Positions 1 to 64,000 of a stretch of DNA of 64,000 bases are shown here, piece after piece (positions within the stretch are counted from its first letter, which is position 1; each line of letters begins with the position of its first letter). The DNA is from a virus (lineage: Duplodnaviria > Caudoviricetes). The position numbers were made by a program, and so were the translations under genes. The DNA lies in IMG/VR virus record IMGVR_UViG_3300011268_000751, positions 1 to 64,000 of that record. The stretch is one strand, 5' to 3'. The notes beneath the pieces were generated by a model. That model saw only the letters and a program-made list of their open reading frames with translations. It searched no databases and was not told the DNA's origin.

Positions 1-87
1 ATCTTCATTTATCATAGTATAGCACCATTCACCAAAACATTCACCAAACCACCACCAACCTGCTTGGAGTTTCTCAAACACATTCAT
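1..87 (-). CDS. hypothetical phage protein (partial, runs off window)
   Basis: Manual translation MNVFEKLQAGWWWFGECFGEWCYTMINED; open to position 1; same strand as neighbours. Confidence 0.55.
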   Translation of the reverse strand, partial: MNVFEKLQAGWWWFGECFGEWCYTMINED

Positions 88-101
88 AGGACGATTGTAT
101 T

Positions 102-410
102 TTACCATTTTTCCACACAAACAAACTGATTTGGTTCAAAGGAAATGTAATACCACTTGTGCCTTGGTGAATACTCTCTATAACACCAAGTTTTCTCAAT
201 CTCAATATATTCATTATACCACCGATGAAGTTCATTCACAAACTTCCTCATCTTCTTCACACTATAGAAACATTTTGTATGCCTACTTTCAGCACCCCAC
301 CAAATCACCTCATAAAAAATCCTACGTTTGATTTTCTTGTAGAAAACATTTTCAAGTCGTTTGAAACTATCTGGATGTATCATTATAGCATTAAGGTTTT
401 CGTCATCCAT
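102..410 (-). CDS. hypothetical phage protein
   Basis: 102-aa ORF in a tightly packed minus-strand gene string. Confidence 0.7.
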   Translation of the reverse strand: MDDENLNAIMIHPDSFKRLENVFYKKIKRRIFYEVIWWGAESRHTKCFYSVKKMRKFVNELHRWYNEYIEIEKTWCYREYSPRHKWYYISFEPNQFVCVEKW

Positions 411-561
411 AAGAACTCCGTAAGGTAAGGGTGCGAATGTGTCTTTGAAGCATCTTTTCTTCTCTTGTAAGTGCTAAACCCCATTTCTTTTTGATTGTGA
501 GGATTTCAACCACATCATTCATAAAGGTGTGTGGAGTTTGTAGGAACTCTTCGTAGTTCAT
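403..561 (-). CDS. small hypothetical phage protein (52 aa)
   Basis: Manual translation MNYEEFLQTPHTFMNDVVEILTIKKKWGL...; ATGA overlap with the upstream gene; fills the gap exactly. Confidence 0.65.
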   Translation of the reverse strand: MNYEEFLQTPHTFMNDVVEILTIKKKWGLALTREEKMLQRHIRTLTLRSSYG

Positions 562-773
562 TGCGGGTCTCCAACCAATCCAGTCGGTCCAAATACATCA
601 TTCACAGGTGGTTCAAGTTCATTCAGTCGTTCTTCCAGTTGTTCTATCCTGTCAATCAGTTCTGTAAGGATACAGATAAGGGAAGGATAGCAAATGGTTT
701 CAGTATCATTCCCGTCCTCCATATCACGATAGTATGAATAGTTGATTTCCTTTTTGATGTTTCGGTTAGCCAT
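558..773 (-). CDS. hypothetical phage protein
   Basis: Start reassigned to MANRNIKK (ATG at 773), overlapping the stop of 766..1047. Confidence 0.7.
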   Translation of the reverse strand: MANRNIKKEINYSYYRDMEDGNDTETICYPSLICILTELIDRIEQLEERLNELEPPVNDVFGPTGLVGDPQ

Positions 774-1047
774 TATACTTTTGCTCCACTTCCCATACAC
801 GAACCATAAAACTATCGTCTCCGTGATCACCACTATACAGATAGTCAATGTGCCTCATAATCTCTGCCATCTTTCTCATCTTGGGAATCTGTTCTTTGAG
901 ATACTCAATCACATCAGGATCGTGGTTAGGTTTCCAACCATACTCATCTTCTTTGTCATTATTCCAAATCTCTTCTTCAAGTTCATCAGCAAACTGTGCT
1001 ACCTTGTAGTAGTCGTAACCGCAGTCGTTAAAGTGTCCGCCGCTCAT
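766..1047 (-). CDS. hypothetical phage protein
   Basis: MSGGHFNDCGYDYYKVAQFADELEEEI; ATGA coupling with the upstream gene. Confidence 0.8.
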   Translation of the reverse strand: MSGGHFNDCGYDYYKVAQFADELEEEIWNNDKEDEYGWKPNHDPDVIEYLKEQIPKMRKMAEIMRHIDYLYSGDHGDDSFMVRVWEVEQKYNG

Positions 1048-1256
1048 TTGTTTACCTCCAGTTCATCAAGTTTCTCATTCATAATACCAGTCATATCAAG
1101 TGTGCGTGGATCAATACCAGCATCAGTACAATCCATAATAAACTCCATGAATGCACCCAAGATTAGACAGGCACGACGATGATCGTGATGTGTGATGACG
1201 GTATGTGGCATCGCAACATAGTTTACCACATGGTTGTAGAGTTCGTCGTAAGTCAT
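1044..1256 (-). CDS. hypothetical phage protein
   Basis: 70-aa ORF with 4-nt overlaps on both sides. Confidence 0.75.
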   Translation of the reverse strand: MTYDELYNHVVNYVAMPHTVITHHDHRRACLILGAFMEFIMDCTDAGIDPRTLDMTGIMNEKLDELEVNK

Positions 1257-1504
1257 TCTTCATCCTCCTCATCCCAATCAAAATCAATTTCAACAGTTTC
1301 AAACCGTTCTACATTAGTATAATCTCTTGGATTTCCTTTACCATCCATTTCTTCATAAATCATATCATAAAACTCATCCATCATCATACTCTCAAATCCT
1401 TCTTGCGATGGTTCTACATCCCAATATTCAAACATTTCAGATGTGGGAGCAACTGTGATAGTTCGGGTGTAAGTAACTGTGACTGCTTTAAGTGGGATTT
1501 TCAT
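1253..1504 (-). CDS. acidic hypothetical phage protein
   Basis: 83-aa ORF translationally coupled to neighbours. Confidence 0.75.
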   Translation of the reverse strand: MKIPLKAVTVTYTRTITVAPTSEMFEYWDVEPSQEGFESMMMDEFYDMIYEEMDGKGNPRDYTNVERFETVEIDFDWDEEDEE

Positions 1505-1797
1505 TAGTCTTTCCCCCAGTTAGGATTGTTGATAAAGTTGTCAGATGGATTGTGAATAAACATACTCTTTTTCATTTTACCGATGCGTCGTTGTTCGGTA
1601 AATCCTTGTGGGATTTCTCCATTCCAACCATTTTTTCGTGCCTGTCCGATTGATGGGAACAGTTCCATTTCTACTGCGATATGTGCCATCGTCCAGTGTG
1701 GTTGGATTTCTATGTGATCGTTAGGATCAAAACCCCACCAGTCAGTTTCAGGGAGATTGAAAACTCCTGGTTTCACAAAGTTGAATTCAAGTTTCAT
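1504..1797 (-). CDS. hypothetical protein with S4/TyrRS-C-terminal-like motif
   Basis: ELFPSIGQARKNGWNG resembles the S4-like xLfxSxsxARr motif; weak. Confidence 0.7.
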   Translation of the reverse strand: MKLEFNFVKPGVFNLPETDWWGFDPNDHIEIQPHWTMAHIAVEMELFPSIGQARKNGWNGEIPQGFTEQRRIGKMKKSMFIHNPSDNFINNPNWGKD

Positions 1798-1806
1798 TAC
1801 AAAACC

Positions 1807-1989
1807 TCATTCTTCATCCTCATCAAATCCACCAATACCAATATCTACAAAGGTAGAACCATCAACATCCTCAAAGAGTTGAAAATCAAAATCACCTTCA
1901 TAGAAGTGATACTTGAAACCATCAGTAATTCTTACTTCTTGGTCTTGTGGAAAATGTTTGAGTTTCTCAATCCATTCAGCAACAGTCAT
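1807..1989 (-). CDS. hypothetical phage protein
   Basis: MTVAEWIEKLKHFPQDQEVRI, a typical small phage ORF start; ATGA overlap. Confidence 0.75.
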   Translation of the reverse strand: MTVAEWIEKLKHFPQDQEVRITDGFKYHFYEGDFDFQLFEDVDGSTFVDIGIGGFDEDEE

Positions 1990-2168
1990 TCTTCTTCCTC
2001 ATAAGGGAACATTTCATCATACTCTTCATCAGTCAGAGTAAGATACTGAACGTCAGCATCACTGTGTTCTTCAGCATAAACTAACTGATAGTGTGCGAAA
2101 GAAGAAGGGTCGGTGCTAGCATACTCCAGCAGTCCATCAACAAAACAAAGGTAGTTAAGGTTAGTCAT
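1986..2168 (-). CDS. acidic hypothetical phage protein
   Basis: Start reassigned to MTNLNYLCFVDG (ATG at 2168), just after the upstream stop. Confidence 0.7.
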   Translation of the reverse strand: MTNLNYLCFVDGLLEYASTDPSSFAHYQLVYAEEHSDADVQYLTLTDEEYDEMFPYEEEE

Positions 2169-2169
2169 T

Positions 2170-2370
2170 TCAGTTCTTCTTATGCTTTTGATATTCTTCA
2201 ATAAAACCTTCAATAATACCTTCAATGAGAGCAATAGATACACCAATAATTTTAGGAGAAATTACTTGCCACCAAGTAAAATCTACCAATCCTGTAAGTT
2301 TGAGAACAATAAAGGTGATGGTGAGATATTCAAAAATACCCAAAGTAAATTTTTTGTTTTCAGAAGTCAT
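2170..2370 (-). CDS. small membrane protein
   Basis: LTITFIVLKLTGLVDFTWWQVISP hydrophobic segment; directly downstream of a promoter repeat. Confidence 0.75.
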   Translation of the reverse strand: MTSENKKFTLGIFEYLTITFIVLKLTGLVDFTWWQVISPKIIGVSIALIEGIIEGFIEEYQKHKKN

Positions 2371-2450
2371 CAGTCCTTTGTGTGTATGAGTGTATTATAA
2401 GGCAAAACCACCTCCTTGTGGGAAGTGGTGTGCCAGTTCTTAAGGTGTCC
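2365..2450 (-). promoter_or_regulatory. PeSL-like early promoter/stem-loop repeat, copy 1
   Basis: Minus-strand TATAAT, GGCAAAACCAC hairpin arm, AACTGGCAC motif; near-identical to 2803..2886. Confidence 0.8.
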
Positions 2451-2808
2451 TATCCTGTTGTTGTTTTGCTCGTTGAAGAACTTCTTCCCAAGTATATGCT
2501 TTACCAACAACTCCCACAACAGGTTGAGTGGGTTCATCAGTCACAAGATAAATATCCTCTCCATTTTCAGGATGACTAAAGAGATCATAATCTTGAACAT
2601 ACTCATTGACTTTTTCTAACCAATACTGTGTATTAAGAGTTGAAAAATATCTTTCATCGTTAGGATGAATGGTTGCTTCAAGTTTTCCATTCACAATCTT
2701 CGTAATAAACCTTATACCATCAAGAGTACCGTCTCCAACGGGATACCCATCAAAAATAGCAGTATAAAGTTGTTGCTTGTCTTCGGTTTCAAAATAAAGG
2801 GCAGTCAT
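2440..2808 (-). CDS. hypothetical phage protein flanked by direct repeats
   Basis: 122-aa ORF lying between the two PeSL-like copies. Confidence 0.8.
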   Translation of the reverse strand: MTALYFETEDKQQLYTAIFDGYPVGDGTLDGIRFITKIVNGKLEATIHPNDERYFSTLNTQYWLEKVNEYVQDYDLFSHPENGEDIYLVTDEPTQPVVGVVGKAYTWEEVLQRAKQQQDRTP

Positions 2809-2886
2809 CAGTCCTTTGTGTCTATGAGAGTATTATAAGGCAAAACCACCTCCTTGGGAAGTGGTTTTGCCAGTTCTTAAGGTGTC
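2803..2886 (-). promoter_or_regulatory. PeSL-like early promoter/stem-loop repeat, copy 2
   Basis: Perfect hairpin GGCAAAACCAC...GTGGTTTTGCC next to minus-strand TATAAT; near-identical to 2365..2450. Confidence 0.8.
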
Positions 2887-3062
2887 TCCTCACTCCAGTA
2901 GTATCTCAGTTTATCACCATCAGCAGAGATATTCAGGTGATAGATTTTATCATCATCAGTATAAACACCAATCCAGAGTGTCCTTTCATTCATACTTTCC
3001 AGATGAAACATTTGAATGTCTTGAAGGACAATCTCATCAGGATTTTCAGCAAATCTACTCAT
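2877..3062 (-). CDS. hypothetical phage protein
   Basis: 61-aa ORF, ATGA overlap. Confidence 0.75.
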   Translation of the reverse strand: MSRFAENPDEIVLQDIQMFHLESMNERTLWIGVYTDDDKIYHLNISADGDKLRYYWSEETP

Positions 3063-3337
3063 CGAAAACTCTTCAATACTCTACGAAGAAACTGAATAGA
3101 GTTATAAAACTCTTCACCATCTTGTCCTCCAATCACAATCCAATCAAGTTCTTCTAATGCAAGTTGAATTCTTTCTTGGTCTGTGAGGTCTTTGAATTCT
3201 TTGTTTGCAAGTTCTTGTCGTTCTGCTGCATCCATAACCTTATGATAATCTTCTTCAGATACTTTTGCTACGATTGCGTTTGCTTCTTCTCTTTGTTTTG
3301 CGATTTCAAGGATTTCTTCGTAAGTAAAGTCATTCAT
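3059..3337 (-). CDS. hypothetical phage protein
   Basis: Likely start MNDFTYEE at 3337, overlapping the upstream stop. Confidence 0.75.
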   Translation of the reverse strand: MNDFTYEEILEIAKQREEANAIVAKVSEEDYHKVMDAAERQELANKEFKDLTDQERIQLALEELDWIVIGGQDGEEFYNSIQFLRRVLKSFR

Positions 3338-3500
3338 CTTTTGCAAGTTCCTCTAATGCTGGTTTGTATTCTTTAATACCTTGTTTAATAAGTTTGCGGA
3401 TTTTCTCTTTTCCGTATTCGGTGAGTTCTTGTTTGTTCTTACGGAGTTCTTGGACTTCCTCATCAGTTAATCCAATCACCCAAGGCATATCTTCACTCAT
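3330..3500 (-). CDS. small hypothetical phage protein (56 aa)
   Basis: Manual translation MSEDMPWVIGLTDEEVQELRKNKQELTEYGKEKIRKL...; fills the gap with overlaps on both sides. Confidence 0.7.
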   Translation of the reverse strand: MSEDMPWVIGLTDEEVQELRKNKQELTEYGKEKIRKLIKQGIKEYKPALEELAKDE

Positions 3501-3780
3501 TCTTTAGTTCTCCAGGTTGAACATAAAACAACTCATCTCTCCAATTCCTTCCAACAATATCAAAACTGAAACCTAATTTACCAAGAGAGAATAGAAATGA
3601 GAAGAACCTACCATAACCCATAGAGATTTGTAGATAAGGCCACTCAATCCACTTACCATACTCACCAAAATCAAGTGCAACTTGAAGAAGTGAATATCGT
3701 TCTGTAAGAAAGAGTGATAGGTAAAACTCTTTACCATAATCGTCTCTTACGCCCCATTTTGCAACTTGAAAGGTTTTCAT
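3493..3780 (-). CDS. hypothetical phage protein
   Basis: 95-aa aromatic-rich ORF in the gene string. Confidence 0.75.
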   Translation of the reverse strand: MKTFQVAKWGVRDDYGKEFYLSLFLTERYSLLQVALDFGEYGKWIEWPYLQISMGYGRFFSFLFSLGKLGFSFDIVGRNWRDELFYVQPGELKNE

Positions 3781-3971
3781 TCTTCTAATTCCTGTGCTAG
3801 TTGTAGGATGTCATTCTTATCTAGAACTATAAGACCGTTCTGTGCGGTATATGATACAGTATTCTCTGCTGCTACACGAAGAACAGCGGCAACTAACTTC
3901 TCTTCAGTATCTGCACCAGCATTACGAAGTTCCCAGATTTTATTGACAAATGCTTGCGATCTTTCAGTCAT
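3777..3971 (-). CDS. hypothetical phage protein
   Basis: 64-aa ORF, ATGA overlaps. Confidence 0.75.
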   Translation of the reverse strand: MTERSQAFVNKIWELRNAGADTEEKLVAAVLRVAAENTVSYTAQNGLIVLDKNDILQLAQELEE

Positions 3972-4582
3972 TCAGACAACTCCTTAATACCTTTTGTCAA
4001 ATACCCATAATCACGAACTTCAGTTACACCTTTGGTTTCTCCACATACTCCACACTTACCTTGCCAAGTGGAAGAACAACCAACACTATAAGTGCCATAC
4101 TTGTCTCCGCAATCATGGCAAACTACCTGTGCGTTCTTAAGAGTTTGTTCTGTCACTTCATTCTGAGCACACATCGCTTCCATTTCCTCATGCGTATATT
4201 GAGGATTATCGGGTTGTTCGTAACGTGAGAGTTTTGCCTTGAGATCATAAATCTCATCTTCCAACTTACGAAACTCTTTTGCATAATCCTCTGCCATTTT
4301 CAGTTCAAACTCATCAGCGATCTTACGCATATCCTCTTCACTACGCATATCGTTAAAGACAAGAGCACAGGCACCCTTCATAATACCAACCTCATTATGT
4401 CCCATCGTCCGTGCTACGGTTGCAAAGAAATGAAACAGTTGAGTACTGTTAATGTCGTGAGTAGGGATCTCAAAGGTATAATGCTCCTCAGGAAGAGAGC
4501 AATCATCATAAATTCCAGAAACTCCATAACTTGGAGTCCATTCAGTATCAAAATGAACTTTGAGAGTTGCTTTGTAAGTCAT
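3968..4582 (-). CDS. hypothetical protein with C-terminal zinc-ribbon (CxxC...CxxC)
   Basis: CHDC...CGVC motifs at the C-terminus; directly downstream of a sigma70-type promoter. Confidence 0.8.
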   Translation of the reverse strand: MTYKATLKVHFDTEWTPSYGVSGIYDDCSLPEEHYTFEIPTHDINSTQLFHFFATVARTMGHNEVGIMKGACALVFNDMRSEEDMRKIADEFELKMAEDYAKEFRKLEDEIYDLKAKLSRYEQPDNPQYTHEEMEAMCAQNEVTEQTLKNAQVVCHDCGDKYGTYSVGCSSTWQGKCGVCGETKGVTEVRDYGYLTKGIKELSE

Positions 4583-4604
4583 CGGTCTTGTTTTGTATGC
4601 TTAT

Positions 4605-4650
4605 ACTATAAGGCACCTCAAATGCAAAGTCAAGATGCCTTGTGCCAGTT
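4605..4650 (-). promoter_or_regulatory. early promoter TTGACT-17-TATAGT with hairpin and AACTGGCAC motif (PeSL-like)
   Basis: Boxes at 4628-4633 and 4605-4610 with 17-nt spacing; AGGCA inverted repeat. Confidence 0.75.
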
Positions 4651-4754
4651 CACATATTGTCCTCTCTTCTACCTAGAATGTATCCTAGAAGCAATCCACA
4701 CATGAAAGCAACAAACAAGTAAAGTTCATGAGAAGCAAATTGAATTAATTCCAT
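4650..4754 (-). CDS. small membrane protein (34 aa)
   Basis: Manual translation MELIQFASHELYLFVAFMCGLLLGYILGRREDNM; TAATG overlap with the upstream stop. Confidence 0.6.
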   Translation of the reverse strand: MELIQFASHELYLFVAFMCGLLLGYILGRREDNM

Positions 4755-5263
4755 TAGATAAACGTGGCAACCAAAACTATTCTTCTCTTATTTAATGGAG
4801 TTTCATGATAATGAAGTCCTTCAAAAAGAATCACATCATCTTCTTTTGGTGAATGTTCTTTACCTTCAACAAAAGTTTTTCCACCAGCATCAGTCAAATA
4901 AATTAATATATTTTTGTGTGGAAACTCATGATCGTGGTGCGGAACACTCTTCAGAACTGTTAAATATGGATGAACGCAATTTACTGCAATTCTCAGAAAT
5001 GAATTAATTTTAATATCATTATGCTTGAGAACTTCTTCAAGAATAATACATGCAGAGTCAACATTGTCAGAGCAAACTTTTGGATATTTTCCACCAGAAT
5101 GCTCTGGTCTACTTAAAAATGAATGGTAGTATAAAGATACGTTTTCTCCATCACCATCTACTGTTGATTTCTCACACCAAAACCAATCAAAGTTTTCAGA
5201 AAGAATATAATTCTTCATGCTTTGATATTTGATTGTCTTTGGATTTTCTAAAACTTTAATCAT
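4754..5263 (-). CDS. 2OG-Fe(II) oxygenase superfamily protein
   Basis: HxD (PHHDH), distal His (HYH) and C-terminal Arg (RRIV) in a DSBH-like pattern. Confidence 0.8.
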   Translation of the reverse strand: MIKVLENPKTIKYQSMKNYILSENFDWFWCEKSTVDGDGENVSLYYHSFLSRPEHSGGKYPKVCSDNVDSACIILEEVLKHNDIKINSFLRIAVNCVHPYLTVLKSVPHHDHEFPHKNILIYLTDAGGKTFVEGKEHSPKEDDVILFEGLHYHETPLNKRRIVLVATFI

Positions 5264-5266
5264 AAA

Positions 5267-5587
5267 TCAATCTCTTTGTCTCCAATCATCAGGTTTATCT
5301 TCAGTAAAAAAATCAACAATATCGTCTACACTTTCAAATCTACGAATTCCAAATCTTTCACTTCCAGTAGAACCAATATCAAGTTGATTTAAAAAATCAT
5401 CCATATCCCCATCTTGCATATCTGGATTTTCTGCTTTCCTTCTTGCTTGGCGAAGCATAGTTGCCGCACTTCGATTTGCCTTTGCAAGTTTTTCGGCCCA
5501 GATCATATCTTCTAGTTTTACTTCTTCACGATTAACAATTCGACTACAAATAAACTGAAGGCGAAGACGATATTGAGTGGAAAGCAT
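5267..5587 (-). CDS. conserved hypothetical cyanophage-type protein
   Basis: MLSTQYRLRLQFICSRIVNREEVKLEDMIWAEKLAKAN; preceded by TAAATA at about 5609-5614. Confidence 0.85.
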   Translation of the reverse strand: MLSTQYRLRLQFICSRIVNREEVKLEDMIWAEKLAKANRSAATMLRQARRKAENPDMQDGDMDDFLNQLDIGSTGSERFGIRRFESVDDIVDFFTEDKPDDWRQRD

Positions 5588-5611
5588 AAGTATTATCCAG
5601 ATATGGTGTAT

Positions 5612-5824
5612 TTATTTTAATTGTTGGCAACTGTTAGAATAGTCAATATCGTTCCAATGCCGAACAGCATTTGCAATGATAAAACTATTTGTCACTATCA
5701 ATTGTATCATAATTAATAGACGAATAAAAGCAACCTTATCTGCCTCACTATCATCCTTTCCCGATTTTTCCCCTAATGCCTTAGCGATCAGTCTCCACAT
5801 TGTTGGAGTTCTTTGTTTTTTCAT
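5612..5824 (-). CDS. hypothetical phage protein with hydrophobic helix
   Basis: MWRLIAKALGEKSGKDDSEADKVAFIRL... Confidence 0.8.
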   Translation of the reverse strand: MKKQRTPTMWRLIAKALGEKSGKDDSEADKVAFIRLLIMIQLIVTNSFIIANAVRHWNDIDYSNSCQQLK

Positions 5825-6059
5825 TTTGCCTTTCTAATATTTCCTTTTGCAACTCTTCGGCAAGTTTATATGCCCTACGCCACATCAAGTATTTAACAAT
5901 TGGATTTGCTGGATTATGAACCGCCCACCACTTAACCTTCTCATATTGAACTCTTACAAGTTGAGTAAACATGTAAAATGCCCTCGCTACTGATTGATCC
6001 GTGATAATCAAATAAGCAATACAAAAAAATATAATCAGGTAAATATAGTTTGCATTCAT
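5781..6059 (-). CDS. hypothetical membrane-anchored phage protein
   Basis: N-terminal TM YIYLIIFFCIAYLII; ATGA overlap. Confidence 0.8.
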   Translation of the reverse strand: MNANYIYLIIFFCIAYLIITDQSVARAFYMFTQLVRVQYEKVKWWAVHNPANPIVKYLMWRRAYKLAEELQKEILERQNEKTKNSNNVETDR

Positions 6060-6226
6060 GGATTATAATGTGATTTTATTGAGTAAAGATAGTCAAGAAT
6101 TTCAACTTTGAGTGCCTCAAGTTCATTTTCACAATCCAACTTTTTGGCAACCGTGCGAATTTCTGGATGACTGGTTTGCAGGTCTTCTAGCATGAGATCA
6201 AGTGCTTGAAGTTCTTTCTGATTCAT
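6056..6226 (-). CDS. hypothetical phage protein
   Basis: Start reassigned to MNQKELQ (6226), ATGA overlap with 6223..6387. Confidence 0.65.
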   Translation of the reverse strand: MNQKELQALDLMLEDLQTSHPEIRTVAKKLDCENELEALKVEILDYLYSIKSHYNP

Positions 6227-6387
6227 TTTTCCTTGATGATGATGGGACATGATGGGACTGATTTTTTAAGTTCCTTTACGATCTCATACTTCTGTTCTGG
6301 AGTGAGAATTGAAATTTGTCCCACACGATCAACAATCTTCAGCACTTGCTGGCACGATAAAATCGTAACAAGAAAAAGTGGTTCCAT
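6223..6387 (-). CDS. small hypothetical phage protein (54 aa)
   Basis: Manual translation MEPLFLVTILSCQQVLKIVDRVGQ...KSVPSCPIIIKEK. Confidence 0.7.
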   Translation of the reverse strand: MEPLFLVTILSCQQVLKIVDRVGQISILTPEQKYEIVKELKKSVPSCPIIIKEK

Positions 6388-6411
6388 TTCATATCGAACC
6401 TTTGATGATAT

Positions 6412-6633
6412 TTAGACTGCAAATCCCCGCGATTTTACCTTCTCTTTACCTTTTTTCTTATCATGGACGATTATACAATCCAAAAAATCGGGAATTTGGG
6501 CGTGGGTGAACCAGAACACCTGAACCGCATCCCAATCATCGAAATTTACCAATTCACCACTTTTCAGGGCAATTGAGTAGGTATGCCTATCATAAGGTTC
6601 GTAAGATGTCTGCTTAAATACATTTTCCATCAA
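6412..6633 (-). CDS. conserved hypothetical cyanophage-type protein
   Basis: FKQTSYEPYDRHTYSI...FDDWDAVQVFWF. Confidence 0.8.
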   Translation of the reverse strand: MMENVFKQTSYEPYDRHTYSIALKSGELVNFDDWDAVQVFWFTHAQIPDFLDCIIVHDKKKGKEKVKSRGFAV

Positions 6634-6863
6634 AAATGCCCCTCTAATGATGCAGAACTGGATGATTTTTTGGTCTGTTTGACTTGTTTTTGGATATATG
6701 AGCGGGCAGATGCATAGTTAGTTGCAATGTGGACCTGCCTGCCTGCATGGAGAATCACAAATTTTTTGCCCCATGGCACCGCCGCCCATGCCCCATCTTT
6801 CGTTACATACCCCGCAGGGTCTGTCGGAACGGGATCCAACAGACCGTAGTTCTGAATATCCAT
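6630..6863 (-). CDS. conserved hypothetical cyanophage-type protein
   Basis: PAGYVTKDGAWAAVPWGKKFVIL; coupled overlaps. Confidence 0.8.
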   Translation of the reverse strand: MDIQNYGLLDPVPTDPAGYVTKDGAWAAVPWGKKFVILHAGRQVHIATNYASARSYIQKQVKQTKKSSSSASLEGHF

Positions 6864-7150
6864 TACGCGAAAACCTTATAGAGGATGTAGATGGCAACCA
6901 AGGCAAGAGCGATCGGCCAGAATGTAACCACAAGGTAGATAAACAATCCGATTGCACCTAGAGCAACCATTCCATCACTACCACCAGATGAGGAAGAACT
7001 CTCATTCACCTGACGCAGATTGATGACCTGTTCTGCACCATAAATGCGCTCCAGTTGTTCCCGAGCACCATGAGAAGTGTTCGATTGAACCTCAAGATCC
7101 TGATAACCGTTTGCGGAACCCAACCAGCATTTAGCAGTCCAACGTGCCAT
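6863..7150 (-). CDS. hypothetical protein with C-terminal transmembrane segment
   Basis: Soluble N-domain, Ser/Gly linker, hydrophobic C-terminus. Confidence 0.8.
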   Translation of the reverse strand: MARWTAKCWLGSANGYQDLEVQSNTSHGAREQLERIYGAEQVINLRQVNESSSSSGGSDGMVALGAIGLFIYLVVTFWPIALALVAIYILYKVFA

Positions 7151-7161
7151 TTGTAATTACC

Positions 7162-7302
7162 TCAGAATTTAGCGTTGACACCGACAACTTTTGCCTTAGG
7201 ATTGCGAGCAAGAGCAGTCTCACGGGCATCCTTAGGACTGGTTGCCTGAACTTCCTCGTTGAAAACCTTACCTCCAACGTAAAGTTGAACCACGAACTTC
7301 AT
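7162..7302 (-). CDS. small conserved phage protein (46 aa)
   Basis: Manual translation MKFVVQLYVGGKVFNEEVQATSPKDARETALARNPKAKVVGVNAKF; AAGGAG RBS upstream. Confidence 0.8.
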   Translation of the reverse strand: MKFVVQLYVGGKVFNEEVQATSPKDARETALARNPKAKVVGVNAKF

Positions 7303-7326
7303 TAGAAATCTCCTTGTGTGTTGAGT

Positions 7327-7362
7327 AGTTTAGCAGAAAAATCAGCGTTTGACAACGCTGAT
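7327..7362 (-). promoter_or_regulatory. early promoter TTGTCA-17-TAAACT with a 9-bp hairpin over the -35 box
   Basis: ATCAGCGTT-tgac-AACGCTGAT inverted repeat at 7341-7362; overlaps the helicase stop. Confidence 0.6.
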
Positions 7363-8568
7363 GGCGGGTTGACCTTGCTGGAACACAAGATCCACAACCG
7401 CTTGCACCTTCTTAGCGGTGCTGATGCCCACAGAAGAGTAGACAGGGATGCAGACCAACCCGAATGCCTTAGTGTAGTCCTGAAGGGCACCAGGGGCGAT
7501 CCTGCCGCTGCTGAGCGCCGCTGCGTCCTCCTTGTGCAGACGGATCACGCGCCCGATGGTCTGAGAGATGCCGATGTAGTCCATCGAGCGCATAAACAGC
7601 ACCGCCTCCAGACCAGAAACGTTGATACCCTCAGAGAGAATGCTGTGGTGAAGCACAACGAATTTCTTGTCGTTGTCCTTACCCCAGGCAGAGAGAGTAT
7701 CAAAGAACACCTCACGATTCACTTTCTTACCATCGATCACGGCACCAGTCTTGGAAGTGATATACATCCAAGAGTAACCACGATCCTCCAGTTGAGTGCA
7801 GAAATCAGTCTGAGAAACCAGAGCGGTGATCTGCTTAGTTGCTTTGGAGCAGATCAGCACCTTGCCAACTTCCTGAGCGTCGATAGTGGCAATCAGGTTC
7901 TCACAGTCAACATCGGCAACGATTTGACCCTTGCCGAGCATCTCAAACTGCTGCACCACAACCTTAGGAGGAACGATGAAACCACCTTCCACCAGTTCAG
8001 GAGCAGGCACGCTGCAGATGACCTGTCCGTAGACAGAACCATCGTTCATCCCAGGTTTGGAAACAGTAGCAGAATGCTTAGGAGTAGCAGTGAAGAAATA
8101 GCAGCGGTCAGCAGTAGCAGCGAAGTGCTCCGTAGCAGGGAAAAAGTTACGCTGAACGGAATTGTGCGCTTCATCGAAGTAAATGGTGTTGACGTGAATA
8201 TCTGCCTGCTGAAGACGTTGCAGGGAGTTGTAGGTCGTGAAGATCAGTTTGTTGCCACGAGTTTGATCGACCCAGTTACGGATCTCATTCGGGCGAGTCG
8301 TGCTTTGGTGATGCGTTTCACCACTATGAACGTGCAGAACACTAGCGTTCGTGATGAACTCAAGATACTCAGAAGAGAGTTGCTCTGCCAGCAGAATGCG
8401 AGGAGCAACAACTACGATAGTTTGAGAATTCTCTTTGAGAAACTCACGCATCGCATCAAAGATACCGACGTTGGTTTTACCACCGCCAGTAGGAATAATG
8501 ACCTGACCTTTCAGGTGCTTGGCAAGAGCATCCAGAGCACGCTGTTGATGGGGGCGAAGTTGGATCAC
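7342..8568 (-). CDS. SF2 DEAD/DEAH-box helicase (type III restriction Res-like)
   Basis: Q-motif LRPHQ, Walker A PTGGGKT, Walker B FDEAH, TATP, LSEGIN, QTIGRVIR; GTG start at 8568 downstream of a promoter. Confidence 0.9.
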   Translation of the reverse strand: MIQLRPHQQRALDALAKHLKGQVIIPTGGGKTNVGIFDAMREFLKENSQTIVVVAPRILLAEQLSSEYLEFITNASVLHVHSGETHHQSTTRPNEIRNWVDQTRGNKLIFTTYNSLQRLQQADIHVNTIYFDEAHNSVQRNFFPATEHFAATADRCYFFTATPKHSATVSKPGMNDGSVYGQVICSVPAPELVEGGFIVPPKVVVQQFEMLGKGQIVADVDCENLIATIDAQEVGKVLICSKATKQITALVSQTDFCTQLEDRGYSWMYITSKTGAVIDGKKVNREVFFDTLSAWGKDNDKKFVVLHHSILSEGINVSGLEAVLFMRSMDYIGISQTIGRVIRLHKEDAAALSSGRIAPGALQDYTKAFGLVCIPVYSSVGISTAKKVQAVVDLVFQQGQPAISVVKR

Positions 8569-8589
8569 TGGTGAATTGCGTATGAGACT

Positions 8590-8646
8590 ATTATACGGCA
8601 AAAAGCACCCCCGCAAGGGTGCCTTGTGCCAGTTTGGGAACTGGTC
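8590..8646 (-). promoter_or_regulatory. PeSL-like early promoter with two hairpins
   Basis: Minus-strand TATAAT at 8590-8595, GCACCC/GGGTGC hairpin, AACTGGCAC motif, CCAGTT/AACTGG hairpin. Confidence 0.75.
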
Positions 8647-9046
8647 AGAAGAATTGCTCTAATCCTACTGGTTCTCCAAAGGAATAATCATACTCTAGAG
8701 CATCAGCGCAAACGTAGTGGGGATGAGACGGGGGAACACCAAGTCTAGCACAGAGTTCCTTGTGATTGTCCTCCATCATCTCAATAGCATAGAGCATATG
8801 ATTGAGAATATGTTCTTCTGTATGATATCGTAACAATCTATTTTTTAATCCAACAAGAAAATTACCAGATCCAGCAGAATTATCAATAAATGTGCTATTC
8901 GGATCTTGCAATATATCCAATGAAATGTCATCAATCATTTTCTCAACGAGTTCTTGTGGAGTAAAAACTTCTTGAGTTTCTTTTATCCTTTCGTCTGATC
9001 TTTCAATCTCAGATCCAGTTTCAAGATTGTGTTTGTTCTTTTTCAT
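8645..9046 (-). CDS. N6-adenine DNA methyltransferase N-terminal half (AdoMet-binding; lacks NPPY)
   Basis: Motif X EVFTP, motif I FIDNSAGSGNFL, motif II LYAIEM, motif III ADAL; ends before the catalytic motif. Confidence 0.8.
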   Translation of the reverse strand: MKKNKHNLETGSEIERSDERIKETQEVFTPQELVEKMIDDISLDILQDPNSTFIDNSAGSGNFLVGLKNRLLRYHTEEHILNHMLYAIEMMEDNHKELCARLGVPPSHPHYVCADALEYDYSFGEPVGLEQFF

Positions 9047-9776
9047 TTAAACACTCCATATAAGTTGCAATAAGATCGTTTTTTCCAAAATGAGCTCGCC
9101 CATTACAACCTAGTGCAACTTCACGAAATCTCGGAGCAAACTTCACAAGATTTTGTATTACCTCAGGATCCCTTACTTTTAAAAAATGATGTCCCTTTGC
9201 ATAATGGGTGAAGTTTTCAGTTTTAACCCTCCCACTTGGACCACATCCATATTCACCCACAAAAACATCTGCTTCAAATCTCCTCTCGTAGGGGAGAAAT
9301 TCAAAATCTGGATGTGTGTTCAACAGTTTTACTTTTTTTCGTGGAGTATGAGTTTTTACCCAACGCTGATATACGGCACTAATTCCTCCAGGAAAAGTTT
9401 TAGGGTCCAAATCATAATCTTCAATGACATCCAGATCAAGACGAATCTTGTTCAAGGAAGAAGGTTTCCTAACAGAAGTTGGAAGGACAAATCGAATATC
9501 ATCAGTCAGTTCTGCAGTTTTATTCAAAAATTTAATAGCAAGATTTCCACCAACTCCATATGGTGGATTCCCAATTCCTATAGTGAATCGCATTTTTTCT
9601 TTAATAAGGTTATCATAATCTTCTACTAAGTTTATTTTATCACTAATCTGCTTAATTGCATAGAAGTGTGTAGGGTCATCTTCCCAAACCCAAATGTTTT
9701 CTGGATTCCAACCCATTTTAATTGATACTAAAGAGTGAAGTCCAGTTGGATCTCCACAAATCAAAAGATTTTGCAT
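9021..9776 (-). CDS. DNA amino-methyltransferase catalytic/TRD part (NPPY; degenerate motif I)
   Basis: GNPPY motif IV followed by AIKFLNK and FVLP; ICGDPTG in place of motif I; ATG at 9776 (track start 9788 is TTG). Confidence 0.8.
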   Translation of the reverse strand: MQNLLICGDPTGLHSLVSIKMGWNPENIWVWEDDPTHFYAIKQISDKINLVEDYDNLIKEKMRFTIGIGNPPYGVGGNLAIKFLNKTAELTDDIRFVLPTSVRKPSSLNKIRLDLDVIEDYDLDPKTFPGGISAVYQRWVKTHTPRKKVKLLNTHPDFEFLPYERRFEADVFVGEYGCGPSGRVKTENFTHYAKGHHFLKVRDPEVIQNLVKFAPRFREVALGCNGRAHFGKNDLIATYMECLNEKEQTQS

Positions 9777-9777
9777 T

Positions 9778-11934
9778 TCAAACCCCAATAAGCAATTTAG
9801 TTACCAAGTCTACATTCATAGACTTCTGAGATTGGCGAGTGCAGGTCAGTTTCTCAAGTGTCCCACACTCATCCTCCTTCATCCTATGTTGAAAATCGAT
9901 GGAAACTTGATTAATTCGATAAGTCATGGTTTGAGAGTTAAGGTAATTTTGAGTCACAAGATTTTCCAAAACACCCTCAGTATCCAGTGTATCATGAACA
10001 TAATGCTCAGAATTGATAATTGAGTGGATGCTATTTGGGATTTTGTTGTCTCGAATACAATGAAAGATTACAAGAGGGATTCTTTCGATAATTGCTTTGA
10101 TTGTTTCCACCTTTTTAGCAGTCTCTTTATCCGACGCTTCTTTTTCAAGATCATCCAAAAAGATCATTTTCTTGTTACTTTTACCATTCGCAGGGTTGTC
10201 ATTAACAACTTTCTTTGTATTTTTAGACTTAGATGCAGTGAAATCCAAACCAATCTCAAGGTTCTTCAGATCTTCAAGATTCAAAGAAGAAACGATGCTG
10301 GAAAGGAAGCGAACACTATCCCCCACATCAGAGGAAAGAATTTCTACAAGTTGTTCTTGAGTCATTTCAGTGAATGCTTCTGCCCATTCAGTGAGAGCAG
10401 CAAAATCTTGCATCACATAATCCACAAGACGAGGATCGTTATCACAAGCAGCAGCAAAAGCTTTCCTAAGTGATGAAAGGCAACGCTCTGGGCAAAAATC
10501 AATTACATCCCAATCTCGATCAGAAGATCCACCACGGAAAGCAAACTGAGACCAGAAGTTCATGGATTCACCTTCAGAACAATTGATAACAGTATCAATT
10601 TCCCTAATTGTAACGCCAAGAACATTTGCCTTAACAGTAAGGATGATAGTTCCTTCGGGGTGATCAGCAATATGCTTTTTAATAGCATCAGCATCCCTGT
10701 CAGTGTCACCAGTAACAACCAAAGGTGCAAAATCTGTTGCCTCCAGATAAGGAACAGAATTATGACACGCTACAACAGAGGGAAGAGTCATGAAAATATG
10801 CTTGGCATTTTTCAACAAACGATCTTGAGGACGTAGGTGACGCTGCCTTCCGAAATAATCAACGTAAAAACCACGAACCAAAGAAGGTTCAATAAATTTC
10901 TCATCCTCATTAACTGAGAAAAGATTCTTCATTGCATCAGGATCATCACCATACACTTTTTTGTAACCATCACAATCATACTTCACAAGAATAACTCGCA
11001 TCTTGGGAGCTTTGATAATTCCCAACTTTGCATCAAGTTGCTCTTCAAAATAAGAGTAGATGAATCGATTGTTAGTTGAAAATTCATCTACGATGTCATA
11101 TGCAGTTCCAGTCACATAAAGAGTGCGACAGTTGAACTTTTTACGCATGGATTTCCACTGAGTAGATCCATACCCAACATGTGCTTCATCGTAGATCATG
11201 AAATCTACTTTACAATCGATCTTTTTCCAGCGGTTTTCACCTTGAATCGTTGTCCACAGAATAATTTGTTTATCTGTGCTCATCCAATATTCAAGTTGTT
11301 CCTTCCAGTTCTTATCAGCAAGATTGATGAAAGTCAGGTTATCAAAGTCAGCATATTGCTTCAAATCATCTCTCCAAGATTGAATCGGAGAAGTATAACG
11401 AGAAACAATCAAAGTTACCTTATATCCTTTCTCAAGAACATGATAAAGCGACATAATAGATTTGCCAGAACGGCACTTTGCAAACAGAAGAAATTCCTTC
11501 CAACTTTCCCAAGTAGAATTAATCTTTTCAAGAAATTCCTTCTGATGCTTACGCAGTTTCAGACGTGGTTTTTCTTCAGTTTTTTCTACAAAAAACTTCT
11601 CATGAATCATGTCAATGATGATATCAGTAGAAAGAGGAGAAGTTGCAAGAATTTCAAAACTCTCCCTCCCCTTCTGAATGACCCCAGGAAGTTTATTTAC
11701 AAATTCATGAAGAATATCGTCATGATGGTCATCTCTATCAGACCTAGTGGAAACATTGTTCCACCTCTGAAGGAGCAAATACTCATCATTATTGGCAGCA
11801 AGAAGTTGCTTTGCTTTACCATAATCACTCCCTTTCCTAGGAATTCCATGAGTTGCCATCATGCATGGACCCTTGGTTTCACCAATACCAAACCAATTGG
11901 GATTACTTTTGAGAGTGATGAAGTAGATGTTCAC
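9778..11934 (-). CDS. putative GIY-YIG/T5orf172-like nuclease fused to SF2 helicase (restriction subunit-like)
   Basis: N-terminal IYFI...IGET...DD..H....RESF pattern; LRKHQ, AKCRSGKS, YDEAH, VTGT, QFAFRG helicase motifs. Confidence 0.75.
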   Translation of the reverse strand: MNIYFITLKSNPNWFGIGETKGPCMMATHGIPRKGSDYGKAKQLLAANNDEYLLLQRWNNVSTRSDRDDHHDDILHEFVNKLPGVIQKGRESFEILATSPLSTDIIIDMIHEKFFVEKTEEKPRLKLRKHQKEFLEKINSTWESWKEFLLFAKCRSGKSIMSLYHVLEKGYKVTLIVSRYTSPIQSWRDDLKQYADFDNLTFINLADKNWKEQLEYWMSTDKQIILWTTIQGENRWKKIDCKVDFMIYDEAHVGYGSTQWKSMRKKFNCRTLYVTGTAYDIVDEFSTNNRFIYSYFEEQLDAKLGIIKAPKMRVILVKYDCDGYKKVYGDDPDAMKNLFSVNEDEKFIEPSLVRGFYVDYFGRQRHLRPQDRLLKNAKHIFMTLPSVVACHNSVPYLEATDFAPLVVTGDTDRDADAIKKHIADHPEGTIILTVKANVLGVTIREIDTVINCSEGESMNFWSQFAFRGGSSDRDWDVIDFCPERCLSSLRKAFAAACDNDPRLVDYVMQDFAALTEWAEAFTEMTQEQLVEILSSDVGDSVRFLSSIVSSLNLEDLKNLEIGLDFTASKSKNTKKVVNDNPANGKSNKKMIFLDDLEKEASDKETAKKVETIKAIIERIPLVIFHCIRDNKIPNSIHSIINSEHYVHDTLDTEGVLENLVTQNYLNSQTMTYRINQVSIDFQHRMKEDECGTLEKLTCTRQSQKSMNVDLVTKLLIGV

Positions 11935-11957
11935 GGTTTTGAATTAAGAATAAACTC

Positions 11958-12013
11958 ATTATAGCAGAAATCCCGCTCAGTGGCGGGATCTGTACCAGTT
12001 CTTTAAGTGTCAC
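11958..12013 (-). promoter_or_regulatory. PeSL-like early promoter with hairpin
   Basis: TATAAT at 11958-11963; ATCCCGC/GCGGGAT hairpin; AACTGGTAC and GTGACAC motifs. Confidence 0.75.
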
Positions 12014-12041
12014 AGTCTCATCTTCAACGCTCACAAAGCAT

Positions 12042-12082
12042 ATTCTACTGATATTTGAGGATTATGTCAAGTATCAGTAGAA
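12042..12082 (-). promoter_or_regulatory. promoter TTGACA-17-TAGAAT within an 11-bp inverted repeat
   Basis: Boxes at 12065-12070 and 12042-12047; TTCTACTGATA...TATCAGTAGAA. Confidence 0.7.
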
Positions 12083-15000
12083 ATCAAACCAGGCAGTTCC
12101 ATTCCAACCTTGATGCTTATTAGTATCTGAGTTGTATATCATAGCTCCTGCAACTGTTGTTAATCCTGTTCTTTCCGATGTTGTGAGGACTGGTGGTAAC
12201 ATAAATCTCTGTTTTTGGAGAGTATCTCCTATGTAACTGCCCCAATGATCATTTGTAGTTACTCCAGCTCTTGAAAAATCAACTAAACTTCTTGGAGAAA
12301 TAATCACTCTATTTCCAAATCTAAATGTTTGGGAATTAATCGGACTTAAATTAGTTGTTGTAGTATTCAAGTAAACTAAATTAACTCCTATACCAACAAT
12401 TGAATAACCAAGAGTAGTAACTCCTGGAATAGGTTCTAATTGCAATCCAACTGTTAAACCTGTGGTGGTTATACCAGTTATAGTGGTTGTTCCAATACCT
12501 ATATTTCCCGTTGCTGTGTATAGAACATTAACATATTCTGTTGATATACCAACAAAAACTCTTGTTCCTAACTCTAATTTTTCTGAAACTATTTCCTTAG
12601 AAGTAGAATTAACTCTAAATGCAGATGTAACTTCAACATTATTATCGATATTTAAATTAGTTGCTGTGCAAATATTTCCAAATCTATTAACTTGAAGTAC
12701 TCCATTTCCTGCGCTAAAATTAGAACTTATAAACGCATTTCCCGAAGATTGTAAAATAATATTTTCATTTGAAGTTTTAATATTATTAGCGACTGATACA
12801 TCAGAGCTTATAGAAACGTTTCCTCTATAATCAACTATGAATAAATTATTTGAAAGTCTTCCATGCTTAACAATAAATGATCCAGTATTTGCAGCACCTA
12901 TATTAACGTTACTATTATCAAGTACAAAAGATATATCACCATAATTCTCATTAGATAATGTAAATTTATTATCATCATAAGTTATATTTACATTATTTTT
13001 ACCAGAACCAACTGAACTAGAACCTATAGACAGGACTGGAACACCTGTAGATGGAGTAAATCCAAATTCAAATAAATTTGAAAGACCAGACTTAGAAATT
13101 CTAACGGTCTTATTTGCAGTTGTTAGGATATTTAATGATAAATTAGAATCAGTAGTTCCAATACCAATTGATTTATTTGTCCCATTCAGGTATAATGATG
13201 CTGGGCTCCCAATTTGGAGAATATTTCCTGTAATATTTGTATTATTACTTAATTGTATAGTTCCTGAAGAAGATGATAATTGTAATGTTCCAGAAATGGT
13301 ATCAATAACGGACGTACCAGAAACCCCAATTCGCACATCATCTATAAATGCTTCTCCAAATCTTCTACTTGCACTTCCAACATTACCACTACCATCTGTA
13401 GTTGGTACTAAACTAGTAACTGATGTAATTCCTGAAAGATATGAATTTCTATCTACAAGTAAATCACTTAAAAGTCTAACTTTATCTCCGGAAGAATTTA
13501 ATTGAAGTTCTGATGAAGTTGAGTTAATTCTATTAGTAGCATCAACGCCAATTTTAATTGTATTTGCAGTCAGTCCAGTATTATTAATAACAACTCCACC
13601 ATCGAATGTTGATATTCCAGAAACATATAAATTTTTATTTGTAAAGATTGATCCTGTAAACGTAACACCAGATCCTGCAGATATTGTTCCAATTACATTA
13701 AGATCATCTTCTACTTTAACTATGTGGTTATTGGAACTTAAAATTAACTGATCAATAGAAGTATCAATTTTATTACGGGTATCTATTCCAACTCTGACAT
13801 CACTAAGATTTGATCCACCATCAGCAGTGAATAACTGAACTACTGATAATTGATTAGTGACATTCACACTATCCTGAACAGTGACAATGCCTCCAGAAGT
13901 ATTAATTAATAAATTTCCGCTACTTACAAATATTGTATTTGGGTTAACGTTTATTTCAACGTTACCAATTACTGCGGATTGTGCATTTACTATTCCATTT
14001 AATGTTGATATTCCAGAAACATATAAGTTAGATCCAAATGTTCCAGATGAATTAACAGTTAATTTTTTACCAATAACCTGATCTCCTGAGACTGTTAATC
14101 CACCACCGACTACAGCTCCTCCACCAACTGTTGCACTTGCACCTACTACAAGATTTCTACCAAAAGTTCCACCATAACCTACTACCAAATCTCTTGTTAT
14201 TGAACCATTTCCACCGACAGATAAACTATTTGCAATAGTTGCTCCACCGCCAACAATAAATCCACCACCAACAGTTGCTCCAGCGCCAGCAGTTAAATGT
14301 CTTCCAGTGTTAACATCAAGAGTTGCTCTTATCGATTGATTAACGTTTAGATCATTAGCAATCGTTGCACCACCACCAACAACTAAGTCTGATCCAAAGA
14401 AACCATATGAAGAAGCAGTAACAGCACCTCCAACTGTTAAACTTCCACCAAAGGATCCTGATGTATTGAATGAGGCAGATCCACCAAAGTTTAAATTACC
14501 TGTAATGGTTGCACCACCACCAACAACTAATCCACCAGCAATTGTGGCGCCAGATCCTACAGTTAATATTCTATTAGTAATTAAATTACCAGCAAATGAT
14601 CCTATTCCACCGAAAATACCGTGAGATCCTGCAGTAATAATACCAGTAAGGAAAATATCACCAGTTGAATTAATTCCTACGCCCCTTTTATATTCAGGAG
14701 TTCCACCAACTTGGAAAGTATAATCTGGGTAAGTTGTTCCGACTCCAACATTTCCAGCAGCGTAGATACTGGTATATCCAAAACCAGTATCTACATCAAT
14801 CCATTGTGATGTTGGTAGATTAAGTAGATTTCCACCATCACCAAAATAAGTTACAATTCCCAAAGGATATGGGAGTGTTGCTGTTATAATTCCTGCTTTT
14901 GCAGATAGACCACCCGCAGTTAAATTGGTTACTGAAAGAACTCCAACAGTTCCATTCGGCGTGAAAAGACTGTTTGCCGTTACTAACCCTACAATCTTTG

Positions 15001-15136
15001 CTGTTCCTCTAACATCTAGAAATTCAGTCGGAACTGATGTTCCAATACCAACTAATCCATTAGAATTTACAATGAAATTATCTTCATCAACTTGAACACC
15101 ATATCTAAAGTTAAAGGACTTTTTGATATTAGACAT
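12074..15136 (-). CDS. virion structural / tail fibre protein
   Basis: 1020 aa; GIGT hinge motifs, GGGAT(I/V) beta-helix repeats, C-terminal GAMIYNSDTNKHQGWNGTAW motif. Confidence 0.85.
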   Translation of the reverse strand: MSNIKKSFNFRYGVQVDEDNFIVNSNGLVGIGTSVPTEFLDVRGTAKIVGLVTANSLFTPNGTVGVLSVTNLTAGGLSAKAGIITATLPYPLGIVTYFGDGGNLLNLPTSQWIDVDTGFGYTSIYAAGNVGVGTTYPDYTFQVGGTPEYKRGVGINSTGDIFLTGIITAGSHGIFGGIGSFAGNLITNRILTVGSGATIAGGLVVGGGATITGNLNFGGSASFNTSGSFGGSLTVGGAVTASSYGFFGSDLVVGGGATIANDLNVNQSIRATLDVNTGRHLTAGAGATVGGGFIVGGGATIANSLSVGGNGSITRDLVVGYGGTFGRNLVVGASATVGGGAVVGGGLTVSGDQVIGKKLTVNSSGTFGSNLYVSGISTLNGIVNAQSAVIGNVEINVNPNTIFVSSGNLLINTSGGIVTVQDSVNVTNQLSVVQLFTADGGSNLSDVRVGIDTRNKIDTSIDQLILSSNNHIVKVEDDLNVIGTISAGSGVTFTGSIFTNKNLYVSGISTFDGGVVINNTGLTANTIKIGVDATNRINSTSSELQLNSSGDKVRLLSDLLVDRNSYLSGITSVTSLVPTTDGSGNVGSASRRFGEAFIDDVRIGVSGTSVIDTISGTLQLSSSSGTIQLSNNTNITGNILQIGSPASLYLNGTNKSIGIGTTDSNLSLNILTTANKTVRISKSGLSNLFEFGFTPSTGVPVLSIGSSSVGSGKNNVNITYDDNKFTLSNENYGDISFVLDNSNVNIGAANTGSFIVKHGRLSNNLFIVDYRGNVSISSDVSVANNIKTSNENIILQSSGNAFISSNFSAGNGVLQVNRFGNICTATNLNIDNNVEVTSAFRVNSTSKEIVSEKLELGTRVFVGISTEYVNVLYTATGNIGIGTTTITGITTTGLTVGLQLEPIPGVTTLGYSIVGIGVNLVYLNTTTTNLSPINSQTFRFGNRVIISPRSLVDFSRAGVTTNDHWGSYIGDTLQKQRFMLPPVLTTSERTGLTTVAGAMIYNSDTNKHQGWNGTAWFDFY

Positions 15137-15155
15137 CGCACAGATACTTTTTAGT

Positions 15156-15162
15156 TATTTAT
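15156..15162 (-). promoter_or_regulatory. T4-type late promoter (ATAAATA)
   Basis: ATAAATAACTAAAAAG about 20 nt upstream of the start; the same extended motif recurs at 39760 and 45270. Confidence 0.75.
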
Positions 15163-15175
15163 TTCATTAATAAAG

Positions 15176-18100
15176 TCATGTTATTCTCATAATAAATGCC
15201 AACGCATAATACCTAGGAGTAATATCTACAGAAGTTCCACTTCCTGTAGGACTAATTGTTACAGTATGAGTATGACCGCCCCCACCTGTTGCCGTTGCTG
15301 TATGTCCATGACCACCACCTCCACCTATTTGTCCTCCACTAGTATTTGGATTTCCTGAATTTGCTGGCTGTGTTTCGTTTTCACTAGTATCCAGGACAAA
15401 TCCTCCATTGGGTCCTTCCCATCCAGTAGCATTGCGGTCTTTACTAATTATAAATGCATGTCCATGATTTCCTACTTCAGATACTGTAATGGTATGTGTG
15501 TGATCAGTAACTTCGGTTAAAGTTGCAGTATGAGAATGTGAAGGTAGATTACTATCTGTTAATGTTATACTATTACTTCCTCCAGTTCCATTATGTGTAA
15601 GCACTGATCCAGATCCTGCAATAAATCTATCTCTCAAATCTGGTCTTCCAGCAGTTCCATCACATAATGCCCATCCACTAGGAAGTGAAGAAGTCAATCC
15701 AGACCACATGATAATTCCACCAAGAGGAATAGTTCCATATCCATTAAATGTAGTATATTCAGTTTGGCCAACTGTTTTGGCATAAACATTATTCCATCTT
15801 AATGTTGTAGTTCCAAAGTCAAAAGTTGCATCTAACCTAGGAACAATGTTGCTATTAATTCTTGATACGAATGTTACGATATCACCTACAATGTTACCAA
15901 GGGTTACATCACCAGTTACATTCAAATTATTTTGAATGTCTATAGTTCCACCAACAGAAGATAAAATAAGATTTCCTGAAACAGTGTCAATTACCGTGGG
16001 ACCACCAGCACCAATTCTAACGTTGTCGATGGTAGCATTATCGGAAACATTTAGGACGCTAACAGTTAAAGTCGCAGCAAATATTTCTTCCCATCTCAAT
16101 GTAGATGTTCCTAAAGTGAAGCTCTCATTTGCTGATGGAATGATATCACTATCAACTCTTGCTACAAATGTCACTGTGTCGGAAGTTGCATTACCTAAAT
16201 CTACATTACCTGTTACTAAAAGATTTCCAGTTAAAGTTAAGAAACCTTCAGTAAAGTTATCCAATCTAACATTATAATCTTCAGATAGAGAATTTCTCTT
16301 GAAGTCAATATATGCTCCACCGGCACCAGTTCTATAAAGTTCAATGTTTCCATCAAGATTAATAATTACTTTGCTCGCATCGGGAACATTTTCTTGGGTT
16401 ACTGTCAAGGTATCATAGATATATGTTTCCTCATTTACAATTAAAATATCATCAATAACAACTGATCCTGTAGAAGAGTCGAGGATTAAATCTCCAACTA
16501 TTGTATCAATTATATTATCGTTAGCAATACCAATTCTTACATTATCAATTGTAGCACCACCATTAGCATCAACAAGTCCAGTAAAGGTTGAAATGCCAGT
16601 TACAGTTACATTTCTATCGACGTTCAATGATACATTAACATCTAAGTTATCATCAACTATAATCGTTCCACCTACAGAATTTAATGTTAAGGTTCCGGAA
16701 GAAGTATCAATTGTATTATCATTTGCTATACCAATTTGAATATTATCAATATATGCTCCACCATTAGCGTCAATAAACCCAGTAAAGGTTGATACTCCAG
16801 TTACATTTAATTGATTATCTACAATTACATTTCCACCAAAAGCACCCAGATTTAAATTTCCAGTTGAAGTATCAATCTTATTATCGTTAGCAATACCAAT
16901 TCTTACATTATCAATTGTAGCACCACCATTAGCATCAACAAGTCCAGTAAAGGTTGAAATGCCAGTTACTCTAACGTTCTTATTAACTACTAGATCCTTA
17001 ACAATACCAACACCACCCTTAACAATCAGAGCTGCTCCAGCGGCACTAATTGTCAATAGTTCAGCAGTAATAACTGGTGATGCATCAGTAAGACTATTAA
17101 TTGTCATGTCACCATCAAATCTAGAAGTTCCATCAACTCTGAGGTCTCTTCTAATTCTCATACTATTATTAATGGTTAGATATCCATTAATTCTTAGTTC
17201 ACCATTGAATGTTACAGGTCCATCAAACTGCGAAAGAATAGTTCCAGAGTTTCCACCTTCAACAATTAAACGTTCCTTAATTACAACTTCATCAAATACA
17301 AGACTCAAACGTGAAGGATCTCTACCTGTAATTGTTGGAACTGGAATACCATAAGTAATTTGCGCTCCACTGGTTGATGAATATTTGGTATTTCCAATGT
17401 AGAAGTCACCATCACTATTCATTCCAGTATAAGCAATGTTTCCGCAAGATCTCTGCTGAGACTGTGAAAGGAATGCTTCAATTTCTGTTAGAGCTCTTAC
17501 CTGAACCTGAGGTAAACCAGTTGAGTAGTTTCCAGGTCCGTATCCAAGGTATTCAAATGTATGTCCTGATGCTCTAAGAATAGATGGTCTTCTGAATTCA
17601 ATTGGAATTGGTTTGATTTTCTTAACCAGAGTTCCATTAGAGTGCGGCTGCGCTCTGGTTCCAAGATATCCACGATGAACTCTAATTTGATTATTTCCAG
17701 ATCCAGTTAATATATTGGACTCAATTCTCATAATTTCATTATCAATCTGAATAAAGCTTCCTACTGGGAAGCGACTCATTTGAGATTGTGTAATTGGAGT
17801 TGTAATTACGTCATCATCTGGTGTTAGACCATTTGTTAAGGTAGTAACTTCGCTATCATAGAAATACATCCCTCGGGATCCAAGGCTTTCACCGCTTATA
17901 TCTGAAATAGCATCGTTTGTAGATAAACCATGTTTTACTACATAACCACCAGATGCAGAATAATCTTTCTTTGTTATCGCAGTGATTGTAGTTGCTGATA
18001 TTTTCTCATCAACAATGAAATCTCCAAGATTATTATTACTGGAGTTAAAAAGCCTAAATTTATTTCCAAGAACTAAACCATGTGCGCTAGAGAAATTAAA

Positions 18101-21100
18101 CGTTGTTAGTTTAGAAACATTATCATATGTTTGAGATGTGATTGTAGGTGCAGGACCCGTTGGGAATATGTATTGACCTGTGGTAATTGATGGATCGAAA
18201 TTGGTAATAGCAACGGCAACTTGAGTTGCTGATGGAATTGAAGTAATCTTATAATATCCATCAGAAGTAGTTCCAATACCAGTGATTTGAATACCATCTC
18301 CAATATCACCAGAAATACCACTGGTTGCAATTTGAATTCTGGCGCCAGTTCCTCCTGGACCGATAACTTCCGGATCAAATTCTAAGAACTCACCATTTGT
18401 ATATCCAGAACCTTTAGAAATAATATCGACACCATCAACAGATCCAAGTTTTACAACAACTTTTGCAGTTGCACCATCCCAAGAACTAGATCCTAAATTA
18501 AATAGTTTTACATTATAATATGTTCCATTATTATATCCAGTTCCTGGAACAATTGAAGAGTAAGTTGCAACACCACTAAATCCATGTTGTCTCTCTAAGG
18601 TGATAGTTGCAGTTCCTGATGTTGGGGATGCGAATGATGTAGAAACTCCTGTAATTGATAATCCAAGTCCAAAGTCCTTGGCAAATTTATCAATTGTTTC
18701 TCTAGTTATACTTCTCTTGAGATCATTTGTTACAACTTGACCGATTGGGAATCTCTTTGCAAATGTTTTTGCTGCTGGTGGATTATCATCAACATTATCA
18801 TTATCTAACTGTGGATAAAGGTCAACAACGTGCTGAGCGTATTTTAAATAATCAAACTCTCCTGGAATAGGATTATCCGCATTCAGAACATATAGATGAT
18901 AAATTCCATCTTGAACTCCATAAATGAAAGGTGTAATAACATCATTTCGATAGATATAATAATTAGAATTTATATCATTCTTTTGGAATCTTGGGAGATC
19001 GGCATTTCTGACATTAGTGTTACTTAAAAATATTCCTGGATTTCTAGTTCTTCCAAAAATATCGGTGGTTTCATATGTGAATGTATTGTTATCAACAATA
19101 GCAGTAACTTCAAATGTTCCGTTAAATCCAAGAGTTGGAGCTGCAATTAAGTTGGTTGTACTCACTACATTGCTGATGATGACAATATCGCCAACTTTTA
19201 GACTATGGGGAAGGTCTGCAAATACTAAAACTTCAGTTCCATTTGTGGTGCATGTGCTAATAAATCTTTGGTTTCTCCTAAAAGCATAATCACCTCTAGT
19301 AATTGTATTTGCGGTAAAGTCTGAGATGGTTGATACACCAGTAGTGCTAGACTCCTGTAAAACAAATCCTGCTAATGGATCTCTTGCGTTTTCTGCTTCC
19401 TTTGGAATAACGACTCTTACCTTATAAAGCTTTTCATCTAAACTACGGGAGTCTGGAATTCTCTTAACAAATGAAACTTCTGTTCTATCAGTTCCAAATC
19501 CTGAGGTTCCATCAAGTCCCTTGATTGTGGTGTAAATATCATTGTTTGAATTTGTATTTACAAACCAGTTTCCTTGAACTAGGTCATACTGAACTGGTGA
19601 TCCTGGTTCTCCAGGCTCTTTATCTGATACTCTACTAAAAATGTATAGATCCGATCCACCATAACAAGTAATGGGAAACCTGATCTCGGCATTTGTTCTA
19701 GAAGATGCAAGTTGAATTTCATTTGCACTATATTTGATTGCATAATATTGTCTATGCTCTACAAGATTTTCTGGAATATCTCCAGAATCACTAATCAATC
19801 TAACTTTTTCTCCATTCTGTAATGAGTGTGCTCCAATATTGAAGACTGTCGAATTTAAATCCAAATCTGGATTTGGACCATCAATAACTCGATATAGTTT
19901 CTGTGCGCTTTCTGATCCTAAAGCTCTTGTATTAACACCAACTGTAGAGAGTGTATTATCTACCATGTAGATACTCGCATCTTTAATTCCAAGAGGAGTT
20001 TCTACGAAAACTTTATCGTTTAATTTGGCACCAAGACGATATTGTTGTAGAATAATCGGTGGTTTTACGTCTGGGTTTCTAAATCCATAGATGTAAAGAT
20101 GATTAGAATTATTTGCTGTGCTCGTTAGACCTACATCAATTGAAATCCAGTCAATATTTTCTTCTTCTTCAACGTTTGCTCTCGGTCCAATGATCGAAGT
20201 TATATAACCTCTATTATCTTTATCGAATGCTTCTGCCTTGTATCCAGTTGCAGCAAGAGAATATTGTCCGAAGTTTGAGTTGGAGTTTGTAATTGAAGCG
20301 TCTCCACCACTTTCGGAGTCAAAGTGTTTCGTAAATCCGATTGCAAAAACAGAAACAACCTGAATGAATGAATCATTAGTTAGTTTAATATGACTTGTTT
20401 CCCAACCTTTTCTATAAACTGCTCTAGGATCTAAGTGATAAACTGAATTACTATCGGTTGAAGAAGATTGTGATGAAAGTTCTGCTCCGCTTACGGTAAC
20501 ACTTGTGTCTAAACCATTATAAACTCTAGAAACAGGATCATATTTTACAAATGCTCTGTCATCTTTTTGTAGGGAAATTGCAGTAAATTGTGCCGTAACC
20601 ATCGAACGGAAACCAGTTGCCTTATTACCATCGGCAAACAAACCATTCATGCCCCACACAGAACGTAAGGAGCAGTTAAAGATATATGGAGATGCTCCAG
20701 AAACAGTATCAGTCTCAATCGTTACTGTTGCTGAAGAAGCACCAGGGAATGCTGGAAGATTAGGTCTTACGAATGGGAGAAGATAGGTAAACTTATTTGG
20801 ATCTTCATCATCAATCTCTGCAACTTTTGTTGAGATATTATAGTCTTGAGTATCAACTCCTCTAATCTTAATTGGTGTTCCAACAGAGAATTCGTGTGGT
20901 TTTGCAGTTGTTACGGTAACAACATTTGTTGCCGTTAAACCATTTCCAGATTGAATTGAAGTAATTTCAAATGGGTCAGTTGCAAATGCACCTACAATTT
21001 CAAACTCTGGCCTTTGTGGAGCAATACCTGTTGTACTTGTTGGATATTTGTCAGAAAAAGGAATTAATCTTCCAGATGCATCATTATATGCATTTCCTAA

Positions 21101-21835
21101 TTTAGCATAATACATCTCAAGGTCGGTGAGAGTATATCCATCAACAATATTAACACCGTCAGCATAAGCAAAACAGCTAAGTTTATGGTGACTGAATGTT
21201 GGATTAGTTCTGTAAGGTAAAGAGAAATCTGCAGGGTCAGTATAGACTACTCCTAGTTCATCACCATCAAAGAATGATGCCTGCCAAAAATAGCAAGCAC
21301 CTGTAACTCTGAAAATGGTAGAAATCTTTGCGTTTGGATCAGTTGGGTTAGGAACATATTTTGGTCTGATCTTAACCTTTCTTAGATCCAAACCAACGAT
21401 AGAAGTTCCCCTAGGAACGATTACACCACCTTCTACGCTATTGAATTTATAGAGTTGATTATCTTCTTGAGTAATATCAAAGTTTGAAGTTAAAGTAAAG
21501 TTTAATAGATCCTTTGCCAAAAAATCAACACCAGCAGGAGAAACTGCATAAGCAAAACCATCATCTTCCTTGATTGCAAATCCTGGGCGATTATCAATCG
21601 TATGCTCTCCAGGAAAAAGAAGAATAGTGGTTTTTTCAGTAATATCGTTATTTCTACCTTTCAAGTAAGAAAATCTCGCAGACTCAATTAGAGCTCTTTG
21701 GATAGTCTTAAATGGTTTAGTTAGTGAATTACCCTGATTGCTAATACTATCAGTAGAGTCCAAGTCATTTGGATTAACGTAAAGAATTCTACCTTCAGTA
21801 TTCTTAATAAAATTCTCTAATTGATTAAGAGGCAT
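15176..21835 (-). CDS. large virion structural / tail fibre protein with C-terminal tail-collar domain
   Basis: 2219 aa; N-terminal ILYVNP...PFKTIQRAL motif, repeated small beta-barrels (VTVTTAKPHEF), beta-helix repeats, collar motif IPLGGIIMWSG...GWALCDG...PDLRDRF. Confidence 0.9.
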   Translation of the reverse strand: MPLNQLENFIKNTEGRILYVNPNDLDSTDSISNQGNSLTKPFKTIQRALIESARFSYLKGRNNDITEKTTILLFPGEHTIDNRPGFAIKEDDGFAYAVSPAGVDFLAKDLLNFTLTSNFDITQEDNQLYKFNSVEGGVIVPRGTSIVGLDLRKVKIRPKYVPNPTDPNAKISTIFRVTGACYFWQASFFDGDELGVVYTDPADFSLPYRTNPTFSHHKLSCFAYADGVNIVDGYTLTDLEMYYAKLGNAYNDASGRLIPFSDKYPTSTTGIAPQRPEFEIVGAFATDPFEITSIQSGNGLTATNVVTVTTAKPHEFSVGTPIKIRGVDTQDYNISTKVAEIDDEDPNKFTYLLPFVRPNLPAFPGASSATVTIETDTVSGASPYIFNCSLRSVWGMNGLFADGNKATGFRSMVTAQFTAISLQKDDRAFVKYDPVSRVYNGLDTSVTVSGAELSSQSSSTDSNSVYHLDPRAVYRKGWETSHIKLTNDSFIQVVSVFAIGFTKHFDSESGGDASITNSNSNFGQYSLAATGYKAEAFDKDNRGYITSIIGPRANVEEEENIDWISIDVGLTSTANNSNHLYIYGFRNPDVKPPIILQQYRLGAKLNDKVFVETPLGIKDASIYMVDNTLSTVGVNTRALGSESAQKLYRVIDGPNPDLDLNSTVFNIGAHSLQNGEKVRLISDSGDIPENLVEHRQYYAIKYSANEIQLASSRTNAEIRFPITCYGGSDLYIFSRVSDKEPGEPGSPVQYDLVQGNWFVNTNSNNDIYTTIKGLDGTSGFGTDRTEVSFVKRIPDSRSLDEKLYKVRVVIPKEAENARDPLAGFVLQESSTTGVSTISDFTANTITRGDYAFRRNQRFISTCTTNGTEVLVFADLPHSLKVGDIVIISNVVSTTNLIAAPTLGFNGTFEVTAIVDNNTFTYETTDIFGRTRNPGIFLSNTNVRNADLPRFQKNDINSNYYIYRNDVITPFIYGVQDGIYHLYVLNADNPIPGEFDYLKYAQHVVDLYPQLDNDNVDDNPPAAKTFAKRFPIGQVVTNDLKRSITRETIDKFAKDFGLGLSITGVSTSFASPTSGTATITLERQHGFSGVATYSSIVPGTGYNNGTYYNVKLFNLGSSSWDGATAKVVVKLGSVDGVDIISKGSGYTNGEFLEFDPEVIGPGGTGARIQIATSGISGDIGDGIQITGIGTTSDGYYKITSIPSATQVAVAITNFDPSITTGQYIFPTGPAPTITSQTYDNVSKLTTFNFSSAHGLVLGNKFRLFNSSNNNLGDFIVDEKISATTITAITKKDYSASGGYVVKHGLSTNDAISDISGESLGSRGMYFYDSEVTTLTNGLTPDDDVITTPITQSQMSRFPVGSFIQIDNEIMRIESNILTGSGNNQIRVHRGYLGTRAQPHSNGTLVKKIKPIPIEFRRPSILRASGHTFEYLGYGPGNYSTGLPQVQVRALTEIEAFLSQSQQRSCGNIAYTGMNSDGDFYIGNTKYSSTSGAQITYGIPVPTITGRDPSRLSLVFDEVVIKERLIVEGGNSGTILSQFDGPVTFNGELRINGYLTINNSMRIRRDLRVDGTSRFDGDMTINSLTDASPVITAELLTISAAGAALIVKGGVGIVKDLVVNKNVRVTGISTFTGLVDANGGATIDNVRIGIANDNKIDTSTGNLNLGAFGGNVIVDNQLNVTGVSTFTGFIDANGGAYIDNIQIGIANDNTIDTSSGTLTLNSVGGTIIVDDNLDVNVSLNVDRNVTVTGISTFTGLVDANGGATIDNVRIGIANDNIIDTIVGDLILDSSTGSVVIDDILIVNEETYIYDTLTVTQENVPDASKVIINLDGNIELYRTGAGGAYIDFKRNSLSEDYNVRLDNFTEGFLTLTGNLLVTGNVDLGNATSDTVTFVARVDSDIIPSANESFTLGTSTLRWEEIFAATLTVSVLNVSDNATIDNVRIGAGGPTVIDTVSGNLILSSVGGTIDIQNNLNVTGDVTLGNIVGDIVTFVSRINSNIVPRLDATFDFGTTTLRWNNVYAKTVGQTEYTTFNGYGTIPLGGIIMWSGLTSSLPSGWALCDGTAGRPDLRDRFIAGSGSVLTHNGTGGSNSITLTDSNLPSHSHTATLTEVTDHTHTITVSEVGNHGHAFIISKDRNATGWEGPNGGFVLDTSENETQPANSGNPNTSGGQIGGGGGHGHTATATGGGGHTHTVTISPTGSGTSVDITPRYYALAFIMRIT
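16514..16969. repeat. 90-nt perfect direct repeat inside the fibre gene (16514-16603 and 16880-16969)
   Basis: Both copies encode VTGISTFTGLVDANGGATIDNVRIGIANDN and are identical at DNA level. Confidence 0.9.
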
Positions 21836-21867
21836 CGGATTATAGCGGTCAAATTATTTCTATAGTT

Positions 21868-21875
21868 TATTTATA
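21868..21875 (-). promoter_or_regulatory. T4-type late promoter TATAAATA
   Basis: Exact consensus about 33 nt upstream of the 21835 start. Confidence 0.8.
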
Positions 21876-22005
21876 GATTTAATTTCAAAGAAACTCTATA
21901 ACATAAGTTCCTCTTCAATAAAAACATCATTATTTACAACATCGAATATGCATTCTGGTTTTAAAGAAAGAATTTCTTCCATTTTTAGTATGAGGCAGTA
22001 AGTTT

Positions 22006-22317
22006 TTATCCACTAAAATCCTCTTCATCATATTCATACTCTAAATCATCTGGCAAATCTTCTGGATTTTCCAGATCAACGGGGAAGAAGCATGGATGCG
22101 CTTCTTCATCAATTAAGTAGAAAGAATTCTTATACAGATCTTCAGGTTCATATCTCAATTGTAGATCTGCCAGACGAATTAATTCTGGATCAGTATTTGA
22201 CAACTCAGATAATTCATCAAACGTGAATGGGATCTCGTTGATGAAATACATCTTCACTATCATACTGCCCTGATTATACCAACAGTATGAATGAGTGATT
22301 TTATACTTAAATGACAT
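22006..22317 (-). CDS. conserved hypothetical cyanophage-type protein
   Basis: HSYCWYNQGSMIVKMYFINEIPFTFDEL; acidic C-terminus. Confidence 0.85.
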   Translation of the reverse strand: MSFKYKITHSYCWYNQGSMIVKMYFINEIPFTFDELSELSNTDPELIRLADLQLRYEPEDLYKNSFYLIDEEAHPCFFPVDLENPEDLPDDLEYEYDEEDFSG

Positions 22318-22350
22318 AGGAGAATTTTCCCATATCTTATATTTATTTTA

Positions 22351-22423
22351 TGCTCCTTGCGTGGATCGAACACGCCTCAGGCGAATTATGAGTTCGCTGC
22401 ATTCACCAGATTGCTAAAGGAGC
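22351..22423 (-). tRNA. tRNA with CAU anticodon, probably tRNA-Ile2 (lysidine); no encoded CCA
   Basis: GCTCCTT/AAGGAGC acceptor, GCGAA-CTCATAA-TTCGC anticodon arm, GCGTG-TTCGATC-CACGC T arm; C4:G69 and C5:G68 present; lacks initiator features. Confidence 0.9.
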
Positions 22424-22426
22424 ATA

Positions 22427-22514
22427 TAGTCGCCCAGGGTATCGAACCCTGCCAAAGGCCCTAATCTGGGGCAAAGGGCTTATAAGGCCCCTCTGAACAC
22501 CTGTTCTGACGACC
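22427..22514 (-). tRNA. non-canonical tRNA-like gene, anticodon UAU, long variable arm, 4-nt D-loop
   Basis: GGTCGTC/GGCGACT acceptor with A73; GAAC-AGGT-GTTC D arm; GGGGC-CTTATAA-GCCCT anticodon arm; 23-nt variable region; CAGGG-TTCGATA-CCCTG T arm. Confidence 0.7.
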
Positions 22515-22527
22515 ATAAACTAGATCA

Positions 22528-22556
22528 ATTATAGAGGATCTGGAACTCTTTGTCAA
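22528..22556 (-). promoter_or_regulatory. consensus sigma70 promoter TTGACA-17-TATAAT driving the tRNA pair
   Basis: Perfect boxes at 22551-22556 and 22528-22533; predicted +1 a few nt upstream of the tRNA at 22514. Confidence 0.9.
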
Positions 22557-22735
22557 CTACCTTCTTCGTGATCCGTGTGTATTCGAATCAGGTCGTCAAC
22601 TTCCTTATACTCTTCATAAGGAATCAGCATAGCATCTCCATATTCACTTTTGATAAGGAAGGATTGACCTGCCTCAACCTTATCAAGGTATTCTTCAAAG
22701 TTTTCTTGTAATTCTTCAATCGTTAGAGTTTTCAT
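22553..22735 (-). CDS. Phd/YefM antitoxin-like small protein
   Basis: MKTLTIEELQENFEEYLDKVEAGQSFLIK matches the Phd N-terminal pattern; start reassigned to 22735. Confidence 0.65.
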   Translation of the reverse strand: MKTLTIEELQENFEEYLDKVEAGQSFLIKSEYGDAMLIPYEEYKEVDDLIRIHTDHEEGS

Positions 22736-22925
22736 AGATTGCAAGATCGGCATACTCGATTTGTTCTGGAGACAGATTGCTGGTTACAACTTCCAGCACG
22801 TTCATAAATTCTTGAGTTGTATCACATTCAACCATGAGCTCACTTCCTTTATCACTCAGCAGAAGAAAAGATTTACTGCAAAGATCAATCACAATACCTT
22901 GGACGCATTCTTGTGTGGCGCTCAT
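22716..22925 (-). CDS. conserved hypothetical cyanophage-type protein
   Basis: VIDLCSKSFLLLSDKG...VECDTTQEFMNVL; directly downstream of a consensus promoter. Confidence 0.8.
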   Translation of the reverse strand: MSATQECVQGIVIDLCSKSFLLLSDKGSELMVECDTTQEFMNVLEVVTSNLSPEQIEYADLAIYENSND

Positions 22926-22951
22926 TCAGTTGTTCCGTTGATTACCCCCAT

Positions 22952-22980
22952 ATTATAGGGGGTCCTGGCGCTGGTGTCAA
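22952..22980 (-). promoter_or_regulatory. consensus sigma70 promoter TTGACA-17-TATAAT
   Basis: Boxes at 22975-22980 and 22952-22957; -10 flanked by CCCCC/GGGGG inverted repeat. Confidence 0.9.
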
Positions 22981-24182
22981 CCCCCTGATCCGACGAAGGC
23001 GCGAATGTCCTGCTGAACCTGAGTGTTTGACACAAAAGCCTCATGTCCACCAGTTGCATAATAATTAAATGTATATGGAGCACAGTCCATACAATCATTC
23101 AAACCTGCTTGCAAAATATTTTGCATATTAAAGACCTGGGGAGCACCACTGTTATTTCCAGTAGTATCATCTAGTGCCTGAATGTATAGAGAAGGAGATT
23201 TTAATCCTGTCAAATAATTTTTTAATGATATTGAATTATATTTATCAGGTTCAATATCTGTTGAGAAAAATCCACTCTTTAATTTTCGACAAGAAAATAT
23301 GCTATCATTAGTATCTTCAGAATAAGCGCAAGTTGTAAGAAGATCAATCGGTCCAGGAGCATTTAAAATTACACCATCAATCGTATGTAAAGTATTCAGT
23401 TTATGAACTAAAGAACCTCCTTGCGAGTGTCCGAATGTGTATATCTTATCTATCGATGTTCCAAATCCATCTGAAAGATAAGAGTCTAAAATATTCATAA
23501 CCCATAAAAGAGCAGCTTCTGCATATGCTAAGTTGTCTCCCAGATAAAAATTACTTATCTGTATTCCAGGAAACTGAAAATCTGCTCTCTCTTGATTTGT
23601 GCTTGGGAAACTAGTATTCCAACTTGGAATAGTATCTTGAGGATAAGCAACTGAAAAAATAATCTTGTCTCCTAAACTTAGTTTATTTTGATTCAGTGCA
23701 ATATTTAAAAATTTTTCTGCAGCATTATATGGAGTTACACCTTCAGTGCTAATTGTTCCATGATAAAGAACTATTACATCATAGGATGGATTTGATGTAG
23801 GTGGAACATAGAGCCATCCTCTAACTGGCAAACTATTGTAACTACCAAAAACAAATGATCTGTTCTGAGTTTGTTTTGGAATATTAAAATAGTTATTTAA
23901 CTCTAAAGGTATTTTTCCACCACCTCTTCCATATACTTGACCTCTATGGGGAGTTCTAGGACCCCAAGCACTTCCCCTAATTGTGTTATATGATAATGAA
24001 TTAAATGGAATATATAAATCATCAGAAAGACCAACTATATTGTTTGTTGATTTTATGAATTGAAGTGGAAAAAGATTAGCAATATCATCTTCTATAAAAT
24101 TTTCAGATACTTTGTATCTAAGATTAGGATCACAATAACTTTCTAACCCTTTAGATGTAGATGAAAAATTGAATATTGCCAT
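22977..24182 (-). CDS. alpha/beta hydrolase (esterase-like) with N-terminal extension
   Basis: YHG oxyanion region, nucleophile elbow GHSQGG, acid ALDD, catalytic His GGHE. Confidence 0.85.
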   Translation of the reverse strand: MAIFNFSSTSKGLESYCDPNLRYKVSENFIEDDIANLFPLQFIKSTNNIVGLSDDLYIPFNSLSYNTIRGSAWGPRTPHRGQVYGRGGGKIPLELNNYFNIPKQTQNRSFVFGSYNSLPVRGWLYVPPTSNPSYDVIVLYHGTISTEGVTPYNAAEKFLNIALNQNKLSLGDKIIFSVAYPQDTIPSWNTSFPSTNQERADFQFPGIQISNFYLGDNLAYAEAALLWVMNILDSYLSDGFGTSIDKIYTFGHSQGGSLVHKLNTLHTIDGVILNAPGPIDLLTTCAYSEDTNDSIFSCRKLKSGFFSTDIEPDKYNSISLKNYLTGLKSPSLYIQALDDTTGNNSGAPQVFNMQNILQAGLNDCMDCAPYTFNYYATGGHEAFVSNTQVQQDIRAFVGSGG

Positions 24183-26008
24183 TATCTTCCAAAAATGTGA
24201 TGTGGATAAAATCCAATATACGTTCTTCTTCCCCTTGCTGAAGCTCTTTCAGTTCCTGTTTTATCTTGAGGAAAATTCTTAACTCCCAAAACTTTATTAA
24301 TATCCCAAGATGTTGGGGATGATGTATATCCATATCTCAGTGAAGGATCGCCATTTGATGATCCTGGGGGATTTGCATAAGCTGGAAACGCGGAATTGTT
24401 AGATACTACAATTCCTGAACCAAATATAGTTAAAAATCCAAATGTATAAGAACTGAATGGATTATATAAGTATCTCTTTGATTCTTTTAAAGTTAAATCA
24501 CCTATTTCTAATAATATAGACTGTGAATCGGTATTAGAACTTCCCACATTTATTGTAATATTTCCAGATCCTACATTTGTAATATATGTCCCCGTTTCAT
24601 TATCGAAAACTTCAGTTACTGGTCTCAAATATTGATTGACTGATATTTGAGAAGTATCAACTGAGATATTTGATGTATTTGGACTTATTGTTGTTATACC
24701 GGAAAATTTAATATCAATAAGATCACCATAATCTTGTGCTGTTGTTACTTTTGTTCCTCCCCCAAAGTATCCTACGCTAAAAGTTGCTACTCCAACTAAA
24801 GAAGTATTAATTCCAGATTTATTGAAGTAAATTCTATTTTTATAAAATGTATTAGTTGTATAAAATCCAAATAAAAATTCTCCGGTTGTAATTCCAGTAT
24901 TAGTAGTTGGATTGCTTAATTCAATAAAACTATTACCTATGGATACAACAGTTGTGCCATCAGTATATCCATCAAGTTGTGGACTAATAACACTATCATT
25001 AAGTTCAATTCCTTTGGTATCCATATAAACAACAGTTGAACCTGGATATACTATTGGGGCATATCTAGTAAATCCAACGCTTGTTTCAATTGAAAAAGTA
25101 TTTGTAGATGCTGGTTGAAAACTGACAGCACTTCCAACTATAGAAAGAACTTGAGTAGTTTCTTCAAAAAAGTCACCTCTAACAAAATCACCAATTGCAA
25201 TACGATTTACAAATCCTACAGGAATTGAACTAGTACCAGCCCCAAGATACCTAAATGGATTAATTTCAGTCCTTAATGAAAATGAAGTAGTAACTCCGCT
25301 TACATAAGTATCAAACCCTACTACTCTATATCCCTCTGAAATTATTCCTGTCAATGGAACAACATAATCATTAATAGCAAATTTTAAAGATCCACTTGGA
25401 AATCTTGCATCAGTATTGAAGAAAAACGTAGATCCAATACCAACTACAGTTCCAGTTCCAAATCCTAAATTTACAGTTTCTGAAAAATTATTTGTAGTTC
25501 TTGCGGATATATCGATATTATAATCATTAGTATTTTGATAAAATTTTATTTCAGTTGTTACTCCAGTAACATTCAATGTTGCTGGAAATATTTGAACGGC
25601 ACCAGAAAGTATACCTACAATAATAGTATTGGATCCTATTATATTTGAATTTGGTAATATTTTTAGATCTGTTGTAATTCCTGAAGTATTAATTCCAGAA
25701 ATTCTTGTTGTGCTTGGTCCAAGAGTAGAAGATTGAATACCAACTACCTGAATTCCTTGATTTATTCTTAATATTTTTGTGTTTGGATATGTAATTGATG
25801 GAATATATTCAACGTCTTGACCTGGGTATAATCCAGAAGTGTCTAATCCTACAAATATATTTGTAGTTCTTGTATCAATTCCAACTGTTTTTGTAGTTTC
25901 TACTGTAAATCCTGGAGGTATAATATATTGATCTAATGCTCCTATTGATCCGCTGATAGAAGATCTTGGAAAAAAAGATATAGTTTCAAAATTCCAGTCA
26001 GTTCTCAT
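24182..26008 (-). CDS. virion structural protein with repeated small beta domains
   Basis: 608 aa, Thr/Gly/Ile rich, recurring GT..V.SI...I.LS.... units. Confidence 0.75.
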   Translation of the reverse strand: MRTDWNFETISFFPRSSISGSIGALDQYIIPPGFTVETTKTVGIDTRTTNIFVGLDTSGLYPGQDVEYIPSITYPNTKILRINQGIQVVGIQSSTLGPSTTRISGINTSGITTDLKILPNSNIIGSNTIIVGILSGAVQIFPATLNVTGVTTEIKFYQNTNDYNIDISARTTNNFSETVNLGFGTGTVVGIGSTFFFNTDARFPSGSLKFAINDYVVPLTGIISEGYRVVGFDTYVSGVTTSFSLRTEINPFRYLGAGTSSIPVGFVNRIAIGDFVRGDFFEETTQVLSIVGSAVSFQPASTNTFSIETSVGFTRYAPIVYPGSTVVYMDTKGIELNDSVISPQLDGYTDGTTVVSIGNSFIELSNPTTNTGITTGEFLFGFYTTNTFYKNRIYFNKSGINTSLVGVATFSVGYFGGGTKVTTAQDYGDLIDIKFSGITTISPNTSNISVDTSQISVNQYLRPVTEVFDNETGTYITNVGSGNITINVGSSNTDSQSILLEIGDLTLKESKRYLYNPFSSYTFGFLTIFGSGIVVSNNSAFPAYANPPGSSNGDPSLRYGYTSSPTSWDINKVLGVKNFPQDKTGTERASARGRRTYIGFYPHHIFGR

Positions 26009-26009
26009 T

Positions 26010-27497
26010 TTATACTATTCTTCCGCAGAGTAAAATTCCTCTTGTTACACCATCAGTATTATATGATCCATCAATTACAGTATAAACTTCTGTTGGACTA
26101 ATTGTTACAGTATCAAACTGAGCGATAAATGCGTTTGATTGTGGATAATAGAAGTCAATTAAAACTATATCATCTGGCAAATAATACGGACATGGAACAT
26201 AAGTTGCAGAAATTGGAAGTCCCTTTATAACAGCATTAAAATCAAGACTTGGCGTAGTTCCATCAAAAGTAGAACTTCTATAGTAAATTCTTTGCCCTAA
26301 AGTAGATGATGGTGGGTTGTTAGTTCCTCCCATATCATTAGTATATGCATAATCTTGATATGATCCATTTCTAGATGGATAAACACATGAATGATATCCA
26401 GTCCAAGGTCTTAAGTGTTGACTTCTCCAGTATGCAGACTCAGCACCTCTTCTGGAATGAGACATTTTATAATCAGAAGTGTTAATGGCACCACCATAAA
26501 CTCCAAATCTTAATGATGGAGAATCTGTGCTTCCATTAGTATAAATTGGAGAATTATATGCACCTGTTCTAGCATTTGCTCTACTAACTAGAGTAAATCC
26601 CTCCATCCAAACTTTTTCAAGATCAAAAAATGCAGAGGTATAATTATGTAAGAAAAACGTTTGATATGTTTGATTAGGTAAAGTTGAAGATGCAAGAGTT
26701 GGTTGTTTGAAAGAGAAAATACAAAAATCAGGATCCAATCCAGATCTAAAGCAATTTAGTTGAAGTGGATAACTCTGATCTCCATTTGAATAACCAACTG
26801 AAGCGGTTTTCAATTGACCCGAAGTAATTAATTCATTTCCCCCTGATAATGGATCATTCCATCTTCCATCAAATCCAGGCTCTCCAGCCCATCTCCTGTG
26901 ATATGGGTGATATTTTGCAGCAGATCCTATCTCTAAGGTTGATGTGCTTGAAACTCTAAAAAACCAATAAGTTTCACCATATGCCTTATTATTATCTTGA
27001 ACTGTCCTCAATACTCCCCATGGGGATGTGTTTGCAAAATCCTTATCGAAGAAAGTTTCAGTTGTTCCATAAGAAACTGGATTTCCAAATCCATCCCTAA
27101 CAGTCGCTATAGTTATACTTAAATTAGATGCTCCATTAACTGCACCACCAATATTTTCTGCTGATATAATTACAGTTTCACCATTAGAATAATTTCTTCC
27201 TGGGCGATTTACTACTACAGATGTTACAGTGTCTGTTGCTCCACTACGAATAACGCGGAATGATGCTCCAGTTCCAATACCAGATGTGGTATTTTGAGTT
27301 CTATCATACCATGTAGTGTCTCCACCATTATATGTTCCACCTCCATTATATGTTGAAACATTTTGAACCAAACCTGTCAATGGTTCCGCATGAAGTTCAG
27401 CCCATGAAAAGGCATCTTCTAAACTTTCAATTACATTAGTCTTACTCCATCCAGGAAGACCATTATTTACATATACTGAAGATGTGCTAATTGTCAT
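26010..27497 (-). CDS. tail fibre-associated structural protein (paralog of 39979..41016)
   Basis: Shared N-terminus and C-terminal LPDD...Q.D....S..E...I...N...L..R.V; contains a VTSVVVNRPGRNYSNGE repeat. Confidence 0.75.
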   Translation of the reverse strand: MTISTSSVYVNNGLPGWSKTNVIESLEDAFSWAELHAEPLTGLVQNVSTYNGGGTYNGGDTTWYDRTQNTTSGIGTGASFRVIRSGATDTVTSVVVNRPGRNYSNGETVIISAENIGGAVNGASNLSITIATVRDGFGNPVSYGTTETFFDKDFANTSPWGVLRTVQDNNKAYGETYWFFRVSSTSTLEIGSAAKYHPYHRRWAGEPGFDGRWNDPLSGGNELITSGQLKTASVGYSNGDQSYPLQLNCFRSGLDPDFCIFSFKQPTLASSTLPNQTYQTFFLHNYTSAFFDLEKVWMEGFTLVSRANARTGAYNSPIYTNGSTDSPSLRFGVYGGAINTSDYKMSHSRRGAESAYWRSQHLRPWTGYHSCVYPSRNGSYQDYAYTNDMGGTNNPPSSTLGQRIYYRSSTFDGTTPSLDFNAVIKGLPISATYVPCPYYLPDDIVLIDFYYPQSNAFIAQFDTVTISPTEVYTVIDGSYNTDGVTRGILLCGRIV

Positions 27498-27502
27498 TTA
27501 TC

Positions 27503-28189
27503 TTAAGCCTCCATTCTTAAAATTGTTAGTGAAACTATTAAATCTGTAGTAAATCCACATAAATTTGTGGCTGCTGCATAAATTGTTGTTGTAGGTGGAT
27601 CATCAAAATTTCCACCTATAGAGTAAGGACTAAAAATTTGCCTAAAGGGGTATTCTCTAGTAACTGCTTCTGCTATTATTCCAGATCCTGGAACAGGATC
27701 TTCATTTAAACTCCTGTTAGAAATATCATAATTTCTAGAAACACTATCAGTATATATGCGAACCCATGCAGATGAGGATGTTTCTATCTTCATCAATGCA
27801 AAAGATTTAAATCCTTCAAATTCATAAAATTCAGTGTCAAGATGTTCTACATTATTTATTTTTTGACTGACAGTTGTTCTTGATGATAAACCTACAGGTA
27901 AGTTATCAATGTTTATCGTCTTAGCACTTAAAATACCAACAGTAACTGTTCCATCAAAAAAACTATCACCAATAACATGAAATTGATATTGTGGCAGTTC
28001 TGTCCCTATACCAACATAATCTAAAGTATGAATTCCTACTACATCTTTTCCCCAAAAAGAATCACGATTTATTCCACCATATGAGTATCCAACCCATGCT
28101 TCACCATTCCAGACATACGTGTTATCTGTTATTGGATCTGTAAATAGTTCTAATGGGTCTGGATTATTTGGAAAATTAATTGCTGCCAC
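27503..28189 (-). CDS. short tail fibre-like protein
   Basis: N-terminal NFP..P....F.DP....Y.WNG.AW anchor; GIHT/GIGT hinge; C-terminal domain shared with 41018..43024; GTG start. Confidence 0.8.
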   Translation of the reverse strand: MAAINFPNNPDPLELFTDPITDNTYVWNGEAWVGYSYGGINRDSFWGKDVVGIHTLDYVGIGTELPQYQFHVIGDSFFDGTVTVGILSAKTINIDNLPVGLSSRTTVSQKINNVEHLDTEFYEFEGFKSFALMKIETSSSAWVRIYTDSVSRNYDISNRSLNEDPVPGSGIIAEAVTREYPFRQIFSPYSIGGNFDDPPTTTIYAAATNLCGFTTDLIVSLTILRMEA

Positions 28190-28211
28190 AATAATCTTAT
28201 ATTCTTTTTAA

Positions 28212-28218
28212 TATTTAT
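28212..28218 (-). promoter_or_regulatory. T4-type late promoter (ATAAATA) overlapping a stop codon
   Basis: Motif about 23 nt upstream of the 28189 start. Confidence 0.6.
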
Positions 28219-30515
28219 TGTGGAACTAATATAGTAGAAATGGTGTAGTAATTTGTAGATGGAATTATATATTGGGAATATACTGATATCTTATTAAAAT
28301 ATGTTTCAGTTTGATATGTTGACAAATAAGATCTTTGAATTACTGACGTGCTTAAATCAGTTATAATTGGATTTGATCCGGAAACAACGTAACGATCTAA
28401 ATCATTTTCATAAGTTCCAATTGCAAATTTTTCCTTTTGTATCATAGCGAGTGTATATCCATTTAATCCAACCTGATTAAGTAAGAAAGTTATTCTATTT
28501 CTATTTTTCGATACTGTAAAAGATTTTTGTTTTCTAAGAGATAATCCAATCTCATCTATAAATGGAAATTCTCTATATCTAAGTCTTCTGAATGAATTTA
28601 CTGTTTGGTCTGTATTTAAAGTCAAAACTCCAGGTCTTTCATTAAGAATAGTGTCGCAACGTCCAGCAATATAAATTAAATCATCATTATCAATTGCCAT
28701 ATTGACACCAGACTCTGTTGTATCATTAGCATCATACCTGTTAATCCATAATATATTTCCAGAAGGATCAAACTTTGCAACCGTGTAGTCAAAGGAACTT
28801 TCTGGTAATCCTAATTTTCCAATAATACCATAAATGTTATTTTCAGTATCAATTGCTATTTCAGAAATAAAAATAAATTCATTCAAACTTACATTTAGAT
28901 TATAAATTAAAGGCCATCCTGTTTCTAAATCTCCAGTATTTGCATTGATCTTGTATAAGCATGGACCTGCACCATCAGTTGTAAAACTTCCACCAGAAGC
29001 ATAAAGAAATTGTTGATTTGAAGTTAATGATAAAGATGTTATTTGCAATCCAGCAGAAGTTGCTGCCTGTAGGATCGGTGCTTGAGATGCATAAAGTGAT
29101 TTCTTCCACAATATTGTCCCATTTGGTGAAAGTTTGATAATAAATCCGTAATTATTTCCTACGCCAACATTAGAACCTTGACTTGAAGTTGCACTGCCGC
29201 TCACATAAATGTTATTAAATCTATCAGTAATAATAGATTTAATATCACTTGGTGCAAGAGTAGAAAAATTAGAGATATATGGATCTGAGTTTAAATAATA
29301 CTCATTCGTCCATCTAATTTCTCCCTTATCACCATTTAATTTTGTTAGAAAGAAAGAAAATCTTCTACTGCTATTAATGTATTCTGTTCTTTCTACTCTT
29401 CCACCCCAAAAGTAAAAAGTTATGTTTGGTTGACTACTGAATATTTGCAATCCTCTAGAATTACTCGTTGCATCTGCAGTATAAGTAATTTTTTGCCATT
29501 CAGTTGTCAGTGTGTAAGTTGAAGTATTACCATCAGTAATTCCAAAGGTTATAACTTCTCCACCAACTGCACCCCTGACATAAATCGAAAGAGTGTAGTT
29601 GACTCCACTTACAACTGTATTTGTAGTATTCCAGTATCTTCCCCACGCAGTTGATGCATTGCATGTAGTATTACTATTTCTAATAACTCTTGTTGCTGTA
29701 AATGTTCCATTTGGTGCAGCAACTGCAGTTGTATTTGCAGTGATACTAGAAGAACTTCCACAATAATTCGCCCATGAGCTTCCATTTAGATTATCCGAAT
29801 ACAAAACGGTAGCATTATCTCTTATTGAACGAAAGGCAACTAAAACATCATCGTTACTATCAATTGCTAAAGGTATTTCATCATGAGTAAATGTGGTTAA
29901 TTCAAATAAAATATTAAATGTTTCTCCAACAGTAATTACTCGATTATTAATATCACTAACTAATCTTGGGGCATCATATAATGTCTTGTTAATACCCTGC
30001 TTATAATAAGTTGTAGAGTCTGTTTCTGTGCGATCAAATGCCAGTTTATAAATTCTAGTTGGATCATTATTAATAATAATCCAAAATATAGTTCCATTTA
30101 CACCATTTAAAAGAGATAATGATGGTGAAAAACTTTCATAAGTTGTTTTATGAAACCAAAAAGTTATGTATGATAATGAGTTTACATCTATTGTAACATT
30201 ACCCGATTGGGGTTCAACCTGAGCGCGAGAACCAAAACGATAGACATCAGTTGAGAATGTTGTTCCTAATTCATATTCCCAAAGTTTTTGACATTTTTTA
30301 TTAAACTTGGTAATTAAAGGCTTCCCTAAAGTTGTTCCAGTTGTTTGATTTGAACTTACAATAACATTATAATTTGAGTCTTCTACTAAACATGATCTAC
30401 TTAATGTAGTAGAAGTTAAAGATGTTCCGTATCTAGAAAAAACCTGCCTTGTTATATTTTGATCTCTTGGTCTGGAATTAAATCCATTTCTATTATGAGT
30501 ATGAAATGCTGGCAT
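28215..30515 (-). CDS. beta-propeller receptor-binding/structural protein with inserted carbohydrate-binding-like domain
   Basis: IAIDSxxNIY and KLxPxGxILW blades; insert LYSD...YTLSIYVRG...LTTEWQK...FWGGRVE. Confidence 0.7.
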   Translation of the reverse strand: MPAFHTHNRNGFNSRPRDQNITRQVFSRYGTSLTSTTLSRSCLVEDSNYNVIVSSNQTTGTTLGKPLITKFNKKCQKLWEYELGTTFSTDVYRFGSRAQVEPQSGNVTIDVNSLSYITFWFHKTTYESFSPSLSLLNGVNGTIFWIIINNDPTRIYKLAFDRTETDSTTYYKQGINKTLYDAPRLVSDINNRVITVGETFNILFELTTFTHDEIPLAIDSNDDVLVAFRSIRDNATVLYSDNLNGSSWANYCGSSSSITANTTAVAAPNGTFTATRVIRNSNTTCNASTAWGRYWNTTNTVVSGVNYTLSIYVRGAVGGEVITFGITDGNTSTYTLTTEWQKITYTADATSNSRGLQIFSSQPNITFYFWGGRVERTEYINSSRRFSFFLTKLNGDKGEIRWTNEYYLNSDPYISNFSTLAPSDIKSIITDRFNNIYVSGSATSSQGSNVGVGNNYGFIIKLSPNGTILWKKSLYASQAPILQAATSAGLQITSLSLTSNQQFLYASGGSFTTDGAGPCLYKINANTGDLETGWPLIYNLNVSLNEFIFISEIAIDTENNIYGIIGKLGLPESSFDYTVAKFDPSGNILWINRYDANDTTESGVNMAIDNDDLIYIAGRCDTILNERPGVLTLNTDQTVNSFRRLRYREFPFIDEIGLSLRKQKSFTVSKNRNRITFLLNQVGLNGYTLAMIQKEKFAIGTYENDLDRYVVSGSNPIITDLSTSVIQRSYLSTYQTETYFNKISVYSQYIIPSTNYYTISTILVPQ

Positions 30516-30517
30516 AA

Positions 30518-31240
30518 TTATCTATAGTCACCATTTACAAGACCTAATACGGTATAATTTGCCGTGCTACTTGCAGATCCTACAGTATTAAATGCTGTAA
30601 AATTAAATATATCGATGCAATTTGTATTCCCCAAACCAACTATTCCTTCAGGCCACTTTATAGAACTAATTACACCATTTAATTTAACTCTATTGCATGT
30701 TCTGGCAATACCTGTTTGCTGCACTATAACTGAAAAAGTTAATATATTATTATCGAAAGAAGCATCGGTTGGAATACCGACAACCTCAAGAACTATATCT
30801 CCAGTTGGATTGGAACAAAATCCAACATTTCCATCACCTTGACGGTAATTAATTCTAACCAGATTTCCAATTCCCCTGGTTAATTTCTCTGCTGTTGATT
30901 TTACTCTAAGTTCACTAGTATTTAAAAATCCATTAACAGTAGTAATTCCAGTTATCGATGCATTATTATTGATATGTAATGAAGTTGCGGTAATTAATCC
31001 TGAAACTCTAGTAGTTCCAACTACATCTAACTCATAAAATGGATTAACTTTATTAATACCAACTTTACTTGTGGTATTAATACCAGTTAAATCATAGTCC
31101 CATATCTGGGTTCCTTGATATAGAATTCCTCCAGGACTAGTTCCAGTCCATGCCGATCCGTTCCACAAATATGTTATATCAGAAATTGGATCTACAAATA
31201 TTTGATCTGGGAAAGGTGCATTTGGAAAATTAGAAGCCAT
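30518..31240 (-). CDS. short tail fibre-like protein
   Basis: Same N-terminal anchor as 27503..28189; C-terminal ILTFSVIVQQ...IKWPEG...DIFNFTAF beta-sandwich. Confidence 0.8.
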   Translation of the reverse strand: MASNFPNAPFPDQIFVDPISDITYLWNGSAWTGTSPGGILYQGTQIWDYDLTGINTTSKVGINKVNPFYELDVVGTTRVSGLITATSLHINNNASITGITTVNGFLNTSELRVKSTAEKLTRGIGNLVRINYRQGDGNVGFCSNPTGDIVLEVVGIPTDASFDNNILTFSVIVQQTGIARTCNRVKLNGVISSIKWPEGIVGLGNTNCIDIFNFTAFNTVGSASSTANYTVLGLVNGDYR

Positions 31241-31242
31241 AA

Positions 31243-34200
31243 TTATACAAGAGTAGTTGTGAGATTTCCAGAGTCATCAACGACTAAACGATATGCAGTC
31301 CCGTTTGGTGAGGTTAGAATAATACCCTGAGAAGTATTAATACCAACCTTCACATCTCCGCCAACATGTAGTTTTGTTGTTGGATTTGTTGTTCCAATAC
31401 CAACATTAAAGTTTTCATCACCAACTAACCAATACTTACTTGGATTAGCATCAGTTCTCACACCAATTGCTAATTGGAAATCTTTGTAAGGATCTGGAGA
31501 GTCAAACTCATAGGCGGAGCCAGTTCCAAGACCAATAATAATTTTTCTAGATGCTGCATCAGAAATTCCACTATAAGATCCTAAGAAAATATTATCTCTT
31601 CCAATAGTGTTAGCTTTTCCTGAAAATTTTCCAAAGAATAAATTATAACTTCCTTGATTACTTTCTCCGGATTGCGCTCCTAAGAAAATATTATTATATC
31701 CTTCAGTGCTAGCATATCCTGAAGCTCTACCAATAAAAACATTATCAGATCCATTCGTATTATAATATCCAGCACCACATCCTAAAAAGACGTTGTTGCA
31801 ACCAGTAAGGTTATTATATCCACTAAATCTGCCAAAGAAACTATTATAACTTCCAGTTAAATTATAAGCACCAGAACATTCTCCTAAGAAATTATTAGAA
31901 TATCCACTAGTATTTTTAGCTCCAGCATAATAACCTATGAAGGTATTATAATCTCCAGTGGCACAACGCCCCGCATATTGCCCGATAAAAATATTATAAT
32001 CTGAATCATAATTGTTGGCAGCCGCATACCCTCCAGCATATCCACCAATAAACACATGTCCGTATCCACCATATGATCCACCAAATCCTCCTGCACCAGC
32101 ACCGATCATAACAGAAGAAGAGGTTCCCGTAGTCCATGCACCAGCTCTGCATCCTATGAAAGTGTTACATTCTCCCCAACTATTCGCATATCCCGCACAT
32201 GAACCAAAGAATATATTGTAATTTCCACCAACATAATACCCAGCAAATGCTCCAATATAATTGTTATGAGTGCCTCCATATGAATAACTTCCTGCCCTAT
32301 ATCCTATAAAATTATTATATTCATATGTGCCCCAATCTCCAGTATTTGATGGACCAGCATATGATCCTATAAAAGTATTATATTTTGCAAAACGATCAGG
32401 ATGACTATTATCTTCTGGTTTTGAATAAAATCCTGCCGAATATCCAATAGCAATAGTATGCAACCCCTCATCATTTCCACCAAATTCAATATTACCGACT
32501 ATCAGTTTAGATAACTTAGTAGTTCCTTCAATATTTAAACTAAACAATTCTCTCTTATCTGATTTAAAATGGGGATAGTTTTCATATTGGATAAAACCAC
32601 TTCCAAAGTAATTAGTTGTTGATGGTGTCGTAAAATTAACCGAAGATGTTGTAAAACCTGCAGGTCCAACAGTAGAACCAATGCCGACGTTACTAATTGT
32701 ATTATGGAAAGCACTAAGATTGCTAATAAATTCTGTAGGAGATTGTGGAATTATGTATTTACCGTTTCTAACTGGAATTAATTCTTCAACAGAATACCCA
32801 CCATATACTCCTATAGAATCTCCATTCGCATCTAGATTTGCAACTATAAATGAAAGTGTATCACTACTTTGCTTTTGAATCCAACTGACATAACTGTCAA
32901 TTTCTCTTCTAAAGTTCTCATATTGATTAGATCCATCATCAAAAATATCTTTAGTTTTGTCTGGAGTTGCAACATCTACAACAAATCTTATTTCATTACC
33001 TTTTACTTCTACTTTTGATGCTACTGCAGACTGAATTGTATTCTCAATACTACGATATTCCTTCCCAATATTAGGAACACTTAAAAATCTCTTCCACATT
33101 AAGTCACCGGAAGAATTTAATTTTATAACATCATAACCATAAGTATGTCTACTGTTTAAGTTAGAATTTGCTGCTATAAGATAAATGTTTCCACTTGAAT
33201 CAAAAGTAATCGAATTGGGATATCCATTAAAACGCTCATTACCTGAAGTAGTGGTATTAATTCTCTTCGTCCATTGCCTTACATAACTAGAATTATATTT
33301 TTCTACAAGATAACCATGTCCCAATCCACCAGAAAATTGCGAAATTCTAATTCTAGTGAAGAAATATATATTTCCACTACTATCAATATTGTTTAACGTA
33401 TTTTTTTCATTTTCATTAAATCCTGTATAATTAAACCATCTGTCTGTAACAATATTTGCATCAGTATCTAATTTTAAAACTCTTATTCTTTGACCTGAAC
33501 TAGTAACTCTTCCAGTCCAATATAAATCTGATCCTCTTATTGTAAATTGTGTTGGTCCTGTGGTATTATATAAAAATTTAGTATATTGTATAGCACCTGA
33601 AGAATTTAATTTTAAAATATAAGGTTTATTTGATGGATACCCTGCATATCCTGAGGCATATATATTTCCACTTGAATCCGTTTCTATGAAGAATTTTCTT
33701 AATCCCAGATTAGAGTCATTAGGTTTTCTCAGAGTATAATCTTTTTCATGATCGATATTATCAATTGTAGTTTGCCAAACTATATTACCTGAAGAATTAA
33801 TTCTAATGAATGAAAGACTAGTTGATCCTAATCCTACATTAGCATCATAGTATGATCTTACTGCAACTACAACCTCACCATTAGAAGCACTAGAAATACC
33901 ACAGGCTTCAGAATATCTTGAATAATCGGAATTAGATGATTCTAGAATGTAATTCCACTCCAATTCTTTAGAAGAATTTATTTTGACTATAAAAGGTTTT
34001 GATACTCTACTTTCAGATTCCCCATATGCTCCTGTAGTATAATAATCCTCACAAAATGCACCAACAACATAAGTGTTATTATCCCCATCAGTGGTAAAAT
34101 CATAATGAACTGCGGAATATGTTCCAATTCCTCCCCAAATTTCAACATCAAAATTTCCATAAGTTACGATATAGTTGGTAGTATTTGCAATTCCCGGACT

Positions 34201-34437
34201 ACTAATATTCAATACTGAATTTACTACTGTAGTCCCAAATCCTACATTACTTAAAGTATGAATACCAGCAGAAGTTCTTACAAAATCTGATGTGCCGCTG
34301 CCACCACCAGAAGGTAAATTTGTAAGACTTGATCCATCCCCAACAAATTTAGTTGCGGTAATAATTCCAGATCCGGAATCAATTGTAATATTACCTACTT
34401 GCAGACCGTTCTTAACTCTAAAATTTTGATTAGTCAA
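31243..34437 (-). CDS. tail fibre with beta-propeller and YadA-like repeats
   Basis: N-terminal QNFRVKNGL; DSSGNIY propeller blades; NxFxGxxAG repeats; C-terminal ILTSPNGTAYRLVVDDSGNL. Confidence 0.85.
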   Translation of the reverse strand: MTNQNFRVKNGLQVGNITIDSGSGIITATKFVGDGSSLTNLPSGGGSGTSDFVRTSAGIHTLSNVGFGTTVVNSVLNISSPGIANTTNYIVTYGNFDVEIWGGIGTYSAVHYDFTTDGDNNTYVVGAFCEDYYTTGAYGESESRVSKPFIVKINSSKELEWNYILESSNSDYSRYSEACGISSASNGEVVVAVRSYYDANVGLGSTSLSFIRINSSGNIVWQTTIDNIDHEKDYTLRKPNDSNLGLRKFFIETDSSGNIYASGYAGYPSNKPYILKLNSSGAIQYTKFLYNTTGPTQFTIRGSDLYWTGRVTSSGQRIRVLKLDTDANIVTDRWFNYTGFNENEKNTLNNIDSSGNIYFFTRIRISQFSGGLGHGYLVEKYNSSYVRQWTKRINTTTSGNERFNGYPNSITFDSSGNIYLIAANSNLNSRHTYGYDVIKLNSSGDLMWKRFLSVPNIGKEYRSIENTIQSAVASKVEVKGNEIRFVVDVATPDKTKDIFDDGSNQYENFRREIDSYVSWIQKQSSDTLSFIVANLDANGDSIGVYGGYSVEELIPVRNGKYIIPQSPTEFISNLSAFHNTISNVGIGSTVGPAGFTTSSVNFTTPSTTNYFGSGFIQYENYPHFKSDKRELFSLNIEGTTKLSKLIVGNIEFGGNDEGLHTIAIGYSAGFYSKPEDNSHPDRFAKYNTFIGSYAGPSNTGDWGTYEYNNFIGYRAGSYSYGGTHNNYIGAFAGYYVGGNYNIFFGSCAGYANSWGECNTFIGCRAGAWTTGTSSSVMIGAGAGGFGGSYGGYGHVFIGGYAGGYAAANNYDSDYNIFIGQYAGRCATGDYNTFIGYYAGAKNTSGYSNNFLGECSGAYNLTGSYNSFFGRFSGYNNLTGCNNVFLGCGAGYYNTNGSDNVFIGRASGYASTEGYNNIFLGAQSGESNQGSYNLFFGKFSGKANTIGRDNIFLGSYSGISDAASRKIIIGLGTGSAYEFDSPDPYKDFQLAIGVRTDANPSKYWLVGDENFNVGIGTTNPTTKLHVGGDVKVGINTSQGIILTSPNGTAYRLVVDDSGNLTTTLV

Positions 34438-34469
34438 GGTTCCAACAATCCCCTTACTACCTTTTCAGA

Positions 34470-34477
34470 TATTTATA
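34470..34477 (-). promoter_or_regulatory. T4-type late promoter TATAAATA
   Basis: Exact consensus immediately after the terminator, upstream of the 34437 start. Confidence 0.8.
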
Positions 34478-34502
34478 AAAAAACCTCCCGTCTGGGAGGT
34501 TT
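34477..34502 (-). terminator. rho-independent terminator
   Basis: Minus strand AAACCTCCC-AGAC-GGGAGGTTT followed by a U-tract, just after the glycosyltransferase stop. Confidence 0.85.
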
Positions 34503-34505
34503 ACT

Positions 34506-35408
34506 TTAAATCTTTTCAATTGCTTCTATGATCTTATCAATGTCAAAAATGTCTTCTCTTTCATTGAATGGATACTCATGTTCCACTCCCATGAAATCAA
34601 AGTCAAATAAGTAACTTCCGGGAAGTTTGAAATTATGAGGTTTAACAGTCTCAATATTTGTATGAATATCGTGTCCGAAGACCTTAGGACTTGTGCCGTT
34701 CCATAGCACCACGGAGGGCAGTTCAAGCGCCGCTGCGGCATGTTGAAGGCAACTATCGATCAGAACTCTCTTATCACTGTGAAGAACGATACTCAGGAAC
34801 TCCATAGTTGATAATTGAGTATCCTGATCCCATAGAACTGGAGTTGCATTTACCAGTTTAGGAGAATTCTTTTTAGTGCATTGGTAGATGGTATATTTTT
34901 TGTGATACTTATCTACAATCTGCTGTGCCACATCAAATGGCATATCTCGCGCCCACATATAAGGCTTGGCATCAGGTGTAATTAAACCACCATTGGTATG
35001 AAGAACCATGACTGGTTTATTTTTCACCCAGACATCTTTTGAGATGTTTTTCTGAAGTGCATTGAAAACAACTTCAGGTTTCTCTCCATTATATTCTAAC
35101 TGATACATCTTGCACCAAGTTTGAATTAATGGCAGTTTTTTATGAATGTGATCTGTTGTAAAATAAGGCTCATTGTGAAAAATTAATGAGTCTGTATTCT
35201 CAATATAATTTTGATAGAAATAACTGGTATTTCCTAGTTGATAGACTCGATCAACAAAATCTAGGTTGATAAAAATATCTTGATAGACGCAAACTACAAT
35301 GAGTTTTCTATCAGGATGATTGTTTTTGATACATCTTGCAACTGCTGTTGCTGCAATATGTTTTCCCAACCCACCTTGAACGTGAAAAATACTATATTTT
35401 TGCGACAT
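34506..35408 (-). CDS. GT-B glycosyltransferase, GT9 (heptosyltransferase)-like
   Basis: N-terminal GGLGKHI; C-terminal LIDSCLQHAAAALELPSVVLW resembling the GT9 DSGxxHxAxA motif. Confidence 0.75.
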   Translation of the reverse strand: MSQKYSIFHVQGGLGKHIAATAVARCIKNNHPDRKLIVVCVYQDIFINLDFVDRVYQLGNTSYFYQNYIENTDSLIFHNEPYFTTDHIHKKLPLIQTWCKMYQLEYNGEKPEVVFNALQKNISKDVWVKNKPVMVLHTNGGLITPDAKPYMWARDMPFDVAQQIVDKYHKKYTIYQCTKKNSPKLVNATPVLWDQDTQLSTMEFLSIVLHSDKRVLIDSCLQHAAAALELPSVVLWNGTSPKVFGHDIHTNIETVKPHNFKLPGSYLFDFDFMGVEHEYPFNEREDIFDIDKIIEAIEKI

Positions 35409-35409
35409 A

Positions 35410-35823
35410 TTATACGGATGCCAAATATTGAGTTGCTTGTTCTACAGTTTGCTCTAAACTAGTTAAATCTTGATTTTGCTCTAAAACTGCCGCATCTTGA
35501 AGAACTGATTGAATATACTTTATTCCACGATCAATTTTTCTTTTTGATAAAGAATCGTTGGAATTTGATGAAATTAAATCCTCAATTTCTTTTTGTGTTA
35601 TTGAAGAAGCTTCTATTCTCTTAAGTGCTACATTATTTTTTCTAATTTCAGACTCTACAGAATCTACAATATTTAAATCTTGCAATTTATTTTCTAAATC
35701 TGAAACTACATTTTCATAACGAGTTAGTTCTTCTGGACTAAGAGTGTTTATGTTAACTCTACCTAATCTGTTTAACATGTTTTGTGTTTTATTTTTAAGA
35801 TTTCTAGTGTTTATTCTTTCCAT
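35410..35823 (-). CDS. hypothetical alpha-helical protein
   Basis: Coiled-coil-like ORF; ATG at 35823 just after the upstream stop. Confidence 0.7.
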   Translation of the reverse strand: MERINTRNLKNKTQNMLNRLGRVNINTLSPEELTRYENVVSDLENKLQDLNIVDSVESEIRKNNVALKRIEASSITQKEIEDLISSNSNDSLSKRKIDRGIKYIQSVLQDAAVLEQNQDLTSLEQTVEQATQYLASV

Positions 35824-35828
35824 TAATC

Positions 35829-36092
35829 TCAAACCTGTGCTACGAAATCAGTTCCCAAAGTTACTGCTTCTTGAAATCCCACAAGACGATCTGATCCAGA
35901 ATTTGCAATATCATCTTTTCCGAGCATGAGTGCTAAGTGATCTACGTTTCTCTGGATAGTTGCTTCAGAATTTTCATCATGATTTCCAGCAGCAACTAGT
36001 TCACGAATAAGATTTTCGCTATGTCCCATTGCCTCGATGTGACGTGCCGTTTGCTGTTCTGGTGTTAGTTCTTCTCTATGTTTGAGTGGCAT
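35829..36092 (-). CDS. small helical protein of a type often seen beside tail fibre genes
   Basis: AMGHSENLI...IQRNVDHLALML pattern. Confidence 0.7.
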   Translation of the reverse strand: MPLKHREELTPEQQTARHIEAMGHSENLIRELVAAGNHDENSEATIQRNVDHLALMLGKDDIANSGSDRLVGFQEAVTLGTDFVAQV

Positions 36093-36103
36093 TTTAAGTC
36101 TCC

Positions 36104-37006
36104 TTACTTAACGATATTTATCTTTGGAGTTTGTTGTCTCCAGAATTCTGCACCTTCACATTTCTTGAGAATTTCTTCTGGAAGAACATCCTTAGGATCT
36201 GGAGCAGTTGATTTGAGCTCTGATCTAACTTCATGCATGTCAGCAAGACCATAAGTAATTACATCTCTCTCACGATTTTGATTTTCAAGAGAGTTAAAAT
36301 CATGCTCGTAATACTCTTCTTCAAGAAATTCATAAATTCCTTTCATTGTTTTCTCAGGATTTTGAACGAGATCTTGATACTCAACAAAATACAAACGATC
36401 TTGAACTTCTTGTCTAAATGCTTCTGCTACTGCATTCATAGATTGACCTAGAATTCCTTCAGGTCCAGCAATGAATTCACAACGATTAGTATCATTAATT
36501 GGAATATTCTTCTTGACTAATTGTTCGTCAATGAAGTTAATCCTAGGCATTCCTTCTTGATAAGGATTACGACGGATCATTGTAATCATTGAAGTCAGGA
36601 TCTCATCAACAGATCTGACGGGAACAAGAATTTTTGCCTTCTGACGAATATATCCTTCAATATAAGGAACTCTCGCAGTCCAGGCACGGTTCTTATCAAT
36701 CACTACAGGTTTTTCTACATCACTATAGAACTGATGAATGATTGATGAGATAATTTGATCTGCTTGTTGTGGTTTTGGATATCCAAAAAAGAGTTCATCA
36801 TTCTGAAGATGACTCTCAATCGCATACATGGTTGATAAAACTGGACTAGAAGGTCCAGAATAAAAATTAGGATTTTGATTGAGAATAGACGAAAGAGCAG
36901 AACTTCCAGAGCGAGGAAGTCCTGCCATGAAATAATACTTTTTTGGTTTCATACTATTATCCATGGAGGAGAAAAATCCTCCCTTGATCTGATTATTTTT
37001 CGCCAT
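36104..37006 (-). CDS. PAPS-dependent sulfotransferase (Sulfotransfer_3/TPST-like)
   Basis: 5'-PSB loop AGLPRSGSSAL, DKNR, 3'-PB motif VPVRS..EILTS, VEYQDLV.NP. Confidence 0.9.
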   Translation of the reverse strand: MAKNNQIKGGFFSSMDNSMKPKKYYFMAGLPRSGSSALSSILNQNPNFYSGPSSPVLSTMYAIESHLQNDELFFGYPKPQQADQIISSIIHQFYSDVEKPVVIDKNRAWTARVPYIEGYIRQKAKILVPVRSVDEILTSMITMIRRNPYQEGMPRINFIDEQLVKKNIPINDTNRCEFIAGPEGILGQSMNAVAEAFRQEVQDRLYFVEYQDLVQNPEKTMKGIYEFLEEEYYEHDFNSLENQNRERDVITYGLADMHEVRSELKSTAPDPKDVLPEEILKKCEGAEFWRQQTPKINIVK

Positions 37007-37013
37007 AAGTTAA

Positions 37014-39743
37014 TTATATTTTTGTTGCTATAAAGTTGACAGTATAGTTAGTCGTCGATGTTGACGATGCTGCTGCAACTAGTCTAACATTTCCACCGGA
37101 AATGTCAACATCAAACGTTGCAACTTCAGTATTATATATGTTTCCATACTGAGTATCATAAGCATTTGTACCATCATGAATTGCTAGGATCTTAACCGCC
37201 TGATAGTTTGTTCCTCTTGTTGCCTGAATGGTATATTCAACTGAGCGATAAACTGAGGTTGACAATCCAGAATGAATTCCTGTTGCAATTGTAGATGCAG
37301 TAGATGCCTGAACTGATCCATAAACAGTAGTGTCATTTATTTGAATACTTCCACCAACTGTCAGTTTCTCTGTTGGAGTTATGGTTCCTATACCAATATT
37401 AAAGTTCTCATCACCGATTAACCAATAATTTGCTGCATTTGCGTCAGTTCTTACACCAATTGCTAATTGTTTATCTTTAGTTGTATCTGGGGAGTCGAAA
37501 TTATTACCCCAGTATTCTCCAGATCCAATGACAACTTTATAAGATGCTGAAGTTGATAGACCAGTATAATTTCCTAAGAATGTATTAAAAGAACCAGTTT
37601 GATTATAGTGACCTGATCCAGATCCAAAGAATGCATTATAACCACCAGTCGTATTATAATATCCAGCCCATGATCCTACTATAGTATTTTCTGTACCAGT
37701 AGTATTATAATATCCAGATTGTTCTCCTATAAAAACACTCCAACTTCCCGTTGTATTATTTTTACCACTTTCTTTTCCAAAAAAGTTATTTTGGGTTCCA
37801 GTTATGTTACTACATCCGTTATATCTTCCAAAGAAATTATTATCAGATCCAATAGTATTATTATATCCTGCTTGTTTTCCTATAAAGTTATTTGAAGAAC
37901 CAGAAGAATTGCATTTTCCTGCATATTGTCCTATGAAAATGTTTCCATCCTTAACACTGATTGATGAAGTTATTCCAGTTACATATAAATTAATGTCATC
38001 AGTAGGAGAAGTTCCACCAACTAAATTTCCCGGAACTGTTATTCTTTCATAAAGTGAGAAATTTTTAGTTCCTGTAAGTGTAGCACCCCAGTAACTTGGA
38101 CCTCCGCTACTATTTCTGGCAAAAGTATATATAAATCCTGTTCCACCTAGATTACCAGATAAATTGGGTATAGTATAAATTTGATTTGCTGCAGATGGAA
38201 CTATTGAAAATGAAAGATCTATACTAGTTACAGATCCACCTCCACCAATTCCATTAACAGTAATTCTTAGATCATTTGCTGGAGTAGATCCTCCTATTAG
38301 ATTTCCTGGTATTAAAATTCTTTCACCAACAACAAATCCAGATCCACCATTACCAATACTAGAACCACTAAGTTCTCCTATACTATTTCTATATAATGTT
38401 ACAGTAAATCCAATTCCACTTAAAGTTCCGCTTCTATTATTAAGGGTATAATTTTGATTTGCTTGAGAATTAATTAAATTTGCAACAGAATAGTTCGTAA
38501 CAATACCAGTTATTATTGATGTAACTGATGAAATTGAAAGTTTTATATCAGAGTCAGTAAAGACAATTCCAGTAGTTCCTCCTATACTAAGAACAGAAAC
38601 TGGATTTGTGGTTCCTAGACCAACTCTTCCTAATGTATGAATACCTGCTGAAGTTCTTACAAACTCTGATCCTGCTGGTGCAGTTACAGTCATAATACCA
38701 GCACCAAAAGCAACCGTTAAGTTGTCTCCAAAATCAATAGTTGATGCTGTCCCTACTATAACAGTATTGTCTCTTATCTGAACTCCTGCTCCAGTAGAGA
38801 CAATATTTGTAAGACCAGAACCGTCTCCAACAAATTTAGTTGCTGTTATAATACCAGTAGTATTAACGCTTGCGGTTGCAGTGAGTGTTGTAGAAACACC
38901 AGCAGTGGAAGCGTATGTTGAAACACCACTAGAGGTAGCATAAGTTGCTATGCCTGCTGTTGTAGAATACGTTGAAACTCCACTAGAGGTAGCATAAGTT
39001 GCTATACCTGCAGTAGAAGCATATGTAGAGATGCCAGCAGTGGAAGCATAAGTTGCTATACCTGCAGTAGAAGCATATGTTGAAACTCCACTAGAGGTAG
39101 CATAAGTCGCTATGCCTGCTGTTGTAGAATACGTTGAAACTCCACTAGAGGTAGCATAAGTCGCTATGCCTGCTGTCGATGCATATGTTGAAACTCCAGC
39201 AGTTGATGAATAGGTTGATAGACCAGATCTCGTAGCATAAGTTGCTATACCAGCAGTGGAAGCATATCCTGATGAACCTGTTATATTTGATCCAGCAACA
39301 TAAATTGCAGTTGCACTTACAATGCCAGTATTACCATAAACGGTAACACCAGATCCAATTACAATATTATTATTAGTTCCATCAAAAGTAATACTACTAT
39401 TACCAACTGTCAGAATTCCAGTAATTCTAGCATTACCATCAACAAATAATGCGGTAGTTCCACTTCCAATAACATGTAAGTCATATCGAGGAATAGTTGT
39501 CCCTATACCAACCTTTGTTCCAGTATAAATTCCTGTTGATCCAGAAACCCAAATCCCAGCAGTAGTCGAAATTCCACTTACATTAGATAAATCTGCTCTT
39601 GCTAATTCAAATCCACCAGTAGTAATGCCATTATGAACTCGTAAAGAGTTTGTATCAGTATTGACTGAAATTTCTCCAGCAGCACCTTTAAAATTATTAT
39701 TCTGACTCTGGCTTCCTCTTCTAAATTGAACTTGAGTAGGCAT
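37014..39743 (-). CDS. long tail fibre protein (Mtd-N/hyaluronidase-N-like N-terminus)
   Basis: QVQFRRG...GAAGE...DTNSLRVHNG N-terminus; 9-aa repeats; YadA-like repeats; C-terminal beta-sandwich. Confidence 0.88.
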   Translation of the reverse strand: MPTQVQFRRGSQSQNNNFKGAAGEISVNTDTNSLRVHNGITTGGFELARADLSNVSGISTTAGIWVSGSTGIYTGTKVGIGTTIPRYDLHVIGSGTTALFVDGNARITGILTVGNSSITFDGTNNNIVIGSGVTVYGNTGIVSATAIYVAGSNITGSSGYASTAGIATYATRSGLSTYSSTAGVSTYASTAGIATYATSSGVSTYSTTAGIATYATSSGVSTYASTAGIATYASTAGISTYASTAGIATYATSSGVSTYSTTAGIATYATSSGVSTYASTAGVSTTLTATASVNTTGIITATKFVGDGSGLTNIVSTGAGVQIRDNTVIVGTASTIDFGDNLTVAFGAGIMTVTAPAGSEFVRTSAGIHTLGRVGLGTTNPVSVLSIGGTTGIVFTDSDIKLSISSVTSIITGIVTNYSVANLINSQANQNYTLNNRSGTLSGIGFTVTLYRNSIGELSGSSIGNGGSGFVVGERILIPGNLIGGSTPANDLRITVNGIGGGGSVTSIDLSFSIVPSAANQIYTIPNLSGNLGGTGFIYTFARNSSGGPSYWGATLTGTKNFSLYERITVPGNLVGGTSPTDDINLYVTGITSSISVKDGNIFIGQYAGKCNSSGSSNNFIGKQAGYNNTIGSDNNFFGRYNGCSNITGTQNNFFGKESGKNNTTGSWSVFIGEQSGYYNTTGTENTIVGSWAGYYNTTGGYNAFFGSGSGHYNQTGSFNTFLGNYTGLSTSASYKVVIGSGEYWGNNFDSPDTTKDKQLAIGVRTDANAANYWLIGDENFNIGIGTITPTEKLTVGGSIQINDTTVYGSVQASTASTIATGIHSGLSTSVYRSVEYTIQATRGTNYQAVKILAIHDGTNAYDTQYGNIYNTEVATFDVDISGGNVRLVAAASSTSTTNYTVNFIATKI
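38889..39266 (-). repeat. 27-nt-period tandem coding repeat, 14 units of Y(A/S)xx(A/S)G(I/V/L)(A/S)T
   Basis: Read directly in the 909-aa protein; several units are near-identical at DNA level. Confidence 0.9.
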
Positions 39744-39759
39744 TATAATACTTTTTAGT

Positions 39760-39766
39760 TATTTAT
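39760..39766 (-). promoter_or_regulatory. T4-type late promoter (ATAAATA)
   Basis: ATAAATAACTAAAAAG upstream of the 39743 start. Confidence 0.75.
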
Positions 39767-39767
39767 G

Positions 39768-39986
39768 TTATCTTGGATAAAGTAGTCCAACCTTTGGTCT
39801 TAAGTCCACTGGAATTAAAATACTATTTAATGTTTTACCCTCTGCCAGTATTACTGAAGGTGGAATCGCAATATCAATTATTGTGGTGGGAGTTACTGTT
39901 CCAACTCCAACTATAAAACTCGTAATTGCTAATCCAACACTTGCCTGACCTAATGGACTTTGATTAAATGATGCCATATCAAACAA
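39768..39986 (-). CDS. small virion-associated protein
   Basis: 72 aa ending RPKVGLLYPR; third gene of a repeated module. Confidence 0.65.
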   Translation of the reverse strand: MFDMASFNQSPLGQASVGLAITSFIVGVGTVTPTTIIDIAIPPSVILAEGKTLNSILIPVDLRPKVGLLYPR

Positions 39987-41016
39987 CTCTTGCCAAGAAC
40001 ATGGGAGATGCTCCTGTAGTTATTGTCGCATTATTCGCAACGTTAATCATTTCCCATTCTTCAACTCCACTAGAAACAACTAATCTATCTTGAAGTGCCA
40101 TAGTATTGTTTGCATAATGCATAGATATTCCAAAATCATCAGGAAGTCCTTTAAGTAAATACTGGCTATATTGAGCTCCTGTAAAAATCGGAGTAACATT
40201 TGCTGCATACGCTGGATTATTATTACTAAATGCAACAGGAAGACCTATAGGAGGAAGTTCATATGCTGGATCATAATTGCCAGCACCATTAAAATTACTA
40301 GTGCTGCTACTTAAATTACCAACACCAGAATATGCTGAAACTATATAATTGGTATAATTGAAACTATTATTATTATAAAGTCCAGCACTGGTCGCTCCAT
40401 ATAACCCAGATCCTACTGGGTGATATGATCTTCTTAAAGCTAAAAATTGACGAAATCTAGCATATCCTTGAACACTACTTGTTCCGACAGTTGATTGTAG
40501 TAAGTGATGAAAAAATACTTTATTCAGATCAATCCATGATACAATTTTTCCTGCAACAGATGGATGAGCAATATGGAAATTAGAAGATGTTGACCCATTT
40601 CGGATAAAAAACCAATTAAAATTAGTGTCAATATTACTCCGATATCTAGTTATAGTGAGAGTTGTTGTATTAGACCAAGAAAGAAAATTATAATGATTTG
40701 TGCTGACGTTAGTTGTAGTAGAAAAATAATCTAAATACTGAGTTCCTGTTGGGACATGAGTTGTTGAATTCCATCCACTGGCAAGAGCCAAATACGTTGC
40801 ACCACCATTAAATATAAACCAATAATAGGTTTTACCATAGGTTTTTGATGCATCATACTGAACTTCAAGAATTCTATTTTCCATGGTTCCTGATAGAAAA
40901 CTATCATACCAATCAGTCATCAATCCAGCATCAATAAAAACACTTTTAATAAGATCAGCATGTTGTGCTGCGGTCCATGTTGGACTTAATGTATAAGTTT
41001 GAGTAGTTACTGCCAT
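39979..41016 (-). CDS. tail fibre-associated structural protein (paralog of 26010..27497)
   Basis: Shared C-terminal LPDD motif and terminal RVV/RIV. Confidence 0.78.
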   Translation of the reverse strand: MAVTTQTYTLSPTWTAAQHADLIKSVFIDAGLMTDWYDSFLSGTMENRILEVQYDASKTYGKTYYWFIFNGGATYLALASGWNSTTHVPTGTQYLDYFSTTTNVSTNHYNFLSWSNTTTLTITRYRSNIDTNFNWFFIRNGSTSSNFHIAHPSVAGKIVSWIDLNKVFFHHLLQSTVGTSSVQGYARFRQFLALRRSYHPVGSGLYGATSAGLYNNNSFNYTNYIVSAYSGVGNLSSSTSNFNGAGNYDPAYELPPIGLPVAFSNNNPAYAANVTPIFTGAQYSQYLLKGLPDDFGISMHYANNTMALQDRLVVSSGVEEWEMINVANNATITTGASPMFLARVV

Positions 41017-41017
41017 A

Positions 41018-43024
41018 TTATGCTTCCATTTTTACTATAGTTATATTGAAAGAAATATTTGTTGAAATTCCTGATAAGTTATTCATAGTTATGTATATTT
41101 TATTTGTAATTGGGTCATCATTATTAAATCCAATTACGAAAGGTGTAATATTTACTGTTGATAATCCAGCGGTTGCAATTTCTGCAACTAATCCACTACC
41201 AGCAGAAGGATCATTATTAATTGACCTATTTAAATCACTTGTCCTAGAAGCATCATCAATATATAGACGTATCCAAGCAGCGGTTGATAACCCTACTTTC
41301 ATTATTCCATAAGTTTTAAATCCTGATATTTCTGTTACTCCAATTCCATTCGATGGTATAAGAGTTGTAATTCCAGAAACAGTTGTTCTAGATGGTAATG
41401 AGGATGTAGCATTAACTGTTGCTATTCCAGCAGAAAATGAAACTGAAATATTTGATCCAAAATCAATAGTTCCCGCAGTTCCAACTAAAATATTATCATC
41501 TAAAACTTTAATTCCACCGCTTCCTGTAGGTAAATTGGTTAATAAAGATCCATCACCAACAAACTTAGATGCAGTTATAATTCCTGTCGTATTAATATTT
41601 GAAGTAGTTCCAACTCCAACAGTTTGTGGAGTCCATTGACTATTTGAAGAGTTCCAAGCTAGTGCTTGACCGTTTGTTGGTGTTACTGTAGAGGTATCAA
41701 CATCATCTAAATTGTTAATTACATACCCAAGAGTTGTAGGAGTAGTTGTAAGAAAAGATGCTGTCGGTGGTGTAAAGTTAGAAGTATATCTTGCAAAATT
41801 ACTTACTCGTATTTCGTCCAAATATCCTAAAGTTGTTCCAGCATTACTATAATGAGGACCTATTGTTAATGATCCTGTTGCAATATTTGTAGAAAGAGTT
41901 CCACTTTCAAATAAGGATCCATTTATAAAAATTCTAAGCGTGGTTCCTGATCTAGTGCAAGCAAGATGGTTCCACTGATTAAGAGTAGTTGTATTTCCAC
42001 CACTCGTTCCTCCAGTTATATAAGATACTCCTCCACCATAAGTATAGAAAAATACTTTACGCGAAAGAGCATCATCAGTATATGTAAAATTCCAACTATA
42101 TCCTGCGCCATTATCTAAATTAAAGAATAATTTATATCCAGTAGTAAATTGAGTAGGATACCACCAACATTCAAATGTAAAATCTCCCGATCCAAAAGTC
42201 TCTATTCCAGAAACTGATAATGAGTCACTTAAAGTTGTTCCAGTATAATATGATGATGATCCAAATTTAGATTGAGCTGTCGAAATTGTCCCTGTTCCAT
42301 TTCTTGTTATTGTTCGTTTTAATAAACTGCTATCAGTAAAAGTTGTGGAACCATTAGTTCCTTCCATACCAAGTAACAATTTTACATTATTAACGTAAAA
42401 TGGATCTACAAATGTATTATAGTTATACCCACCAATAACTGGTCCAGCAATCCACTGACCATTCTGATAAATTAAAGCTCTACCATCAGTTACTGTATTT
42501 AAACCTGAAACATTAACACCAGATAGTGTTGTAAATGCTAAACCAGCTAATGATCCAACTGTAAGAATTCCGGAAATTCTAGCATTACCTGCTATCCAAG
42601 TATCACCATTTACCCATAAAGAAGTTCCAGATGCTCCTACTGAACCTACCTCCAATTTATATCTTGCATTTGTGGTCCCTATACCAAGATCACCTTGAGT
42701 GTCAATTACAACTATTGAAGATCCAGTTCCTACTTGGAAAGGTTGTGTTGGTTTGGCAGTTCCTATACCAAGATTACCTTGAGTGTCAATTACAAATATT
42801 GAAGATCCAGTTCCTACTTGAAAAGGTTGTATTGGATTGGTAGTTCTTATCCCAATAGAAGATGAAAAAGTTACAGTACTACCTATACTATTCGTATTCC
42901 CATTAAAGGTAATTCCACCAACGTTGCCAATAGTAAGAATGCCTGTAATTCTTGCATCCCCATTAACGAGGAGAGCATTTGTTTGACTTAAAGGTTGAAT
43001 AGTATTTACCTTTAACGTACTCAT
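41018..43024 (-). CDS. tail fibre with LamG/ConA-like domain
   Basis: ISTAQSKFGSSS...FGSGDFTFECW...WNHLACTRSG...GYLDEIRVS; C-terminus shared with 27503..28189. Confidence 0.85.
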   Translation of the reverse strand: MSTLKVNTIQPLSQTNALLVNGDARITGILTIGNVGGITFNGNTNSIGSTVTFSSSIGIRTTNPIQPFQVGTGSSIFVIDTQGNLGIGTAKPTQPFQVGTGSSIVVIDTQGDLGIGTTNARYKLEVGSVGASGTSLWVNGDTWIAGNARISGILTVGSLAGLAFTTLSGVNVSGLNTVTDGRALIYQNGQWIAGPVIGGYNYNTFVDPFYVNNVKLLLGMEGTNGSTTFTDSSLLKRTITRNGTGTISTAQSKFGSSSYYTGTTLSDSLSVSGIETFGSGDFTFECWWYPTQFTTGYKLFFNLDNGAGYSWNFTYTDDALSRKVFFYTYGGGVSYITGGTSGGNTTTLNQWNHLACTRSGTTLRIFINGSLFESGTLSTNIATGSLTIGPHYSNAGTTLGYLDEIRVSNFARYTSNFTPPTASFLTTTPTTLGYVINNLDDVDTSTVTPTNGQALAWNSSNSQWTPQTVGVGTTSNINTTGIITASKFVGDGSLLTNLPTGSGGIKVLDDNILVGTAGTIDFGSNISVSFSAGIATVNATSSLPSRTTVSGITTLIPSNGIGVTEISGFKTYGIMKVGLSTAAWIRLYIDDASRTSDLNRSINNDPSAGSGLVAEIATAGLSTVNITPFVIGFNNDDPITNKIYITMNNLSGISTNISFNITIVKMEA

Positions 43025-43029
43025 ATCTT

Positions 43030-43332
43030 TTACTCTGGTTTAGGATATTTATTTTTCACTTCACCAATCATCTCTTTCCAACCATCATAACCTTGATGAT
43101 ATAAAGTATCTAACTGATCTACAATTGATGGGTATTCTTTAGCACGATCTCTTTGATATTGATTTCTTTCGTATTCTAATTGAAGTCTTTCTATTTCTCG
43201 ATTAATTTCTTCCTCTGTTGGAGGTGGTAATTCATTTTCATCAAACCAAACAAGTCCATCATAACTATCACCAGTTAAAGACCATTCTGCTCCAGGTCTT
43301 AATGAAAGAATTGCGGAGGATATACTTATCAT
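43030..43332 (-). CDS. XkdW-like small protein (putative fibre assembly factor), copy 1
   Basis: AILSLRPGAEW...Y.GLVW...PTEEE...YQRDRAKEYP...KYPKPE. Confidence 0.7.
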   Translation of the reverse strand: MISISSAILSLRPGAEWSLTGDSYDGLVWFDENELPPPTEEEINREIERLQLEYERNQYQRDRAKEYPSIVDQLDTLYHQGYDGWKEMIGEVKNKYPKPE

Positions 43333-43871
43333 GATGTTATCTCCATTAATATAATATTACTACAACTAAGCATATCTTGACTAACTCTATCATTTATATA
43401 TAGAGGACTACTTCCCCCAGCCCATCCAGAATTTGCATATATTTGGTAGGTTAGTGTGGAAGTAGTTCCCGGTGAGTCCAAATATTCTATAGGCATACTA
43501 AAAATTTGATTTGATCTGGTGGCATCACCACTATCTTGAGAAGATTGATAATGAGTCCAATAACAATTAGATCCTCCAGATTGATTGTTTCCTCCATGAT
43601 TTGGCATCAAATCAGATCCATTCCTGTAGATATGAATTCCACAAACATAAGTATAACTACAAACAAGCATCGCGCTAATTAATATTTTATTAGAGCTTGA
43701 TGATGGTGTTATGGATGCAGAAAGACCAGTAATTGCTTGTGGTGTTGTTGAAGTAATTGATTGTCTAACAAATCCGGTATTTGCAGAAACGACTTGAATA
43801 ACGCTTCCAGTGCTATTCAGTAGTGGCTTTCCAGAAGTTGTTTGAATAGCATTAGCTCTTAATGTACTCAT
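43329..43871 (-). CDS. short fibre-tip-like beta-sandwich protein, copy 1
   Basis: STGSVIQVVS...SITPSSSSNKILI...LDSPGTTSTLTYQIY...ILMEIT. Confidence 0.75.
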   Translation of the reverse strand: MSTLRANAIQTTSGKPLLNSTGSVIQVVSANTGFVRQSITSTTPQAITGLSASITPSSSSNKILISAMLVCSYTYVCGIHIYRNGSDLMPNHGGNNQSGGSNCYWTHYQSSQDSGDATRSNQIFSMPIEYLDSPGTTSTLTYQIYANSGWAGGSSPLYINDRVSQDMLSCSNIILMEITS

Positions 43872-44194
43872 GATCCCTCAGGTTTTGGATATTTATCTTT
43901 TACAGCAAGACAAGCATTTATGTATGCCTGAATTTGATCTTGATCTCCTTTTACGATACCATCAAGATAGTCTCTAAAATCTGGATATTCTGGAGCACGA
44001 AGTCTTTGATACTCAGTGTCTTCCCATTCCTTTTGAAGTCTTACTACTTCTGCTTCAACTTCTTCTCTGGATGGTTTCTTTTGACCTCCTTCATAGACTG
44101 GTGGTTCTAACCAAACAAGACCATCATATATTCCACCATTAAGAGACCAACTTGCCCCAGGTCTTAATGAATTTAATGCATCTGCAATATCCAT
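43868..44194 (-). CDS. XkdW-like small protein, copy 2
   Basis: ALNSLRPGASWSL...YDGLVW...YQRLRAPEYP...KYPKPE. Confidence 0.7.
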   Translation of the reverse strand: MDIADALNSLRPGASWSLNGGIYDGLVWLEPPVYEGGQKKPSREEVEAEVVRLQKEWEDTEYQRLRAPEYPDFRDYLDGIVKGDQDQIQAYINACLAVKDKYPKPEGS

Positions 44195-44694
44195 TATCCA
44201 GAAATCTCCATAAGTGTAAGGGACGAAGTGCTATTATATAATACATTTGTGGGATGTCTATTAAAATATCCTGTTCCTCCATCAACAACCATTTGCAATT
44301 TATAAGTAGTTGCTGAAGTAGTTGCTGGAGAGTCTAAAAAATTAAAAGAAGCTGTTGGTGCATATGTAGTATTCCAAGATGTAAAAGATCCAGCACCATT
44401 ACCTGGAGCACTTGCAGGCTGAGCAATCCAAGTTCCACCTCTAAATACCCTAAAGCTGCATGTAGCAGTTGTACTATTAGAAACACCACCTATAGTAATT
44501 AGCACAAGAATTTTACTAGAACTTGATGATGGAGTTATAGTAGCGTTAAAACCAGTTACATCAACATAAGACGTTGATGATGTTGTAAATTCATCATTTT
44601 TAAAAGCACTAACAATTTGTAAAATACTTCCTGTGCTGTTTAATATTGGTTTTCCTGCAAGTGTAGTAATTGCATTAGTCTTTAATATACTCAT
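44194..44694 (-). CDS. short fibre-tip-like beta-sandwich protein, copy 2
   Basis: STGSILQIVS...ITPSSSSSKILV...LDSPATTSATTYKLQ...LMEISG. Confidence 0.75.
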   Translation of the reverse strand: MSILKTNAITTLAGKPILNSTGSILQIVSAFKNDEFTTSSTSYVDVTGFNATITPSSSSSKILVLITIGGVSNSTTATCSFRVFRGGTWIAQPASAPGNGAGSFTSWNTTYAPTASFNFLDSPATTSATTYKLQMVVDGGTGYFNRHPTNVLYNSTSSLTLMEISG

Positions 44695-44698
44695 AGTT

Positions 44699-45256
44699 TT
44701 ATATTATCGCCCAAGTTGCACCACTATTTACTGTAACCGTTACGCCATTATTTATGGTAATTGGTCCAATACTCATCTCATTATAATCTGTAGTTATTGT
44801 ATAATCTGTGGAAATCGTTGGAGTATTACGGAAAAATGGTGCCTGAGATAAAGTAATAGGACTTGTGGAAATCAATCCCCCCGTGCTTGTAATTCCAGAA
44901 ACGGTAACATTTCCAGAAACTTGAAGTTTTGATACTGGATTTGTTGTCCCTATACCAACATTAGATGATGTGTGAATACCTGCAGAAGTTGTAACCCACT
45001 GAGATCCTATTGGTAAATTAACTAATCCAGAACCATCTCCAACAAATGCTGCAGCAGTTATAGTACCACTAGATCCACTAATAAGAATGGAAGAATTAAT
45101 TCCAACTGTTAATATTCCAGTTACTCTTGCATTTCCTGAGACTTCAAAAAAAGATACGGGAATAGTAGATCCTATACCAACATTTCTAGAGGTTGGATTT
45201 ACTGTTACTCTATCAACAGAAACTAAATTTGCCGATTGGCGACTTTTCCCTGGCAT
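44699..45256 (-). CDS. short tail fibre-like protein
   Basis: Hinge modules; C-terminal DYTIT...MSIGPITINNGVTVTVNSGATW. Confidence 0.8.
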   Translation of the reverse strand: MPGKSRQSANLVSVDRVTVNPTSRNVGIGSTIPVSFFEVSGNARVTGILTVGINSSILISGSSGTITAAAFVGDGSGLVNLPIGSQWVTTSAGIHTSSNVGIGTTNPVSKLQVSGNVTVSGITSTGGLISTSPITLSQAPFFRNTPTISTDYTITTDYNEMSIGPITINNGVTVTVNSGATWAII

Positions 45257-45269
45257 ATCTTTTTTTAGT

Positions 45270-45276
45270 TATTTAT
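45270..45276 (-). promoter_or_regulatory. T4-type late promoter (ATAAATA)
   Basis: ATAAATAACTAAAAAA upstream of the 45256 start. Confidence 0.75.
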
Positions 45277-45284
45277 TTTTAGGT

Positions 45285-48200
45285 TCATGACAATTCACCA
45301 AGATCATTTATTGCTAGAGTTGGACCTGGATCACTAAGAGCATCAAATGTTGGTGAAATAGCAGATCCAAATGCATCAGAAACAAGAGAACTAAAGTCTC
45401 CATAATCTCCAAATGGAATGAAGAGTATCTGATTTGAAACTACTTCAAGAAGATCATCGAGTGCTGCTCCTTCATTTAAAGTGATTGAAGTTCCATTATC
45501 AGCAACATATTCAGTTTCACTTAAACGAATTCCATTTAAAAATACGTCTATTTGTCCCACATTATATGTGGTTGAAAATAATGTTTGTCCGTTTGTTGCA
45601 ATAAAAGATGTTGTATTCCTAGAAACTCCAGTTGGAGATGATAAAGAAGTTGTAACTGTTACAATACCAACAGATGCTTGAGATACCGTTAAGTTTCTTC
45701 CAAAATTAATAGTCAGAGCAACACCAACATTAACATTATTATTGCTAATATTAATACCAGTAGATGATGAAGGAATAACTCCTGTTAATAAAGATCCATC
45801 ACCAATAAACTTGAGTGCTGTTATAACTCCTACAGTGTTTATCTGTGTTGCACTAACAATACCTATTGTAGATATTCCAGATACATTCAGATTAGTTACA
45901 TCTACAATTCCACCAATTGTATTTGTAGCAATACCAGAAGTCTGAGAGTAGGTTGCAATACCTGCATTTGGAGAATATGTGGAAACTCCTGAAGAATTAG
46001 AATAGGTTGCAATACCTGCATTATTTGCATAAGTTGCAATACCTGCATTTGGAGAATATGTAGAAACTCCTGAAGAATTAGAATAAGTTGCAATACCAGC
46101 AGTCTGAGCGTATGTTGCAATACCTGCACTTGATGAATATAAAACAGATGAAGGTTTCCAAACACTATTACTCGCATCCCAAATTAATGACTGACCGTTT
46201 GCTGGTGCCGTTGTAAAAGTATCGACATCATCAAGGTTATTAATTACATATCCAAGAGATGTTGATACTCCAACACTATTTGGGAATGGATAATTTTGTG
46301 GAGTGAAATTAGAAGTGTATCTCGCAATTCCTTTGGTGATACGAAGATCATCTATGTATCCATCAAAATCACCATTCCAATATCTTCCTATACGCAAATT
46401 TGACGCTGATGTTGTAAATGTGGCAGACGTAGTCGCCGTCGTCCCTGCTACACCATTTAGATAAGCAGTCACTGTGGAACCACTACGCACAAATGCAGCA
46501 TGATACCACGTTCCTGTGATTAACGTTCCTGTGCTACACAAAGCCGTTCCCGTTGAGGGAGCATTCCAGATTGATAACCTATTAGTCTGTGTGCTGTGAT
46601 CTAGCACGATCACAAATGCTGTTCCCGTGAATGATGATGCACCGTTAGAGATTAGACCAGAGGTCTGCATCGTATTGACATATAACCAAAACTCAATCGT
46701 AAAATCACCATCTAACGTAAATGCATTATTGCTATTTACAGTTAAAAAATCTCCACTACCATCAAAATAAGCACTAGCACCACCAAACTTACTCTGTGCC
46801 GTGCTTATAGCAACATTACCATTTGGAGTAACTGTTAGATTATTGGAACTAGAATCTGTGAAGGTGGTAGATCCATTACTACCATCCATGTGAAGTAGTA
46901 ATGATACATCATTAAAGTTAGTATCTGTTGGATCTGGATATGCTACAGTGGGTAAAGTGAAACTAGATGTATATCTAGCAATTCCCTTTGTAACTCTAAC
47001 ATCGTCAATATATCCATACCAAAATGCTTGCGACCCATCCCATCCATTACTACCAATTCTAAGACCATTATTGGAAATATTAAGGCTCTGAGTATTAGTT
47101 GTAATTGCCTCTAAAGCACCATTAACAAATAGATATACACTAGAACCACTCCTTACCAAAGCAACATGATACCAAGATCCAGTATTAATAGTTGTAGTAC
47201 TAGAAATAATTGGATTAGTAGTATTGGTTCCAACGTTTATTTTTCGTGGAGATCCAGAAACCATGAAATACCATGATCCAGTTGATCCAGAACCACTAAA
47301 TGATGGGTTTCCGTTTCCTAAAAGTGTTGGATATGAATTTAATAATCCAGTAGCATTAAACCAACATTCAATTGTAAAATCTCCAGTTCCAAATTGGAAA
47401 TTTGGATTATCTTGAATGTTTATATAATCTCCACTGCCATCAAAATACGCACTGGCGCCACCAAACTTACTCTGTGCCGTGCTTATTTGGGTGTTTCCAA
47501 CAACGGTTATAGTATTAATACCAGAATTTGCTCCACTATCAATAAAGGTAGTAGATCCATTACTACCATTCATATGCATCAGTAATGATACATTATTAAT
47601 ATAAGGATCACTAGTATTGTAACTATACCCACCAATGACTGGACCAGAAACCCATTCACCATTTTGATAGATTAATGCTCTGCCATCAGATGCTGCTTGA
47701 ATAGCAGTGATATTGACATCACTAATTCCATCTAAAACGGTTGCTATTCCAGTTAATGAAGAACCATCACCTATAAACTTAGAAGCAGTTATAATACCAG
47801 AAGTAAAAACACTAGAGTCTATATCTAAAGTTCTCGCTATTGTTGAGATACCAGCAAGTAAAGCATAAGTCGATACTCCTGCCCTAGTTGCATAAGTTGC
47901 TATACCTGCAGTCTGAGCGTAAGTTGAAACTCCAGAAACAGAGGCATAAGTCGCTATACCAGATGTCTGAGAGTAGGTTGCTATACCTGCAGTTTGAGCG
48001 TAGGTTGCTATACCCGCCGTCTGAGCGTAGGTTGCAACTCCAGCAATAGAAGCATAAGTTGAAAGACCAGCACTTATACCAGTTAATTGACTTCCATCAC
48101 CAAAGTATCTGGTTGCAGTAACAACTCCAGAAAATAATCCATTACCAATCACATGTAATTTTGATGTTGGATTTGTGGTTCCTAATCCAACATTTCCACT

Positions 48201-49406
48201 ATAAGGAGATAATACTACTCTACCATTAGAGTTTGCTAAGATAATTGGAGTTCCAGAAATATCATTAACTCCAAAAATATCTCCAGTTAAATTATTAGAA
48301 ATTGATAATAACTGACCTGAAGATCCCTCAAAACTCAGTGCTCCACCATCTTGTTCGTATCCTTTAATCTTAATATGTTGAGTTGTAGAAGTTCCACCAG
48401 AAACTACAACCTCGCCGTTTACATGTAGGTTATAAAGTGGATTTGTTGTTCCTATACCAACCTTAGAAAGAGTATGAATACCTGCAGAATTTGTAACCCA
48501 CTGAGAGGATATACCAATTACACTAGATAGACCTGATCCGTCACCAACAAATCTAGATGCAGTGATGATGCCAGTAGTATTAATACTTGAGGTTGTTCCA
48601 AAACCTACAGCAAGAGATGCTATACCAGCACTGGAAGCATAAGTTGCAATTCCCGCAGTTGATGAATAAGTTGAAAGACCGGAGATTGAAGAATATGTTG
48701 CAATGCCACTAAAAGAAGAATATGTTGATATACCTGATACCTGAGCGTAGGTTGATATACCTGCTATAGAAGCATAATTTGAAAAAGTCGATAATCCACT
48801 AGAAGAAGCATAAGTAGATATGCCAGATACAAATGCATATGTTGCAATACCAGAAGAAGTAGCATAATTTGAATAAGTTGCTAAACCTGCTACTGAGGCA
48901 TAAGTTGCTATACCAGAACTAGAAGCATAAGTCGCTAAACCTGCTACTGAGGCATATGTAGAAACTCCAGCAACCTCAGCATAAGTCGCTAAACCTGCTA
49001 CTGAGGCATATGTAGAAACTCCAGCAACCTCAGCATAAGTCGCTAAACCTGCTATTGAGGCATATGTAGAAACTCCAGCAACCTCAGCATATGAGGATAT
49101 CCCTGCAACTGGAGCATAACTTGAGAAGATTGTAACAATACCTGAGTTTACAGGTGTTACATTAACTCCTTGTCCGAAATTAATTTCAAATGCAGATCCA
49201 ACTAATACATTATCATCGGTGATTGTTATACCAACACCAGAAGCAACAACACCAGTCAATAAACTTCCATCACCAGCAAATTGAGATGCTGTAATTATTC
49301 CAGTAAAATATGAATTACCAACGACTGAAAAACTAGTCAGATCCTCAGTTGCTGACTCAATACCAACGTTAAAATATGGTTCTCTTCCGCTTAAAAACTT
49401 TGCCAT
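45285..49406 (-). CDS. long tail fibre with two LamG/ConA-like domains and three 9-aa repeat tracts
   Basis: 1373 aa; two SLLLHMDG...AQSKFGGASAYFDGSGD...DFTIE.W...GYIDD.R.TKG domains; C-terminal ATNGQTLF...DVFLNGIRL Ig-like unit. Confidence 0.88.
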   Translation of the reverse strand: MAKFLSGREPYFNVGIESATEDLTSFSVVGNSYFTGIITASQFAGDGSLLTGVVASGVGITITDDNVLVGSAFEINFGQGVNVTPVNSGIVTIFSSYAPVAGISSYAEVAGVSTYASIAGLATYAEVAGVSTYASVAGLATYAEVAGVSTYASVAGLATYASSSGIATYASVAGLATYSNYATSSGIATYAFVSGISTYASSSGLSTFSNYASIAGISTYAQVSGISTYSSFSGIATYSSISGLSTYSSTAGIATYASSAGIASLAVGFGTTSSINTTGIITASRFVGDGSGLSSVIGISSQWVTNSAGIHTLSKVGIGTTNPLYNLHVNGEVVVSGGTSTTQHIKIKGYEQDGGALSFEGSSGQLLSISNNLTGDIFGVNDISGTPIILANSNGRVVLSPYSGNVGLGTTNPTSKLHVIGNGLFSGVVTATRYFGDGSQLTGISAGLSTYASIAGVATYAQTAGIATYAQTAGIATYSQTSGIATYASVSGVSTYAQTAGIATYATRAGVSTYALLAGISTIARTLDIDSSVFTSGIITASKFIGDGSSLTGIATVLDGISDVNITAIQAASDGRALIYQNGEWVSGPVIGGYSYNTSDPYINNVSLLMHMNGSNGSTTFIDSGANSGINTITVVGNTQISTAQSKFGGASAYFDGSGDYINIQDNPNFQFGTGDFTIECWFNATGLLNSYPTLLGNGNPSFSGSGSTGSWYFMVSGSPRKINVGTNTTNPIISSTTTINTGSWYHVALVRSGSSVYLFVNGALEAITTNTQSLNISNNGLRIGSNGWDGSQAFWYGYIDDVRVTKGIARYTSSFTLPTVAYPDPTDTNFNDVSLLLHMDGSNGSTTFTDSSSNNLTVTPNGNVAISTAQSKFGGASAYFDGSGDFLTVNSNNAFTLDGDFTIEFWLYVNTMQTSGLISNGASSFTGTAFVIVLDHSTQTNRLSIWNAPSTGTALCSTGTLITGTWYHAAFVRSGSTVTAYLNGVAGTTATTSATFTTSASNLRIGRYWNGDFDGYIDDLRITKGIARYTSNFTPQNYPFPNSVGVSTSLGYVINNLDDVDTFTTAPANGQSLIWDASNSVWKPSSVLYSSSAGIATYAQTAGIATYSNSSGVSTYSPNAGIATYANNAGIATYSNSSGVSTYSPNAGIATYSQTSGIATNTIGGIVDVTNLNVSGISTIGIVSATQINTVGVITALKFIGDGSLLTGVIPSSSTGINISNNNVNVGVALTINFGRNLTVSQASVGIVTVTTSLSSPTGVSRNTTSFIATNGQTLFSTTYNVGQIDVFLNGIRLSETEYVADNGTSITLNEGAALDDLLEVVSNQILFIPFGDYGDFSSLVSDAFGSAISPTFDALSDPGPTLAINDLGELS
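45925..49120 (-). repeat. three tracts of the 27-nt-period Y-x3-G repeat (about 45925-46141, 47842-48058, 48612-49120)
   Basis: Read in the translation; includes near-perfect 54-nt (YAEVAGVSTYASVAGLAT) and 81-nt higher-order repeats; boundaries approximate. Confidence 0.85.
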
Positions 49407-49747
49407 TAGTTTAGTGTCTCTAGGATACTACCGATGAATTTAAGATTTGTTGAATTAGAACCTGAAAGAACTAGAATATCTCCAGACTCAAGAACTAATT
49501 TTCCAGAAAGTAGATTTGCAGTATCATTTGCAGGAATACTAAAATCTTTTAGGATTTCAGTAGTAACTGCAATGCCAGCAACTTTTCTCTGATGAGAAAA
49601 AGAAACTTGGTGAGTTTGATTACTAATATTTGCAATTTGTGCTAACAAAACAACACCAGTATATCCAACAGGTGCTGTATAAATTCCAACTGGTGATGTT
49701 TGTGCGACTTTAGTGACAGTTTTAAATACGTTAAGTGCTAATGCCAT
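49406..49747 (-). CDS. small virion structural protein (beta-sandwich)
   Basis: IYTAPVGYTGVVLLAQIAN...GKLVLESGD pattern. Confidence 0.8.
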   Translation of the reverse strand: MALALNVFKTVTKVAQTSPVGIYTAPVGYTGVVLLAQIANISNQTHQVSFSHQRKVAGIAVTTEILKDFSIPANDTANLLSGKLVLESGDILVLSGSNSTNLKFIGSILETLN

Positions 49748-49748
49748 A

Positions 49749-52700
49749 TTATCCTCCGAGTGCTAAAATGAATGGTGTCATGGTTGAGAACAAACTCTTA
49801 GAATAGAACGTTCCAGAAATAGTTCCAGTCTGCTGATTAATCACAACACCATCACCAATTCTAAAGTTACCAGATTGATCGGTGCTGGTGAATACAACCA
49901 ATCCACCATTCTTTGCCACAGTTTCATTATCTTGAATTGCAACACCACCAGTGGAAGGAAGTGCCTTAGATATTTCAGTCCCTGATCCGATATACTCTAA
50001 TGAATGGCCTGAGGCAAGCAATCTACTCTGTTTAAAGAATGGTGCCTGTGTTCCAACTCCAACGGCATAGGGGACATTATCAGAAATAGTAATAGTGCAA
50101 ATTCCAGAACTCGTAATTGGAGTACAAGAATTAATCACATAATATGCAGGAACCATTTCCGCATAGGCAATCGCTGTATTTATTCCAACATCAGGAGATA
50201 GAACTGTAACTTTTGGTGGAACTTTATAACCTCTACCATTAGAAATCATCTCAATATTTCTAACTCCACCATCAACAACTTCTGCTACAGCAGTTGCAGG
50301 AATTCCCCATTCAGTTTCTGGTTCTTCAATAATAATATCAGTATTTGTTAGATATCCAGTTCCACCAGAGGAAACAACAACTTTACCGACACTATAATAA
50401 AGATCTCCAAAATAAACTACCTGACCGTCAAATGGGCGAATTGTATTGATCTTCACAGTTCCACCACCCACATAAGTATGAGGAAGAGTTGATGCACCCA
50501 CATTTGCACTAAATACCGTGCTTGCTAAAGATACTGAAGGAAGACCAGTTAAAGATCCTGCACCAATATAAGTAGTAAGAATTCCAACTAGATTATCAAT
50601 CGTGCTATAAACATCAGCACAACCGTTGATGTTTTGATTTGAATTAACTGCAGGATCAATTTGAAGTGCCAAGTTCTGTGCGTTCAGTAAATTATTAATT
50701 GCCTTCTTGGAGTAATCTCTAATCGCACGGAATGCTGTAATTGACTCAGCAACTTCTCCAACTAAACCATTTGAACGTGGTGCTCCACTGATGGTAAAAT
50801 AAGACTTTGTTGCTTCTAATATACTCTTATTAGTATATCCTTCAAGATCATCAGCAATCGCATCCACAATATATCCAATATCTCTACGACACTTACTCTG
50901 CCCTGTAACAAAAATACCCGGATTAATTGTTATAGTATTGAGAGTAGAAAGATTTCCAATACCAACTGCCTGAGTTGTGATGCTGACAAGAGTATCAATT
51001 GCAGATTGAACGTTAGCACATGAGTTTGGAGATGTATTAAACCCAGTTACAGGATCTGCAGTGAGTGTAAGATCCTTATAATTTAATTGATTGGTAATTG
51101 CTTTCTTTGCATAATCTCTAGCGGAGTTGAAAGCATAATTTGACTCTGCTTCTTCTCCTAGAAGAGATGTAGTTGCAGATCCTACATTGTTAAAGTAGAA
51201 CTTAGTAAATGCGATAGTATAAGAATTTCCACCAGTAAAGATGTCTGTTGAGAATGCATCTACAAAATATCCAAGGTCTCTAGCACACTTATTCGTTGTT
51301 GAAATGCCAAGATTTTCATTGAATGTTGATAGTGATGCAGTTGTTCCAATTCCAATTACTGTGGTTACAATTCCTACAAGAGTATCAATATTTGCCTGAA
51401 CGTCTGTGCAAGAATTTTCATTTCCAGATTGTAGAACCAGTAACGAAGTTCCTATTCCACCATATGTTGCAGGACCAGAACTAATTCCAAGGTTTTTGAA
51501 GTTCAGTTGATTTGTAACTGCCTTCTTCATTAAATCTCTAGCAGAATTAAAGGCAGTTACACTTTCCACTTCTTCACCAATCAATCCATTTGATATTGGA
51601 TTGCCAGTATTATCAAAATACTGAAGTGTAAAATCTCTAGAATACTTATTACCACCAGTAAATACATCAGTTGAAATTGCATCAATCAAGTATCCAAGAT
51701 CTCTGGCACACTTATATCCACCAGGAGAACTTGTGGTTCCAATTCCAACTCCTAGATTAAAGTATCCAAAGTTAGAATTAGGAAGTGAAGATGTGCTTCC
51801 TGAACCAATTACAGTTGTTACAATTCCAACAAGGTTGTCAATGTTCGTTCTAACATTCGCACAGGAACTGGGATCAGTATTAAATCCAGTTACAGGATCT
51901 GCGGTGATTGTTAAATCACTATATGCTGCACCAACAAGAGTGTTTGTGATTGCACTCTTCATCAGTTCTCTTGCTTCAACAAATGCATAATTTGATGCTA
52001 CTTCTTCACCCTGTAGTCCGTTTGTGATTGGATTACCAGCACCATCAAAGTATTGTAGAGTAAATTGGCGAGAATAATTATTACCACCCGTGAAAACATC
52101 AGCGGAGATAGCATCTACAAAGTATCCAAGATCTCTCTTACACTTAGACTCTGACGATGCAATCGCTGGATATACATTATAGGCATTCGTCCAGGCAATA
52201 CTTACGATAACATCCTTATTTCTTTGAATTAATCTATAGGCATCAAAGTATCTAGATCTATCATTTGTTTGAAGATCGCCAGGAAAATAAAAATCGGAAT
52301 GAGCGATTGCAACTGCACCTAAAGACTTATCGACGATTTCCTGCTTGTTAATTTGAATTAACCTGGAAGCATCATAATATCTCGATCTTGCATTTGTTTC
52401 TGGTTCATCGGGAAAATAAAATCCAGATGGAAATCCAATAGCAATCGATACTAAAGATTTATCTACTATTTCTTGCTTGTTCTGCTGAATTAAACGATAC
52501 GAGTCATAAAATCTTGAGTATTGTGTAGTCTGCTGATCTCCAGGGAAATAAAAATCAGGATGCTCTATTGCAATTGCTGCAAGAGATTTATCTTGAATTT
52601 CTGTTCTATTTGCACGAATTTGGTTTGCTGCATCAACATATCTACCAGGAGCAACTGTTTTAACCTCAAAATTATATCCAAACTTACCAGATGGATATGT

Positions 52701-53864
52701 TAGAATTCCAGGTCCAGAGGGGCAAGTAAATCCAAGACCAACAATCGAAACTCCCATTCCCACATTAAACTTATGTGGTTGACTGGTCGTGATCGTAACA
52801 ATACCACACCCATTATCATATTTTGCAGTCACTACACCTAAGGTTGGAGTGCTTAAATCAATTGTGAATGTGTCACTATTTGAATCTGTTGCCTGTACTA
52901 TTAAACCAGTAAATTTTAATGGTCCAACACCATCCGAAACCAGGGCATAGTCTCCAAAGGATGAGTTAGAGTTTGTGAGATCACATGCACCGCCAGATCC
53001 ACAATAAACTGCAGTCTCATTACAGATAGTGAATAAAGAAACTAACTGGGCGTATCCCTCATTAGTAATAGAACAACCAATTCCACCCTGATTATATTGA
53101 GTATAAGAATCAAGAACCATACTCTTCGTAGGTCCAATAGATAACTTACCGTCTATTCTGAGACCAATACTATCAGGAATAAAGTTCGTACAATTCTGAA
53201 TATAGGGTGATTGTGCGTTATATCTTGCCGCTGCTGGATCAAAAGAAAAAATTGCTCCAGGATTTGCTGGACCTACAAATGCCATCTCGGCAATATAATT
53301 TCCTTCACCAACATAAAACAAATCACCTTGATTTTGTGGAGTTACACTTACTTCACGAAGACTATCACCAACCACACTCACTTGGTTTGGTAATGTGATT
53401 GGATTATCTTCTATGTAAGTTCCAGCACTAACCTTAATAACAGTTCCCTCTGTTGCTGCTGCAACTGCTCCCTTGATAGTTGCCTTTGCTTTTCCAAGGG
53501 TTCTTCCATCATTTGCATCACTTCCATTTTTTGTGACGTAGAGGAGATTTGTGACTTGTGGAAATCCATTTACCGTAACCGTTGATAAACCACTAACAAC
53601 TGGAGATACTTCTAAACCAACTCCAGAAAAATTAACTGTATTTGCAAATCCTACAATAGTTCCGTCTTTAGCAACTCGGACACCAGAAATCTTTTGAATG
53701 GTGTCTGTAGTTACATTATCAAGAGATAGAATATTTTGTAATTGACGCCCAGAACTAACAACTTGCGAATTACCGATGCTTACGGAAGTTGCAGTTACTA
53801 CACCAGCATTAACTATATTTCTACTATCATCGATGATAGTAGATCCTACGATTTTAATTGCCAT
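49749..53864 (-). CDS. large virion structural/tail protein with pectin-lyase-like N-domain and internal helical repeats
   Basis: LLYVTKNGSDANDG...TIKGAV...IKVSAGTYIE; four KC.RD.GY..DA repeats; three DFYFP/GFYFP repeats. Confidence 0.85.
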   Translation of the reverse strand: MAIKIVGSTIIDDSRNIVNAGVVTATSVSIGNSQVVSSGRQLQNILSLDNVTTDTIQKISGVRVAKDGTIVGFANTVNFSGVGLEVSPVVSGLSTVTVNGFPQVTNLLYVTKNGSDANDGRTLGKAKATIKGAVAAATEGTVIKVSAGTYIEDNPITLPNQVSVVGDSLREVSVTPQNQGDLFYVGEGNYIAEMAFVGPANPGAIFSFDPAAARYNAQSPYIQNCTNFIPDSIGLRIDGKLSIGPTKSMVLDSYTQYNQGGIGCSITNEGYAQLVSLFTICNETAVYCGSGGACDLTNSNSSFGDYALVSDGVGPLKFTGLIVQATDSNSDTFTIDLSTPTLGVVTAKYDNGCGIVTITTSQPHKFNVGMGVSIVGLGFTCPSGPGILTYPSGKFGYNFEVKTVAPGRYVDAANQIRANRTEIQDKSLAAIAIEHPDFYFPGDQQTTQYSRFYDSYRLIQQNKQEIVDKSLVSIAIGFPSGFYFPDEPETNARSRYYDASRLIQINKQEIVDKSLGAVAIAHSDFYFPGDLQTNDRSRYFDAYRLIQRNKDVIVSIAWTNAYNVYPAIASSESKCKRDLGYFVDAISADVFTGGNNYSRQFTLQYFDGAGNPITNGLQGEEVASNYAFVEARELMKSAITNTLVGAAYSDLTITADPVTGFNTDPSSCANVRTNIDNLVGIVTTVIGSGSTSSLPNSNFGYFNLGVGIGTTSSPGGYKCARDLGYLIDAISTDVFTGGNKYSRDFTLQYFDNTGNPISNGLIGEEVESVTAFNSARDLMKKAVTNQLNFKNLGISSGPATYGGIGTSLLVLQSGNENSCTDVQANIDTLVGIVTTVIGIGTTASLSTFNENLGISTTNKCARDLGYFVDAFSTDIFTGGNSYTIAFTKFYFNNVGSATTSLLGEEAESNYAFNSARDYAKKAITNQLNYKDLTLTADPVTGFNTSPNSCANVQSAIDTLVSITTQAVGIGNLSTLNTITINPGIFVTGQSKCRRDIGYIVDAIADDLEGYTNKSILEATKSYFTISGAPRSNGLVGEVAESITAFRAIRDYSKKAINNLLNAQNLALQIDPAVNSNQNINGCADVYSTIDNLVGILTTYIGAGSLTGLPSVSLASTVFSANVGASTLPHTYVGGGTVKINTIRPFDGQVVYFGDLYYSVGKVVVSSGGTGYLTNTDIIIEEPETEWGIPATAVAEVVDGGVRNIEMISNGRGYKVPPKVTVLSPDVGINTAIAYAEMVPAYYVINSCTPITSSGICTITISDNVPYAVGVGTQAPFFKQSRLLASGHSLEYIGSGTEISKALPSTGGVAIQDNETVAKNGGLVVFTSTDQSGNFRIGDGVVINQQTGTISGTFYSKSLFSTMTPFILALGG

Positions 53865-53899
53865 TTACCGTCTTCGTGTTGCCACTGGGTAATCAGATT

Positions 53900-53905
53900 T
53901 ATTTA
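53900..53905 (-). promoter_or_regulatory. probable late promoter (TAAATA)
   Basis: Lies between the 53912 stop and the 53864 start. Confidence 0.55.
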
Positions 53906-53911
53906 GGTCAG

Positions 53912-56900
53912 TCATAATAATCTTTTTTTCAATTCATCAATTTCTTTTTGTTGTTCCTTAACACATTCAATTAATAATCCAATTAAACCATTATAATTAA
54001 CAGATTTAGTTTCATCACCATTTACAAGTTGTGGAAGAACCTTTTCAATCTCTTGAGCGACAACACCAGCAGAAGAACGATTTGTATTCTTCCAATCGAA
54101 TGTAACGCCGCGAATTTGTTTCACTGTTTCAATTGGATTTTGAATTGGTTCAATGTTTGTCTTGAGCTTTCTATCAGAGAGTGAGTCATAATCTGTTGAA
54201 GTTATAATTCCAGTAACATAAAGGTTTCCTGCAACTGTCAACTTAGATGTTGGATTTGTAGTTCCAACACCAACATTTACAAGAGTATGAATACCAACGG
54301 AAGTTGTAATCCACTGTTTAGATGTTTCGGCAGCAACTCCAGAAAGTTGAGAACCATCACCAATAAATCTCAGTGCTGTTACAATTCCAGCAGAATATAA
54401 TTGAGTTACAGTAACAACACCTAAAGTGGAAATACCAGTTACATTTAAGTTAGTTACAGAAGCAAATCCACCAGATACACTTGTTGAAATACCCGAGGAA
54501 GATGCATAAGTCGCAACTCCAGCAGATGATGAATAGGTTGCTAAACCAGCAACTGAAGCATATGTAGAAACTCCAGATCTTGTAGCATAAGTTGCTATTC
54601 CAGCAGTCTGAGCGTAAGTTGCAATACCAGCGACTCTAGCATATTCAGCAACACTAGAAATTCCAGCACTTATACCAGTTAGTTTAGAACCATCACCGAA
54701 GAATGTCGTAGCACTTACGATACCTGCAGTTACAACTCCAGTGATAATCGCATCACCAATTACATGCAATCTAGAAGTTGGAGTTGCAGTTCCAACACCA
54801 AGATTTGTAAACGTATGAATACCTACTGGAGTTGTGATCCATTGAGTGCTAATTCCAGTTACAGAGTCAATCGTTGCATATCCAGAATTAAACGTAACGG
54901 TCAGATTATCACCAAAATCTAGAGTTGCAGCAATACCAATCAAACTTCCAGAGTCTCTTACAGAAACTCCAGATCCTTGAGCGACAATTCCAGTTAATTG
55001 ACTACCATCACCATAGAACGATGTTGCAGTAACAACTCCAGTGAATAACCCATCACCAGAAACTGTAAGTCTAGATGTTGGATTTGTAGTTCCGATACCA
55101 ACATTAGAAAGTGTGTGAATACCGGAAGAAGTTGTGACCCACTGAGATGCTGTAATTCCTGTTAAGAAACTTCCATCACCATAATAAGTTGTTGCTGTTA
55201 CAACACCAAGAGTAGAAATTCCAGTAACATTTAATTGAGTAACAGATGCCACTCCACCAATAACGCTTGTAGCAACTCCAGCAATCGTAGCGATGCCAGC
55301 AACTTTAGCGTATTCAGCAACACTAGAAATTCCGGCACTTATACCAGTCAGTTTAGAACCATCACCAAAGAATGTTGTGGCAGTTACAATACCAGCAGTA
55401 ATTATTCCTACATTTATGATATTTGAAATATTTGTAGGACCTAATGTAGTAATTCCACTTACATTCAGAGAAGTTACATTTGCCGTTCCTCCACTTACGT
55501 TTGTAGCAATTCCAGCGATTGTAGAGATACCAGCAACCTTAGCATACTCGGCAACACTGGAAATTCCAACACTTATGCCAGTAAGTTTAGAACCATCACC
55601 AAAGAATGTCGTGGCAGTTACAACACCAGCAGTAATTACACCAACACTATTAATATTTGAAATGTTTGCATTACCTAAGGTTGTAATTCCAGTAACATTC
55701 AGTCCGATTACATTTGCAGTTCCACCATTTACATTCGTAGATACTCCAGCAATACTTGCATAAGTTGCAACACCAGCAGTTCTTGCATATGTAGAAATTC
55801 CAGATGTTCTTGCATATCCAACATCTCCAAAGAATGCAGAGGCAGTTACAACACCAGTAATTAAAGCATCACCATAAACAGTTAATGTTGAAGATGCAGA
55901 TGTTGTTCCAATACCAATACTTCCAGTGGTGATAATTCCAGTTCCACCACTAGACCAATAATTAACGACATTTACTGTTGTAATTCCAGAAACTATTGAA
56001 GTTAATGAAATATTTTCACCGAAGTTAAGAACTGATGCAGTTCCAAGTAAGATATCATCATCCCTAACAAGAACACCAGAACCTTCTGCAATAATTCCTG
56101 TCAGTTTAGAACCATCACCAAAGAATGACGTGGCAGTTACAACACCAGCAGTAAAGATACCAGATACAACACCATTCCCACTAACAAATATATCAGTGCC
56201 ACTAATACTTGTTACTGATAATGCAGTTCCAGTAATACTAGTTCCAATAATTGATCCAGTTGAAAGTCTTCTTGAAGTTACAACTCCAGCAACATCAACA
56301 TCACCACCAACTGATAATCTGGAATTTGGATTTGTAGTTCCAATACCAATATTCAGTCTTTCATTACCAACTAACCAATACTCATTAAATCCAAGAGAGT
56401 TAATACCAATTGCAAGTGTTTTTCCTCTTTCTACGACTGGGAAGTCAAAGTATGAAGCACCTTGACCGCTACCAATTACGATCTTATAAGAAGAATTCTG
56501 AGAACACCCAACAAAAGATCCAAAGAAAGTATTATTACACCCAGTAGCATTATTAACACCCGAATAGAAACCAAAGAAACTATTCGTTCTACCTGTAGTG
56601 TTACATACACCAGATGATCTACCAAAGAAACTGTTTCTAAATCCTGTAGTATTGCAACGACCTGCTAGGAAACCAAAGAAACTATTCGAGTCTCCAGTAG
56701 TATTACACTGTCCCGCATTTGAACCAAAGAAACTGTTATAGCAACCAGTGGTTGTAAACTTACCAGTGAATGATCCGAAGAAACTATTATAAGCGCCACT
56801 TGTAATTGATGCTGCAGCACCAACACCAACAAAACTGTTTAAAATACCAATATTCTTAATTAATAAGGCACCAGTTTCTTTACTACCAATCTTAACATTA

Positions 56901-59900
56901 TCATCAACAAATTCTAAAATACCAGAAATAGTTAATTGTGATGTTGGATTTGTAGTTCCTATACCAACTTTCGCTAGGGTATGAATACCTGCAGAAGTTA
57001 CAATCCACAGAGAGTCTGCATTTGCTGCAATGACTCCAGTTAATCCAGATCCATCACCAATAAACTGTGCGGCACTTACAAATCCAGAAACTACTTCATT
57101 ACCTATAATATCAACTGTTACTCTTGGATTGGTAGTTCCTACACCAATTGTTCCATTAAAGTATGAATTTCCAGCAATTTGTAACTTTTGATTAGATGTT
57201 CCAGTAGAAGTTCCTCCACCAATCAGCACTGGACCATTTCTAAAACTTACCAACCCAGCAGATACTAATGAAGTATTTGCGGTTATATTAGATGCTGTTA
57301 TATTGGTTGAAGTTAAATTAGTAACAACACCAACACCATAATTTAAATTAATACCTTGTAAGTTGGTTATAGTTCCATATCCAACATACTGAATATTGTT
57401 ACCAACGATATTAAAAACATTTCCTACAATATTCGTTAAGTTATCAATTGTTGCAGATGGTGAAACAATAAGACTAGTTGCATTAAATGTTGTGGCAGTT
57501 ACAACTCCACTTACAATAGCATTCCCACGAACATCTAAAGCTTGTCTTGGTGCGGTAGATCCAAGACCAACTCTTGAAATTGTATTAATGCCTGCATAGG
57601 TAGACTCCCAAATAAAGAGTTGTCTGATAGAGTCATTAATACTTACAGTAACAATACCAGCAGAAACAGGAGAAGCATCAAAGAAACCATCAAAGTTTAA
57701 AGTTGCCGCAACGCCAACAAAATTCCCATTATTTCTAATGTTAATACCAGGACTTACTGTTGCAGTAATGTTATAAAGACCAGATCCATCACCATATATT
57801 TTTGCAAATGTTGCAATTCCTTGGAAATGAGAGTCGCCATAAACAGTAAATTTTGCGATTGGTGCAGTGCTTCCAATGCCAACAAAGAAGTCATTATTAC
57901 CAATAATCCAAGAACTATTTCCAGCACCGATTGCTAATTGGTGTGATCCATAATCATCCAGAAGCTGAGCACTATATCCAATTGCAACATTATATGATCC
58001 ACTCCGAAGATCACATCCAGCGAAGGCACCAAAGAAACTGTTATAATTTCCTGTGCTATAAAGACCAGTATCTCTACCAATAAATACGTTCTCTCTACCA
58101 GTTATGTTACATCTTCCAGTGCTACAACCAAGGAAGATGTTCCAACTACCAGTAGTATTATAAGAACCAGTAAATCTACCAAAGAATATGTTATAAGATC
58201 CAGTAGTATTACGCTTACCAGCACACTCACCGAAGAAGTTATTATATCCACCAGAAGTATTTGCTCTACCAGCCTCATAACCAAAGAAATTATTGGATGA
58301 ACCAGAGAAATTACACTGCCCTGCAAAGGCGCCCATGAAGTTATTCCAACTTCCATAAGCATTTGCTGAACTTGTTCCAGCGTAATAACCAATATAATTA
58401 TTTCCACAACCAGTAGTATTATTATATCCAGGTCTATATCCAATAAAGGTATTAAACTTTTCTTCGGGAGTTAATGTATATAATGGAGTTGTCTCTGAAG
58501 ACATTCCAATTTTAACATTAAATCCAACAAACTCCTGCCTACCACTAACAGTCAATCTATTAGAGGCAGTTGTAGTTCCAATACCAATATTCAGACCTGT
58601 ATAAATTCCAGAAGAATTATAATCCCACTGACCTGCCTTGCTTAGATTGGTAATACCACTACCATCACCAATAAATGTTCCAATAAATGCTGGAGATTTT
58701 ATAGTATTTGCATTAACAATATTGCCATCAAACTGAGTGGCAGTTACAATACCTGTTCCACTAACAATAACATTACCAACAACAGTTAGTTTTGCTCTTG
58801 AAACATCAATTGTCCCAATTCCAACACTTCCAGAAGTCCAAATACCAACTGATTGTCCTTGTGCTGATGGAGACCAACGAGATGCAATAATATTTGGAAT
58901 GTTAGTAAGGAGAGAACCATCACCAGAAAACTTATCTGCGGTTACAATACCAGTAAATCTTGCGCTACCAACAACATCTAATTTTGCATTTGGTATAGCA
59001 GTTCCAATACCAATATTCAGATTTTCATCACCAACTAACCAGTATTCTGACTGGCCTGTTGTGTTTAGACCAATTGCAAGTTGCTTATCTTTATTTGGGA
59101 AATAAGCATCAAAATAATTCCAATCAACGAAATCTGGAGGAGTAAATGTTGGGAGAGCAGTTCCTTGTCCCAATAAGATCTTATAAGATGCTAATTGAGA
59201 TGTTCCAGTATAATTACCAAAATAAGCATTATCATGACCCTCAGTATTATAAAAACCTGCTGCCTGACCTATAAAAGTATTCTTATATCCCTCAACATTA
59301 TTATATCCAGCAACATTACCAAAGAAATTGTTATCATATGAAACTAAACTGTTATACCCAGTGCATTCACCGATAAAAATATTTCTATATCCGGTAGTAT
59401 TTGCATATCCTGCTTTCTTACCAATGAAGATATTTTCTGCACCAAATGTATTTGAGTGACCTGCCTTCTCACCCACAAATACATTACTACAACCAGTTCT
59501 GTTAAAGAATCCAGAGCACTGTCCGAAGAAAACGTTATATGCCCCAGAAGTATTGTTCTTACCTGCTTTTTCTCCTATGAATACGTTTGCATTTCCACAG
59601 TTTTCATATCCAGCACACGTCCCAAAGAAATTATTGTGACTTCCACAATAATTATAAGCACCAGCTCTATAACCAAAGAAATTATTATATGATCCATCAC
59701 AACCAGCACATAATCCAGCAGATTCGCCAATATAAGTATTAAAGGATCCAGTAGAATTATAATAACCTGTAAATCTTCCAATAAAAACGTTAGATGACCC
59801 AGTAGAATTATAATATCCTGACAGTTTTCCTAAGAAAACGTTATTTTCACCAGTTAAATTTGAAGCGCCAGTCTGTTTTCCAATGAATATATTGTCAACA

Positions 59901-61303
59901 CCAGTGTTACATTCTCCAGAATTTCTAAATGAATTTCTTCCAGAACCAGAACATTCTCCAATATAGATATTACCATCTGCTCTGTTCCAGTATCCAGCAT
60001 CTTTACCAATTGCAATAGTATTATTATTATTGAAATGACAATATCCTGCACCAGATCCTAAAAATATGTTATTCCCACCAGCAGAAGTTCTATTCGCTCC
60101 TGTATCAAAATCACCAATAGTAATATTACCATCAACAAATCCCATAACTCCATTAAGAGTTAATGGGAATATAGCATCATTTGTTCCTAACCCAACATGA
60201 AGTGAAGTATGGATTCCTGTATTATTTTTAGACCAATAGTTTTCAACTAGTAAAGATGAGTAATTTGTCCCATCAGGAGAAAAATCTACCCACTGAGTAG
60301 AGTCTACATCAGCATAATATATGTAAGCTCTACCATCAGTTGAATTAAACCAAAGATTTCCTACCAAAGGAGAAGTTGGAGGAGTATCAGATATTGTGAC
60401 GGTTAATACTGGGTCTGGTGGTGATAAGTCAATCCATTGAGTTGAGTCAGAATCTTCATAATATAGAAATGTTCTTCCAACATTAGAGTCATACCATAGG
60501 TTTCCAGGAAATGCAGTAGTCGGAGGTGTCTCTCCAACATACATCGTCGGAACATATATTCCACTACCAAAAAACTTAGGTGCTGTTACAAATCCAACAA
60601 CTGATAATGAACTTCCAATTCCTACATTTCCGTTAAAAGTAGAATTTCCAACTACTTGAAATGCGGAAGATAATGTTGAGGTTCCTATTCCTACATTTGA
60701 AAATGTATGAATTCCTGTTACGTTTTTAACCCAATATGACTCTCCTCCTCCACCACCACCAAAAATAGGACCGCCGCCGCCACCACCACCACCTTCACCA
60801 GTCTCAATACCAACATCTACTCTTACTATTCCAGATTCAATGCCACTAACAATAAGATAATCACCAAAGTTAATTGATGTGACTAGTCCAATATACCTAT
60901 TACTATCTAAAACAGTAACATAAGAAGTTACTGTAGATACTCCAGAAGACTCTGGGGTAAGTATTAAGTTATGCCCGAAATCAATAGTCGTAACCAACCC
61001 AACATAACTCTTATCATCCCAAAGGGTTGAGTAAGAAGTTACTGTTACTATTCCAGAAATTCTCGGGCTTACTGATAAATTGTAACCAAAATCAATAGTT
61101 GATACAATACCTACTACTACATCACTATCCCATACAAATAATGCTCCATAATCGGCGTAGATCTTTCCATAATCATCAATGAAAAGTTGTCTACGATAAG
61201 GAGCATCTTCACGATTTTCTATTACATGTAAATTTACGTCACCGAAAAATCTAGCACCTTGATTGAAATATGCTTGTCTACCTGTTACAGTTACTCTTTC
61301 CAT
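53912..61303 (-). CDS. giant tail fibre with C-terminal intramolecular chaperone (peptidase S74-like)
   Basis: 2463 aa; SDRKLKTNIEPI...RGVTFDWK...GVVAQE.E.VLP...VNYNGLIGLLIECVKE; three YadA-like blocks; many hinge modules. Confidence 0.92.
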   Translation of the reverse strand: MERVTVTGRQAYFNQGARFFGDVNLHVIENREDAPYRRQLFIDDYGKIYADYGALFVWDSDVVVGIVSTIDFGYNLSVSPRISGIVTVTSYSTLWDDKSYVGLVTTIDFGHNLILTPESSGVSTVTSYVTVLDSNRYIGLVTSINFGDYLIVSGIESGIVRVDVGIETGEGGGGGGGGPIFGGGGGGESYWVKNVTGIHTFSNVGIGTSTLSSAFQVVGNSTFNGNVGIGSSLSVVGFVTAPKFFGSGIYVPTMYVGETPPTTAFPGNLWYDSNVGRTFLYYEDSDSTQWIDLSPPDPVLTVTISDTPPTSPLVGNLWFNSTDGRAYIYYADVDSTQWVDFSPDGTNYSSLLVENYWSKNNTGIHTSLHVGLGTNDAIFPLTLNGVMGFVDGNITIGDFDTGANRTSAGGNNIFLGSGAGYCHFNNNNTIAIGKDAGYWNRADGNIYIGECSGSGRNSFRNSGECNTGVDNIFIGKQTGASNLTGENNVFLGKLSGYYNSTGSSNVFIGRFTGYYNSTGSFNTYIGESAGLCAGCDGSYNNFFGYRAGAYNYCGSHNNFFGTCAGYENCGNANVFIGEKAGKNNTSGAYNVFFGQCSGFFNRTGCSNVFVGEKAGHSNTFGAENIFIGKKAGYANTTGYRNIFIGECTGYNSLVSYDNNFFGNVAGYNNVEGYKNTFIGQAAGFYNTEGHDNAYFGNYTGTSQLASYKILLGQGTALPTFTPPDFVDWNYFDAYFPNKDKQLAIGLNTTGQSEYWLVGDENLNIGIGTAIPNAKLDVVGSARFTGIVTADKFSGDGSLLTNIPNIIASRWSPSAQGQSVGIWTSGSVGIGTIDVSRAKLTVVGNVIVSGTGIVTATQFDGNIVNANTIKSPAFIGTFIGDGSGITNLSKAGQWDYNSSGIYTGLNIGIGTTTASNRLTVSGRQEFVGFNVKIGMSSETTPLYTLTPEEKFNTFIGYRPGYNNTTGCGNNYIGYYAGTSSANAYGSWNNFMGAFAGQCNFSGSSNNFFGYEAGRANTSGGYNNFFGECAGKRNTTGSYNIFFGRFTGSYNTTGSWNIFLGCSTGRCNITGRENVFIGRDTGLYSTGNYNSFFGAFAGCDLRSGSYNVAIGYSAQLLDDYGSHQLAIGAGNSSWIIGNNDFFVGIGSTAPIAKFTVYGDSHFQGIATFAKIYGDGSGLYNITATVSPGINIRNNGNFVGVAATLNFDGFFDASPVSAGIVTVSINDSIRQLFIWESTYAGINTISRVGLGSTAPRQALDVRGNAIVSGVVTATTFNATSLIVSPSATIDNLTNIVGNVFNIVGNNIQYVGYGTITNLQGINLNYGVGVVTNLTSTNITASNITANTSLVSAGLVSFRNGPVLIGGGTSTGTSNQKLQIAGNSYFNGTIGVGTTNPRVTVDIIGNEVVSGFVSAAQFIGDGSGLTGVIAANADSLWIVTSAGIHTLAKVGIGTTNPTSQLTISGILEFVDDNVKIGSKETGALLIKNIGILNSFVGVGAAASITSGAYNSFFGSFTGKFTTTGCYNSFFGSNAGQCNTTGDSNSFFGFLAGRCNTTGFRNSFFGRSSGVCNTTGRTNSFFGFYSGVNNATGCNNTFFGSFVGCSQNSSYKIVIGSGQGASYFDFPVVERGKTLAIGINSLGFNEYWLVGNERLNIGIGTTNPNSRLSVGGDVDVAGVVTSRRLSTGSIIGTSITGTALSVTSISGTDIFVSGNGVVSGIFTAGVVTATSFFGDGSKLTGIIAEGSGVLVRDDDILLGTASVLNFGENISLTSIVSGITTVNVVNYWSSGGTGIITTGSIGIGTTSASSTLTVYGDALITGVVTASAFFGDVGYARTSGISTYARTAGVATYASIAGVSTNVNGGTANVIGLNVTGITTLGNANISNINSVGVITAGVVTATTFFGDGSKLTGISVGISSVAEYAKVAGISTIAGIATNVSGGTANVTSLNVSGITTLGPTNISNIINVGIITAGIVTATTFFGDGSKLTGISAGISSVAEYAKVAGIATIAGVATSVIGGVASVTQLNVTGISTLGVVTATTYYGDGSFLTGITASQWVTTSSGIHTLSNVGIGTTNPTSRLTVSGDGLFTGVVTATSFYGDGSQLTGIVAQGSGVSVRDSGSLIGIAATLDFGDNLTVTFNSGYATIDSVTGISTQWITTPVGIHTFTNLGVGTATPTSRLHVIGDAIITGVVTAGIVSATTFFGDGSKLTGISAGISSVAEYARVAGIATYAQTAGIATYATRSGVSTYASVAGLATYSSSAGVATYASSSGISTSVSGGFASVTNLNVTGISTLGVVTVTQLYSAGIVTALRFIGDGSQLSGVAAETSKQWITTSVGIHTLVNVGVGTTNPTSKLTVAGNLYVTGIITSTDYDSLSDRKLKTNIEPIQNPIETVKQIRGVTFDWKNTNRSSAGVVAQEIEKVLPQLVNGDETKSVNYNGLIGLLIECVKEQQKEIDELKKRLL

Positions 61304-61314
61304 ATTTCATCCAC

Positions 61315-62328
61315 CTATGATAGGGTGAAGGTAGAAGAAGTATAATCAGTTACACTTGTCAATAAGGAAGTTTCTATATCACCTATATCACCTAACACTC
61401 CACTACTAAGTGCTGATGATATACTATCAACACCACCACCAAGAAGTGATGATCCTATATCACCCAAAGAACCAGTTAATCCACTGGTAAGACCACCAGT
61501 AACGCTCCCTAAGGCACTATTTAAACCTCCAGATAAACCACTAGATAATGCTCCAGTTAATCCACTAGTTAAACCTCCAGTTAGTCCTCCAGCAAGATCT
61601 CCTAAACCTCCTGTCAATGCTCCCGTCAATCCTCCAGTTAGTCCTCCAGCAAGATCTCCTACAATACCACCCAATCCACCAGTTAATCCTCCAGTTAGTC
61701 CTCCTACAAGACCTCCTAATCCGCCACCAGTTAGACCACCTACCAAATCTCCAACTAATCCACCACCAAGGATAGATCCTAAACCACCACCACCTAATAA
61801 TGAACTTGCAACACCAAAAGCACCAGAAAGAATATCACCACCAACAAAACTATTTTCAAAAACTTTAACACCAAAAGTATCTTCAATTAAGTTTCCAGTT
61901 AGTCCATCAGCATCAACTTTATTTGCCGATAATAATACTCTACCAGACCCCCCTTTAATATTAACATTTCTTCCAGCTCTTATGTCTACATCTTCATCCG
62001 CTTCAAGCATAATATTATGTGCCTTTATTCTTACTCTACCAGTTCTCTCTGCAATAATTGATATATCCCCATTTTTTCCTGAAATCAATATGTCTATTCC
62101 TGTTTCTTTATTCTTTACTCCACCAACCATTTCTATGGTTCTCTCATTATAAATTCTATATGTTCCACCTTCACTAAATCCAGTTAAAGCAACATCTTTA
62201 CTGTCATTGACAGCATACATGTTATAAACATCATATCCGTCATTACCAACTTGAGGATTATTAGTATCAATCCTATACTTAGGACCCAAACTAAATATAT
62301 CTCTTGCTTCCCAATTATATTCTGCCAT
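61315..62328 (-). CDS. gp5 C-terminal-like baseplate spike protein with Gly/Leu/Thr-rich tail
   Basis: GDISIIAERTGRVRIKAHNIMLEADEDVDIRAGRNVNIKGG beta-helix-like repeats; position after the hub gene. Confidence 0.6.
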   Translation of the reverse strand: MAEYNWEARDIFSLGPKYRIDTNNPQVGNDGYDVYNMYAVNDSKDVALTGFSEGGTYRIYNERTIEMVGGVKNKETGIDILISGKNGDISIIAERTGRVRIKAHNIMLEADEDVDIRAGRNVNIKGGSGRVLLSANKVDADGLTGNLIEDTFGVKVFENSFVGGDILSGAFGVASSLLGGGGLGSILGGGLVGDLVGGLTGGGLGGLVGGLTGGLTGGLGGIVGDLAGGLTGGLTGALTGGLGDLAGGLTGGLTSGLTGALSSGLSGGLNSALGSVTGGLTSGLTGSLGDIGSSLLGGGVDSISSALSSGVLGDIGDIETSLLTSVTDYTSSTFTLS

Positions 62329-62340
62329 TCTGGATTTAAT

Positions 62341-64000
62341 TTATGTTGGACAATCTTTAACGTAATTAACTTTTTCTTGTAGTATTCTTCTACGCAGTCT
62401 TGCTTTTTCTCTTGCTCTTATAACTTCTGGTGCAAGAGCAGGTAATTCTTGCTCTTGAATTGCAAGTTGAACGACAAGAGGTTCTGCAGGATCAGGAATT
62501 TGTGGAACATTATATTCACGTTCACGTAAAAGTTCATCTTTAAGTGGTAGATTTGGTTCTCCATCTACAAGAGAATCAGGGTATTCTATTGAACCTATAA
62601 TAGGTATTAAAGAAGCACCGGTCCCAGTGTCAGATGTAATATTAATTTGTGGTAAATCAGTTACTTCTGTAGTATTTATTGGAGTTACTTCTAGGATTTC
62701 TCCAGTATCTTCATCAACAACAGCTTCATATTTGTTTCCAAAATCATCCGTTATAGTAGGATCTATATAACCAGATCCACCATCCTCAACAACAACATTA
62801 ATAACCTCATATTCTTGAATCTCGGATACAGGATAGTTTTCACCAGTAGAAACCATATATGCACTAATAATTCTACCATCATCATTAATTTGTGTTCTTG
62901 CTATTGCACCATAACCATCATTACAATTATCAGTAAATTGAATATTGGGAGGATATCGATATCCAACTCCAGAATTTTGAACCTGAACTCCTATGATACT
63001 ACCAACTCTTTTACCATTCCTCTTCATCTTGTATTTTCCCATTAATGGTCTAACTCTGGCACCATATCCACCACCACCAAAAACTTGAGCGGTTGGAGGA
63101 TTACAGTTTAATGGTGGACCAGTATAGCAACTAGCATTACTATTCTTACTCTTACCATTAAAAACATTTAGAGAACCTACTAGACTCTCAAAATCACTAG
63201 CTGCTCTAGAAAATGTAGATCCTTCAGCAAAAGATTTATAAATTTTTACTTTGGTTCCAGATTTATATTGATTACCAAGATCACCTCTAGAAACTTGAAC
63301 CTTATGAGTTCCAGTTTCAACTTTTAGAACACTCATAACTTCATCTTTTATTTTAATACTGTAACCTTCTTTTACAAGATCAATATCTCTTATTTTAATT
63401 GTGGTTTCATTTTTACTAACCTTATTAGTAATCTTAGATGTCACAAAATCTTTTCTTTGTTCCTCAGTTTGTGTTATAACAGAATCTGGAAGTTCATTCT
63501 CATATATAACTGCCTTTCCAACCTTTTTACCGGCATTCATAGTATCCAAGATTTGCTTATATAAATCATTTCCTCTATATCCTTTACTTCCAGATCCAAC
63601 TGCAAGATTTCCTGTCAGTCCAGAACACTTCTTCCTATTTTGTTTACAATCTAAAACACCACCACCACTATTCAGGTAATTTGAAACAGATCCTCTTAAA
63701 AGATTTTCTAAACTAAATCCAGGAGAAAGAATTTTAGTTACGGCATCAAGAAGTGGTGATAAGTTTCTAATCATTTCATCAATCAGAACATTTAATAATC
63801 CGGCGGTAAATTCAACTCCAGAACACTCTGTATAATTTTCAACGTTTTTAACATATTTTTCAACTAAATCTTTAATTTTCTTATAAGAAGAATTTATACT
63901 TTTGCTGGCAGCACATGGAATACCCTTTTCAAGAGCTTTAACTGGGGCAACCAGTGCCTGTTGAGCTAAAACTCCTGCAGCATGAGCTACAGCAAATTTA
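62341..64000 (-). CDS. baseplate hub (gp5-like) protein, partial; 5' end beyond window
   Basis: Frame stays open from 63774 to 63999 (KFAVAHAAG...LIDEMIRN); repeated V.V...G.GY..PP.I.F...G.GA units. Confidence 0.65.
   Translation of the reverse strand, partial: KFAVAHAAGVLAQQALVAPVKALEKGIPCAASKSINSSYKKIKDLVEKYVKNVENYTECSGVEFTAGLLNVLIDEMIRNLSPLLDAVTKILSPGFSLENLLRGSVSNYLNSGGGVLDCKQNRKKCSGLTGNLAVGSGSKGYRGNDLYKQILDTMNAGKKVGKAVIYENELPDSVITQTEEQRKDFVTSKITNKVSKNETTIKIRDIDLVKEGYSIKIKDEVMSVLKVETGTHKVQVSRGDLGNQYKSGTKVKIYKSFAEGSTFSRAASDFESLVGSLNVFNGKSKNSNASCYTGPPLNCNPPTAQVFGGGGYGARVRPLMGKYKMKRNGKRVGSIIGVQVQNSGVGYRYPPNIQFTDNCNDGYGAIARTQINDDGRIISAYMVSTGENYPVSEIQEYEVINVVVEDGGSGYIDPTITDDFGNKYEAVVDEDTGEILEVTPINTTEVTDLPQINITSDTGTGASLIPIIGSIEYPDSLVDGEPNLPLKDELLREREYNVPQIPDPAEPLVVQLAIQEQELPALAPEVIRAREKARLRRRILQEKVNYVKDCPT

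Follow-up and report, generated by a model that had tools for sequence, protein, structure and literature searches.

The locus analysed here raises the question whether two overlapping phage genes, each of which carries part of the motif set of an adenine methyltransferase, encode the two subunits of a single enzyme. The genes lie in a 64,000-nucleotide stretch of viral DNA (hereafter the window) from a marine, T4-like cyanomyovirus, whose nearest cultured relatives are the Prochlorococcus phages P-SSM2 and P-SSM5 (~69% DNA identity across the methyltransferase stretch). All features given below are on the minus strand, where four genes follow each other head to tail: a 718-aa SF2/ResIII helicase-like gene (9778..11934; PHROG 22930), the 251-aa large ORF (9021..9776; PHROG 5172), the 133-aa small ORF (8645..9046; PHROG 4376) and a GC-richer gene for a 424-aa SF2 helicase (7342..8616). 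The first three overlap one another, and the sequence reads as a 26-nt overlap between the end of the large ORF and the start of the small ORF in the +1 frame (9021..9046). Upstream of the 718-aa helicase gene lies a promoter-like site, TTGACA-17-TAGAAT (12042..12070), identified by its consensus match only (11 of 12 positions). Directly after the stop of the small ORF, a GC-rich hairpin followed by a U-run (8598..8626) is a likely terminator (-23.3 kcal/mol over 66 nt, z -2.25). Because of the overlaps, the upstream promoter-like site and the downstream hairpin, we read the three genes as one operon that is led by the SF2 helicase and closed by the methyltransferase gene pair. A Shine-Dalgarno sequence before the small ORF was not conserved (17 of 82 loci).

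Gamma-class N6-adenine DNA methyltransferases such as M.TaqI, M.BseCI and CamA (Pfam PF02384 and PF07669) carry their motifs in the order X-I-II-III-IV..TRD. The sequence-only reading of the window had assigned motifs X, I, II and III to the 133-aa ORF, with a stop before motif IV, and coordinates, motifs and a partial Pfam match all agree with this assignment. In alignment A3, motif X (EVFTP, aa 26-30; 8957..8971) contains an invariant T29 and nearly invariant E26 and F28, and motif I (DNSAGSGNFL, aa 55-64; DNSAGSGNF at 8858..8884) contains the invariant glycines G59 and G61; LYAIEMMEDN (II) and VCADAL (III) follow. N6_Mtase (PF02384) matched with an E-value of 3.7e-4 and a score of 20.4 bits, which equals the cut-off, and the match covers only profile positions 21-88 of 311. 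PHROG 4376 matched with an E-value of 1.6e-71, and identity to the N-lobes of complete gamma enzymes was 43-44% (44% for the N-lobe of P0079). Motifs IV-VIII and a target recognition domain (TRD) are absent from this apparently stand-alone AdoMet-binding lobe, motif IV because the protein ends nine residues after YDYSFG. Reading YDYSFGEP as a decayed motif IV strand was ruled out, since complete gamma homologues have FDYWGG at this place, before a separate MKFDVVVGNPPY. Conservation of the small ORF extends far beyond chance: IMG/VR contains 338 relatives, and a library of 1.8 billion proteins contains 978 cluster representatives. Most cluster representatives are free-standing, shorter than 200 aa and devoid of NPPY, and some (P0003-P0028) carry unrelated C-terminal extensions.

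The upstream 251-aa ORF had been described as carrying NPPY and the TRD, and both were recovered. It probably starts at the ATG at 9776 (MQNLLICGDP..), as in its relatives, with a TTG at 9788 also open. Motif IV (NPPY, aa 70-73; 9558..9569 by sequence reading) is invariant among 46 aligned homologues. PHROG 5172 matched with an E-value of 5.8e-63; Pfam Eco57I (PF07669) reached 17.7 bits, below its cut-off of 25.3, and the relatives P0057 and P0188 carry an Eco57I domain. N6_N4_Mtase (PF01555) did not match either ORF at E-values up to 1, and a sequence search of the PDB gave no significant match for either of them. The AlphaFold model of the large ORF (pLDDT 79) was aligned by VIA-align with residues 40-412 of M.TaqI, TRD included (Z 11.8, 222 residues, rmsd 4.1), and with M.BseCI (Z 11.0), suggesting that it contains the catalytic half, motifs IV-VIII, and a TaqI-like recognition domain. 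The same model comprises a complete seven-strand class-I methyltransferase domain from residue 1, and KsgA, TrmN and METTL5 were matched with Z 11-13.

The first 62 residues of the large ORF (9591..9776) are predicted to fold into a Rossmann lobe of the order beta1-alphaA-beta2-alphaB-beta3. Motif X is absent from this N-lobe and its motif I is non-canonical (ICGDPTGLH). The earlier description of a decayed motif I captured the departure from the consensus but was too strong in its wording, because GDPxGxH is conserved in 7 of 7 aligned N-extended sequences (the window and six related IMG/VR loci) and the lobe evolves with a dN/dS of 0.29. Compared with 0.10 for the rest of the large ORF, this is purifying selection that is three times looser. 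The same seven sequences share the signature (I/V)xGDPxGxH...ENIWVWED...VED, in which the acidic residues of motifs II and III (WVWED, VEDY) are retained, and similar N-lobes occur in the ACG-2014f isolate C24 and in S-CAM7 gp056. The N-lobe of the window's large ORF is conserved and selected, not debris. Its complete predicted fold, the retained acidic residues, the selection acting on it and a motif-X-like helix at the end of the upstream helicase indicate that the large ORF might bind AdoMet alone. The N-extension is missing in ~70 short-form relatives, yet their NPPY is invariant.

These short forms, which are the majority of the relatives, show where the enzyme was divided. Their large ORFs begin with M[KR]F..IGNPPYG and have no AdoMet lobe at all, and this start corresponds to an internal methionine of the complete homologues. 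An exhaustive library search returned complete single-chain homologues (P0079, P0096 and P0188-190) that read ..CADALKFDYWGG-MKFDVVVGNPPY.., and across the III/IV boundary complete gamma homologues read ..ADALKFDYWGG-MKFDVVVGNPPY... The small ORF ends with ..CADALEYDYSFG and nine further residues (..ADALEYDYSFG plus 9 aa). Taken together, the starts of the short forms, the end of the small ORF and the complete homologues indicate a gamma enzyme that was cut at III/IV with a swap of the gene order. Judged by these aligned boundaries, the pair is a gamma-class enzyme cut exactly between motifs III and IV.

Beta-class amino-methyltransferases, including M.MboIIA, M.RsrI, M.PvuII, CcrM and EcoP15I Mod, have the order IV...TRD...X-I-II-III. 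The halves in the window had been called order-inverted. It is correct that the IV-TRD gene precedes the X-III gene, but with the catalytic gene first this is the normal beta-class order. Fused proteins with the beta order IV-TRD-X-I-III occur in the Aeromonas phages Aeh1 (Aeh1p090), Ah1 and phiAS5 and in P0033-38, P0057 and P0115. The split form with the large gene first is found in cyanophages, in Klebsiella phage PKO111 and in the loci L101 and L107-109. L105 has the small gene first, and in L113 (2002-3939) a single gene for the small AdoMet lobe precedes two NPPY/TRD genes (267 and 255 aa), so that the split exists in both gene orders. L111 and P0079 represent the canonical single chain. 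For the fused protein P0033 of Ah1, the AlphaFold model (pLDDT 86, pTM 0.83) was matched by VIA-align to beta-class amino-methyltransferases in all of its top 11 hits (MboIIA, TTHA0409, BceJIV, CcrM, EcoP15I Mod, Mbo45V Mod, HpyAVI, RsrI, PvuII and others; Z 8.3-10.4) over residues 1-~400, whereas gamma enzymes aligned with residues 1-~250 only. In this model the N-terminal NPPY strand starts a Rossmann domain that the C-terminal X-III lobe is predicted to complete, and by homology the free small protein should complete the domain in trans. Ah1 (L097, L101) additionally contains a split paralogue, with a 628-aa NPPF protein and a 170-aa small protein, beside its fused 415-aa enzyme.

Co-occurrence across phage genomes had been proposed as a check of the heterodimer idea. 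Adjacency was counted in the best 80 of the 338 IMG/VR relatives and in six further N-extended loci. The PHROG 5172 NPPY gene lies directly upstream of the small ORF at 79 of the 80 loci, the 80th being at a contig edge, and the small gene lies directly downstream in all six N-extended loci, so that it directly follows the NPPY gene in 85 of 85 assessable IMG/VR loci. The large and small genes are also adjacent in the phages P-SSM2, S-CAM7 and S-SKS1, and S-CAM7 has two complete sets, in each of which a separate small gene is present. Strong purifying selection acts on the large and on the small gene, with a dN/dS of ~0.1 (0.086-0.12 for the small ORF and 0.087 for the short-form large ORF, with dS saturated in both cases). 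The overlap between large and small gene measures 4, 8, 14, 17, 20 or 26 nt among relatives, and S-CAM7 has an ATGA overlap with a different frame relation; this variation excludes an assembly artefact and a conserved frameshift site. A frameshift or assembly error as the origin of the two ORFs was ruled out, since two ORFs with varied overlaps, including the ATGA of S-CAM7, are present in 85 independent loci.

The distribution of small partners bears on what they contribute. Six lineages with a PHROG 5172 enzyme (rV5, phAPEC8-like, GAP32, KIL3, XbC2 and VpB-34) belong to phage groups without a match among those listed in the small-ORF search, and all of them have a canonical motif X of the YYTN type and a motif I of the EPSAGxGxF type. 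The partners of the small ORF or domain, in turn, nearly all lack the N-lobe or have an N-lobe that shows neither a canonical glycine loop nor a motif X in cis; the one exception seen was the fused protein P0002 with its canonical motif I. Every phage species in which an enzyme of the PHROG 3689 type was found has the small gene as well. The presence of canonical motifs X and I in the lineages without small partner supports complementation. P0002 and Synechococcus phage MA10, in which an apparently complete gamma enzyme is combined with a small domain or gene, indicate that the small module may do more than fill a gap.

Several other explanations have to be weighed against a two-subunit enzyme. 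Rather unlikely is that the window's large ORF is self-sufficient by means of its own N-lobe, perhaps with a motif X provided by the C-terminus of the helicase, and that the small protein is an accessory. It could then offer a second AdoMet site, act as assembly or activating partner, or associate with another NPPY protein; the tandem-domain enzyme RsmC and Trm112, which acts on methyltransferase partners, are parallels for such accessory roles. The predicted Rossmann fold that is complete from residue 1 would fit this explanation, as would the conservation of GDPxGxH, WVWED and VED at the dN/dS given above, the small gene still present beside the single chain of MA10 (helicase, X-like helix, N-lobe and NPPY), and P0002 as a canonical gamma enzyme fused to the small domain. 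On the other hand, the small gene is kept in every lineage with such an N-lobe, usually overlapping the large one, and the lineages with canonical motifs X and I are without the small gene among the matches listed. The N-lobe also evolves at three times the rate of the remaining protein, and ~70 close relatives deleted it with NPPY still invariant. That the small protein is an independent AdoMet-binding decoy, sensor or anti-defence factor, unrelated to its NPPY neighbour, is improbable. Most cluster representatives being free-standing, below 200 aa and without NPPY, and the unrelated C-terminal extensions of some, would be compatible with it, but the extended forms with unrelated tails also sit directly after NPPY genes (L115, L116). 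Adjacency in 85 of 85 loci, the exact cut at III/IV and the repeated origin of fusions to NPPY proteins point in the same direction, and half a Rossmann sheet would probably not be stable by itself. The regulator or decoy role that the sequence-only reading had offered as alternative to the heterodimer is thereby weakened.

A single polypeptide in beta order, similar to Aeh1p090, would result if ribosomes underwent a programmed +1 frameshift within the overlap (..GAA AAA GAA..), and the A-rich run there, the +1 frame of the small ORF and the known fused homologues could be taken as signs of it. We consider this very improbable, because length and sequence of the overlap vary among relatives, the ATGA overlap of S-CAM7 has another frame relation, the small ORF always has its own ATG and no conserved slippery site was seen in the overlaps of relatives. 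It is hardly credible that the pair is the functionless, decaying remnant of a disrupted methyltransferase gene. The non-canonical motif I of the large ORF and the truncated small ORF might give this impression, but the explanation fails on the selection analysis, with a dN/dS of ~0.1 in both genes at saturated dS; the catalytic and cofactor motifs are all invariant across sequences that are 65-85% identical, and the pair is present on hundreds of independent contigs.

We therefore favour, as the likely explanation, that the two proteins together form, as its subunits, a single N6-adenine DNA methyltransferase that goes back to a gamma-class enzyme similar to M.TaqI and Eco57I. The canonical lobe for AdoMet binding (motifs X, I, II and III) would come from the 133-aa protein, and the 251-aa protein would contribute the NPPY strand for catalysis, motifs V-VIII and the domain that recognises DNA. 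In the short-form relatives, the beta1-beta3 sheet of the small protein would pack against the NPPY strand of its large partner, which would complete one Rossmann domain and place AdoMet beside the flipped adenine. In the window the pair is presumably translationally coupled and the large subunit would additionally retain its diverged N-lobe, which the small protein may replace, supplement or partner. We infer that the proteins associate physically, that the small one binds AdoMet, that the complex methylates adenine to m6A and that it accommodates the extra N-lobe. The proposed heterodimer is well supported for the family and probable for the window. Of the original idea of a split methyltransferase, the two-subunit interpretation was strengthened by the 85 of 85 adjacency, the III/IV cut, fusions in both orders, the beta topology of the fused model and the canonical motifs X and I of phages without a small partner. 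The idea that each half supplies what the other lacks applies cleanly to the short-form relatives, and is weaker for the window, whose large ORF has its conserved N-lobe. We regard the pair as a genuine two-gene methyltransferase that is strongly conserved and uncharacterised, with putative m6A activity.

Relative to known gamma-class enzymes, the pair resembles them in the 43-44% identity of the small ORF to their N-lobes and in a large ORF that contains NPPY and whose model aligns to M.TaqI and M.BseCI. It differs in that the motifs are distributed over two polypeptides with swapped gene order, and in a large chain without motif X, in which GDPxG takes the place of a motif I of the DPxxGxG type. 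With the beta class it shares the gene order, and the model of fused P0033 is colinear with beta enzymes, whereas the pair has no PF01555 match and the sequences of its halves resemble the gamma class. In contrast to the two chains seen here, a beta-class enzyme consists of a single chain and forms dimers (PMC7544214). Natural two-polypeptide methyltransferases are documented among the C5-cytosine enzymes, the only split methyltransferases that our literature search retrieved: M.AquI is cut in the variable region, and the smaller polypeptide of M.EcoHK31I holds only motif IX (PMC3404938). In both of them, as in the phage pair, one catalytic domain is assembled from two side-by-side gene products. 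The phage pair is distinguished as an amino-methyltransferase that is cut between cofactor lobe and catalytic strand, in permuted order and with subunits that appear exchangeable. Measured against the M.AquI type, the large proteins of the short-form relatives clearly lack essential motifs; in the window the small ORF lacks them, and the large ORF is without motif X and canonical motif I but has its predicted N-lobe.

At about even chances, the family represents a modular amino-methyltransferase of phages, in which an exchangeable AdoMet subunit serves one to several NPPY/TRD subunits and in which every step of the gamma-to-beta permutation is preserved. Sharing of subunits is also a property of Type I enzymes, but here the cut would pass through the catalytic domain itself. 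If this is true, the permutation steps are kept as living genes, as single chain, as split in either order and as re-fused protein. As a two-subunit enzyme, the pair would be the first known amino (N6-adenine) DNA methyltransferase from nature in which the division separates cofactor lobe and catalytic strand. The literature search, which had REBASE outside its scope, found no paper describing this split, although such a paper may exist. Circular permutation between methyltransferase classes has long been debated (PMC3320104, PMC7544214), with duplication (Jeltsch 1999) and fission-fusion as models, as summarised in PMC3320104. The forms seen in this single phage family, namely single-chain gamma enzymes, splits in both orders and fused beta-order proteins, fit both models, from which such intermediates would be expected. 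Whereas these models were argued mainly from fused enzymes, the separate-gene intermediates found here are extant and abundant. The analysis also offers names for two conserved 'hypothetical' cyanophage genes (T4-GC 33 and 34 in P-SSM2) and may yield a writer of m6A that is split by nature, a counterpart of the engineered split C5 enzymes for targeted methylation. In four of the six N-extended loci (L091, L092, L095 and L096), the helicase and the main large ORF are separated by a further NPPY gene in tandem, which carries the same N-lobe (~170-460 and 3000-3290 in the loci), giving two catalytic/TRD genes per small gene.

The coupling to an SF2 helicase points to an uncharacterised phage module for DNA modification or with restriction-like function. 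The 718-aa helicase gene, in which ResIII (PF04851) was detected with an E-value of 1.5e-8, overlaps the large ORF, and PHROG 22930 helicases always accompany the N-extended large ORF. At its C-terminus (9778-9830), just before the start of the large ORF, the protein has a motif-X-like helix, SMNVDLVTKLL, which reads SMPVELV..LL in relatives. In MA10, helicase, X-like helix, N-lobe and NPPY are united in one 1074-aa protein with the small gene downstream, which suggests that a fusion of helicase and methyltransferase was split between motifs X and I. Joining of helicase and large ORF by a +1 frameshift was ruled out because the junctions vary among relatives (GTGA, TGATG, TAATG); such variation fits translational coupling but not a conserved shift. 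Type ISP enzymes (LlaGI, LlaBIII) and Type IIG enzymes similar to Eco57I likewise couple an SF2 helicase-like part to a gamma methyltransferase and TRD, but the phage operon differs from them in its extra free AdoMet-lobe protein and in the lack of a nuclease domain detectable by Pfam. For the N- and C-terminal parts of the helicase, no nuclease domain was matched, and Pfam searches with these parts and with PHROG 7683 gave nothing significant, only a faint Mrr_cat (E 0.12). In L115 (342-2471), a 709-aa protein consists of a PHROG 7683-like N-terminal domain and a helicase like the 424-aa one of the window, and its gene precedes an NPPY gene and a gene for the small domain. The PHROG 7683-like domain contains a D...QVK motif reminiscent of PD-(D/E)xK nucleases, and the arrangement hints at a restriction-like module.

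The ACG-2014f isolate Syn7803C24 (L010, 3489-4502) has the order small gene, helicase and a 337-aa large ORF, in which part of the recognition domain is repeated at the C-terminus (a second HPDFEF...GK..T block). Other ACG-2014f isolates carry at the same place a cassette of PHROG 7683, PHROG 3689 and a helicase. The region of the 424-aa helicase is the GC-richest of the window (~50% at 7001-8000 and ~45% at 8001-9000, compared with ~36% around it). Among the 80 best IMG/VR loci, 76 encode a homologue of this helicase downstream of the small gene, and the other four lie on contigs that break off within ~2 kb of that gene. The TTG at 8616 that is listed as the start of this gene falls within the terminator hairpin, with a TATAAT located behind the hairpin. 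Translation probably begins at a more internal position, such as ..VIQLRPHQQ, and transcription probably from a promoter of the gene's own.

Follow-up and report, generated by a model that had tools for sequence, protein, structure and literature searches.

A conserved cyanophage tRNA with the anticodon UAU and an invariant GAU in its extra arm: probably an AUA-reading tRNA-Ile

Isoleucine tRNAs that carry the anticodon UAU are poorly served by the E. coli enzyme: IleRS charges UAU 360-fold worse than LAU, the tryptophan behind this discrimination is conserved in tilS-bearing bacteria, and a UAU tRNA on the E. coli ribosome reads AUG as well (PMC3575796). Mycoplasma mobile has solved the charging problem by means of a changed IleRS (Arg865; PMC3575796), a way out that is closed to a phage, which cannot alter the host enzyme so. 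The cyanophage S-TIM5 carries a canonical 72-nt tRNA-Ile(UAU) in the order Phd-AT, tRNA-Ile(UAU), tRNA-Met(CAU), tRNA-Leu(UAA). The locus described here has its own tRNA(UAU) at the corresponding point of that order, and the S-TIM5 tRNA likewise has G1·U72 and A73.

The window, i.e. the whole 64,000-nt stretch of viral DNA (Caudoviricetes) that was analyzed, corresponds to positions 1 to 64,000 of IMG/VR record IMGVR_UViG_3300011268_000751. The RNA gene and its parts are the following.

22427..22514, minus strand: compact tRNA(UAU), 88 nt from G1 to A73 (ARAGORN, fold and covariation; alignment A1)
22495..22506, minus strand: mini D-arm, stem GAAC/GUUC (4 bp) and loop AGGU (4 nt); 2 of 4 stem pairs covary
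22475..22491, minus strand: decoding anticodon arm, 5-bp stem and loop CUUAUAA; all 4 variable stem pairs covary
22458..22472, minus strand: extra arm, stem GCCC/GGGC (4 bp) and loop CAGAUUA (7 nt); the stem covaries
22452..22457, minus strand: conserved 6-nt linker CUUUGG between extra arm and T-stem (alignment A1)

An earlier note on this DNA had located the gene correctly without naming its strand; ARAGORN, one of the checks which that note had proposed, calls a tRNA-Ile(tat) on the minus strand at 22515..22426 and a tRNA(cat) directly after it at 22424..22350, and G1 lies at 22514 and A73 at 22427. The RNA is indeed non-canonical and looks expressed, as had been read from the letters: the anticodon UAU (22484..22482, minus strand), the long extra arm, the 4-nt D-loop, the G·U pairs and A73 are all there. 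Its acceptor stem has 7 bp, including G1·U72 and U6·G67, and is followed by no encoded CCA in the window copy; A8 alone links it to the D-arm, and the T-arm is normal, with a 5-bp stem. The variable region comprises the 23 nt previously claimed, in the succession UU, GCCC, CAGAUUA, GGGC, CUUUGG, and its loop displays a second triplet, GAU, at 22466..22464 (minus strand). The minimum-energy fold is the cloverleaf (-38.1 kcal/mol, z = -2.7, with none of 200 shuffles equally good). The Rfam tRNA model (RF00005, gathering threshold 29 bits) does not match the gene even at E <= 10, and no Rfam family was found for it at gathering thresholds or at E <= 10. This tRNA(UAU) and the tRNA(CAU) next to it are the only tRNAs in the whole 75-kb viral contig.

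Homologues were collected by three IMG/VR pattern scans, of which one was built around the extra arm and two around the D-arm, and by BLAST against phage isolates. The yield was 176 loci with 89 distinct sequences; besides viral contigs, the sources include four cyanophage isolates, the Synechococcus phages S-SRM01, S-SKS1, S-CBWM1 and DSL-LC02, in all of which the gene is unannotated. For S-SRM01, 11 tRNAs were published on the basis of tRNAscan-SE 2.0, and the tRNA(UAU) with the GAU arm is not among these (PMC8557907). As both tRNAscan-SE and the Rfam model pass over this widespread class, the number of AUA decoders comes out too low in inventories of phage tRNAs and in analyses of codon supply. 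When 185,579 species genomes were scanned with a pattern, 11 matches came back, all due to chance and none tRNA-like.

The covariance check that had been set beforehand came out in favor of the cloverleaf. Across 46 distinct homologues, standard pairing is found in 99.0% of cells, against 39-46% with slid partners, and compensatory changes on both sides occur at 17 of 27 pairs and in every helix, the extra arm included, so that all five helices are supported. The D-stem, for instance, changes from C-G to A-U and from U-A to C-G while the GG of the D-loop is conserved. Pair 1:72 is G·U in 43 of the 46, G-C in two and A-U in one. The base after the acceptor stem is invariantly A, and this A is the discriminator, A73, because in 46 of the 176 genes an encoded CCA follows it directly; base -1, by contrast, may be T, A, C or G. 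For these two reasons the extra pair and 8/5 fold formerly entertained have to be given up. The anticodon is UAU in all 82 unique sequences picked by the D-arm, a set unbiased for both loops, within a loop CUUAUAA or near variants of it; it is also UAU in the 76 of 76 kept loci picked by the extra arm, where every tRNA-like match in the raw listing has TTATA. The anticodon played no part in choosing either set. The RNA with the UAU anticodon and the GAU arm is thus a real, strongly conserved cyanophage tRNA. The literature that we searched holds no description of this architecture, which is a new structural variant of tRNA-Ile(UAU) relative to the published record.

Some members of the family depart from the common pattern. 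Ten loci (L146, L189, L194, L201, L202, L207, L235, L239, L256 and L267) have a T-loop AUCGUNA for UUCGANN, a joint swap of U54·A58 to A54·U58 that looks like covariation of the reverse-Hoogsteen pair. Two copies are truncated: in L158 (~4411, plus strand) the gene ends after the UAU arm and then runs into tRNA(CAU), and in L236 (~2099, plus strand; contig of 178,563 bp) only the first ~26 nt, the acceptor 5' strand and the D-arm, are left. In one subgroup CUUGA takes the place of the linker CUUUGG.

What stands out most in the family, and was missed by the earlier note, is a GAU that never varies in the 7-nt extra-arm loop. The stem of this arm has 4-5 bp and its loop always 7 nt, with the consensus Y-N-G-A-U-N-R over two forms of the gene; positions 1, 2, 6 and 7 vary and only GAU is fixed, in 82 of 82 sequences of the compact form (loops CAGAUUA in 73, CCGAUUA in 4, CAGAUCA in 3, CGGAUUA and UAGAUGG in 1 each) and in 17 of 17 of a sister form with a canonical D-arm (CAGAUUA, CUGAUUA, CAGAUAA, UAGAUAA, UAGAUGG, UAGAUUG). 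The latter, 17 distinct genes of 89-93 nt to which the DSL-LC02 copy belongs, emerged from a scan for a canonical D-arm plus UAU, which also returned many ordinary class I tRNA-Ile(UAU). Its D-arm is a textbook one (U8, A9, 4-bp stem, 8-nt loop, G26), a like hairpin stands in its variable region, 97.4% of its cells are paired and 18 of 25 pairs show compensatory changes. The extra-arm loop looks like an anticodon loop that bears the anticodon of the major tRNA-Ile. The sole exception seen is L353 (~2526, minus strand), a canonical-D-arm tRNA(UAU) with a long variable-region hairpin whose loop lacks GAU. In giant-virus MAG (GVMAG) contigs (L275, L287, L298, L307, L341 and others) the same D-arm and UAU pattern caught tRNA-Ile(UAU) genes that are interrupted after position 37 by introns of eukaryotic style; these genes are unrelated to the GAU-arm family.

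Several further ideas about the arm were tried and abandoned. A helix CAGAG/CUUUG enclosing both hairpins is broken by the CUUGA subgroup and by L058 and L080 (CCGAG) and shows no covariation; a loop pair 33-37 that would leave a GAU triloop is contradicted by the combinations A·C, C·U and A·G; and pairing of the extra-arm loop with the D-loop motif AAUCUG of tRNA(CAU) fails since that motif is missing from common tRNA(CAU) variants. The suggestion that the loop never has U33 or A37, being disarmed for decoding, is refuted by the sister loops CUGAUUA, CAGAUAA and UAGAUAA; U33 and A37 together were seen in no sequence.

The genes around the tRNA(UAU) form a small group on the same strand.

22716..22925, minus strand: DUF7294 ORF, 69 aa, first gene of a small early-looking unit (PF23966, E = 4e-17)
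22553..22753, minus strand: Phd/YefM-like ORF, 66 aa (PF02604, E = 1e-6, 28.9 bits, just below the 29.8-bit cut-off)
22528..22556, minus strand: sigma-70-type promoter TTGACA-17-TATAAT, 12/12 match
22351..22423, minus strand: tRNA(CAU), co-transcribed, 3 nt downstream of tRNA(UAU) (Rfam tRNA model, 52.5 bits)

Their order in the window is thus DUF7294, Phd/YefM-like ORF, promoter, compact tRNA(UAU) and tRNA(CAU), the promoter being overlapped by the 3' end of the Phd/YefM-like ORF. That the tRNA(UAU) is the first product of a perfect sigma70 promoter had been proposed before and holds: the -10 hexamer ends 13 nt before G1, and a promoter of at least 10/12 with its -10 ending 12-16 nt before G1 is seen again in 45 of the 150 distinct regions upstream of homologues, compared with 1 of 150 shuffled ones. 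A second 12/12 promoter lies at 22980..22952 (minus strand). The segment 22553-22925 (minus strand) is an early-looking unit amid tail-fibre genes, each of its ORFs behind a 12/12 sigma-70 promoter. A homologue of the Phd-like ORF stands directly upstream in 74 of 160 loci, at a median gap of 41 nt. The Phd/YefM-like ORF of the unit is an orphan antitoxin ORF, and no toxin gene adjoins the two ORFs; the observation covers L136:960-1124 as well.

On the downstream side, tRNA(CAU) follows tRNA(UAU) in ~85 of 165 loci, often with tRNA-Leu(UAA) next, and it is one of the most widespread cyanophage tRNAs. The window tRNA(CAU) has C4:G69 and C5:G68, which we take to be the determinants for E. coli TilS, but its homologues are not uniform at 4:69 and 5:68. 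GenBank labels for this tRNA differ (Met, Ile2 or OTHER), and in S-SRM01 the call of tRNAscan-SE 2.0 is Met (PMC8557907). Of the tRNA-Leu(UAA) genes called in these loci, roughly half measure only 73-78 nt (L002:1806-1882, L003:2262-2334 and many others) and must, because of that length, do without a long extra arm. A long extra arm is present in all bacterial tRNA-Leu; the short form, which has G1·U72 and A73 in S-SKS1, may be a class I-bodied Leu tRNA. In eight loci (L089, L118, L124, L170, L173, L190, L213 and L242) the GAU-arm tRNA(UAU) has a canonical class I tRNA-Ile(UAU) less than 1.5 kb away, which hints that the two are not simply redundant.

What AUA means in these phages was judged from aligned proteins. 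The phage has 36% G+C and uses AUA 352 times in the long ORFs of the window, a frequency of 19.7 per 1000 codons; roughly one Ile codon in four is AUA. When the window proteins were aligned to homologues in the fetched loci, leaving out homologue codons that are themselves AUA, the pairs opposite AUA were I 37.8%, L 14.4% and V 14.1%, those opposite AUU I 45.8%, V 20.8% and L 11.3%, and those opposite UUA L 49.6% and I 8.9%. The plurality residue over 88 window AUA sites was I in 38.6%, V in 15.9% and L in 10.2%, and the strictly conserved AUA sites were all I (4 of 4). A wider test on 1,410 ORFs from 176 tRNA-bearing loci (9,108 alignments) gave 353 conserved columns opposite AUA with I 64%, V 15% and L 12%; the corresponding columns for AUU gave I in 86% and those for Leu codons L in 95%. 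In this larger set conservation is lower at AUA than at AUU or AUC, the L/V ratio at AUA is no higher than at AUU or AUC, and Ser is absent from the residues aligned with AUA. By the measure of these alignments AUA means isoleucine in these phages; it aligns with Ile and the L/V ratio is not raised, so that there is no recoding of AUA, and systematic mistranslation, the other role put forward for this candidate, is not supported.

The best reading of these observations is probably that the RNA is an AUA-reading tRNA-Ile, charged with isoleucine by the host IleRS and independent of TilS. Its decoding loop (Y32, U33, U36, A37) fits both decoding and t6A, and the compact form keeps the IleRS-identity residues A73, A35, U36, A37 and A38. 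While A73 is compatible with Ile identity, other determinants of E. coli IleRS are missing from the compact body, namely U12-A23, G16, U20 and U21 of the D-loop and C29-G41 of the decoding arm (PMC9976931). We infer that processing, charging with isoleucine and TilS independence would come about as follows: the strong sigma-70-type promoter of the gene would yield a co-transcript of tRNA(UAU) and tRNA(CAU), from which RNase P and 3' trimming would free the tRNA(UAU) for a host enzyme to add CCA; host IleRS would then charge it with isoleucine, and U34 would let it read AUA without lysidine and therefore without dependence on host TilS. Such TilS-free decoding would serve a phage of 36% G+C in which AUA makes up 2% of codons. 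A speculative role for the neighboring tRNA(CAU), if it is a Met tRNA, is to compete against misreading of AUG. The body is best explained as a compact derivative of the phage tRNA-Ile(UAU) lineage, which likely passed from the canonical form through a hairpin-added form to the form with the mini D-arm.

The poor charging of UAU by IleRS provides a rationale for an aid to charging. IleRS is, to our knowledge, the one protein that reads G34-A35-U36 in a 7-nt loop, and hence the invariant GAU hairpin may be such an aid in cis: as a tentative and rather doubtful extension, the extra arm could be a mimic of the tRNA-Ile(GAU) anticodon arm that recruits or activates host IleRS, the UAU arm being left for the ribosome to read. 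G34-A35-U36 do belong to the identity set of IleRS (PMC9976931). A nearly invariant pair in the extra arm (62 of 63) resembles C29:G41, and we give it little weight because the phage tRNA-Ile(GAU) genes of the same loci do not all have C29:G41. Against the mimic stand three points: position 37 of the extra-arm loop is usually U rather than the A that bears t6A, canonical UAU tRNAs without an extra arm occur in cyanophages, and class I synthetases are generally taken to leave the variable region of their tRNA turned toward the solvent. Should IleRS read the hairpin, this would be the first natural tRNA whose synthetase identity and codon reading reside on different anticodon-like loops. That would offer a principle of use in engineering tRNAs that are orthogonal or hard to charge, and a clean case in which to test how phages evade the anticodon discrimination of a host synthetase. 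Should it not, the invariant triplet would still require a binding partner.

The alternative that survives best, improbable as we consider it, is that the RNA is a decoy or sponge rather than mainly a decoder, presenting its UAU and GAU loops to a host anticodon nuclease, to the toxin of a toxin-antitoxin pair or to IleRS, whereby host tRNA-Ile would be protected or charging tuned. Two Ile-type loops on one RNA, a strong early-type promoter, the Phd/YefM-like antitoxin gene directly upstream in the 74 loci and the eight loci that also hold a canonical tRNA-Ile(UAU) are all in keeping with such a function. The family is nonetheless built like a working tRNA in its acceptor stem, A73, T-loop and D-loop GG, as well as in the CCA encoded by the 46 genes, and the UAU loop retains every feature needed on the ribosome; moreover, no toxin or nuclease partner was identified, and the same Phd-like gene adjoins the canonical tRNA in S-TIM5.

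We assign a still smaller chance to the proposal that the extra arm makes the RNA a substrate of LeuRS, or SerRS, so that Leu (or Ser) is deliberately inserted at AUA. Precedents exist, in that nematode nev-tRNA-Ile(UAU) is charged only with Leu (PMC3333845) and UAU is a predominant anticodon of allo-tRNAs (PMC5389517), and the long extra arm together with A73 is what the proposal would lead one to expect. In the commonest compact form the D-arm region and acceptor stem are nearest to phage tRNA-Leu, with Leu tRNAs accounting for 21 of the 40 top-ranking matches; over the full length a tRNA-Leu(UAA) matches best, and UAU is one base away from UAA. Descent from tRNA-Leu(UAA), which this form suggested, was not seen for the window subtype or the canonical-D-arm form. 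The codon evidence nevertheless weighs against insertion of either residue, AUA being aligned with Ile without a Leu-specific excess and not being avoided. As for serine, SerRS substrates are marked by a G73 discriminator, which the enzyme prefers, and a long extra arm, and the discriminator here is A73 throughout. Neither bacterial LeuRS nor bacterial SerRS reads the loop sequence of the extra arm, as far as we know, which is why the invariant GAU finds no explanation under this proposal. The sister form, furthermore, has a D-arm of class I type, and in S-TIM5 it is a canonical tRNA-Ile(UAU) that occupies the corresponding position among the genes. Bacterial LeuRS, finally, needs the tertiary pair U8-A14 (PMC2377443), whereas the window body has A8 and, with a D-loop NGGU, no A14, and the anticodon is invariant, unlike those of allo-tRNAs.

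That the sequence is a functionless, decaying or chance tRNA-like one, as its lack of an Rfam score, its escape from tRNAscan-SE 2.0 in S-SRM01 and the truncated copies in L158 and L236 might suggest and as the earlier note had allowed, is excluded by the covariation for practical purposes: the family numbers 176 loci (89 unique sequences), 99% of cells pair, no helix lacks compensatory changes, the anticodon is invariant and the promoter is conserved.

Set beside the known classes, the AUA-reading tRNA-Ile that we favor resembles tRNA-Sec solely in its 4-nt D-loop. tRNA-Sec, with its 8/5 arrangement, has an 8-bp acceptor stem, a 6-bp D-stem and the anticodon UCA; here there are 7 bp plus A73, a 4-bp D-stem and UAU, and with a 7/5 arrangement of acceptor and T-stem the description of the body as Sec-like cannot be maintained. 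The likeness to allo-tRNAs, also drawn previously, extends to being non-canonical, to the long extra arm and to UAU, which is among their commonest anticodons, and it ends at the body plan: allo-tRNAs have 8/4 or 9/3 acceptor/T branches and very diverse anticodons (PMC5389517), in contrast to the 7/5 seen here, with compensatory changes in both stems, and the single invariant anticodon. With class II tRNA-Leu the RNA shares A73, lacking both the U8-A14 pair (PMC2377443) and a codon that behaves as Leu; the combination of G73 and long extra arm that defines tRNA-Ser is absent, A73 being found throughout. The nematode nev-tRNA-Ile(UAU) comes closer, with a long extra arm, UAU and possibly an ancestry in tRNA-Leu; nev-tRNAs, though, are eukaryotic, keep their tRNA-Leu body and are charged with Leu (PMC3333845), while the cyanophage RNA has lost the Leu-type core (U8-A14) and has an extra-arm loop under sequence constraint, and AUA sites behave as Ile.

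Two features of a TilS-independent tRNA-Ile with U34 are, on the other hand, present: UAU lies in a loop fit for decoding (Y32, U33, A37) and AUA means Ile in the genome. In this the RNA is like Mycoplasma mobile tRNA-Ile2 (PMC3575796) and S-TIM5 tRNA-Ile(UAU), in which UAU reads AUA in company with A73 and a t6A-compatible loop, and with S-TIM5 it has in common both the succession of Phd-like gene, tRNA(UAU) and tRNA(CAU) and G1·U72. Those two are ordinary class I tRNAs of 72-77 nt, as opposed to the mini D-arm and the 15-nt hairpin showing GAU that are found here. For that hairpin the nearest parallels are of another kind. The E. coli thrS operator is an anticodon-arm mimic on an mRNA that is read by an aminoacyl-tRNA synthetase. 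A yeast mRNA mimic of an anticodon arm for HisRS appears among the work cited in PMC9976931. What the extra arm has in common with these is a hairpin whose 7-nt loop displays a cognate anticodon triplet outside a decoding context; the thrS and HisRS mimics sit in mRNAs and regulate translation, whereas the putative mimic described here sits on the tRNA itself.
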